Source: Schmidtea polychroa | Lineage: Eukaryota | NCBI GenBank assembly: GCA_044892525.1 | Contig: CM097886.1 | Location: 179,230,312-179,294,311 of the forward strand | Direction of reading: 5' to 3' | Length of the DNA: 64,000 nt | Shown: positions 1 to 64,000 of the stretch, one piece after another | How positions within the stretch are numbered: the first letter of the stretch is position 1 | Layout of the letters: every line of letters begins with the position of its first letter | Position numbers and translations under genes: made by a program | The notes under the pieces: generated by a model | Seen by the model: the letters and a program-made list of their open reading frames with translations, nothing else | Told to the model about the DNA's origin: nothing | The model's database searches: none

Positions 1-646
1 CTTTAATGACTCTCCGTGAAGGTACTTGTGCAGGGGAAAAATCTTTTCAACCTCATCACCTTCCGCTTCGTCAACACACGCAGTAAAAGCTGCTTTCCAT
101 GGTTCGTACTCTTTCATCTTGCCTTCAAAGACAGGTATTTTAATTTTCTGTAGACTTTCCATTTCTCTTTTATGCACGGAATTATTCTTCTTGATTGTAT
201 CATCATTCACATTTTCCTTCTCTTCCATAAAAGATTGATTTGCTTTTCTTTCCATCAATGCCCCAATTATTTGATGTTTTTCCTCGATCTCTTGCAGGTC
301 TTTATTTAAGATTGCAGTGATGTCCAATCTTTGCAATTTTTTACTGATCGTTCTCATATCCCCTAATTCTTCATCTAGACTCTCCTTTTGATCTTCATAT
401 TCCGCCAATCATTCGCTAACATCTTTCCCATTTATATCATTGAGAATCTTGTTTCTCAATCTCGTTAATTTTCCTTTTTTCATTCTCTTTTTCCACAGTC
501 CTTCTTCTAAAATCTCTTCGTCATTGCCCCCGCACAGCCTGAGTGACAAATGAAGTGTCGAACCTACTTGTATGCTATAATCGTTCAATATTCTTTTATT
601 TTCTAACTGCTTTCCTGCGTAGACTAGCATTTGATAATTTACCGGA
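1..646 (-). pseudogene. Second, degenerate copy of the ubiquitin-Gag region of the Bel/Pao element (continues off the left edge of the window)
   Basis: Reverse complement aligns to 6498-7142 with a few percent substitutions. It reads partial Ub (...[12 protein letters not shown]) in frame into Gag ([12 protein letters not shown]...), then has a TGG>TGA nonsense change at 409-411; the frame stays open downstream to the window edge. Homology stops abruptly at 646, mid-ubiquitin. Confidence 0.93.
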
Positions 647-2067
647 TTTGTAATTTGACTGTAATTTTATTGTAATTTGACCATTTTACGCACACAACCC
701 AAACAAAAATGCACACAGACGCGACAAACTAAAGAAGTTACAAGCAAGATAAATAATATAGTTTTGTAAAAATAATAAAAAATAATAAAAAAATAAATAT
801 AAAAGTCAATAAATGAGCTTGGAATGTTTTATCACCCACTCTAATTACCATATAATTATGGGGGCATGCACCAAATATATACACATTTTATTGAAAACCA
901 TTAAGATATACGTGAAAAGTACATTTCAGTAATTTATNNNNNNNNNNNNNNNNNNNNNNNNNNNNNNNNNNNNNNNNNNNNNNNNNNNNNNNNNNNNNNN
1001 NNNNNNNNNNNNNNNNNNNNNNNNNNNNNNNNNNNNNNNNNNNNNNNNNNNNNNNNNNNNNNNNNNNNNNNNNNNNNNNNNNNNNNNNNNNNNNNNNNNN
1101 NNNNNNNNNNNNNNNNNNNNNNNNNNNNNNNNNNNNNNNNNNNNNNNNNNNNNNNNNNNNNNNNNNNNNNNNNNNNNNNNNNNNNNNNNNNNNNNNNNNN
1201 NNNNNNNNNNNNNNNNNNNNNNNNNNNNNNNNNNNNNNNNNNNNNNNNNNNNNNNNNNNNNNNNNNNNNNNNNNNNTGAAAAAGGCAGTGCAGAAAATTC
1301 GTGAGTATCAAAAAACAACGATATATTTGTGATTTATAATAGGCAAAAAACAAAAAAGAACAAATGACAGAAATAAAAACTTTTATTATAGATTCTTTTC
1401 TTTATTACTCGAAACATTTTATCCCGATCCCATGATGATGCCTTCATTTAAACAAATTATTTTATATTTTGATAATTATTTATATTTAAAATATCTGTAA
1501 TTGTTTATCATTAGAATAAAAAAACGCATTATTTCGTGTTTACGAATGTTATTAATCAAAACAAATCCATTAATATNNNNNNNNNNNNNNNNNNNNNNNN
1601 NNNNNNNNNNNNNNNNNNNNNNNNNNNNNNNNNNNNNNNNNNNNNNNNNNNNNNNNNNNNNNNNNNNNNNNNNNNNNNNNNNNNNNNNNNNNNNNNNNNN
1701 NNNNNNNNNNNNNNNNNNNNNNNNNNNNNNNNNNNNNNNCAGATATAACTATATTTTTAAACAATTAAATGATAATTTAGGCTTTTGCTGCAAATAAAAT
1801 ATTAAAAAAAATTTCGACTATAAGAAATTGGAAATGGCTATTTTTCATTTAATATATTATTCGCAGAAAAGCCTTAAATTATCATTTATTTGTTTTAAAA
1901 AATAATAATAATATTATTATTATTTTTTTATTAAATATATTTGAAATTTTAATATTAATTTATAATTTAATTAAAATATTAAAATTCGAATTTTGTTTAA
2001 ACTTGTAATTATTAAAATGCATATATATGCAGTAAATTTTCTCAAGGATATTATAATAAAAATCACA

Positions 2068-4874
2068 ATGGTAAAGTTTTGTAAAATATTTGAGATTGAG
2101 AATAAATATTTTCTATTGTAGTCATTCGAGTACAGAGGAATTCTATGCGTTTTCGGTGCTTTCCTAATACATTTTTCACTTGGAACGATTTATACATTTG
2201 GTGAGTTGTTTTCATTTTGAGATATTAAAGCTATTTTCATGTGAAACTTTAGGAAATATGAGTCCATATATTGCATCATATTTGAAATTTATTACCAAAT
2301 CATCAAATGTTGCCAATTCGGACATGGTGTGGATCTTTGCTTGTGGTTTAGCTTTACAAGGATTCACAATGACTGTAGGAGGAATCCTCAACAAAAAGAT
2401 TGGACCAAGACTGACAACATTAATTGGCTGTTGGTTGATGAGGTAATATTAACATTGTTTTGATTGAGTTTGCTATATTTTCAATTTAGTTTTGCTGTCA
2501 TGTTGACATTCTTTACAATCAAGGCCAATTTATATGTCACCATTCTCACATACGGAGCTATATTCGGGGTAGGCATTGGCATCGCATATTCAGTTGCCAT
2601 TGCATCAGCAATCAAAGTAATTAATATTAATAATAATTATCCCATTCATTCTTATATTGAATCTTGTTGCGTCTCTAGTGGTATCCGAATAAACGCGGTT
2701 TGGTAATTGGTATAGTTGTTGCAGGATTCGGACTCGGTTCATTGGTTTTCAATCAGATACAAACTGCCTTCATCAATCCGGATAATTTGAAACCAGAAAT
2801 AAAGATTGGAAATGATAAGTAAGAATATGGAGAATATTTTCCCAATTATATTTTCTAATATTATATACAAAATCTATAAAATTGTGCATATTTAGATATT
2901 TTGGCAATGTTGACATGTTAAACCGAGTTCCATTTTGTTTCTTGTTGACAGGCGGCTTATACGCTTTTATCCAACTGATTGGGTGCCTGTTCCTGTTCAC
3001 CCCGGCCGTCAGAGAAATTAGTGTAAAATTTATTTTTAATAAAATATTTATACTGATTTAAGTTTTTATAATTCCACAGGAAATTGATAAGCAACCAAAT
3101 TCGCATGAGGAAATTGAGTCAAANNNNNNNNNNNNNNNNNNNNNNNNNNNNNNNNNNNNNNNNNNNNNNNNNNNNNNNNNNNNNNNNNNNNNNNNNNNNN
3201 NNNNNNNNNNNNNNNNNNNNNNNNNNNNNNNNNNNNNNNNNNNNNNNNNNNNNNNNNNNNNNNNNNNNNNNNNNNNNNNNNNNNNNNNNNNNNNNNNNNN
3301 NNNNNNNNNNNNNNNNNNNNNNNNNNNNNNNNNNNNNNNNNNNNNNNNNNNNNNNNNNNNNNNNNNNNNNNNNNNNNNNNNNNNNATATTGCAATTTTAG
3401 AGAAAATCAACCGATTCCTTCCGAAAGTGAAGTTAAACAATTTTCACCTATCCAAGCTATCAAATCTAGAGATTTCTGGGTATTATGGTGCACCTTCATG
3501 CTTTTAGGGACAATTAATGTCTTTGCTACTTCTTTATACAAGGTATTATTANNNNNNNNNNNNNNNNNNNNNNNNNNNNNNNNNNNNNNNNNNNNNNNNN
3601 NNNNNNNNNNNNNNNNNNNNNNNNNNNNNNNNNNNNNNNNNNNNNNNNNNNNNNNNNNNNNNNNNNNNNNNNNNNNNNNNNNNNNNNNNNNNNNNNNNNN
3701 NNNNNNNNNNNNNNNNNNNNNNNNNNNNNNNNNNNNNNNNNNNNNNNNNNNNNNNNNNNNNNNNNNNNNNNNNNNNNNNNNNNNNNNAAAATCCATAAAA
3801 TGTGCTAATTAAAACAACAATACACAAACAAAATATCAAATAGTATTAATGCATATTTTGCAATGCTTTGTAAATATTTCAATTGTAATGGAATTTTCTT
3901 GCTAATTAATTACTAAAAAAGTTTGAATTATTTTTATATTTTTATTATTAAAATTAATTTTATGTTAATTAAATTGTAAATTTTCTAATTTAGACATTTG
4001 GCCAATTGTTCATTAGCAGCGATTACTTTTTGGCGATTGTTGGGTCGGTATCCTCCATTTTCAATGCGGGCGGGCGGTTATTCTGGGGCCAAATCATGGA
4101 CAGGTTCTCTTACAAGGTAATAAGCTTACTGATATTCTCATACATTCCCTAGTTATATTTTTATTAAATATCATAACTTTTGCTTATAATAAATGTTGTA
4201 ATAATTATTTATGAAGCGCATTTGAGCCCTTGATGAGCATTTATAATATTATCATTAACATTTTCAACCAATTAGATTGCAATGCGATGCGTTTGTGTGA
4301 TTACTGCAATGTTAATGGGAACATTTTATTGTTGCAAATTGGTACCGAACTTGATTGGAGCAGAAGTGATGATCATGATTTGGGTCTGCGGTTTATTGGC
4401 AAATATTGGTGGGATTTTTGCATTGATGCCAGCCGCCACGGCTAAATTGTTCGGAACCAAACACGTTGCTACAGTATTCGGAATGCTATTCACGGCAAAT
4501 GTGAGAACTTTGACAAGAATTGAATATAATTTCTAATATTATCCAGGCGATTGCAAGCTTCATTGGAGCTATCACAACGAGCATTCTGCTGTCGAAAATC
4601 GGGTATTTGGGAATATTTGAAATAGGAGCAGGAATAACCGTAATTGGTAAGGAATATTTTGTTTTAATGAAATGATATTATTTCATTANNNNNNNNNNNN
4701 NNNNNNNNNNNNNNNNNNNNNNNNNNNNNNNNNNNNNNNNNNNNNNNNNNNNNNNNNNNNNNNNNNNNNNNNNNNNNNNNNNNNNNNNNNNNNNNNNNNN
4801 NNNNNNNNNNNNNNNNNNNNNNNNNTATTCCAGGTTTCATTCTGACATTTGTCCATCAAAAGGAAAACCTCTAA
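2068..4874 (+). CDS. MFS transporter, oxalate:formate antiporter (OxlT)/monocarboxylate-carrier-like, 12 exons
   Basis: Hand-spliced GT-AG exons: 2068-2070, 2122-2200, 2253-2442, 2490-2616, 2679-2818, 2896-3022, 3080-(masked), 3401-3542, 3994-4116, 4276-4500, 4547-4646, 4834-4874. Product includes FLIHFSLGTIYTFGNMSPY, GGILNKKIGPRLTT, WYPNKRGLVIGIVVAGFGLGS, GRLFWGQIMDRFSYK and GGIFALMPAATAKLFG, the MFS loop motifs and hydrophobic helices typical of this family. The end of exon 7 is hidden by N. Confidence 0.9.
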
Positions 4875-5088
4875 ACCCGAATCTTGCAATTAGATGAATT
4901 ATTTGCTCTATTATTTTCCTGTTGTTCCGAAATAAATAATTATTTGAAATGTTTCTTTTTATTTCACTTTCACAAATTTTAATAAATTTTAATTACATTT
5001 AATCTTTTTTAAGCACCATTTACATATTTGTTTTAATACGAATTGCTTATAATTATAAGTAATATGTTAAGATCGAAAAACGGGGACT

Positions 5089-5093
5089 ACAGA
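5089..5093 (+). repeat. 5-bp target site duplication ACAGA (second copy at 12840-12844)
   Basis: ACAGA lies immediately before the TG of the 5' LTR and immediately after the CA of the 3' LTR. Confidence 0.95.
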
Positions 5094-6036
5094 TGTTTAA
5101 TTCGATGTTCGGGTCTGTGTGCGCCGTTTACTATCCTTGTGTTGTTGGCTGTGGGCGCACACAGACGCATATAGTTGTGGGTGTGGTTTGGCTTTTTTCT
5201 ATCGCGTCTGTGTGCGCGGTCTGGTTAGACCGAATATTCATGGTGTGCGCACACAGACGCGAGCAATGGAAGCTCGGTGGTTGTCATAGGTTTAATGGTG
5301 AATTTTTTATTTGATATTGTAATTTTAATTCGATTATTGTTTGGTAGAATAAGATTTGGGTTTTTTTTTTATCGACGAAATTTTGTGGAAAGTTTGAATT
5401 TGAATTTGGAAGAATTGGTTTTGGTTAAATGATGGATTATGAAGTAGATGATGAATATGAAGAAAACAATTGTGAATTATCAGATGGTGATAAAATGAAT
5501 GCATTTGTTGGTCCGAATAGCTGTTTAATTTACGAATCATCAAAGGAATTAACGTCAAAGAAGTTTTGTTCCCATGAGATTCAATTAATTCAAAATGAGA
5601 CGATAAATAATGTTGCCTCGAAGAGCGATCCGAAAAGCTCAATTATTGGATTGCTTTTAATTGAAAATCAGCATTTTCAAAATGTTGAAGATGCTTTTCG
5701 ATTACTTATGAATATAGAATGCCCCAGGCGTATCAAGCAATTGCATCATGTACTTACTCAACAATTAGAAGTTCAACGATTCGAGTCAAATGTAGGAGTT
5801 CTACTCATAGAAGATGATTGTGTGTATTTCAATGGAAGAAAAATTGGTCAAAGAATGCCATTCAATATAAAAAGTTTCTCAAGTGAAAACTATCTGTCAT
5901 TCGTGTTAGAGGATAATAATGTAGAAATTGCCGACATCTATTTCTCCATCAGAAACGATGAGACAATAACTGACTATATAATATGTGCTTCTATTGCGGA
6001 AAATAAAATTATCGATCGTTGGTTTCGATTCATTCA
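5094..6036 (+). repeat. 5' LTR (943 bp)
   Basis: Starts TGTTTAATTCG and ends TTCATTCA. By eye it differs from the 3' LTR only by a T10 vs T9 run and GGTTAAATG vs GGTTTCAATG. Confidence 0.96.
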
Positions 6037-6328
6037 TGGTAGCAGAGCGTGGTTCCGGCTAGCCAGCCGGAACAAGGTAATTAATATGTATTGTAAGATG
6101 TCTTTTTTGGTTTTATATATATTATGTAAATATTATGTGTTTAATAATATTTTTGTAATTAATAATATTTTGGTAATTAATATGTACTATAAAAAATCTT
6201 GTTTGTCGTCACGCATATTATGTATATATTATAATACTTTTGTAAAATTAAACATCCTCCCTTCCCTACCGAGCGTGGGAAAGTGCTGCTATGGGCCCCA
6301 GCACTCTTTTAAAGGGGGAACAGGGTAA
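5429..6328 (+). CDS. LTR-encoded ORF of unknown function (202 codons inside the LTR, reading on through PBS and leader; 299 aa total)
   Basis: Uninterrupted frame from ATG 5429 in AT-rich DNA, with an acidic N-terminus and globular-looking composition. The part after about 6077 is low-complexity and probably non-coding or intronic. No family recognised. Confidence 0.6.
6037..6054 (+). promoter_or_regulatory. Primer-binding site for initiator tRNA-Met
   Basis: TGGTAGCAGAGCGTGGTT abuts the LTR-terminal CA and is complementary to the 3' end of a eukaryotic tRNA-iMet (...AACCACGCUCUGCUACCA). Confidence 0.9.
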
Positions 6329-6366
6329 AGAACAGAGCTGTGTCAAGGGTGAGGGCGAGCGGGGTA

Positions 6367-6678
6367 ATGGGTTTTGAGTTGCGATGGGAAAGTCAAATAT
6401 TTGTCAAAACTCTTACTGGTAAGACAATTACTCTGGACGTTAAATGGAAGGACACAATTGAAAAGATAAAAGGAAAAATCCAGGACAAAGAAGGAATTCC
6501 GGAAAATTATCAAATGTTAGTATACGCAGGAAAGCAGTTAGAAAATAAAAGAAGATTGAATGATTATAGGATACAAGTAGGGTCGACACTTCATTTGTCA
6601 CTCAGGCTGTGCGGGGGCAATGACGAAGAGATTTTAGAAGAAGGACTGTGGAAAAAGAGAATGAAAAAGGAAAATTAA
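6367..6678 (+). CDS. Diverged ubiquitin domain (6394-6618) forming the N-terminus of Gag; separated from gag-pol in this copy by a 1-nt shift
   Basis: [16 protein letters not shown]...KIQDKEGIP...AGKQLE...[12 protein letters not shown], 53/76 identical to canonical ubiquitin by manual alignment. First in-frame ATG is 6367. The A5 run after ATG 6661 is A6 in the other copy. Confidence 0.92.
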
Positions 6679-9600
6679 CGAGATTAAGAAACAAGATTCT
6701 CAATGATATAAATGGGAAGGATGTTAGCGAATGGTTGGCTGAATATGAAGATCAAAAGGAGAGTCTAGATGAAGAATTAGGGGATCTGAGAACAATCAGT
6801 AAAAAATTGCAAAGATTGGACATCACTGCAATCTTAGATAAAGACCTGCAAGAGATCGAGGAAAAACATCAAATAATTGGGGCATTGATGGAAAGAAAAG
6901 CCAATCAATCTTTTATGGAAGAGAAGGAAAATGTGAATGATGATACCATCAAGAAGAGTAACTCCGTGCATAAAAGAAAACTGGAAAGTCTACAGAAAAT
7001 TACAATACCGGTCTTTGAAGGCATGATGAAAGAGTACGAACCATGGAAAGCAGCTTTTACGGCGTGTGTTGACGAAGCGGAAGGTGATGAGGTTGAAAAG
7101 ATGTTTCACCTGCACCAGTACCTTCACGGAGAGCCATTAAAGTTAATTGAAAATCTAGGATATTCGGCAGAGGCTTATCAAATGGCAAAAGAGAAGTTGG
7201 ATAGGCGATATGGTGGGGATGAAAGGATATATTTATCAATGTTAGAGGAGATGGAACAGTTCAGGCCAATTCGAGAAGGAGATTTGAAGGATCTAGACTC
7301 ATTTGTTGGATTATTAGAAACGGTCACCTTGCGATTTAAATCCACTGGGAAAGAATCCGAGTTAAAGACTGGATATCTTTTTCAAAAGTGTTTGGGCAAG
7401 TTAACGACGAATCTTGTGTATAATTGGAAAAAAGACAATATAGAAAAGGAATTGCGGGAGACGATAGAGGATTTGAGAAGATGGATACAACAAGAAGCGG
7501 AGATCCTAAGGTCCACTAACGAGGTCGTGTATGGGACTAAACCAAGCACCAGGGCTTATGATGGGTCAAGAGTAGAAGGGGGGGGGGTGTCTAGGGGAAG
7601 AGAAAGATTCAATCCTGGAGGTCGGACGCATTTTACGGGGCAACCAGATGGCAGAGTTAAAAGTGGAACAGTTATACAGGTGAATAACTCTAACGGCTAT
7701 AGGTCAGAGTGTGTACACTGTGGTGGTCAACATTACCTAGACCAATGTGACAAGTTCAAGCAACTCACAATTCCTAAAAGGAAGAAAGTCATCGAAGAAA
7801 AGAAACTGTGCAGGAATTGCTTCAAAAGAAATCACATGGCCAAGGAATGTCGTAAAGAATCTTTCTGCAAGGTTACCGGATGTAAGCAAAGGCACAACGA
7901 ATTATTACATGAAAGACAAATTAGTGAGGAGAGTGAAAAAGGTAACAACACGATGCTGACCCAGAAAGGGATGAACGAGAAAAACCTAAGACCTTACCTT
8001 AGTTTAAGAACAATTCCAATCTACCTGGAAAATGGGAACAAGAAAATAAAAGTCAATGCACTGTTAGATGATGCAAGCTCAGTAAGCTACATCAATCTAA
8101 GAATTTTAAAGGAGCTTGGGTTAAAAGGGGTGGAAAAGAGGACACCGATAGGGGTTATCGGAGGTAATGTCCAACAAATGATGGCTACTCCAGTGACCAT
8201 GAAGTTAATTAGTAATGACGGCCGATTGACGAAAAACTTCAACGCACTGGCCGTAACAAATATCACGGGAGAAATGAAGGTAGTAAATTGGGCCAGAGAA
8301 AAACATAAGTGGACTCACCTGAAGGGCATCCATTTTCCGATGCTAGACGAGAGACAGGCAGTTGAAGTGTTAATTGGCGCGGATTATTTAACGCTTCAAC
8401 GAGCACTCAAAGAAATCGATGGTAAGTTGGATGAACCGATTGCCCGTTTAACGCCACTTGGCTGGACATGTGTGGGAAGAACCTCGGTGGGAAGAACTTG
8501 GAACCATCAAAGCAATTTCATACGAACGTTCTTCGGTAATGGCGAGGATTTGCAACGACAGATGGAGCGATTTTGGGAAATTGATGATAGCGGCTTAAAG
8601 GAAAATATATTTGCAGCGAAAGACCAAGCGATTTATGAGAAAACCAAATCTGAAATGAAGAAAGTAGACGGACATTTCGAGGTAAAAGTGCCATGGAAAG
8701 AGTCACCAACAGCTTTGCCCAATAGTGAAAAAATGGCAGAAAGTCGACTGCGAAGTTTGGACAAGAGGCTTGAAAAGGAAGACTTACGAACTGAGTATCA
8801 GGATATTTTGAATGGTTACCTGAAAAAAGATTATATAAGTATTGTAAAAGAGAAAATGATGCCTGGAGATTCGGAATGGATATTACCACACTTTCCCGTG
8901 GTTAGAAGAGATAAGGACACCACGAAAGTGCGTATTGTGTTTGATGCGGCAGCCAGGTGTAATGGGGTGGGACTTAATGATATGGTGGAAGTTGGCCCAA
9001 AATTACAAAATGAAGTTTTTGATATTTTAATTCGTTTTCGTCGATTTTCCGTAGCTGTTGTTTGTGATATAGCAGAAATGTATCTGCAAATAAGAATGGC
9101 TCTTGAAGACAGGAAATATCATCGGTTTTTATGGTCAACTGGGGGGAAAATTATTAAGTATGAGTTTAATCGGTTAGTGTTTGGTCTTAATGCATCTCCA
9201 TTCCTTGCCCAGCTAGTCGCGCAAGAGAATGCAAAGAAATTTGAAAAGGACTACCCAAAAGTGACAGAATCTATTTGCAAGTCTACGTATATGGACGACA
9301 CCATGGACTCTGTTGATTCTGAAGAAGAAGGAATGAGGCTGAAAGAGGGGCTAGAAACAGTTTGGGGCAATGCCGGAATGCGGCCTAGAAAATGGCTGTC
9401 CAACTCGGAAAGAATTATGGCGACAATCCCAATTGAAGAACGAGCTAAAACACTGAATATTGAAAAGGAAACGACAATGGCCGTCAAGACCCTAGGTTTG
9501 AAATGGTACTCGGAAGACGATGAATTTAGTTTTCAAGTAGATCTGCCGAATGAAGAATGTTTATCGAAAAGAAAGGTATTGAGCATGGTGGCAAGAATCT

Positions 9601-11903
9601 TTGATCCATTGGGACTGTTAGGCCCATTCATAATCATAGGGAAAAAGATTATTCAGAAGTTGTGGTTGTCAGGGCTTGATTGGGACGAAAAGCTACCTCC
9701 AAAGTTGAATAAAGAAATACACAAGTGGGTAGAGGACACAAATAATCTCGGAGATCTGCGAATTGCGAGATGTTTAAGGACTCAAATGAAAAATGAATGG
9801 CAATTACATGTCTTCTCCGATGCGTCAAGCACCGCATATGGGTCAGCTATATATCTACGGGAAGAAACTATGGTGGGAAATAAAAGTGTGTTAATTGCGT
9901 CAAGGGCAAAGGTAGCTCCAGTGCAAATTATAAGTATACCAAGGTTGGAATTAATGGCCGCGTGTACTGGAGTTAAATTAGCAAGACGGGTTTCAGAAGT
10001 GCTCGGGAAACCGATGAGCGAGATATGGTTCTGGTCCGATAGTAAAGACGTAATACATTGGGTTCGAAATTATTCGAGACTATTCAAGCCATTCGTAGCT
10101 AATCGAATTGGGTTCATTCAAGAAATGACCAAACCTGGGCAATGGCATTATGTTCCAACAAGTGAAAATCCATCGGATTTGATCACAAGAGGATTATCGG
10201 CATCGGATTTGATAAACAGCACCATGTGGTGGGAGGGACCGAAATTTCTACTAGAACCAATGGGAAATTGGCCAGCGACGGAGTTAAACCAATCCAGTGT
10301 AACAAAGGAGTTGCGAAAGGAAATAACAATGATGGCGTGTGTAGAGGGGCAAAGACGAATAGGGAACACGGACTGTTTCAAAGTAGAAACCTTTTCCTCA
10401 TGGCAGAGATTGATCAGGATGCGGGCCTGGGTGGAGCGATTTATTTTGAACACGAGAACGACACAGTCCCAAAGAACCACAGGGCAACTGACAACTGAGG
10501 AGCTTAAAAGAATGGAACTCAATGTAATTAAAGGAGAGCAGGCGAAGTTTTTCTCTGAGGACCTGGCACGACTTATCAAGAATGAAAGGGTAGATATCAG
10601 AAGCCGTTTGTTAAAGTTGACACCAGTTTTAGATGAGATGACTGTGTTACGAAGTAATAGCAGCATAATTCATGCAAAGAATTTACCATGGGAGACAAAA
10701 TATCCAATAATTCTATCGGACAAGAGTTGGGTCACCAGACTAATCATCAAAGATTGCCATGAAAGTTTGAGCCATTATGCAGGAACTCAACATGTCTTAA
10801 GTGTGTTGAACGAAAAATATTGGATTTTGAAGGCCAAAGTAATGATCAAACAATGTGAGACAGATTGCGGAATGTGTAGAAAAAGAAACGCTAAAGGAAT
10901 GAGTCAAATAATGGCACCGTTACCGGCGTTCAGGGTTTCAGAACCTTTTAGAGCCTTTGTTCACTCGGCAGTAGATTTTGCAGGACCGTTTGAAACTAAA
11001 GTAGGCAGAGGAAAGGTGAGAAATAAAAGGTACATTTGCCTATTCGTATGTTTAAAGTCACGGGCGGTGCATATTGAAATGGCATATGGGTTGGACACAG
11101 ACTCATTCATTCGAGCGTTTATGAGGTTTGCAGCGACGCGGGGGATGCCAAAATTGATGATCTCAGACAATGGCACAAATTTCATAGGCGCCACTTCTAC
11201 AGTAAAGGATTTTGTAATCGACAACTATAAAACTCAAAGAGAGTTGTCGAAGCATCAATGTAGTTGGATCTTCAATCCTCCATCAGCACCGCATTTTGGG
11301 GGAGTTTTTGAGTCCATGATCAAATCGGCAAAGCGAGCTATGAATGCCATACTGACAAGTGCAGATGTGACCGACGAAGAATTGGGAAATGTGTTGACAA
11401 GGGCTGAAATGTTGATAAATTCTCGGCCCTTAGTGGTTCAGGCTGTAGACAGTAAGGAAGACGCTGTGCTAACTCCAAATCATTTATTAATTGCCGGTTG
11501 GAAAGGAGAAGCTGTGGAAAATATAGAAGGGAAGAAAATGTCATGTACGGTCTTTCGGTGGAGACGAATTCAGGAGTTAACCGAGCACTTCTGGCGGCGA
11601 TGGATGAAAGAATTGGTCCCGTGCTGGCGGCAAAGGGCGAAATGGAATAAGATAGAAGATGATGTCAAGACAGGGTCAACAGTGTGGGTTTTAGACAAAA
11701 GGAATGAGTATGGGAAGTGGCCAATGGGGAGAGTAATCGAAGTGATACCGGGAGAAGACGGAAAGCTACGCGTGATGAGGATAAAATGTGAAGGAAAGGA
11801 GGTATTAAGATGCATATCTAAATTATGCTTGATCACAAAAGAAGGAGAAGTTAATGGGGATGTGAGATTGACACCAAAGTGTCAAGGGGGGGAGGATGTT
11901 TAA
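6648..11903 (+). CDS. gag-pol: Bel/Pao Gag-Pol polyprotein (1751 aa as annotated)
   Basis: DUF1759-type Gag (IPVFEG...W..F), zinc knuckles [13 protein letters not shown] / [14 protein letters not shown] / [15 protein letters not shown], aspartic protease ALLDDAS, RT ([24 protein letters not shown]...YMDD), RNase H ([28 protein letters not shown]), integrase HHCC plus VDFAGP/SDNG/GGVFE core and C-terminal FWRRW region. Stop codon lies 7 nt inside the 3' LTR. Confidence 0.97.
11884..11896 (+). promoter_or_regulatory. Polypurine tract
   Basis: AAGGGGGGGAGGA directly precedes the TG of the 3' LTR. Confidence 0.9.
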
Positions 11904-12839
11904 TTCGATGTTCGGGTCTGTGTGCGCCGTTTACTATCCTTGTGTTGTTGGCTGTGGGCGCACACAGACGCATATAGTTGTGGGTGTGGTTTGGCTTTTT
12001 TCTATCGCGTCTGTGTGCGCGGTCTGGTTAGACCGAATATTCATGGTGTGCGCACACAGACGCGAGCAATGGAAGCTCGGTGGTTGTCATAGGTTTAATG
12101 GTGAATTTTTTATTTGATATTGTAATTTTAATTCGATTATTGTTTGGTAGAATAAGATTTGGGTTTTTTTTTATCGACGAAATTTTGTGGAAAGTTTGAA
12201 TTTGAATTTGGAAGAATTGGTTTTGGTTTCAATGATGGATTATGAAGTAGATGATGAATATGAAGAAAACAATTGTGAATTATCAGATGGTGATAAAATG
12301 AATGCATTTGTTGGTCCGAATAGCTGTTTAATTTACGAATCATCAAAGGAATTAACGTCAAAGAAGTTTTGTTCCCATGAGATTCAATTAATTCAAAATG
12401 AGACGATAAATAATGTTGCCTCGAAGAGCGATCCGAAAAGCTCAATTATTGGATTGCTTTTAATTGAAAATCAGCATTTTCAAAATGTTGAAGATGCTTT
12501 TCGATTACTTATGAATATAGAATGCCCCAGGCGTATCAAGCAATTGCATCATGTACTTACTCAACAATTAGAAGTTCAACGATTCGAGTCAAATGTAGGA
12601 GTTCTACTCATAGAAGATGATTGTGTGTATTTCAATGGAAGAAAAATTGGTCAAAGAATGCCATTCAATATAAAAAGTTTCTCAAGTGAAAACTATCTGT
12701 CATTCGTGTTAGAGGATAATAATGTAGAAATTGCCGACATCTATTTCTCCATCAGAAACGATGAGACAATAACTGACTATATAATATGTGCTTCTATTGC
12801 GGAAAATAAAATTATCGATCGTTGGTTTCGATTCATTCA
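11897..12839 (+). repeat. 3' LTR (943 bp)
   Basis: Near-identical direct repeat of 5094-6036. Confidence 0.96.
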
Positions 12840-12882
12840 ACAGATCTTAACACAAATGACTCCAATAATTCAATTACGATAA
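12232..12882 (+). CDS. 3'-LTR copy of the LTR-encoded ORF, terminating in host flank
   Basis: Same MMDYEV...DRWFRFI sequence. There is no stop inside the LTR, so it reads through the TSD to TAA at 12880-12882. Confidence 0.45.
   Translation: MMDYEVDDEYEENNCELSDGDKMNAFVGPNSCLIYESSKELTSKKFCSHEIQLIQNETINNVASKSDPKSSIIGLLLIENQHFQNVEDAFRLLMNIECPRRIKQLHHVLTQQLEVQRFESNVGVLLIEDDCVYFNGRKIGQRMPFNIKSFSSENYLSFVLEDNNVEIADIYFSIRNDETITDYIICASIAENKIIDRWFRFIQQILTQMTPIIQLR
12805..12810 (+). terminator. Candidate LTR polyadenylation signal AATAAA (also 6002-6007)
   Basis: Canonical hexamer about 30 nt before the LTR end; AATAAA is common in AT-rich DNA. Confidence 0.4.
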
Positions 12883-14176
12883 ATAAATAAATATAAATAT
12901 AAATAAGTTATATTTAATGTGGTTGCACGTTTAAGTTTAAATCACTGAATTAAAAAACAAAAACTCCTTTCTCTTTTTATAAAAATGTATTTTATAATTT
13001 ACAAATGAACTTTATAATATATGTACAAAGAGTACAAGAAAACGGATTTATTAATCCTTACTGTTTACCACAGCCTGCAAGAAATCGATGGCTCCTGTGT
13101 AGCACAACGATCGCTAAATAAATTGAAAAGATGATGGTAAAGTAAGAGGGCTGATTTTGGGGCTACCAGGTAACACGAAAGCCGCTGTCTGTGCTTTGTG
13201 TTCGCTTAATTATAACTATCTCACTTCACAAGGATAATAATTTATCCTTACACAACTCAAATACTGAACTACTTTTACCTTCTAGATTAATGGCTCCTTT
13301 TTCTGTTTTTCTTTTCACGAATCTGTTCAAATTTTTCCTCCAGAATATTCTCTCTCTGATTCTGGTTTGTTCTGTTTGACAATTTATAATCACTTTTCTA
13401 GTTTGAAATCGATCTGGAATTTGAGTTGAACTGTCGTCTGGTTGATTGATGAAACACCGTGATTCTTTAATCACGTTTCTTTTGTTGTAGACAAATGTTG
13501 AACTTCTTAATTATAATCAACACAGTGATTCTCTAATCACGTTTTTCTTTTTGTTTTTAAAATGATAATAATTTTCTAAATTATTATTTCAATTGCTTTT
13601 CAAACTTTCTTATCAGTTTTCTTGTCCGCAAGTTATCGTCAATTTTCTCGTCCCTGGTTCTCGTTTTGAACCAGTATTTATATTATATTTTAATTATTTA
13701 TTATATTAATAGCAATTTTATAATTACTATATATAGTAATAGTATTATCAAATATTACTATATACTACTTAATTCTAATTATAGTAATTATTTAACTCTA
13801 ATATTTTACTTTCGGTAATTCTTTATTATTTTATTTATACCATTTCTAAATATAGTAATTCTTTAATTCTTTTACAATCAAGGCCCCAGGCCTATCCCTA
13901 ACAAATATATGATATTCAATATTTGTTTGTGGTGGCTTTTGGAAATGCATTTAGATTTTTACATATTTTTAAACAGAATAAATCATATAAAATCCAGTTA
14001 TGATGGCCGAAAATATAATAAAAAGTAAATATTTGTTTGTTTTGTCCTATTCGGAAGTTTCGTCGATTTGTGTTTATATCAGATGTAGTCTAGGAAGGGT
14101 ATATATAAAGCTTCTTTGAAACACTTCAAATAAGTTCAATGCTCTAAGTGAAATGTTAGTTACTTGTACGATTTAT

Positions 14177-14620
14177 GGTACTCCGTCGAATGGGTCCAGG
14201 ATAAAACGGCCCCGTCAAAAGAGCCCTGGCAAAACGACCTCCGACAAAAGCTCATCTGATATAAGGGCACTTATCAAAAACGACTCCTGTCAAATGGGCC
14301 CCCGCCAATAGGACCGCGTAGATGTAAATATTTGTATGTAGAAAAGAAAGAAATTCTATGTATGTTGACTTCAAAACGACGTCATCTGTGACTTTTTAAG
14401 AGTCAACTGGTAAATGCCAAAAAAATGCTTACCTATCTTTGGCTACAAACGATTTGGACTGTTTAGAATAGGGTTTAGGGTTTTCCAGAGCAATTTGGGA
14501 TAAGTGTATAGTTGTTGATGGGGTGTGAAACTTCCGGAAACAGTGTGTTTTTGTTTACTCAGTGTTTACGTGGTTCTGTTGACGGGGCCGTTTTGTCCTT
14601 GGCCCTTTTGTCGGGTCACC
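14177..14620. mobile_element. Non-autonomous DNA transposon (Merlin- or MULE-like), 444 bp
   Basis: Imperfect 42-bp TIRs (about 33/42; innermost AAAACGGCCCCGTCAA perfect) with GG termini, ~15-bp subterminal repeats of CGTCAAAACGGCCC type, and a degenerate 9-bp TSD ACGATTTAT / GCGATTTTT. Confidence 0.7.
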
Positions 14621-16490
14621 GCGATTTTTTTATAAACTTTTATAAACTTTCACTATTGAAAATAAATTATTAAAGTTATTTTTTTGGTATATTGAATGTG
14701 ACTTATGATAAAGTCTTTTGTACGCATATTACTTCTTGAAGGTGCAAAGGTAGTGAGTAAATTTTACACGCTGGCATATATCTACGATTTTGAAATGACA
14801 AGTAAAATGTTGCTCTAAGGATTTTAAAGAAGAAAATATTTAATCATATGAAAACCAGAATAAATTATAATTATAATTAAAGCTGACAAGCAATGAATAG
14901 CATGAGAATTAATGGTTGCAAAGGTCTGTAACACAGAAACACTGCCAAACGAGACTATAGAAGAAAAGACGGATTTACAATGAATTACAAAAATAAAGAA
15001 AATAAAAATATTGGGTAAGACATTATGTAAAAAATACACATGGGCAATCTAGAAGAATTGGGTTACACTGAATAAATCGTGCGAAGAAAATTTAAAAATT
15101 GAAAAACGGACATAGCGACCCAATTTTAGGCATTCTGTTCGACCGTATTGGTTGTAACATATTATTTGGGGCGTATTTGTAATTAATTATAATCATATAT
15201 TGTAAAATTGTACTAGCGTTAATAAACTAATATATTGTTGTGAGTAATAGTTGCAGGTGTTTATCAAAGTAAAAATAATGCGCTAACCTAAGCTATTCGT
15301 TGTAAAGCAATAAAAACATGAATTTAGATTATGTAATATCAAACATGAAACGCTTATCCTCATCTATCCTCATACCACTGGAGACTAACACTAGAATTTC
15401 TGGAAAATATGACAAACTATGCAAACAATGTCAGTAACTAATTCACCTTTTGTGAGGTTCCTAGCCGGTCAAATTTTTATTTAATAAAAGTCAGCGGAAT
15501 TTATTTAATAACGACTTTTCTTTCTGTTTATGGATGTTTTTATTTCAAAATATGATATTTAATCAGGATTATTAAATAGACAAAATCGTAAAAAGGAGTA
15601 TTGTGTTAAATCTAATATTAGATTATTTTTAATTGAATTATATTTTCGAGCTCATATAATCATAAATGAGTTATTGAAATATTTAGGGGGGGGGGGGGGG
15701 TACAAATTTGTATTTTACCTGGGACCCCAAAATAACCTAGGGCTCTACTTAAATTGTGTTTTTCGGTTCGACCGAAATATCATTTTATAATTGTGTTTTC
15801 TGTTAAAAGTAATGTGCTAGTCACAATCGATCCAACTCCAAGATGTCCTTTTAATATCAAAATCACAAGACACTCAACAATATCATTATTTGAATCAGTA
15901 CATCTATTATTGGAATTTTGATTGGTCGGTAATAAATATCCAATTGATATCCGTTTCGTAAAGGTCAATCGGTTGGCAGAGTTATGAATTTAATTTTATA
16001 ATAATGTTAGCATATAATAATGTTAACATATAATCACAATTTTCATTATTATCTTTATTAATCCGTTCTTTAGTTTGTTTAATTTGACCAAATTCTGAAC
16101 CAATTATGTCTGTAAACTCTGCAAAACTCTGCAAAATAATAAAAGTTACAAAGTTTTATCTGCTATAAAGAATAAATTTTTAAACATTCTCCTGTTGAGA
16201 AGAGTTGCTAAGTTGTATATAAGTTTGAGATAATAAATTCGTGTGGAGTCCTTATTATTATAACCGTGACTACAAAGAGTAGGATACTTGAAATTTTCTA
16301 CCGAAAATATTATAAAACCCCGAAAAATGTGATGAATGTGTTTTTTTATAATTCATAATTTTGTTTAAAACGGTCATTTATTATTATTTCTCAACTTTAA
16401 AAAAACTCTCATTAATTAAATTAATTAAAATTAATTTGATGAATAATTTATTTTTCCAAATCTTCAGTTATATTTCAAAATCAGATTTCA

Positions 16491-16857
16491 TTAACGACAA
16501 TATATTTTCCTTGGCGTGCATCTTGATTTAATGCCAACAGGTCTGTAGAATAGAATGAAGCATGAAAACCAACGGTTCCAGTAGAAACTACAGAATCTCG
16601 AAGCACAAAATAGGTATCGTTTTACTATTTTAGCTTCATTTTCCAGTTTCGCATCATTAACTAAATTAATTAATTAATTAATTAACTAAAATTAATTAAA
16701 AAATATAATTAATAGTATGTGAGTGTGAGATAAACGTACAATGATCCAATTCTTTTCCCGTCACTTCCGCTTCATCCTTTGAATCTTGATCCGTTTCCAC
16801 ATCACAGAAAATCGGAACAATCACCAATAGTCCTAAAAGTAAATAGAAAAGCTTCAT
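16491..16857 (-). CDS. Secreted Cys-rich prepropeptide A, copy 1 (95 aa; exons 16857-16740, 16660-16491)
   Basis: MKLFYLLLGLLVIVPIFC-DVETDQDSKDEAEVTGKELDHFNDAKLENEAKIV-KR-YLFCASRFCSFYWNRWFSCFILFYRPVGIKSRCTPRKIYCR*: signal peptide, acidic propiece, dibasic site, phase-1 GT-AG intron, spliced length 288 nt. Confidence 0.88.
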
Positions 16858-16884
16858 GATTAAAATCGTGTCGGTTCTGTGTGA

Positions 16885-16892
16885 TATTTATA
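16885..16892 (-). promoter_or_regulatory. TATA box of peptide gene A; equivalents for B (18147, +), C (23045, -), D (24057, +)
   Basis: TATAAA(T/A)A-type box 32-42 nt upstream of the ATG in all four paralogues; individually weak evidence in AT-rich DNA. Confidence 0.55.
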
Positions 16893-17344
16893 CTAATAAT
16901 CAAAATGAACTTATTATTTTAATTATTAGATTCTATTACTGATAAATAGTAATGATAAGGCCCTGTCGGTTTTCAAATTAAAAAAATAAAACAAAATGAA
17001 TGAACTTAAAAATATAATACAAATAAATAAAAAATTATATATATATTTAAAAATTTTAAAAAAGATTTTATGTTAAAAATTACACATGGTCTTGTTGCGG
17101 GGGTTCAATTGAGAGTCCCGGAATAGTTTTGGCCTGATTAATAAAATGTTGATGTATTATTTTTGTAATAAATTTGTTTTATTTAACAATTTTTTTTCTT
17201 TTTTTTTACCAGTAAATTTTTTTTTATATTTCACCATTGACTGATTTTGAACTTGAATTAACATTTTATTAATTTCTAATTATAAATCAAAATTTTTATT
17301 TATTTAGTACTGAAACTGGAAAAATTAGAAAAATGCAATTTTTG

Positions 17345-17790
17345 AAATTAATTAAAAATTAATTAAAAATTAATTAAAAATTAATTAAAAATTAATTAAA
17401 AAGAAAAAATTTTTTCTTTCATTCTTTTTTTTATTTATGAAAATCTCTTTTAAATAACTTTTATAAAAATGGTTATAAAAATTAATTATATTAATTAGAA
17501 ATTAATTAATAATTAATTAAAAAGAAAGAATTCTTTCTTTCATTCTTTATTTTATTTATGAAAATCTCTTTTAAATAACTTTTATAAAAATAGTTATAAA
17601 AATTAATTAAAGTAATTAGAAATTAATTAAATATTAATTAAAAAGAAAGAATTCTTTCTTTCTTTCATTCTTTATTTTATTTATGAAAATCTCTTTTAAA
17701 TAACTTTTATAAAAATGGTTATAAAAATTAATTAATTTAATTAGAAATTAATTAAAAATTAATTAAAAAGAAAGAAATCTCTTTTAAATA
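17345..17790. repeat. AT-rich tandem array: 11-bp TTAATTAAAAA units followed by three ~120-bp units (also in copies 2 and 3)
   Basis: Repeated TTTATGAAAATCTCTTTTAAATAACTTTTATAAAAAT(G/A)GTTATAAAAATTAATT; five 11-bp units in copy 1 vs three in copies 2 and 3. Confidence 0.85.
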
Positions 17791-18178
17791 ATTTTTAAGT
17801 AATTATTGTCAGTAGTATATATGGGCATCAATCATTTGGTATCCGGTATCATGGATTTGTTAAAGACTGCTTGAATCCTTTACTTTAAAAATTACTACTT
17901 CTGTAGGAGTATACTCATAGGCAACATACCCCAATATACTCTTCTCGTATCCTTGTTGGGTCCGCGTACCTTATACCTAAAAAGTAATCAAGTTTATGAC
18001 ATTTTTAATTGAAGTAAAATAGATATTTAAAATAGACATTGAACTATATGAAGTATATGAAAATGAAGATTTTATCTTTTGCTTATGTAACTTTTCAAAG
18101 TTGACATGGATAAATAATAAGTTCATCAACGTCAACAGCATCTATATATAAAACCCTCTGCCAGTTACCAGAATCATA

Positions 18179-18524
18179 ATGATGACGGCCTTTTATCTTA
18201 CGATTCTTTTTACACTTTTATTATCGGTTTATGGTAAGTATGAGTATGAGGAAATGGTAGAACACGAAAATGATTTTGAAGTGAAAAATTTAGTCGAGGG
18301 TAAATTTAATTTAATTAATTGAAATTAATTTGATGTTAATTTTTTGTGAAGATCAAGAAGAAATAAGCGATGAAGAGCAATCGGGTGAAACTAAACGAAT
18401 TAATAGAAGAAACTTTTGTGGTTTAAGACAATGCCGTATCCTTTACCGAAGATGGTTCACTTGCACGATATATCTCTACCGAATAGGTTTGATTTGTAAA
18501 CCTCGCTCTTTTCGTTGCATCTAG
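18179..18524 (+). CDS. Secreted Cys-rich prepropeptide B, copy 1 (97 aa; exons 18179-18299, 18352-18524)
   Basis: MMTAFYLTILFTLLLSVYG-KYEYEEMVEHENDFEVKNLVEDQEEISDEEQSGET-KR-INRRNFCGLRQCRILYRRWFTCTIYLYRIGLICKPRSFRCI*; phase-1 intron, TATA upstream. Confidence 0.88.
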
Positions 18525-19311
18525 ACGGGAACTGTATACATAATGATTGCTTAAATACATTATGATGATTCACTAATTTATTTCATTGTTTATATATACA
18601 TGTAAATATACATATAGCAAATTAATAGATTTTTAAAATTAGATAAATCATGATTTTTCACAAGTATATACGTCGTATTTTATGTATATTATGATAGAAA
18701 CAATTTCTTAACACTGTATTGTACTTAGATTTTCTCAATGCAATCTTTACCTTATAATTTTGATTTTTTACTAGTAATATACAAAACAAACGTTGAACCA
18801 GTTATAAATAAATTTTGACTCTTTTCTCTTTTTTTATCGAAAAGATTATGGGGCAAATTGCCCCGGGCAATTTGACTTTTAAACTCTATTGTTTGGGACA
18901 TAGAGCTTAGTATGATGAGAAGCATTGGTTTAGAGTGTGTCAACGGATATTTCACCATTATTGCTATACTAATTCTCTGGCATCGTATAGACAACTTTTG
19001 AATTGCCTATTGTAAATTGACTTTTTAATGATACAAGTTGTAATTATCATACTATGAATGGCCAAGAAACGTTTACATGCTGGAATAAGAAAAGTTATAC
19101 ATTAAAAATACCCTGGCATGATGAAAGAAAATTAAAACTTCAATAAAAGGTTTAAAATAGGGTATGAATTAAACTTCAAGTAAAATTATTGTTAAGTTCA
19201 AGTAAAAATATATAAAAACAGCTAATTTTAATTTAAAATTAAATTATCTAACAAGTAATGCTTTCTTAGCTTTTTCTGGTTTACCTCTCTTTATTTTCCA
19301 CCTTTTTTATT

Positions 19312-20938
19312 ATTTCTACCCGAATTTCACTTGGCGATTATTTTAAAATTTTCGCTTCAATGAAAAAATTTGCATAAGTTAATTAAATAAAAATAATGGT
19401 ACTTCCGTGTTATCTTACCCCCAAAAATTAAATTTGAAAAGAACACATATAATTATTATATTAATTTTCTAAATCACAGTTACAAACTCAGCAGATGTTT
19501 GTAAAGAGTTTGTAAATGGTCATCCAGGTGGCCAGGAAACCACAATGTCGTTGAGAATAGTGTCGAACACATCGGCAATGTTGCTTAGAACACGTTTGCG
19601 CCACATAAACTCACATAATCACATAATCACAGATAGCCTTAATAAATTCATGTTCAATAATGTTCAATAACGTCATCAATAATGTATTCTCTTATTTTTT
19701 ATATTGTTATTTTAATTGTATTTTATAATTTAATTTTTGGGGGTAAGATAACACGGAAGTACCAAAATAATTTTTCTTTGATTAAAACGTATTTAAATCA
19801 CACTGAAAAGGTTTGCAAATTTTAATGTTGATAAATCGTTGACTACGTCAAAAGGTGCACCTAAAATCTATTTGAATTAAAGGCTCTCTGTATCCTATTT
19901 TCGACTTTCTTAATCTTTTGGATTTAGAGATACTTTTGGTTGGAAATCGGATATCAGAGATGGGAAATGTTTTACAAGATATTGTGGTAATCAACATTTT
20001 TACCATAAAAATGGCGGTACCAAAATAATGACAAAATATATTCAAACAAATATGTAAACCATTTCTGGCGTTTTTATTAAATATTTAAATTTAATTGTGG
20101 TTGGTCAGAAATTTTTTTTTGTTTTTATCAGACTCGAATAAACTGACAACTCTATTAATAAAAAATGAAATAAAATTCAAAAAGATGAAATCCTTCCATA
20201 TAGTTGGGTAATGAAAGTTAATGATGAAAAAGGTGTTCGTACTGTCCATAAAATACTATTTAATCTTTTTAATCAAATGTTTATCCGAGTATCCTTATGA
20301 CAGATATCCTTGCACTAAGTTTATTCAATATATACCCAATATATACCCAATGTATTCCCATTTTATTACCCCTAATAAAATTTTTTAACTTTTCTAGAAA
20401 TTAAATAAAAGACACCCTCTCACTCAACATTTCTAAAAGGTTTTTAGACAAATGTTTTAGACCCCTTAACCCTTATTCAAATTAATCACTTTCTGGAAAA
20501 GTAAAAAAACTTTAATAAGGGTAAAAGGGTCTAAAACTTATGTCTAATAACAGAAATAAAATTTTAAAGAACTTAATAAAAACACCAAAAATGGTTTACA
20601 TATTTGTTTGGACATATTTTGTCAATATTTTGCTACCACCATTTTTATCATAATATCCCATCTCTGATGTCCAATTTCCAACCAAAGTATCTCTAAATTC
20701 AAAAGATTAAGAAAGTCGAAAATAGGATACAGAGGTAACCCTTAACCCAAATATATTTTAGGTAAACCTTTAGATGTAGTCGAAGATTTGTCAACATTTG
20801 AAATTTGCAAACCTTTTCTGTGTGATTTAAATTCGTTTTAATCAAAGAAAAAATATTTTTATTTAATTATCTTATGCAATTTTTTTCATTGTAGGGGAAA
20901 TTTTAAAATGAATCGCCAGAGGAAATTCGGGTGGAAAA
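19312..20938. mobile_element. Foldback-like element with ~370-400-bp diverged inverted arms (also about 35519-37145 and 51723-53349)
   Basis: Left arm about 19312-20080 (interrupted by the MITE) is the reverse complement of about 20573-20938 at roughly 80-85% by eye. Outer ends and TSD are not resolved. Confidence 0.7.
19398..19763. mobile_element. Merlin-like MITE, 366 bp, copy 1
   Basis: Perfect ~37-bp TIR GGTACTTCCGTGTTATCTTACCCCCAAAAATTAAATT and perfect 8-bp TSD AAAATAAT (19390-19397 / 19764-19771). GG termini with an 8-bp TSD fit the Merlin (IS1016-related) superfamily. Confidence 0.85.
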
Positions 20939-21076
20939 TGTCAAAATCTCTTCATTATTCACTGACTTTGATTTTAAAGAACTATCAGATCAAAGAAAGG
21001 CAAAGAACTAATGAGAATTAATTAATAAAAATTATATAAATTCAGATTTATTAAATATTATGAAACGATAAAAATT

Positions 21077-21161
21077 ATGAAAGTGACAAAATGTTTCCCT
21101 TTTAGTGCTTTCATTATAGGAATTCTTACTCAAGTTATTGTTGGTTAGTAATATTTAGTAA

Positions 21162-21232
<71 letters not shown>

Positions 21233-32719: not shown

Positions 32720-33086
32720 TTAACGACAATATATTTTCCTTGGCGTGCATCTTGATTTAATGCCAACAGGTCTGTAGAATAGAATGAAGCATGAAAACCA
32801 ACGGTTCCAGTAGAAACTACAGAATCTCGAAGCACAAAATAGGTATCGTTTTACTATTTTAGCTTCATTTTCCAGTTTCGCATCATTAACTAAATTAATT
32901 AATTAATTAATTAACTAAAATTAATTAAAAAATATAATTAATAGTATGTGAGTGTGAGATAAACGTACAATGATCCAATTCTTTTCCCGTCACTTCCGCT
33001 TCATCCTTTGAATCTTGATCCGTTTCCACATCACAGAAAATCGGAACAATCACCAATAGTCCTAAAAGTAAATAGAAAAGCTTCAT
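32720..33086 (-). CDS. Secreted Cys-rich prepropeptide A, copy 2
   Basis: Identical to copy 1. Confidence 0.88.
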
Positions 33087-34385
33087 GATTAAAATCGTGT
33101 CGGTTCTGTGTGATATTTATACTAATAATCAAAATGAACTTATTATTTTAATTATTAGATTCTATTACTGATAAATAGTAATGATAAGGCCCTGTCGGTT
33201 TTCAAATTAAAAAAATAAAACAAAATGAATGAACTTAAAAATATAATACAAATAAATAAAAAATTATATATATATTTAAAAATTTTAAAAAAGATTTTAT
33301 GTTAAAAATTACACATGGTCTTGTTGCGGGGGTTCAATTGAGAGTCCCGGAATAGTTTTGGCCTGATTAATAAAATGTTGATGTATTATTTTTGTAATAA
33401 ATTTGTTTTATTTAACAATTTTTTTTCTTTTTTTTTACCAGTAAATTTTTTTTTATATTTCACCATTGACTGATTTTGAACTTGAATTAACATTTTATTA
33501 ATTTCTAATTATAAATCAAAATTTTTATTTATTTAGTACTGAAACTGGAAAAATTAGAAAAATGCAATTTTTGAAATTAATTAAAAATTAATTAAAAATT
33601 AATTAAAAAGAAAAAATTTTTTCTTTCATTCTTTTTTTTATTTATGAAAATCTCTTTTAAATAACTTTTATAAAAATGGTTATAAAAATTAATTATATTA
33701 ATTAGAAATTAATTAATAATTAATTAAAAAGAAAGAATTCTTTCTTTCATTCTTTATTTTATTTATGAAAATCTCTTTTAAATAACTTTTATAAAAATAG
33801 TTATAAAAATTAATTAAAGTAATTAGAAATTAATTAAATATTAATTAAAAAGAAAGAATTCTTTCTTTCTTTCATTCTTTATTTTATTTATGAAAATCTC
33901 TTTTAAATAACTTTTATAAAAATGGTTATAAAAATTAATTAATTTAATTAGAAATTAATTAAAAATTAATTAAAAAGAAAGAAATCTCTTTTAAATAATT
34001 TTTAAGTAATTATTGTCAGTAGTATATATGGGCATCAATCATTTGGTATCCGGTATCATGGATTTGTTAAAGACTGCTTGAATCCTTTACTTTAAAAATT
34101 ACTACTTCTGTAGGAGTATACTCATAGGCAACATACCCCAATATACTCTTCTCGTATCCTTGTTGGGTCCGCGTACCTTATACCTAAAAAGTAATCAAGT
34201 TTATGACATTTTTAATTGAAGTAAAATAGATATTTAAAATAGACATTGAACTATATGAAGTATATGAAAATGAAGATTTTATCTTTTGCTTATGTAACTT
34301 TTCAAAGTTGACATGGATAAATAATAAGTTCATCAACGTCAACAGCATCTATATATAAAACCCTCTGCCAGTTACCAGAATCATA

Positions 34386-34731
34386 ATGATGACGGCCTTT
34401 TATCTTACGATTCTTTTTACACTTTTATTATCGGTTTATGGTAAGTATGAGTATGAGGAAATGGTAGAACACGAAAATGATTTTGAAGTGAAAAATTTAG
34501 TCGAGGGTAAATTTAATTTAATTAATTGAAATTAATTTGATGTTAATTTTTTGTGAAGATCAAGAAGAAATAAGCGATGAAGAGCAATCGGGTGAAACTA
34601 AACGAATTAATAGAAGAAACTTTTGTGGTTTAAGACAATGCCGTATCCTTTACCGAAGATGGTTCACTTGCACGATATATCTCTACCGAATAGGTTTGAT
34701 TTGTAAACCTCGCTCTTTTCGTTGCATCTAG
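34386..34731 (+). CDS. Secreted Cys-rich prepropeptide B, copy 2
   Basis: Identical to copy 1. Confidence 0.88.
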
Positions 34732-35604
34732 ACGGGAACTGTATACATAATGATTGCTTAAATACATTATGATGATTCACTAATTTATTTCATTGTTTAT
34801 ATATACATGTAAATATACATATAGCAAATTAATAGATTTTTAAAATTTGATAAATCATGATTTTTCACAAGTATATACGTCGTATTTTATGTATATTATG
34901 ATAGAAACAATTTCTTAACACTGTATTGTACTTAGATTTTCTCAATGCAATCTTTACCTTATAATTTTGATTTTTTACTAGTAATATACAAAACAAACGT
35001 TGAACCAGTTATAAATAAATTTTGACTCTTTTCTCTTTTTTTATCGAAAAGATTATGGGGCAAATTGCCCCGGGCAATTTGACTTTTAAACTCTATTGTT
35101 TGGGACATAGAGCTTAGTATGATGAGAAGCATTGGTTTAGAGTGTGTCAACGGATATTTCACCATTATTGCTATACTAATTCTCTGGCATCGTATAGACA
35201 ACTTTTGAATTGCCTATTGTAAATTGACTTTTTAATGATACAAGTTGTAATTATCATACTATGAATGGCCAAGAAACGTTTACATGCTGGAATAAGAAAA
35301 GTTATACATTAAAAATACCCTGGCATGATGAAAGAAAATTAAAACTTCAATAAAAGGTTTAAAATAGGGTATGAATTAAACTTCAAGTAAAATTATTGTT
35401 AAGTTCAAGTAAAAATATATAAAAACAGCTAATTTTAATTTAAAATTAAATTATCTAACAAGTAATGCTTTCTTAGCTTTTTCTGGTTTACCTCTCTTTA
35501 TTTTCCACCTTTTTTATTATTTCTACCCGAATTTCACTTGGCGATTATTTTAAAATTTTCGCTTCAATGAAAAAATTTGCATAAGTTAATTAAATAAAAA
35601 TAAT

Positions 35605-35970
35605 GGTACTTCCGTGTTATCTTACCCCCAAAAATTAAATTTGAAAAGAACACATATAATTATTATATTAATTTTTTAAATCACAGTTACAAACTCAGCA
35701 GATGTTTGTAAAGAGTTTGTAAATGGTCATCCAGGTGGCCAGGAAACCACAATGTCGTTGAGAATAGTGTCGAACACATCGGCAATGTTGCTTAGAACAC
35801 GTTTGCGCCACATAAACTCACATAATCATATAATCACAGATAGCCTTAATAAATTCATGTTCAATAATGTTCAATAACGTCATCAATAATGTATTCTCTT
35901 ATTTTTTATATTGTTATTTTAATTGTATTTTATAATTTAATTTTTGGGGGTAAGATAACACGGAAGTACC
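35605..35970. mobile_element. Merlin-like MITE, copy 2
   Basis: Same TIR/TSD. Confidence 0.85.
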
Positions 35971-37283
35971 AAAATAATTTTTCTTTGATTAAAACTTATT
36001 TAAATCACACTGAAAAGGTTTGCAAATTTTAATGTTGATAAATCGTTGACTACGTCAAAAGGTGCACCTAAAATCTATTTGAATTAAAGGCTCTCTGTAT
36101 CCTATTTTCGACTTTCTTAATCTTTTGGATTTAGAGATACTTTTGGTTGGAAATCGGATATCAGAGATGGGAAATGTTTTACAAGATATTGTGGTAATCA
36201 ACATTTTTACCATAAAAATGGCGGTACCAAAATAATGACAAAATATATTCAAACAAATATGTAAACCATTTCTGGCGTTTTTATTAAATATTTAAATTTA
36301 ATTGTGGTTGGTCAGAAATTTTTTTTTGTTTTTATCAGACTCGAATAAACTGACAACTCTATTAATAAAAAATGAAATAAAATTCAAAAAGATGAAATCC
36401 TTCCATATAGTTGGGTAATGAAAGTTAATGATGAAAAAGGTGTTCGTACTGTCCATAAAATACTATTTAATCTTTTTAATCAAATGTTTATCCGAGTATC
36501 CTTATGAAAGATATCCTTGCACTAAGTTTATTCAATATATACCCAATATATACCCAATGTATTCCCATTTTATTACCCCTAATAAAATTTTTTAACTTTT
36601 CTAGAAATTAAATAAAAGACACCCTCTCACTCAACATTTCTAAAAGGTTTTTAGACAAATGTTTTAGACCCCTTAACCCTTATTCAAATTAATCACTTTC
36701 TGGAAAAGTAAAAAAACTTTAATAAGGGTAAAAGGGTCTAAAACTTATGTCTAATAACAGAAATAAAATTTTAAAGAACTTAATAAAAACACCAAAAATG
36801 GTTTACATATTTGTTTGGACATATTTTGTCAATATTTTGCTACCACCATTTTTATCATAATATCCCATCTCTGATGTCCAATTTCCAACCAAAGTATCTC
36901 TAAATTCAAAAGATTAAGAAAGTCGAAAATAGGATACAGAGGTAACCCTTAACCCAAATATATTTTAGGTAAACCTTTAGATGTAGTCGAAGATTTGTCA
37001 ACATTTGAAATTTGCAAACCTTTTCTGTGTGATTTAAATTCGTTTTAATCAAAGAAAAAATATTTTTATTTAATTATCTTATGCAATTTTTTTCATTGTA
37101 GGGGAAATTTTAAAATGAATCGCCAGAGGAAATTCGGGTGGAAAATGTCAAAATCTCTTCATTATTCACTGACTTTGATTTTAAAGAACTATCAGATCAA
37201 AGAAAGGCAAAGAACTAATGAGAATTAATTAATAAAAATTATATAAATTCAGATTTATTAAATATTATGAAACGATAAAAATT

Positions 37284-37368
37284 ATGAAAGTGACAAAATG
37301 TTTCCCTTTTAGTGCTTTCATTATAGGAATTCTTACTCAAGTTATTGTTGGTTAGTAATATTTAGTAA

Positions 37369-37451
<83 letters not shown>

Positions 37452-37915
37452 GTACTAATATCATCATTATCATATATTTTAGGAAGTTCTCTTGTAAATA
37501 AGTCTACACTTTTCTGTTATTATTGTACCTCAACTGTGAATCCTTATTGTGGGAATACGGTATCCCCAATTAGACTCTACACAATGATTTGCGATCCAGA
37601 GCGATATGTTTGTGCGAAACAAGTACAATACTTGGGTTACGAACGTTGAATTTTTAAGGGATTTGTTTAATTATTTAATCAGGCAATCATTCCTTCGGAT
37701 ACATTCGAACTTGCTACAAGAAAGGTGAGAAGTATTGGATGAACGAAACAATCGGGTGTCAGAACCAAACCAATAAAGAAATTCTTTCGAAATATAATAT
37801 TACTTTTACAGCCCTGTATTGCTTCTGTAATTCCAATTATTGCAACGGTGCAACAATATTGAAAAATGAGTTTTTAATTTATGTATTTCTCATTGAATTA
37901 GTGAGTTTGTTTTAA
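37284..37915 (+). CDS. Quiver/Ly6-like protein, copy 2
   Basis: Identical exons; longer intronic TTA run. Confidence 0.85.
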
Positions 37916-38894
37916 TGGATGCTCGTGTTAGGTGTGGTAAAATACTTCTTGTTTTCATAAATAATTATTATTTTATTATTTTCTTATAATAATGTGTTGC
38001 AACTAATTAAAATTCTTTTATTTAAAATGGATCATTTTCATCNNNNNNNNNNNNNNNNNNNNNNNNNNNNNNNNNNNNNNNNNNNNNNNNNNNNNNNNNN
38101 NNNNNNNNNNNNNNNNNNNNNNNNNNNNNNNNNNNNNNNNNNNNNNNNNNNNNNNNNNNNNNNNNNNNNNNNNNNNNNNNCGGATGTCTAACATTTGAAT
38201 AATATAAACTCTATTCTTACTTTTAGCAAGTATCATTTATGTTGTTTGAATCAGACTCGTTTACAGCAGTTTATTTCAAACAAAATCTGATTATTCTTTT
38301 TTTAAGTTTTATTTTAATCTTTTCGGTGATAATAATTTGATAATTTTCAACTTTTTTTTATTTTTAATTTGATAAAATTTTTAATATTTATTTAATTCAT
38401 ATTTTGGATAATTTTATATTTTAATTAAAATTTTTCATTTGTACTATTTTTTATATAATTATTTTATTTCTTTTCGTACAAATACAAATATCGAAAAAAT
38501 TATGAGAAAATTAAAATAATACAATTGACACTTTTTTATATTTTTCAAAAGAAAACCGTTATAACTCACTATCGGATATATATTAATACGTCATACGTCT
38601 ATCACGTTGCGTCAATAACGCATTATGTTGAATAACTGGGGTTGAGGGTTACGTGAGTATTCTGAGTTTTACTGAAATATAAAAGATATGCTTGTATAAT
38701 ATAACCTTAATTCTTTCACAATATAGCTTTATATTATATTACAATACACTGATGCTTCACTAAAAGTCAGATCTATGGTCTATTTATCATGATCTATCAC
38801 TTACACTAAGTGAATGAAGATGATTTAAATATGAACGTGACTACAGAAATATGTATTTGTTAAACAGAAATTCCCATCCGGGCGTTTGTATTGT

Positions 38895-39215
38895 CTAAGC
38901 ACATTGGCATACTCCAGGGACACATGGTCCAATTGGTCGATAATAGAAATATACCCAACAAGAATAGTGTTTGTTCATAGTAACATTGAAAAACCTTGTA
39001 GCACACCATTTCGCAGGTCCAAATCCATTTGGATTAAATGGATTGAAATGCCGATCTTCTATAAACAATATAAATCAAAAATAATATTAATTATTATTAT
39101 TATAACCTTCTTGATCTTCAGAAAAGTCATCACTTTCTTTTATTTGATTTGTCTCTTTTGCACATATAATTGATAAAATGAAGCAACATCCGAACAAAAG
39201 TAAATCTAATTTCAT
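38895..39215 (-). CDS. Secreted Cys-rich prepropeptide C, copy 2
   Basis: Identical to copy 1. Confidence 0.86.
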
Positions 39216-40302
39216 TGTTGTTGATTCGGTCTTGTTGAGATATTTTATAATAATTTTGCGTAGCTTGTTATGAATGACCATACCAGGGTTTCAAGCGTGG
39301 GCTCATTGTCACCAATAACACATTCCTAGTCAAAATGCTAAACTGTTTTTCTTATTTTATTTCACTTGAATTTCATGTTATGACAAATTTTATCAAATTT
39401 TCTGAATATATTTCTCATTTATACGTCACATTCTTCAGCAGGGCCGGATAGGTCCTCAGGCTAAGAAGGTCGAAGTCTAGGATCTCATTTAGTTAAATGT
39501 ATTTAATCTAAATTTTTACTCAAAATAAATAACAAAACAAAATGTAATATAGATATAAAAAATAGGAGCAAAATATTTTGAAAAAACAAAATCTGAAAAA
39601 ACAAAATGTAATATAGATATTCCTCTTCTATGAATATTCTATGAATATTCCTCTTTTTCATACATGCCTTTGTACGCGCCATGTTCTTAACAGTTTGGCA
39701 AGTCCATTTGAATATAATAAATTTTTATTTTCTTCAGACATCTCAAGCAAACATTATTTGATAATAAATTTACATTATCTCTAATTACAAGACACTCAAA
39801 ATTTGGATAGAAGAATTTAGCAATATTTTTAAATTTGTATTCCGCATTGATTAAATATTAATCAATTAAATGATAAGCCTCTTGCTGAGAAGTATACATT
39901 AAATAAAATCAATGAATTTTCAACTATAAAAATAATCCATTTCAATTTCCTTGAAATTTTATGTAGTTGAAATTTCTTCGCACCAAATATACTTCGCACA
40001 AAAAGTCTTAAATTATCAATTAATTGTTTAACAATAATAATAATAATAATAATATTATTATTTTTTTTTATTATTATTAAACTAATGATTTAAATTAGAT
40101 AATTAAATATTCATATTATTTCAATTGTTTTTTTATAAATTCCAACATTTCTTAAAATATCACCATTTGTAAATAAATTACATTCAACCTACTAACAACA
40201 ATTTGTGGCCTACGACCATTTAGTGAAACAACCGTAAAGTATTGCTTACCGAATTTTTGATATAAATAGATTCTTTTACACATTTCACTAAACAAATCAA
40301 GC

Positions 40303-40611
40303 ATGCAATTTATTGTGCTCTTCATATCACTCGCTGTCTGTCCATTATTACTTGACAATTTCGTGAAATCGGACGAATCCATGGATAACGTATTAAAAGG
40401 TAACTTGAAATTTATCATTGGATTTATATAATTTATATTAAATTCAGTAAATGCATATGCGAGTCCTGTAAACACGGAACCGAATCGAGTATTCTGTGGT
40501 TTTCGCACTGCAAAAGTGAATTTTTATTTAGACTACAAATGTCGGGTACCTTTCTATAGGGATGCTTCAACTAACGGTCCATGTTTACCTGACAAATGCC
40601 AATGCTTTTAA
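40303..40611 (+). CDS. Secreted Cys-rich prepropeptide D, copy 2
   Basis: Identical to copy 1. Confidence 0.86.
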
Positions 40612-41923
40612 TTTTGCATACTTTATATGTTTCAATTGGTAAAAACAAAAGCTATTTTCTTTTTATTTGTTATGAAATTTTTATTAATATATTGAAGTGT
40701 GATTCTTGTATAAGTTAATAAAATTTGACTAGAAGAACTTAGCAATATTTTTATATTTGGTGAAATACAAATTTCTAAATATCTCTTATATAAAATAAAT
40801 GAAGTTTCCCAATTTCAACAGAAAATGCTTATATTTCAAACTTAGGAGTACTAGAATAATTTTGATATTTTTATTTCATCTTTTAAATTTTTGCTTGTGC
40901 AACCTGGACAAACATAATATTATTTTCAAATTAAATTTGTATTTTATTTGTAAGCGAAATTAATGATGTTTTATTTTTAAATATTCTATATGAAATTTCC
41001 CACTTAGGATCTCATCAAATTAAAATCCGATGTTTTCTCTACCATTCATTTCCCTAGTAACTAGAGTATTTTAAAGGGGAGTGATAGGAATTTGTGATTT
41101 TCTACCAATTTATTTTTCTGATTTTTATTAAATTACGCAGACATGATGTTATATTCATGGAAGGTCATTAATAAGGAAATATGAACCATAAGAATCATAA
41201 AATCGATTAAAAATATTTTTCAGGTTTTTCTAATTTTCTAAACAAATTTCTGCTATTTCATCAATAACTTTCAATTGAAAGTTAAATTTAGATGAATATT
41301 TTGATTTGTAATTAGTTTACAACAGAAATTTTAGGGAATTGAAACTTAACAACCCCTAAGAATGCTTATTTGCGTTTCCGGTTTTCTTCTTCGGGATAGG
41401 ACTAACGTAACATGTGACACGTAGCACATTATCTATGTGGTGTTAAATTTTCCAGGTAATCTTGAAGTCATTGCACCGGATTAGTTAATGGACCACCTAA
41501 TTCATTCAGTTTGGTTGATATTCCTCAAAGATCATTATTATTATAGATGCCTGCACACATTCACACAAAATGAGTGACTATTCCTAAATCAAAATTTTTA
41601 ATTAAGATTACTAATAGTGCAAACCTAGAATGTGCTACTTGAAATAAATTAAAATTTTAACTTAATTTACGTAATTGCAATTTATTATCTGAGTAAACTT
41701 ATTCAAACTACAATAAAAGCTTTTGATTTTTTATCAAATTAAAATTTGTTAAAATTTCATTTTTATCATAGAGACAACTAAAAAATTAATTTGATAAAAA
41801 TAAATTACAAAATATTTATTTTTAAGAGTCATTAAAATACCAGTTGTTTAAATATATCACTTTATTTATAACAAATAGTTTTAATAAGTAAAGACTAGAT
41901 TATTATTATTATTATAGTGAAAA

Positions 41924-44900
41924 ATGACGAAGGATTTATTGGCAGCCCTTAAAGCTGTTAGTTTTATATCAATTATATAAACTATTTGAATTTTGTTAAA
42001 ATTTTATTTTTTGAATAATAATTTAATTAATTTTTAATTGCTATTTAAAGCTATTTTGAAAAATCTCTATTTTTTCAATTTCATGTAATGATGCTGAAAT
42101 AATTAACATTTAGAGCATAATTTAGTGTTTTATCATGTTTAGACTCAACCGGAAGATGAAGACAGTCTTCCGGATACATCAATTAATGTAGATAGTGCAC
42201 AATACATGAATGAATTTTTTAATCAGGTAAAAATGGCAAAAGAAATTAAACTAAATTAAATGAAATTTTAATAAGGTTGAAGACATTAGAACCATGATAG
42301 ATCAAATTCAGAATTTTGTAGACGACGTCAAAAATAAGCACAGTGATATTCTTTCTTCACCACATCAAGATGAGAGTATGGAATCATTTTTCTATATAAT
42401 GAAATTAAACTCCTAAAAATCAACTTTGGATTATATATAATAATTATTATTGACTATTAACAGAAACAAAAACACAACTGGAAGAAGCAATGGCTGAAAT
42501 CAAGAAAAATGCCAATAAAGTTCGGTTTAAGTTGAAAAGTAATTTCTTTTTCCCGATATAAATTTCGTATTTCACAGTATATTAAACTTATAAATTGTCA
42601 ACGGTTTTTCGGGTATAATTAAATTATAATTAAGCCTAGAAACTATTAAATATTTATTAATAATTTTTAATTGGAATATTCCAAATGGAAAAGTTTTGGC
42701 ATGCATGATTTTATTGTTTAGAATTATCATTATTTGGCTTTGTTTCTGGATTGAGAATTTTTCATATTTGCATCCTGATTTGGTAACCAATAGATTTCCA
42801 GGGTTTGTTGTTGTGCCTGTGTGCGTGCTAGATCAAATGATAGACTTGCACACAGACACGCACACGTTCCTACGGGATTCGTTTAGCGCAATCTGCTATT
42901 TTTACTATATAGTTTATTGATATTATTATTTGTATTATTAGTACACCTATGAAAGCCGATTGATGAGAGATAATTTTGACGCAATGGTAAATAAATCTAT
43001 CTCAGGTAGATATATTTATCCCTCGGTTCATTAATATTATATTTGCTGTTTCTAATTGATTTAATTAAATGAGCACTGATAAAGGAGGGGGCGTCGTGCG
43101 GGAGGGAGAGAGAATGAGCGTTGGTTCCCGATTTCCAATCGGAAGTATTTTTTCAGATTTTAATTCAACAAAACAATCCATTGGAAAATTTGGAATTTAT
43201 AAAATAATTTTAAAAAATTAAATTTTCTAGATTATTTTTAATCATTTTTTTAAATTCTGAAAATATACTTACAATATCGGAAAATATTTTTAAAAAATGC
43301 TATATATATTATTTATTTTATTTTAAATATTTCATTGATTTTTTTCCCTAATTTATAAGAAAAAATTATATTTTTTATATTATTTTTTTTTTAAAACTTT
43401 TATTGATTTTTTTTTAATTCTAAAAATTATATTTTCATTATCGGAAAATAATTTCAATGGTTTTTTTAATTTATAAGAAAAAATTAAATTTTCTAGATTA
43501 TTTTTAATCATTTTATAAATTCTAAAAAATATATTTACAATATCGGAAACAAATATTTTAAAAATCCTATATATATATTTTTAAATATTTTATTAATTTT
43601 TTTTAAAAAATTTCAGAAATTTTTTTTAATTTATAAAAAAAATTAAATATTCTAGATTATTTTTAAATTCTTTTTTAATTCTAAAAATAATATTTTCAAT
43701 ATTGGCAAAAATATTTTTAATTTATAAGAAAAAACTAAATTTTCTGGATTATTTTTAATCATTTTTTTTATTTCTGAAAATATACTTACAATATCGGAAA
43801 ATATTTTTTAAAAATGCTATATATATTATTTATTTTATTTTAAATATTTCATTGATTTATTTTAAACTAAAAATTATATTTTCAATATCGGAAATTAATT
43901 TCAATGGGTTTTTTAATTTATAAGAAAAAATTAAATTTTCTAGATTATTTTTAATCATTTTTTAATTCTGAAAATATACTTACAATATCTGAAAAATATT
44001 TTAAAAAATGGTATATATATATTATTTATTATTTTTATTTTTAAAACTTTTATTGATTTTTTATAATTCTAAAAATTATATTTTCAATATCGGAAAAAAT
44101 ATTTTAAAAATCCTATATTTCAGAAATTTTTTTTTAATTTATAAAAAAAATTAAATTTTCTAGATTATTTTTAAATTCTTTTTTAATTCTAAAAATTATA
44201 TTTTCAAAATTGGCCTAAATATTTTTAATTTATAAGAAAAAACTAAATTTTCTGGATTATTTTTAAAATTTTTTTTAATTCTAAAAATTATATTTTCAAT
44301 ATTGGCAAACATTTTTTTAATTTATAAGAAAAAAAATTTTTTTAAAGTATAATTGTATTTTTTGAATTCAAAAAATATATTTACAATATCGGAGAAAATT
44401 ATCATTAAATTTTTGATCGATTTTTAAAAATCCTAAAATTATAATTTATTAAATCGCAAAAAATCCAAAAAATTAATATTGATTTTTGAAAAAAATATTC
44501 CAGGAAATAAATTTACATTTTTAATGCTGTATTCATTTCTATCTAAAAAATAAAGTTTTTCTTTAGATTTTATTCTCTCAAATTTTATATAGATTTTCTT
44601 TATCAAGAAATTTTCATTTTTCAACTGAATATAAATTAAATTTTTAAATAATTTTTTTTTGATTTTAATAATTTAATTGATTAAAATCTAAAGATTTTAA
44701 AAAATATATTCAAGGATATAAATTATAATATTTTATTCTAAATTAAATTGGAATTGATTCCAGTTAAAAAAATAATATTTTTCAATTTCGATTTTCCGAA
44801 AAATTGTGAAAATTTTTATTGATTTATTAAAAAAATAATTTTTATATTTTCTAAACTGAATTAATTTTAATGATTTTTAATTTTAATAATTTTTTTATTT

Positions 44901-45093
44901 TTGGAAGAATATTTTCCGATTAATGTTTTTGACCGCTATTCAATAATTTTTTCTTTTTCGTTTCCCAATGAAAAATATTTATATATTTTTATATAAGATT
45001 TAATCGATTTCTTCTGCAGACATTGAGCAAAGCATTGAACAAGACGAAGCGCAAGATAAATCATCTGCTGATTTACGAATTAAAAAAACTCAG
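41924..45093 (+). pseudogene. STX1: Syntaxin-1 exons 1-5 only, copy 2
   Basis: Identical to copy 1; truncated at the 47160 junction. Confidence 0.9.
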
Positions 45094-48000
45094 GTGAGGA
45101 GTCTAATGAAATTATTTGAAGTATTTATGTGATATATAAATTTCTCTAATTTAATTATTTTATAATTGACTTTTAAAATTTTAACAAAAATTTATAATAT
45201 ATTATTAATATTATTTTATTTTTTATTTATCTTTTTAGTATTATTTTTCTATAAATTTTTTAATTTTCACGTATTTTTAATTTTATTTTCTATTATTTTT
45301 ATTTATTATTATTTAATTATTTATTGTTTATTTATTTTTAATATTATTAATATTTAACTGTTATTACTAATATTATTTTATTTTTTTAGTATTATTTTTA
45401 AATAAATGTTTTAATTTTTAATTTATTATTTTTATTTAATATATTATTTTATTTTTATTGTTTATTTATTTTTAATATTATTAATATTTAATTGTTATTA
45501 CTAATATTATTTTATTTTTTAATTTTTTTAATAAATTTTTTAGTCTTCGCGTATTGTGCATTTATTATTTTTAATTTAATTTTTTATCATTATTATTTAT
45601 ATTATTAATTTATTATTTTTTTATTTTTTATTAATATTATTATATTTTTGTTTATTTGTTTTTTATTTTTATCTCATTTTATATTGTTTATTTATTTTTA
45701 ATATATAATTGTTATTACTAATATTATTTAATTTTTTAACAAATTTTTAACCTTTACCTATTGTTAATTTATTATTTGTAATTTTATTTTTTATTATTAT
45801 ATTAATATTAATTTATTATATTTTTGATTATTTTTGATTTATTATTATTATTTAATATATTGTTAACATTATTTTATTGTTGTTTATTATTTTTTTTATT
45901 AATGTTATTTCATTATTTATTTTTTAATATTTTTAATATATAATTGTTATTACCAATATTATTTTAATTTTTTTAGTAATATTTTTTAATAAATGTTTTA
46001 ATTTTTAATTTATTATTTAATATATTATTTTATTTTTATTTCATTTTTTTTAATATTTAATTGTTATTACTAATATTATTTTTTTATAAATAATATTCTT
46101 CACGTATTGTTAATTTATTCATTTTATTTATATTAATATTTTTTATTTATTTAATTTTAATATTTAATTGTTATAACTTAAATTATTAAAATATTATTTT
46201 GATGTTAGTTTTCATTATTTATTTTTTACTTTTAAAAATTTAATATATTGTTAATATTATTTTATTTTTATTATTAATTTCTTTTATAAATTTTCATATT
46301 CTCTTTATTGTTATTCACTCATTTTTAATTTTTAATTTTAATATTATTTATATTTTAGTATTATTTTTAAATAATTATTTATTATTATTATTTTATTTAA
46401 TATTTTCAAATTTAATATTTCTTTTAAAAATTTTTATAATGTTAATTTATTATTGTTTTATTTTTATTTTTTTATTAATATTATTATTTTTAATTTTTTC
46501 TATCTTTAATAATTTTGTAATTTTCCTAATTATAAATTTTTTATATTTATATTGTTATTATATTAATAATTTTAATATTTTTTTCTTTATAATAATTTAG
46601 CTATTATTATTTAATAATTGTTTTTGCTTTATTATTTAAATTATTTTATTCGAGATATTTTTTTGTTATTTTGAAAATTTTAATATTTTTTAAATAACCC
46701 CGAAAAGAACTTTATATAATTTATTTTAAAATTTTTTGCTCTGTCAAAAATTGTCTAATAATCAATTAAAATTCTCTCTCTGAAAACATCAAGGAATATT
46801 AAAAATCAATAGTTATGCTTCTCAGGGAATTCCTCAACGGTATATCAGAGTGAGGCCTTCCAATTACCCAATTAACTATTATTTCTCACTCAAATATTAT
46901 AACGGCCTGGAAATATCCTCATTTACAAATATAATCACGGAACAAACACATTTCAATGAATTATGTATTGATTAATATTTATTGGCTATCTCAACATAAT
47001 TTTTCTAATTCAAAAACTAAATTAATTTTCAACGTGATCGGTTTTAATCGTTGTTTGATATCGAAATAAATTTTATAATATATAAATCGGGACAAACTTT
47101 TCATTTAATAAAGTCTTCCAAAGCTTTTCTAATAAAAATTATGCGATCTAGGGATAAATAACGCATATTACTTCTTGAAGGTGCAAAGGTAGTGAGTAAA
47201 TTTTACACGCTGGCATATATCTACGATTTTGAAATGACAAGTAAAATGTTGCTCTAAGGATTTTAAAGAAGAAAATATTTAATCATATGAAAACCAGAAT
47301 AAATTATAATTATAATTAAAGCTGACAAGCAATGAATAGCATGTGAATTAATGGTTGCAAAGGTCTGTAACACAGAAACACTGCCAAACGAGACTATAGA
47401 AGAAAAGACGGATTTACAATGAATTACAAAAATAAAGAAAATAAAAATATTGGGTAAGACATTATGTAAAAAATACACATGGGCAATCTAGAAGAATTGG
47501 GTTACACTGAATAAATCGTGCGAAGAAAATTTAAAAATTGAAAAACGGACATAGCGACCCAATTTTAGGCATTCTGTTCGACCGTATTGGTTGTAACATA
47601 TTATTTGGGGCGTATTTGTAATTAATTATAATCATATATTGTAAAATTGTACTAGCGTTAATAAACTAATATATTGTTGTGAGTAATAGTTGCAGGTGTT
47701 TATCAAAGTAAAAATAATGCGCTAACCTAAGCGATTCGTTGTAAAGCAATAAAAACATGAATTTAGATTATGTAATATCAAACATGAAACGCTTATCCTC
47801 ATCTATCCTCATACCACTGGAGACTAACACTAGAATTTCTGGAAAATATGACAAACTATGCAAACAATGTCAGTAACTAATTCACCTTTTGTGAGGTTCC
47901 TAGCCGGTCAAATTTTTATTTAATAAAAGTCAGCGGAATTTATTTAATAACGACTTTTCTTTCTGTTTATGGATGTTTTTATTTCAAAATATGATATTTA

Positions 48001-48923
48001 ATCAGGATTATTAAATAGACAAAATCGCAAAAAGGAGTATTGTGTTAAATCTAATATTAGATTATTTTTAATTGAATTATATTTTCGAGCTCATATAATC
48101 ATAAATGAGTTATTGAAATATTTAGGGGGGGGGTACAAATTTGTATTTTACCTGGGACCCCAAAATAACCTAGGGCTCTACTTAAATTGTGTTTTTCGGT
48201 TCGACCGAAATATCATTTTATAATTGTGTTTTCTGTTAAAAGTAATGTGCTAGTCACAATCGATCCAACTCCAAGATGTCCTTTTAATATCAAAATCACA
48301 AGACACTCAACAATATCATTATTTGAATCAGTACATCTATTATTGGAATTTTGATTGGTCGGTAATAAATATCCAATTGATATCCGTTTCGTAAAGGTCA
48401 ATCGGTTGGCAGAGTTATGAATTTAATTTTATAATAATGTTAGCATATAATAATGTTAACATATAATCACAATTTTCATTATTATCTTTATTAATCCGTT
48501 CTTTAGTTTGTTTAATTTGACCAAATTCTGAACCAATTATGTCTGTAAACTCTGCAAAACTCTGCAAAATAATAAAAGTTACAAAGTTTTATCTGCTATA
48601 AAGAATAAATTTTTAAACATTCTCCTGTTGAGAAGAGTTGCTAAGTTGTATATAAGTTTGAGATAATAAATTCGTGTGGAGTCCTTATTATTATAACCGT
48701 GACTACAAAGAGTAGGATACTTGAAATTTTCTACCGAAAATATTATAAAACCCCGAAAAATGTGATGAATGTGTTTTTTTATAATTCATAATTTTGTTTA
48801 AAACGGTCATTTATTATTATTTCTCAACTTTAAAAAAACTCTCATTAATTAAATTAATTAAAATTAATTTGATGAATAATTTATTTTTCCAAATCTTCAG
48901 TTATATTTCAAAATCAGATTTCA

Positions 48924-49290
48924 TTAACGACAATATATTTTCCTTGGCGTGCATCTTGATTTAATGCCAACAGGTCTGTAGAATAGAATGAAGCATGAAA
49001 ACCAACGGTTCCAGTAGAAACTACAGAATCTCGAAGCACAAAATAGGTATCGTTTTACTATTTTAGCTTCATTTTCCAGTTTCGCATCATTAACTAAATT
49101 AATTAATTAATTAATTAACTAAAATTAATTAAAAAATATAATTAATAGTATGTGAGTGTGAGATAAACGTACAATGATCCAATTCTTTTCCCGTCACTTC
49201 CGCTTCATCCTTTGAATCTTGATCCGTTTCCACATCACAGAAAATCGGAACAATCACCAATAGTCCTAAAAGTAAATAGAAAAGCTTCAT
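48924..49290 (-). CDS. Secreted Cys-rich prepropeptide A, copy 3
   Basis: Identical to copy 1. Confidence 0.88.
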
Positions 49291-50589
49291 GATTAAAATC
49301 GTGTCGGTTCTGTGTGATATTTATACTAATAATCAAAATGAACTTATTATTTTAATTATTAGATTCTATTACTGATAAATAGTAATGATAAGGCCCTGTC
49401 GGTTTTCAAATTAAAAAAATAAAACAAAATGAATGAACTTAAAAATATAATACAAATAAATAAAAAATTATATATATATTTAAAAATTTTAAAAAAGATT
49501 TTATGTTAAAAATTACACATGGTCTTGTTGCGGGGGTTCAATTGAGAGTCCCGGAATAGTTTTGGCCTGATTAATAAAATGTTGATGTATTATTTTTGTA
49601 ATAAATTTGTTTTATTTAACAATTTTTTTTCTTTTTTTTTACCAGTAAATTTTTTTTTATATTTCACCATTGACTGATTTTGAACTTGAATTAACATTTT
49701 ATTAATTTCTAATTATAAATCAAAATTTTTATTTATTTAGTACTGAAACTGGAAAAATTAGAAAAATGCAATTTTTGAAATTAATTAAAAATTAATTAAA
49801 AATTAATTAAAAAGAAAAAATTTTTTCTTTCATTCTTTTTTTTATTTATGAAAATCTCTTTTAAATAACTTTTATAAAAATGGTTATAAAAATTAATTAT
49901 ATTAATTAGAAATTAATTAATAATTAATTAAAAAGAAAGAATTCTTTCTTTCATTCTTTATTTTATTTATGAAAATCTCTTTTAAATAACTTTTATAAAA
50001 ATAGTTATAAAAATTAATTAAAGTAATTAGAAATTAATTAAATATTAATTAAAAAGAAAGAATTCTTTCTTTCTTTCATTCTTTATTTTATTTATGAAAA
50101 TCTCTTTTAAATAACTTTTATAAAAATGGTTATAAAAATTAATTAATTTAATTAGAAATTAATTAAAAATTAATTAAAAAGAAAGAAATCTCTTTTAAAT
50201 AATTTTTAAGTAATTATTGTCAGTAGTATATATGGGCATCAATCATTTGGTATCCGGTATCATGGATTTGTTAAAGACTGCTTGAATCCTTTACTTTAAA
50301 AATTACTACTTCTGTAGGAGTATACTCATAGGCAACATACCCCAATATACTCTTCTCGTATCCTTGTTGGGTCCGCGTACCTTATACCTAAAAAGTAATC
50401 AAGTTTATGACATTTTTAATTGAAGTAAAATAGATATTTAAAATAGACATTGAACTATATGAAGTATATGAAAATGAAGATTTTATCTTTTGCTTATGTA
50501 ACTTTTCAAAGTTGACATGGATAAATAATAAGTTCATCAACGTCAACAGCATCTATATATAAAACCCTCTGCCAGTTACCAGAATCATA

Positions 50590-50935
50590 ATGATGACGGC
50601 CTTTTATCTTACGATTCTTTTTACACTTTTATTATCGGTTTATGGTAAGTATGAGTATGAGGAAATGGTAGAACACGAAAATGATTTTGAAGTGAAAAAT
50701 TTAGTCGAGGGTAAATTTAATTTAATTAATTGAAATTAATTTGATGTTAATTTTTTGTGAAGATCAAGAAGAAATAAGCGATGAAGAGCAATCGGGTGAA
50801 ACTAAACGAATTAATAGAAGAAACTTTTGTGGTTTAAGACAATGCCGTATCCTTTACCGAAGATGGTTCACTTGCACGATATATCTCTACCGAATAGGTT
50901 TGATTTGTAAACCTCGCTCTTTTCGTTGCATCTAG
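50590..50935 (+). CDS. Secreted Cys-rich prepropeptide B, copy 3
   Basis: Identical to copy 1. Confidence 0.88.
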
Positions 50936-51808
50936 ACGGGAACTGTATACATAATGATTGCTTAAATACATTATGATGATTCACTAATTTATTTCATTGT
51001 TTATATATACATGTAAATATACATATAGCAAATTAATAGATTTTTAAAATTTGATAAATCATGATTTTTCACAAGTATATACGTCGTATTTTATGTATAT
51101 TATGATAGAAACAATTTCTTAACACTGTATTGTACTTAGATTTTCTCAATGCAATCTTTACCTTATAATTTTGATTTTTTACTAGTAATATACAAAACAA
51201 ACGTTGAACCAGTTATAAATAAATTTTGACTCTTTTCTCTTTTTTTATCGAAAAGATTATGGGGCAAATTGCCCCGGGCAATTTGACTTTTAAACTCTAT
51301 TGTTTGGGACATAGAGCTTAGTATGATGAGAAGCATTGGTTTAGAGTGTGTCAACGGATATTTCACCATTATTGCTATACTAATTCTCTGGCATCGTATA
51401 GACAACTTTTGAATTGCCTATTGTAAATTGACTTTTTAATGATACAAGTTGTAATTATCATACTATGAATGGCCAAGAAACGTTTACATGCTGGAATAAG
51501 AAAAGTTATACATTAAAAATACCCTGGCATGATGAAAGAAAATTAAAACTTCAATAAAAGGTTTAAAATAGGGTATGAATTAAACTTCAAGTAAAATTAT
51601 TGTTAAGTTCAAGTAAAAATATATAAAAACAGCTAATTTTAATTTAAAATTAAATTATCTAACAAGTAATGCTTTCTTAGCTTTTTCTGGTTTACCTCTC
51701 TTTATTTTCCACCTTTTTTATTATTTCTACCCGAATTTCACTTGGCGATTATTTTAAAATTTTCGCTTCAATGAAAAAATTTGCATAAGTTAATTAAATA
51801 AAAATAAT

Positions 51809-52174
51809 GGTACTTCCGTGTTATCTTACCCCCAAAAATTAAATTTGAAAAGAACACATATAATTATTATATTAATTTTCTAAATCACAGTTACAAACTC
51901 AGCAGATGTTTGTAAAGAGTTTGTAAATGGTCATCCAGGTGGCCAGGAAACCACAATGTCGTTGAGAATAGTGTCGAACACATCGGCAATGTTGCTTAGA
52001 ACACGTTTGCGCCACATAAACTCACATAATCATATAATCACAGATAGCCTTAATAAATTCATGTTCAATAATGTTCAATAACGTCATCAATAATGTATTC
52101 TCTTATTTTTTATATTGTTATTTTAATTGTATTTTATAATTTAATTTTTGGGGGTAAGATAACACGGAAGTACC
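51809..52174. mobile_element. Merlin-like MITE, copy 3
   Basis: Same TIR/TSD. Confidence 0.85.
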
Positions 52175-53487
52175 AAAATAATTTTTCTTTGATTAAAACT
52201 TATTTAAATCACACTGAAAAGGTTTGCAAATTTTAATGTTGATAAATCGTTGACTACGTCAAAAGGTGCACCTAAAATCTATTTGAATTAAAGGCTCTCT
52301 GTATCCTATTTTCGACTTTCTTAATCTTTTGGATTTAGAGATACTTTTGGTTGGAAATCGGATATCAGAGATGGGAAATGTTTTACAAGATATTGTGGTA
52401 ATCAACATTTTTACCATAAAAATGGCGGTACCAAAATAATGACAAAATATATTCAAACAAATATGTAAACCATTTCTGGCGTTTTTATTAAATATTTAAA
52501 TTTAATTGTGGTTGGTCAGAAATTTTTTTTTGTTTTTATCAGACTCGAATAAACTGACAACTCTATTAATAAAAAATGAAATAAAATTCAAAAAGATGAA
52601 ATCCTTCCATATAGTTGGGTAATGAAAGTTAATGATGAAAAAGGTGTTCGTACTGTCCATAAAATACTATTTAATCTTTTTAATCAAATGTTTATCCGAG
52701 TATCCTTATGAAAGATATCCTTGCACTAAGTTTATTCAATATATACCCAATATATACCCAATGTATTCCCATTTTATTACCCCTAATAAAATTTTTTAAC
52801 TTTTCTAGAAATTAAATAAAAGACACCCTCTCACTCAACATTTCTAAAAGGTTTTTAGACAAATGTTTTAGACCCCTTAACCCTTATTCAAATTAATCAC
52901 TTTCTGGAAAAGTAAAAAAACTTTAATAAGGGTAAAAGGGTCTAAAACTTATGTCTAATAACAGAAATAAAATTTTAAAGAACTTAATAAAAACACCAAA
53001 AATGGTTTACATATTTGTTTGGACATATTTTGTCAATATTTTGCTACCACCATTTTTATCATAATATCCCATCTCTGATGTCCAATTTCCAACCAAAGTA
53101 TCTCTAAATTCAAAAGATTAAGAAAGTCGAAAATAGGATACAGAGGTAACCCTTAACCCAAATATATTTTAGGTAAACCTTTAGATGTAGTCGAAGATTT
53201 GTCAACATTTGAAATTTGCAAACCTTTTCTGTGTGATTTAAATTCGTTTTAATCAAAGAAAAAATATTTTTATTTAATTATCTTATGCAATTTTTTTCAT
53301 TGTAGGGGAAATTTTAAAATGAATCGCCAGAGGAAATTCGGGTGGAAAATGTCAAAATCTCTTCATTATTCACTGACTTTGATTTTAAAGAACTATCAGA
53401 TCAAAGAAAGGCAAAGAACTAATGAGAATTAATTAATAAAAATTATATAAATTCAGATTTATTAAATATTATGAAACGATAAAAATT

Positions 53488-53572
53488 ATGAAAGTGACAA
53501 AATGTTTCCCTTTTAGTGCTTTCATTATAGGAATTCTTACTCAAGTTATTGTTGGTTAGTAATATTTAGTAA

Positions 53573-53658
<86 letters not shown>

Positions 53659-54122
53659 GTACTAATATCATCATTATCATATATTTTAGGAAGTTCTCTT
53701 GTAAATAAGTCTACACTTTTCTGTTATTATTGTACCTCAACTGTGAATCCTTATTGTGGGAATACGGTATCCCCAATTAGACTCTACACAATGATTTGCG
53801 ATCCAGAGCGATATGTTTGTGCGAAACAAGTACAATACTTGGGTTACGAACGTTGAATTTTTAAGGGATTTGTTTAATTATTTAATCAGGCAATCATTCC
53901 TTCGGATACATTCGAACTTGCTACAAGAAAGGTGAGAAGTATTGGATGAACGAAACAATCGGGTGTCAGAACCAAACCAATAAAGAAATTCTTTCGAAAT
54001 ATAATATTACTTTTACAGCCCTGTATTGCTTCTGTAATTCCAATTATTGCAACGGTGCAACAATATTGAAAAATGAGTTTTTAATTTATGTATTTCTCAT
54101 TGAATTAGTGAGTTTGTTTTAA
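53488..54122 (+). CDS. Quiver/Ly6-like protein, copy 3
   Basis: Identical exons; longer intronic TTA run. Confidence 0.85.
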
Positions 54123-55131
54123 TGGATGCTCGTGTTAGGTGTGGTAAAATACTTCTTGTTTTCATAAATAATTATTATTTTATTATTTTCTTATAATAAT
54201 GTGTTGCAACTAATTAAAATTCTTTTATTTAAAATGGATCATTTTCATCNNNNNNNNNNNNNNNNNNNNNNNNNNNNNNNNNNNNNNNNNNNNNNNNNNN
54301 NNNNNNNNNNNNNNNNNNNNNNNNNNNNNNNNNNNNNNNNNNNNNNNNNNNNNNNNNNNNNNNNNNNNNNNNNNNNNNNNNNNNNNNNNNNNNNNNNNNN
54401 NNNNNNNNNNNNNNNNNCGGATGTCTAACATTTGAATAATATAAACTCTATTCTTACTTTTAGCAAGTATCATTTATGTTGTTTGAATCAGACTCGTTTA
54501 CAGCAGTTTATTTCAAACAAAATCTGATTATTCTTTTTTTAAGTTTTATTTTAATCTTTTCGGTGATAATAATTTGATAATTTTCAACTTTTTTTTATTT
54601 TTAATTTGATAAAATTTTTAATATTTATTTAATTCATATTTTGGATAATTTTATATTTTAATTAAAATTTTTCATTTGTACTATTTTTTATATAATTATT
54701 TTATTTCTTTTCGTACAAATACAAATATCGAAAAAATTATGAGAAAATTAAAATAATACAATTGACACTTTTTTATATTTTTCAAAAGAAAACCGTTATA
54801 ACTCACTATCGGATATATATTAATACGTCATACGTCTATCACGTTGCGTCAATAACGCATTATGTTGAATAACTGGGGTTGAGGGTTACGTGAGTATTCT
54901 GAGTTTTACTGAAATATAAAAGATATGCTTGTATAATATAACCTTAATTCTTTCACAATATAGCTTTATATTATATTACAATACACTGATGCTTCACTAA
55001 AAGTCAGATCTATGGTCTATTTATCATGATCTATCACTTACACTAAGTGAATGAAGATGATTTAAATATGAACGTGACTACAGAAATATGTATTTGTTAA
55101 ACAGAAATTCCCATCCGGGCGTTTGTATTGT

Positions 55132-55452
55132 CTAAGCACATTGGCATACTCCAGGGACACATGGTCCAATTGGTCGATAATAGAAATATACCCAACAAGA
55201 ATAGTGTTTGTTCATAGTAACATTGAAAAACCTTGTAGCACACCATTTCGCAGGTCCAAATCCATTTGGATTAAATGGATTGAAATGCCGATCTTCTATA
55301 AACAATATAAATCAAAAATAATATTAATTATTATTATTATAACCTTCTTGATCTTCAGAAAAGTCATCACTTTCTTTTATTTGATTTGTCTCTTTTGCAC
55401 ATATAATTGATAAAATGAAGCAACATCCGAACAAAAGTAAATCTAATTTCAT
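55132..55452 (-). CDS. Secreted Cys-rich prepropeptide C, copy 3
   Basis: Identical to copy 1. Confidence 0.86.
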
Positions 55453-56269
55453 TGTTGTTGATTCGGTCTTGTTGAGATATTTTATAATAATTTTGCGTAG
55501 CTTGTTATGAATGACCATACCAGGGTTTCAAGCGTGGGCTCAGTGTCACCAATAACACATTCCTAGTCAAAATGCTAAACTGTTTTTCTTATTTTATTTC
55601 ACTTGAATTTCATGTTATGACAAATTTTATCAAATTTTCTGAATATATTTCTCATTTATACGTCACATTCTTCAGCAGGGCCGGATAGGTCCTCAGGCTA
55701 AGAAGGTCGAAGTCTAGGATCTCATTTAGTTAAATGTATTTAATCTAAATTTTTACTCAAAATAAATAACAAAACAAAATGTAATATAGATATAAAAAAT
55801 AGGAGCAAAATATTTTGAAAAAACAAAATCTGAAAAAACAAAATGTAATATAGATATTCCTCTTCTATGAATATTCTATGAATATTCCTCTTTTTCATAC
55901 ATGCCTTTGTACGCGCCATGTTCTTAACAGTTTGGCAAGTCCATTTGAATATAATAAATTTTTATTTTCTTCAGACATCTCAAGCAAACATTATTTGATA
56001 ATAAATTTACATTATCTCTAATTACAAGACACTCAAAATTTGGATAGAAGAATTTAGCAATATTTTTAAATTTGTATTCCGCATTGATTAAATATTAATC
56101 AATTAAATGATAAGCCTCTTGCTGAGAAGTATACATTAAATAAAATCAATGAATTTTCAACTATAAAAATAATCCATTTCAATTTCCTTGAAATTTTATG
56201 TAGTTGAAATTTCTTCGCACCAAATATACTTCGCACAAAAAGTCTTAAATTATCAATTAATTGTTTAAC

Positions 56270-56302
<33 letters not shown>

Positions 56303-56542
56303 TTTTTTTATTATTATTAAACTAATGATTTAAATTAGATAATTAAATATTCATATTATTTCAATTGTTTTTTTATAAATTCCAACATTTCTTAAAATAT
56401 CACCATTTGTAAATAAATTACATTCAACCTACTAACAACAATTTGTGGCCTACGACCATTTAGTGAAACAACCGTAAAGTATTGCTTACCGAATTTTTGA
56501 TATAAATAGATTCTTTTACACATTTCACTAAACAAATCAAGC

Positions 56543-56851
56543 ATGCAATTTATTGTGCTCTTCATATCACTCGCTATCTGTCCATTATTACTTGACAATT
56601 TCGTGAAATCGGACGAATCCATGGATAACGTATTAAAAGGTAACTTGAAATTTATCATTGGATTTATATAATTTATATTAAATTCAGTAAATGCATATGC
56701 GAGTCCTGTAAACACGGAACCGAATCGAGTATTCTGTGGTTTTCGCACTGCAAAAGTGAATTTTTATTTAGACTACAAATGTCGGGTACCTTTCTATAGG
56801 GATGCTTCAACTAACGGTCCATGTTTACCTGACAAATGCCAATGCTTTTAA
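56543..56851 (+). CDS. Secreted Cys-rich prepropeptide D, copy 3 (V12I in signal peptide)
   Basis: As copy 1 except GTC>ATC at 56576. Confidence 0.86.
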
Positions 56852-58121
56852 TTTTGCATACTTTATATGTTTCAATTGGTAAAAACAAAAGCTATTTTCT
56901 TTTTATTTGTTATGAAATTTTTATTAATATATTGAAGTGTGATTCTTGTATAAGTTAATAAAATTTGACTAGAAGAACTTAGCAATATTTTTATATTTGG
57001 TGAAATACAAATTTCTAAATATCTCTTATATAAAATAAATGAAGTTTCCCAATTTCAACAGAAAATGCTTATATTTCAAACTTAGGAGTACTAGAATAAT
57101 TTTGATATTTTTATTTCATCTTTTAAATTTTTGCTTGTGCAACCTGGACAAACATAATATTATTTTCAAATTAAATTTGTATTTTATTTGTAAGCGAAAT
57201 TAATGATGTTTTATTTTTAAATATTCTATATGAAATTTCCCACTTAGGATCTCATCAAATTAAAATCCGATGTTTTCTCTACCATTCATTTCCCTAGTAA
57301 CTAGAGTATTTTAAAGGGGAGTGATAGGAATTTGTGATTTTCTACCAATTTATTTTTCTGATTTTTATTAAATTACGCAGACACGATGTTATATTCATGG
57401 AAGGTCATTAATAAGGAAATATGAACCATAAGAATCATACGATCGATTAAAATTATTTTTCAGGTTTTTCTAATTTCCTAAACAAATTTCTGCTATTTCA
57501 ATTTAGATGAATATTTTGATTTGTAATTAGTTTACAACAGAAATTTTAGGGAATTGAAACTTAACAACCCTAAGAATGCTTATCTGCGTTTCCGGTTTTC
57601 TTCTTCGGGATAGGACTAACGTCACATGTGACACGTAGCACATTATCTATGTGGTGTTAAATTATTCAGGTAATCTTGAAGTCATTGCACCGGATTAGTT
57701 AATGGACCACCTAATTCATTCAGTTTGGTTGATATTATTATTATAGATGCCTGGACACATTCAGACAAATTGAGTGACTATTCCTAAATCAAAATTTTTA
57801 ATTAAGATTACTAATAGTGCAAACCTAGAATGTGCTACTTGAAATAAATTAAAATTTTAACTTAATTTACGTAATTGCAATTTTATATCTGAGTAAACTT
57901 ATTCAAACTACAATAAAAACTTTTGATTTTTTATCAAATTAAAATTTGTTAAAATTATTTTTATCATAGAGACAACTAAAAAACTAATTTGATAAAAATA
58001 AATTACAAAATATTTATTTTTAAGAGTCATTAAAATACCATTTGTTTAAATATATTACTTTATTTATAACAAATAGTTTTAATAAGTAAAGACTAGATTA
58101 TTATTATTATTATAGTGAAAA

Positions 58122-61100
58122 ATGACGAAGGATTTATTGGCAGCCCTTAAAGCTGTTAGTTTTATATCAATTATATAAACTATTTGAATTTTGTTAAAAT
58201 TTTATTTTTTGAATAATAATTTAATTAATTTTTAATTGCTATTTAAAGCTATTTTGAAAAATCTCTATTTTTTCAATTTCATGTAATGATGCTGAAATAA
58301 TTAACATTTAGAGCATAATTTAGTGTTTTATCATGTTTAGACTCAACCGGAAGATGAAGACAGTCTTCCGGATACATCAATTAATGTAGATAGTGCACAA
58401 TACATGAATGAATTTTTTAATCAGGTAAAAATGGCAAAAGAAATTAAACTAAATTAAATGAAATTTTAATAAGGTTGAAGACATTAGAACCATGATAGAT
58501 CAAATTCAGAATTTTGTAGACGACGTCAAAAATAAGCACAGTGATATTCTTTCTTCACCACATCAAGATGAGAGTATGGAATCATTTTTCTATATAATGA
58601 AATTAAACTCCTAAAAATCAACTTTGGATTATATATAATAATTATTATTGACTATTAACAGAAACAAAAACACAACTGGAAGAAGCAATGGCTGAAATCA
58701 AGAAAAATGCCAATAAAGTTCGGTTTAAGTTGAAAAGTAATTTCTTTTTCCCGATATAAATTTCGTATTTCACAGTATATTAAACTTATAAATTGTCAAC
58801 GGTTTTTCGGGTATAATTAAATTATAATTAAGCCTAGAAACTATTAAATATTTATTAATAATTTTTAATTGGAATATTCCAAATGGAAAAGTTTTGGCAT
58901 GCATGATTTTATTGTTTAGAATTATCATTATTTGGCTTTGTTTCTGGATTGAGAATTTTTCATATTTGCATCCTGATTTGGTAACCAATAGATTTCCAGG
59001 GTTTGTTGTTGTGCCTGTGTGCGTGCTAGATCAAATGATAGACTTGCACACAGACACGCACACGTTCCTACGGGATTCGTTTAGCGCAATCTGCTATTTT
59101 TACTATATAGTTTATTGATATTATTATTTGTATTATTAGTACACCTATGAAAGCCGATTGATGAGAGATAATTTTGACGCAATGGTAAATAAATCTATCT
59201 CAGGTAGATATATTTATCCCTCGGTTCATTAATATTATATTTGCTGTTTCTAATTGATTTAATTAAATGAGCACTGATAAAGGAGGGGGCGTCGTGCGGG
59301 AGGGAGAGAGAATGAGCGTTGGTTCCCAATTTCCAATCGGAAGTATTTTTTCAGATTTTAATTCAACAAAACAATCCATTGGAAAATTTGGAATTTATAA
59401 AATAATTTTAAAAAATTAAATTTTCTAGATTATTTTTAATCATTTTTTTAAATTCTGAAAATATACTTACAATATCGGAAAATATTTTTAAAAAATGCTA
59501 TATATATATTATTTATTTTATTTTAAATATTTCATTGATTTTTTTTCCTAATTTATAAGAAAAAATTATATTTTTTATTTTATTTTATTTTTAAAACTTT
59601 TATTGATTTTTTTTTAATTCTAAAAATTATATTTTCATTATCGGAAAATAATTTCAATGGTTTTTTTAATTTATAAAAAAAATTAAATTTTCTAGATTAT
59701 TTTTAATCATTTTATAAATTCTAAAAAATATATTTACAATATCGGAAACAAATATTTTAAAAATCCTATATATATATTTTTAAATATTTTATTAATTTTT
59801 TTTAAAAAATTTCAGAAATTTTTTTTAATTTATAAAAAAAATTAAATATTCTAGATTATTTTTAAATTCTTTTTTAATTCTAAAAATAATATTTTCAATA
59901 TTGGCAAAAATATTTTTAATTTATAAGAAAAAACTAAATTTTCTGGATTATTTTTAATCATTTTTTTTATTTCTGAAAATATACTTACAATATCGGAAAA
60001 TATTTTTTAAAAATGCTATATATATTATTTATTTTATTTTAAATATTTCATTGATTTATTTTAAACTAAAAATTATATTTTCAATATCGGAAATTAATTT
60101 CAATGGGTTTTTTAATTTATAAGAAAAAATTAAATTTTCTAGATTATTTTTAATCATTTTTTAATTCTGAAAATATACTTACAATATCTGAAAAATATTT
60201 TAAAAAATGGTATATATATATTATTTATTATTTTTATTTTTAAAACTTTTATTGATTTTTTATAATTCTAAAAATTATATTTTCAATATCGGAAAAAATA
60301 TTTTAAAAATCCTATATTTCAGAAATTTTTTTTTAATTTATAAAAAAAATTAAATTTTCTAGATTATTTTTAAATTCTTTTTTAATTCTAAAAATTATAT
60401 TTTCAAAATTGGCCTAAATATTTTTAATTTATAAGAAAAAACTAAATTTTCTGGATTATTTTTAAAATTTTTTTTAATTCTAAAAATTATATTTTCAATA
60501 TTGGCAAACATTTTTTTAATTTATAAGAAAAAAAATTTTTTTAAAGTATAATTGTATTTTTTGAATTCAAAAAATATATTTACAATATCGGAGAAAATTA
60601 TCATTAAATTTTTGATCGATTTTTAAAAATCCTAAAATTATAATTTATTAAATCGCAAAAAATCCAAAAAATTAATATTGATTTTTGAAAAAAATATTCC
60701 AGGAAATAAATTTACATTTTTAATGCTGTATTCATTTCTATCTAAAAAATAAAGTTTTTCTTTAGATTTTATTCTCTCAAATTTTATATAGATTTTCTTT
60801 ATCAAGAAATTTTCATTTTTCAACTGAATATAAATTAAATTTTTAAATAATTTTTTTTTGATTTTAATAATTTAATTGATTAAAATCTAAAGATTTTAAA
60901 AAATATATTCAAGGATATAAATTATAATATTTTATTCTAAATTAAATTGGAATTGATTCCAGTTAAAAAAATAATATTTTTCAATTTCGATTTTCCGAAA
61001 AATTGTGAAAATTTTTATTGATTTATTAAAAAAATAATTTTTTATATTTTCTAAACTGAATTAATTTTAATGATTTTTAATTTTAATAATTTTTTTATTT

Positions 61101-61293
61101 TTGGAAGAATATTTTCCGATTAATGTTTTTGACCGCTATTCAATAATTTTTTCTTTTTCGTTTCCCAATGAAAAATATTTATATATTTTTATATAAGATT
61201 TAATCGATTTCTTCTGCAGACATTGAGCAAAGCATTGAACAAGACGAAGCGCAAGATAAATCATCTGCTGATTTACGAATTAAAAAAACTCAG
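58122..61293 (+). CDS. STX1: Syntaxin-1 exons 1-5, copy 3; probably the intact gene continuing beyond the window
   Basis: Same coding exons. Intron 5 runs into unique sequence after 63593; exon 6 is not within the window, so completeness is inferred. Confidence 0.85.

Positions 61294-64000: not shown

Follow-up and report, generated by a model that had tools for sequence, protein, structure and literature searches.

The open reading frame (ORF) of about 200 codons that runs through the long terminal repeat (LTR) of a Schmidtea polychroa BEL/Pao retrotransposon is, in our preferred reading, a mosaic of host mRNA pieces that continues in frame into ubiquitin, Gag and Pol in unbroken copies of the element, and is likely a replaceable passenger that would be clipped off by host deubiquitinases (rough probability 0.7). 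The ORF lies in a stretch of 64,000 nucleotides of contig CM097886.1 (assembly GCA_044892525.1), referred to here as the window, and its relatives were sought across the genome, which was searched as 781 Mb in four large contigs.

The window element is a young BEL/Pao copy (Table 1), with 3 differences between its paired LTRs (99.7% identity). Its Gag/Pol domains are of the Pao type with the integrase last, and it has TG...CA LTRs, a target duplication, a primer site and a polypurine tract. DUF1759 (131–269), RVT_1 (810–913), Peptidase_A17 (981–1140) and DUF5641 (1645–1736) scored above the Pfam cut-off, and an integrase zinc domain (1372–1423) was matched below it. The second of the nested inverted repeats at the LTR start is common to most subfamilies; these repeats are likely a promoter or RNA structure element, and an Rfam search returned nothing credible.

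Table 1. Features of the BEL/Pao element and its LTR mosaic, in window coordinates.
Feature	Position	Strand	Basis or remark
Full-length BEL/Pao LTR element	5094-12839	+	two LTRs, 5-bp target duplication, primer site, polypurine tract
Target-site duplication ACAGA, 5' side	5089..5093	+	sequence
5' LTR, 943 nt, TG...CA	5094..6036	+	LTR pair alignment
Non-coding LTR start, two nested inverted repeats	5094..5270	+	fold z = -5.05, 0/200 shuffles
Host RPB6 piece	5413..5497	+	94% to L084:4810-4895
Host gene X piece, codons about 19-186, native frame	5481..5986	+	94-100% per segment
Proteasome alpha-6-like short remnant	5977..6004	+	alignments of 23-31 nt; weak
AATAAA, likely poly(A) signal	6002..6007	+	35 nt upstream of primer site
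Primer-binding site, complementary to tRNA-Met(CAT) 3' end	6037..6054	+	in-frame read-through H-G-S-R-A-W
Donor-like site (AAG/GT) behind primer site	6074..6082	+	AAGGT in 90/90 loci; analogy PMC3694450
AT-rich leader, stop-free in polyprotein frame family-wide	6078..6393	+	window copy frameshifted near 6315
Ubiquitin-like domain ending LRLCGG, directly before Gag; predicted cleavage site	6394..6618	+	Pfam ubiquitin E 4.5e-24
BEL/Pao Gag-protease-RT-RNase H-integrase	6619..11903	+	Pfam; ORF 6624-11903; window copy frameshifted near 6665
Polypurine tract	11884..11896	+	sequence
3' LTR	11897..12839	+	second mosaic ORF copy from 12232, ends 12882 in host DNA
Target-site duplication ACAGA, 3' side	12840..12844	+	sequence

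The stop-free frame proved to be as given in the preliminary description: it comprises 203 codons (5429–6037, MMDYEV...RFIH), one among 2000 simulations of the LTR by dinucleotides reached at least 202 stop-free codons in any of the six frames (mean longest, 87), and the 5' and 3' copies of the ORF end at 6328 and 12882. The apparent end at 6328 arises because the window copy is broken near 6315 and 6665; this stop is peculiar to the window copy and is not the state of the family. A genome search recovered 26 LTRs of this type at 98–100% identity, and the frame of the cassette (the variable coding stretch of the LTR) is intact in 22 of them, with one carrying a stop, two frameshifted and one interrupted. 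Among the other 5' LTR junctions with the same cassette (n = 11), nine are open across its entire length; eight of these run into ubiquitin, seven into Gag and three to the integrase. The longest sister frame covers 2162 codons from the cassette ATG to the integrase. The ORF is the N-terminal part of a ubiquitin-Gag-Pol frame, not a separate gene.

What had been called an ORF of unknown family resolves into three pieces: 23 codons of RPB6, about 165 codons of a host gene designated gene X, and a short proteasome-like remnant that, with the family's LTR end, makes up the last 17 codons. The earlier suggestion of a captured host gene fragment is borne out by RPB6 and gene X donors matching at 94–100%. 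The RPB6 piece consists of 16 nt of 5' UTR, the start codon and 23 codons, and its source is the first exon of host RPB6, an RNA polymerase subunit; the remainder of that gene (locus L084) matches Pfam RNA_pol_Rpb6 (E = 3.7e − 11). A search for an intron-containing donor in the host genome, as had been proposed, led to locus L081 (G000:C1 near 240.78 Mb), where the gene X piece matches four segments at 94–100% identity, with GT-AG stretches of 51, 1498 and 1656 nt between them. All three stretches are precisely absent from the LTR, where the joints lie at 5545/5546 (the 51-nt piece), 5578/5579 (the 1498-nt intron) and 5842/5843 (the 1656-nt intron).

Contigs of runs X1–X3, presumed to be RNA, span both large-intron positions with the letters of the donor and extend on either side into donor sequence. 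Because the 51-nt GT-AG piece is present in these contigs, it is not a constitutive intron; it is also kept in the LTR variant L078, and was therefore lost through a minor splice form or through splicing of the element's own RNA. The contigs listed from the runs presumed to be RNA included donor-gene contigs over the cassette stretch and none of the cassette itself, a result with no bearing on expression; likewise, the matches listed contained no GT-AG joint from 6077, which has no bearing on splicing. The RPB6 and gene X pieces overlap by a short similarity around 5481–5497, and both this joint and that between gene X and the tail overlap in short similarities, as judged from inspected alignments and not against a null comparison.

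Later exons of gene X match an independent protein, P0003, at 88–100% over five exons, and the full upstream exon is matched solely by the L081 locus, around which we looked for Gag, Pol or primer-site sequence and found none. Family searches with gene X in Pfam, PDB and Atlas gave no match; a short Cys/LPFGW motif hints that it may be NEURL4-like, a type characterised by Neuralized repeats followed by an ADP-ribosyltransferase-like fold at the C-terminus. A separate cargo is formed by the upstream part of gene X (150 scored matches genome-wide), with at least 149 further matches, most of which end near the start of the piece in the window cassette, and this suggests recombination among cassettes besides fresh capture. 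At the loose end before window position 5428, a contig of run X1 has internal RPB6 sequence running directly into the 5' UTR stretch of that gene; it possibly reflects a chimeric or circular RNA, or else an error of assembly.

Searches with the 202-aa ORF taken as a single protein gave little. A BLUF domain was matched weakly in Pfam (E = 0.008, below the cut-off) and was rejected, as was P0002 (E = 6e − 14, the single match in a search of representatives), a tandem-repeat translation scoring through 8 weak repeats. No homologues appeared among proteins of near or greater length, the PDB sequence search gave no match, and Atlas matches of 0.90–0.91 were to unnamed clusters, below the recognition threshold. 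The fold predicted from the single sequence reached a pLDDT of 34, which is weak evidence, and the Foldseek search made with it, with no match at E 0.001, was uninformative.

To place the cassette within its family, we used the exact 25-nt primer-site pattern, which occurs 229 times in the genome, and examined 90 of the first 100 listed loci, leaving out eight copies of two known types, one more of the second type and one other. These copies are related, so that the loci are not independent events. They fall into 38 cassette clusters, some being truncated forms of others, and 23 of 31 cassette translations had Pfam matches, to seven unrelated host families (proteasome, EAP30/Vps36, dual-specificity phosphatase, TCP-1, Ras, Adaptin_N and cofilin). 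A sister subfamily with a 97.6% identical body carries a different cassette, likewise in frame to the integrase. The proteasome cassette was identified as alpha-6 in the PDB (E = 7e − 44); by peptide tags this piece is present in 46 of the 90 loci, and first-look candidates number about 1500 genome-wide.

The frame contrast is strong on both sides of the LTR end and spans two very divergent Gag lineages. From −300 to −45 relative to the primer site, the polyprotein frame holds 123 stops in 7650 codons, against 707/7650 and 472/7560 in the other frames, and 64 of the 90 loci are stop-free over the 255 nt upstream of the LTR end in this frame, against 0 and 2 in the others. This stretch is the fair control: alternative counts of 62, 0 and 1 of 85 overstate the contrast because stops are fixed at the end of the LTR, the counts for the fair stretch with one locus per cluster (28, 0 and 1 of 30) are biased by the choice of long ORFs, and the tag counts (110 in frame, 15 out of frame, 0 antisense) are partly circular, the tags having come from in-frame translations. 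In the leader, which diverges widely between subfamilies, there are 19 stops in 2700 codons in frame, against 343 and 170 in the other frames.

These counts bear on the suggestion that the ORF is an accessory factor comparable to MMTV sag or lentiviral nef, which are conserved stand-alone U3 genes coding within or overlapping the LTR. An independent LTR gene of this kind, or one lying in U3 outside the Gag message, would agree with the end of the window frame at 6328, before ubiquitin, and with an uncertain transcription start: in 45 of 46 copies, the cassette ATG is preceded by 1–9 others on the stretch that follows the conserved inverted repeat, and simple scanning from the LTR start therefore does not fit. 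The transcription start may be closer to the cassette, or the ATG-bearing stretch may be removed; in-frame Met codons are also present in the leader, for example at 6367. Against such a gene, the stop is copy-specific, the LTR itself encodes none in the cassette frame, and the frame is kept across the primer site and the divergent AT-rich leader in 78 of 90 loci, compared with 6 and 8 for the other frames. The ORF thus has no stop of its own, and family-wide conservation under purifying selection was not found, the window cassette occupying 1 of the 90 loci (five further listed copies of it were kept out of the 90). We regard an independent gene as largely refuted and very improbable. The likeness to sag and nef extends to coding sequence in or overlapping the LTR, whereas here that sequence is a variable N-terminal extension of Gag-Pol, and sister subfamilies carry unrelated pieces at the corresponding position.

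Two signals flank the primer site. AATAAA lies 33–59 nt before it in 79 of 90 loci, against 0–12 of 90 in ten control windows, and AAG/GT lies behind it in all 90. Together with the frame constraint, they lead us to infer that the cassette sits in a long R region. The arrangement resembles the occlusion of the HIV-1 5' LTR poly(A) signal by the major splice donor, in that the signal is in the LTR and the donor only behind the 5' LTR, but the distance between the two is 195 in HIV-1, according to the portion of PMC3694450 consulted, and about 75 nt here, where the role is predicted from layout. At 6290–6304 the window has further complementarity to the primer tRNA-Met, this time to its D/anticodon arm, with one extra base and inside a local hairpin; a similar stretch was seen in leaders of the same Gag lineage, and it is possibly an extended primer contact. 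The tRNA-Met(CAT) pattern has 1247 matches genome-wide, and a large tandem array of these genes, at 454-nt spacing, lies at G000:C1:79.33–79.39 Mb (L197).

A ubiquitin domain ending in Gly-Gly stands at the predicted Gag N-terminus. In the two Gag lineages, 23 of 25 and 16 of 16 copies retain the Gly-Gly of the Gag-proximal ubiquitin, and the residues before it differ, the natural ends being LRLCGG and LGLAGG. The canonical ubiquitin end is LRLRGG, and LRLCGG in its place may weaken cleavage. In the second Gag lineage, the first ubiquitin is without a Met of its own. The Gly-Gly pattern is as expected of a processing signal, by analogy with the ubiquitin insertions of cytopathogenic pestiviruses described in the part of PMC8310069 consulted, where captured cellular ubiquitin serves as such a signal and host hydrolases set the downstream N-terminus even when the ubiquitin is truncated and extra host sequence lies upstream. 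Those insertions are single events in an RNA virus; in the present family, known from sequence alone, ubiquitin is fixed in two Gag lineages.

Codon models place Gag (omega 0.31, p = 8e − 8) and the single ubiquitin (omega 0.31, p = 2e − 6) under purifying selection; the first of the doubled ubiquitins has an omega of 1.5, and counting gives 0.92 for the AT-rich leaders. All the selection tests given here include post-insertion mutations, ignore recombination and use copies that are not independent. The EAP30 (omega 1.6, p = 0.34) and phosphatase (omega 1.3, p = 0.68) cargos do not depart from neutrality. Compared with the donors, the window cargo has 9 replacement changes on about 454 sites and 5 silent ones on about 104 (p = 0.10, one overlap codon dropped), a test of low power with 14 changes; its own lineage has 6 and 2. 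Among the 26 copies of the window cassette there are 11 replacement changes, 4 silent changes and 1 stop, and in the other gene X cargo 24, 9 and 1. Within that low power, the pattern in the window cargo agrees with selection that keeps the frame open and not with selection on the protein, and its changes since capture give the proposed accessory role no backing. The proteasome alpha-6 cargo departs from this, with an omega of 0.34, or 0.37–0.53 with other models or minus three divergent copies (p = 1e − 5 under GY+F3X4). It could be compared only among copies because the host gene was not found among 20 loci of 80 matches. This cargo is partly constrained, beyond what a pure passenger predicts, and does not fall under the open-frame pattern; some cargos may have a function.

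The same capture and fusion could have released cargo that is a selected accessory factor, for instance dominant-negative fragments of proteasome alpha-6, ESCRT-II, chaperonin, coat adaptin or Ras-family proteins (protein turnover and trafficking) that protect Gag or particles. The spread and constraint of the alpha-6 piece (46 of 90 loci, about 1500 first-look candidates, omega 0.34–0.53) and the work of several donors in protein turnover or trafficking speak for it. Against this, the cargos are truncated and freely swapped on a nearly identical body, two of them are neutral and that of the window is indistinguishable from neutral, the single-sequence model of the window cargo has no confident fold (itself weak evidence), and housekeeping mRNAs are anticipated as by-catch of co-packaging, abundant ones being expected there. 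We consider a selected accessory factor unlikely.

For the passenger reading, the following mechanism may be proposed. Transcription would begin upstream of the cassette and stop just behind AATAAA, and the cassette would therefore lie in an unusually long R, with a U5 no longer than a few tens of bases. The cassette region would be the first to be copied by reverse transcriptase primed at the tRNA-Met site; during the first strand transfer, the enzyme could use short similarities to change over to a co-packaged host mRNA or the RNA of a sister element and then back, after which normal replication would put the captured product into both LTRs. Because the cassette ATG starts the polyprotein, only sense, in-frame captures would leave descendants. 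Cleavage after Gly-Gly would yield an identical Gag N-terminus whatever precedes it, and arbitrary cargo would be tolerated for that reason. U1 bound at the donor-like site would keep the poly(A) signal of the 5' LTR silent.

Alternatively, the host-like and rapidly changing LTR sequence may act as RNA or DNA and not as protein, evading small-RNA silencing or supplying an mRNA-like 5' end, with the open frame merely the price of a position upstream of Gag. This is compatible with the many cassette clusters on a conserved body and likewise predicts neutral amino-acid change, but error-prone strand transfer alone would also give such turnover, and we judge it decidedly improbable. A broader proposal, which we advance tentatively and hold to be doubtful, is that the LTR is a standing exon-shuffling slot: the long R would capture and recombine pieces of host mRNA, translated before the ubiquitin release site, and some cargos (such as proteasome alpha-6) or host-like sequence as such would be selected as counter-defence. 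If true, the slot would let any cargo be tried without harm to Gag.

The closest precedent is LTR-mediated retroposition (Tan et al. 2016, PMC5131818). As in the cases described in the consulted part of that study, the copies here are intronless and derive from partial host mRNAs with short similarities at the switch points, more than one gene can contribute to a chimera (there in one case by a Pao element), and captures are mostly sense and in frame with the parent. In those cases, however, the retrocopy replaces internal ORFs and the element turns non-autonomous, whereas here capture lies within both LTRs, no internal ORF is replaced, Gag-Pol is complete in sister copies, and the slot has been refilled repeatedly. 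The mechanism is akin to that class but outside its layout, and the family belongs to BEL/Pao and is not of the sag/nef type. Bs1 of maize and the additional ORFs of plant LTR elements also contain transduced pieces of several host genes; these occupy the internal region, up- or downstream of gag-pol, and the passages of PMC7264820 consulted describe none in an LTR or coupled to ubiquitin.

With the BEL/Pao elements surveyed in PMC3118150, as far as the sections consulted go, the family shares the Gag-protease-RT-RNase H-integrase order, Pao-type Pfam domains, TG...CA LTRs, a 5-bp duplication, a tRNA primer site and a polypurine tract. It differs in that the polyprotein frame starts in the LTR and crosses the primer site, and in having variable host cargo and ubiquitin before Gag; the word "ubiquitin" is absent from the main text of that survey. 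Planarian Burro giant transposons carry extra domains in a different system (PMC6431247, in part), and the fixation of extra domains is called rare in the consulted part of PMC9289625. A full-text search, with a scope that excludes Repbase reports, subscription journals and supplements, found no literature on host-gene mosaics inside LTRs fused to ubiquitin-Gag.

Gene capture normally cripples LTR elements, but this apparently autonomous family retains its whole Gag-Pol under an unusual layout in which translation would cross the primer site. Chimeric host-gene pieces have been amplified to hundreds or more places, each with its own promoter and with no stop in the LTR, and provide many dated natural captures for the study of template switching and in-frame selection. 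They also pose an annotation risk: the LTRs will pass for expansions of host gene families, and will interfere with read mapping to the donor genes and with the design of RNAi against them.

Several further observations concern other copies. In L070–L077 (for example G000:C1:155216254), a sister cassette contains a 78-nt tandem repeat in 1–6 copies; the repeat number differs between the 5' and 3' LTR of one element, and the frame is always kept. L078 (G000:C3 near 29.06 Mb) is an inverted pair in which two cassettes of different kinds face each other and have the conserved inverted repeat in common, and at L079 (G000:C4 near 44.74 Mb) an element end is joined to an inverted partial copy. L182, L193 and L194 contain divergent, partly broken proteasome-alpha-like ORFs without the LTR motif, which seem to be fused to actin-like sequence. 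To judge by the flanks of L007, L009, L021, L023 and L029, several copies may have inserted into sequences resembling Polinton-type DNA polymerase and ATPase genes or hAT-type transposases.

Elsewhere in the window, positions 1–649 (minus strand), like L080 and L086, hold the family's ubiquitin-Gag region a second time, in a decayed and inverted form that is about 95% identical and has an early Gag stop. Exons of a probable major-facilitator transporter gene (2168–4536; weak MFS_1 match, E = 0.002) lie just upstream of the element. At 14722–62900 a unit of about 16.2 kb is repeated in tandem, with three copies, two being 99.96% identical over 16 kb and the third about 94–99%; they represent either a recent segmental duplication or an assembly duplication. 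The unit includes a weak Quiver/Ly-6 match at 21152–21427 (E = 4e − 4, below the cut-off).

What the first reader, a model, noticed from the sequence alone, without database searches (positions are those of the whole stretch)
6367..6700. Bel/Pao retrotransposon with a captured, remodelled ubiquitin fused to the N-terminus of Gag
Seen: a 76-residue ubiquitin-like domain (53/76 identical to ubiquitin) sits directly before gag. In the independent minus-strand copy (1-646) it is in frame with Gag, so the family consensus is a single Ub-Gag-Pol ORF of about 1845 aa from ATG 6367. The di-Gly and K6/11/27/29/33/48 are kept. K63 is replaced by V, the hydrophobic patch is altered (I44V, V70S), and R42M and R74C give LRLCGG, which both copies share. 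Established: linear Ub fusions are cleaved after GG by host deubiquitinases; uncleaved ones feed the UFD degradation pathway; cytopathic pestiviruses use captured ubiquitin as a processing signal; Ub fused to retroviral Gag can recruit ESCRT. Inference: the element may use host DUBs to release Gag with an N-terminal Asn (NDEE..., a tertiary N-degron), to tune Gag half-life, or as a folding or ESCRT aid. I do not know of a described Ub-Gag Bel/Pao element but cannot search to confirm novelty.
Basis: partly seen in the sequence, partly recalled or inferred. Interest (0 to 1): 0.88.

Follow-up and report, generated by a model that had tools for sequence, protein, structure and literature searches.

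The report
Ubiquitin spacer in a jumping gene
A family of flatworm jumping genes has a captured, selection-maintained ubiquitin directly in front of its coat protein, and that ubiquitin likely serves as a host-cut spacer that frees the coat protein from a changeable front piece stitched from host messenger RNAs inside the element's own terminal repeat.

Summary
The window copy is frameshifted, but 52 of 64 family loci read open from di-Gly into Gag, and the ubiquitin is under purifying selection like Gag (omega about 0.3). In 58 of 80 loci the Gag frame is open for 100 or more codons inside the 5' LTR. There it carries spliced host mRNA pieces (PSMA6, SNF8, CCT3, Rab, DUSP, coatomer) and runs through the PBS and a variable linker into ubiquitin. 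The tested pieces mostly evolve neutrally as protein. Nine unnamed database proteins share the ubiquitin-Gag junction; two carry an Hsp90 piece upstream. The residue after di-Gly varies (N, S, M, Q, G), so the Asn N-degron idea is not general. Best reading: host deubiquitinases cut after GG and free Gag from whatever the LTR has captured. Cleavage, transcription start and translation are untested. This scan noted the same system before on other DNA of this genome; ten literature searches found no description.

The parts
5089..5093 (+). 5' target-site duplication (same 5 bases at 12840-12844)
5094..6036 (+). 5' LTR, TG...CA, 943 bp, 99.7% identical to 3' LTR
5094..5263 (+). LTR head shared among LTR types whose remaining sequence differs; rich in inverted repeats (fold of 5094-5290 z=-4.6)
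5429..6036 (+). LTR-encoded ORF (about 203 codons from first Met) in the frame that in most copies continues into ubiquitin-Gag-Pol
5481..5986 (+). Captured host mRNA piece: four exons of a single-locus host gene (G000:C1:240.78 Mb, minus strand) joined without introns, 94-100% identical
6002..6007 (+). AATAAA, likely poly(A) signal, 35 nt before the LTR end; present in the last 70 nt of 75 of 80 loci
6037..6054 (+). Primer-binding site complementary to the 3' end of a host tRNA-Met; read in frame as GSRAWF
6074..6082 (+). Splice-donor-like AAG|GTA motif, kept in 79 of 80 loci; use untested
6037..6390 (+). Linker between LTR and ubiquitin: variable in length among copies, neutral as protein, mostly frame-preserving; broken near 6314 in this copy
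6391..6618 (+). Ubiquitin-like domain ending LRLCGG
6619..7910 (+). Gag (N-terminal helical region, DUF1759 from about 6990, three Cys/His knuckles 7710-7910); frameshift near 6665 private to this copy
7911..11903 (+). Pol in the same frame: protease motif 8058, RT YMDD 9288, Peptidase_A17, integrase DDE motifs 10971-11327, DUF5641; stop lies in the first bases of the 3' LTR
11881..11896 (+). Polypurine tract
11897..12839 (+). 3' LTR with the same captured ORF
1..649 (-). Truncated second copy: ubiquitin residues 39-76 in frame with Gag, premature stop in Gag

Best explanation
The element carries a ubiquitin domain, kept by purifying selection, between Gag and an upstream open frame that begins inside the 5' LTR, and it likely makes one polyprotein that host deubiquitinases would cut after GG, so that Gag gets a fixed N-terminus whatever the LTR-encoded leader contains. 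Shown: the layout, the open frame, the host origin and intron loss of leader pieces, selection on ubiquitin but not on linker or PSMA6/SNF8 pieces, and the same junction in distant relatives. Inferred: transcription starts near the LTR head, so the captured pieces lie in a long R region with the poly(A) signal at the LTR's end; reverse transcriptase switches template onto co-packaged host mRNAs; only captures that leave the frame open let ribosomes reach Gag and so spread; the donor-like motif behind the PBS may suppress 5' polyadenylation through U1, as recalled for HIV-1. The released ubiquitin is predicted to be poorly conjugated (R42, R72, R74 vary).
For: Ubiquitin within 1.2 kb of the PBS in 76 of 80 loci; PBS-to-ubiquitin distance a multiple of three in 55 of 76, open without stop in 51 of 76. 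Gag frame open for 100 or more codons upstream of the PBS in 58 of 80 loci, against 1 and 0 in the other sense frames. Pfam hits in that frame to Proteasome, EAP30, Cpn60_TCP1, Ras, DSPc, Adaptin_N. Parents found in G000: SNF8 96% DNA, CCT3 99% protein, window piece = 4 spliced exons. Variants shared by 3 or more loci: ubiquitin 22 silent/21 replacement, omega about 0.30, p=1e-4, like Gag (0.27); linker 0.83; PSMA6 piece 0.98. Versus host ubiquitin dS 1.4, dN 0.24. AATAAA 35, 41, 44, 53 or 59 nt before the LTR end, 73 of 79 hits in the Gag frame; background 43 of 720 windows. L71, L73, G75, G76 invariant in 7 full-length element ubiquitins. Eight of 203 database Gag relatives have ubiquitin by phmmer, one more by eye; they cluster on the Gag tree (3 changes, shuffled mean 12.6, 0 of 500); P0126 and P0304 carry an Hsp90 piece before ubiquitin. 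A second family recaptured a fresh unit from host polyubiquitin (pS 0.02-0.12). Pestivirus precedent: PMC8310069, passages.
Against: No transcription start, translation or cleavage data. R74C, R42M, I44V and V70S (and R72G in family 2) may impair deubiquitinase binding; an insertion at R74 made conjugates resistant to USP7 and UCHL3 (PMC9773336, passages; a different change). 21 of 76 loci have the linker out of frame and only 18 of 34 distinct lengths are multiples of three. Shared linker indels are 3n in 6 of 8 cases in family 1 but 3 of 8 in family 2, and family 2 shows 3 shared stop-creating linker variants. The stop deficit in the PSMA6 piece is weak (1 of 86, p=0.08). CCT3 shared differences are 4 silent/0 replacement, which may be host-side change or selection on the piece. 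P0299 ends in EG, not GG. Out-of-frame ATGs lie between the LTR head and the ORF start in most copies. DNA around the outside proteins could not be obtained.
Confidence: 0.65

Rival explanations
1. One reading: transcripts start near the LTR end, the captured pieces sit in untranslated U3, and translation starts at a Met in the linker or just before ubiquitin, which acts as a cleavable N-terminal tag (expression, folding or N-end control).
For: Poly(A) signal at the LTR end is the usual place for a short R (general knowledge). Family 1 has a Met eight codons before ubiquitin. Linker and PSMA6/SNF8 pieces are neutral as protein.
Against: It gives no reason for unrelated captures to be sense and in the Gag frame across the PBS or for AATAAA-to-end spacings to differ by multiples of three. 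Several family-2 linkers (L083, L095, L107) have no in-frame Met before the first ubiquitin. The residue after GG varies.
Confidence: 0.15
2. The domain is no longer cut and stays on Gag as a ubiquitin-like domain that tunes turnover (UFD route), ESCRT contact or assembly.
For: 23 substitutions, including tail and I44 patch; K48 kept in all 7 full-length element ubiquitins.
Against: L73, G75, G76 and the exact junction are kept across 30-36% identical elements, while I44, which most ubiquitin receptors need (recalled), is changed in 6 of 7. An uncut product would leave 250-350 variable residues on Gag.
Confidence: 0.12
3. The captured pieces are the selected trait: either as RNA camouflage against piRNA silencing (matching essential host mRNAs, turning over fast) or as dominant-negative protein fragments; ubiquitin exists to release them. 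Not exclusive of the best reading.
For: Identified donors are core housekeeping genes, several in proteostasis and trafficking; the PSMA6 piece has over 1300 candidate places, most seen so far in LTRs; LTR types are swapped between two Gag families.
Against: Protein-level selection is absent for PSMA6 (0.98) and SNF8; two antisense pieces (hAT in L093, SelR in L060) also occur; abundant mRNAs are the expected by-catch of template switching. No small-RNA data.
Confidence: 0.08

Closest known systems
BEL/Pao LTR retrotransposons; possibly the Flow superfamily (de la Chaux and Wagner 2011, PMC3118150, passages)
   Same: LTRs, 5-bp TSD, tRNA PBS, PPT, single Gag-Pol frame with DUF1759, three knuckles, Peptidase_A17, DUF5641. 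Flow includes two planarian and three cnidarian families; nearest named ubiquitin-less relative here is from a jellyfish.
   Different: Ubiquitin before Gag, ORF starting in the LTR, host mosaics in the LTR. The word ubiquitin does not occur in that paper's main text. Flow membership not tested.
Ubiquitin insertions of cytopathogenic pestiviruses (BVDV Osloss, CP1, CP Rit; PMC8310069 and PMC13517609, passages)
   Same: Captured cellular ubiquitin, in one or two copies, sometimes preceded by another host mRNA piece, placed so that host hydrolases create a defined N-terminus inside a polyprotein.
   Different: There sporadic, near-native and in an RNA virus; here fixed in a retrotransposon clade, diverged 20-50%, under long-term selection, upstream of Gag; cleavage here is not shown.
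LTR-mediated retrocopies (Tan et al. 2016, PMC5131818, passages) and maize Bs1
   Same: Intron-less pieces of one or several host mRNAs joined inside an LTR element, attributed to template switching, often sense and in frame.
   Different: There the pieces replace internal sequence and mostly cripple the element; here they lie in both LTRs of elements that keep Gag or Gag-Pol, in frame with Gag and behind a ubiquitin.
Burro/GYPSM1 giant gypsy elements of planarians (PMC6431247, passages)
   Same: Planarian LTR elements with captured domains, including a Ubi2/SUMO-like motif in the polyprotein.
   Different: Gypsy, about 30 kb, extra domains lie downstream of an N-terminal Gag; no LTR-encoded leader described in the passages read.

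Membership tests
BEL/Pao LTR retrotransposon | TG...CA LTRs, short TSD, tRNA PBS, PPT | tested here: met
BEL/Pao LTR retrotransposon | Single Gag-Pol frame, order PR-RT-RH-IN, Pao-type Pfam domains, three Cys/His knuckles | tested here: met
   (motif names recalled, positions computed)
BEL/Pao LTR retrotransposon | RT phylogeny with named reference elements | not tested
   No named reference set in hand; tree was of Gag with mostly unnamed rows
Flow superfamily | Groups with the Hydra, Nematostella and Schmidtea Flow families | not testable with these tools
Canonical ubiquitin | Sequence family and C-terminal di-Gly | tested here: met
   PF00240, 53/76, GG
Canonical ubiquitin | Intact R42/R72/R74 and L8-I44-V70 patch | tested here: not met
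   R42M, R74C, I44V, V70S; R42 and R72 matter for E1 recognition (PMC7047443, passage)
Pestivirus-type ubiquitin processing signal | Ubiquitin in frame with GG directly before the downstream protein's N-terminus | tested here: met
   52 of 64 loci; homologous junction in outside proteins
Pestivirus-type ubiquitin processing signal | Cleavage after GG by host hydrolases | not testable with these tools
   needs a biochemical assay
LTR-mediated retrocopy (Tan et al. 2016) | Intron loss relative to parent gene | tested here: met
   four exons joined
LTR-mediated retrocopy (Tan et al. 2016) | Host piece lies in the internal region between the LTRs | tested here: not met
   pieces are in both LTRs; the recaptured polyubiquitin of family 2 is internal
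LTR-mediated retrocopy (Tan et al. 2016) | Microsimilarity at fusion points | not tested
   pre-capture LTR states not established

The most novel reading that the evidence does not exclude
An old, multi-host clade of BEL/Pao elements has replaced Gag's start codon with a host-cleaved ubiquitin, turning a long R region of the LTR into a translated, exchangeable cassette that keeps sampling host mRNAs without harming Gag, and uses this turnover to escape or hold hostage piRNA silencing.
Probability: 0.3. Interest if true: 0.92.

Novelty: new variant of a known kind. Interest (0 to 1): 0.75.

Why it matters
It would be a heritable, long-lived use of captured ubiquitin as a polyprotein processing signal in a retrotransposon, so far known to me only from sporadic pestivirus isolates. 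It also gives a reason why one element family can scatter over a thousand host-gene mosaics through a genome: the spacer makes in-frame capture nearly free. That bears on exon shuffling, on false gene models in planarian annotation, and on how piRNA defence tells transposon from host RNA. Each step is testable with standard RNA and protein methods.

Tried and rejected
Programmed frameshift at the window's break: rejected, the break is in 1 of 64 rows. Horizontal origin of the CCT3 piece: suggested by 63% identity to the first host hit and nearest named hits in parasitic flatworms, rejected when a 99% identical host gene was found. Expression: no RNA holder listed; four contig sets laid, three only guessed to be RNA; they show the in-frame state at the break and no joint among the 15 rows shown (10 not shown); contigs cannot give start, strand or level, so this is not used as evidence. 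First homolog search was swamped by polyubiquitins. Metagenome DNA for outside proteins: nothing for P0126; 79 loci for P0318 were ubiquitin genes with no Gag-Pol match. Single-sequence fold had mean pLDDT 37.7, unusable. Atlas gave no usable hit. Host PSMA6 and coatomer parent genes not isolated from the element copies. The exon-3 test did not run, the script stopped before three segments, and the L040 rows used wrong-strand coordinates; none is used. L192's short form fits a microhomology deletion better than splicing. The careful tree did not finish; the quick tree is cited.

Full report
Observation. It lies in a complete element: LTRs 5094-6036 and 11897-12839 (99.7% alike), 5-bp TSD, PBS, PPT, and a 1759-codon Gag-Pol frame with BEL/Pao domains. 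The PBS matches a host tRNA-Met. In this copy ubiquitin and Gag are out of frame, but that break is seen in 1 of 64 rows, and 52 of 64 non-redundant family loci are open from GG into Gag. The minus-strand copy has only residues 39-76 and a stop in Gag. The host is a flatworm, probably a planarian (nearest named CCT3 hits; inference); I did not establish the species.

Family survey. The ubiquitin region gave 475 candidates, 40 scored, 30 fetched. The LTR-PBS junction has 223 exact matches; I fetched 80 of the first 82 listed, all on C1, skipping two tandem neighbours. They include a few segmental duplicates, four of which were dropped from the selection tests. Ubiquitin lies within 1.2 kb of the PBS in 76 of 80. 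Two Gag families about 33% identical share the junction: family 1 (window type, one ubiquitin ending LRLCGG) and family 2 (ending LGLAGG; pol-less forms have two units; a pol-bearing relative, L182, has one).

The frame starts in the LTR. Upstream of the PBS the Gag frame is open for 100 or more codons in 58 of 80 loci, against 1 and 0 in the other sense frames. The PBS-to-ubiquitin distance is a multiple of three in 55 of 76 and stop-free in 51 of 76; by distinct lengths it is 18 of 34, and six of the seven lengths shared by three or more loci are multiples of three. Nine natural linkers would be open by chance in 0-3.6% of shuffles (they are related, so not independent). LTRs share a head of about 170 bp and then differ. 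Of 36 non-redundant LTR ORFs, Pfam assigns many to proteasome alpha (PSMA6 by PDB match), SNF8/EAP30, CCT3, Ras-family (Rab1-like by eye), dual-specificity phosphatase and adaptin N (coatomer gamma by eye), often two per ORF. Of 198 ORFs in the other frames, sense hits to host families were in copies whose main frame is broken (six of the same families, one new LIM domain); antisense hits near the LTR end were a hAT piece and a SelR piece; a few transposon-domain hits farther out are probably flanking DNA. Parents: SNF8 96% DNA, CCT3 99% protein, and the window's own piece is four exons of one host gene joined without introns.

LTR anatomy. AATAAA lies in the last 70 nt of 75 of 80 LTRs (background 43 of 720 windows), mostly 35, 41, 44, 53 or 59 nt from the end, 73 of 79 hits in the Gag frame. 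AAG|GTA follows about 40 nt after the LTR end in 79 of 80. So U5 is short and the captured ORF is in U3 or R. Since an untranslated U3 has no reason to keep frame with Gag, I infer a long R. Suppression of the 5' poly(A) site by the donor-like motif is an analogy recalled from HIV-1, untested. First in-frame ATGs have -3 A in 15 of 28 against 148 of 416 off-frame ATGs (p=0.07): weak.

Selection. Against host ubiquitin the family-1 domain has dS 1.4 and dN 0.24. Among variants shared by three or more loci, omega is about 0.30 for ubiquitin (p=1e-4), 0.27 for Gag, 0.83 for the linker; private variants run 0.7-1.0. In family 2 the Gag-proximal unit gives 0.12 and the newer unit 0.48 (p=0.075). 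The newer unit is a fresh capture from a host polyubiquitin gene (pS 0.02-0.12). PSMA6 pieces give 0.98, SNF8 shows no silent excess, CCT3 shows 4 silent and 0 replacement shared differences, unpolarised. Against the model: family-2 linker indels are 3n in only 3 of 8 shared cases and three shared stop variants appear.

Beyond this genome. Gag searches gave 203 proteins; eight carry ubiquitin by phmmer (P0126, P0158, P0298, P0299, P0302, P0304, P0318, P0334) and P0303 has a tail by eye. All are unnamed ENA, JGI or MetaClust records, so host range is unknown and some may be planarian. The junction precedes the same Gag N-terminal helix; GG is present in eight of nine. Several relatives without ubiquitin in the called protein start with Met at about this point. 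On a quick Gag-core tree (136 rows; 48 of 180 hits dropped as too short) the 13 ubiquitin rows need 3 changes against 12.6 shuffled; they form two adjacent groups, monophyly unresolved. P0126 and P0304 have an Hsp90 piece before ubiquitin. In seven full-length element ubiquitins L71, L73, G75, G76 and core residues are invariant, while R42, R72, R74 vary and I44 differs in six. The residue after GG is N, S, M, Q or G.

Mechanism. Shown: layout, frame, host origin, selection pattern, distant homologs. Inferred: one polyprotein (LTR leader, linker, ubiquitin, Gag-Pol), cut after GG by host deubiquitinases; captures arise by template switching and persist if they keep the frame; the freed domain is poorly conjugated. 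Confidence 0.65. Rivals: start near ubiquitin with untranslated captures (0.15), uncut domain (0.12), captures themselves selected (0.08).

Known work. Ten searches of the held library found no ubiquitin-Gag BEL/Pao element or LTR-encoded leader of this kind. I read term-matched passages only of PMC3118150, PMC5131818, PMC6431247, PMC9289625, PMC8310069, PMC13517609, PMC9773336, PMC7047443, PMC11410931 and bioRxiv 10.64898/2025.12.11.693146; other papers were seen as listings. Supplements, Repbase reports, Dfam, GyDB and the 2018 planarian genome paper were not seen and could describe these families. Four earlier AI notes of this scan describe the same system on other DNA of this genome; I reached my reading before opening them, and they are not independent support.

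Verdict. Real feature, new variant of a known kind, interest 0.75.

Noticed in passing
window 14722-63593: About 16.2-kb AT-rich unit repeated three times in tandem at 94-99.96% identity, with internal inverted repeats and microsatellites.
   Followed up: no
L032, L034, L048, L076, L079, L096 (internal about 3.05 kb); L035, L040, L107 (about 3.5 kb): Pol-less derivatives of both families keep one frame open for 955-1157 codons, including a tail after Gag that is neutral as protein; perhaps to avoid nonsense-mediated decay.
   Followed up: partly
L035:2115-2342: Second ubiquitin of family 2 is a recombinant: first half nearly identical to a host polyubiquitin unit, second half closer to the pol-bearing relative L182.
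   Followed up: partly
L192 (G000:C2:174.92 Mb, tandem array): Internal deletion joins the PBS leader in frame to only the last 28 residues of ubiquitin, keeping the GG-Gag junction.
   Followed up: partly
P0304 residues 9-14: Reads HF-GSRA, like the peptide that the PBS gives in these elements, suggesting read-through from the LTR in a distant relative; DNA not in hand.
   Followed up: partly
G000:C1:79.33 Mb onward (L165): tRNA-Met genes in a 454-bp tandem array; 1228 pattern matches genome-wide.
   Followed up: partly
window 6293-6298: GGGCCC palindrome in the linker, found within 400 nt of the PBS in 42 of 80 loci, 0 of 80 in a control window; possible RNA dimer signal.
   Followed up: no
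L143 and L163: Two CCT3 paralogs in the genome; the captured piece comes from the one on C2.
   Followed up: partly
L093 and L060, upstream of PBS: Antisense hAT-dimerisation and SelR matches next to the LTR end; L093 is still open 139 codons in the Gag frame.
   Followed up: no
L031, L100, L177, L189, L196: In-frame tandem repeats have expanded inside the LTR ORF or the linker without breaking the frame.
   Followed up: no
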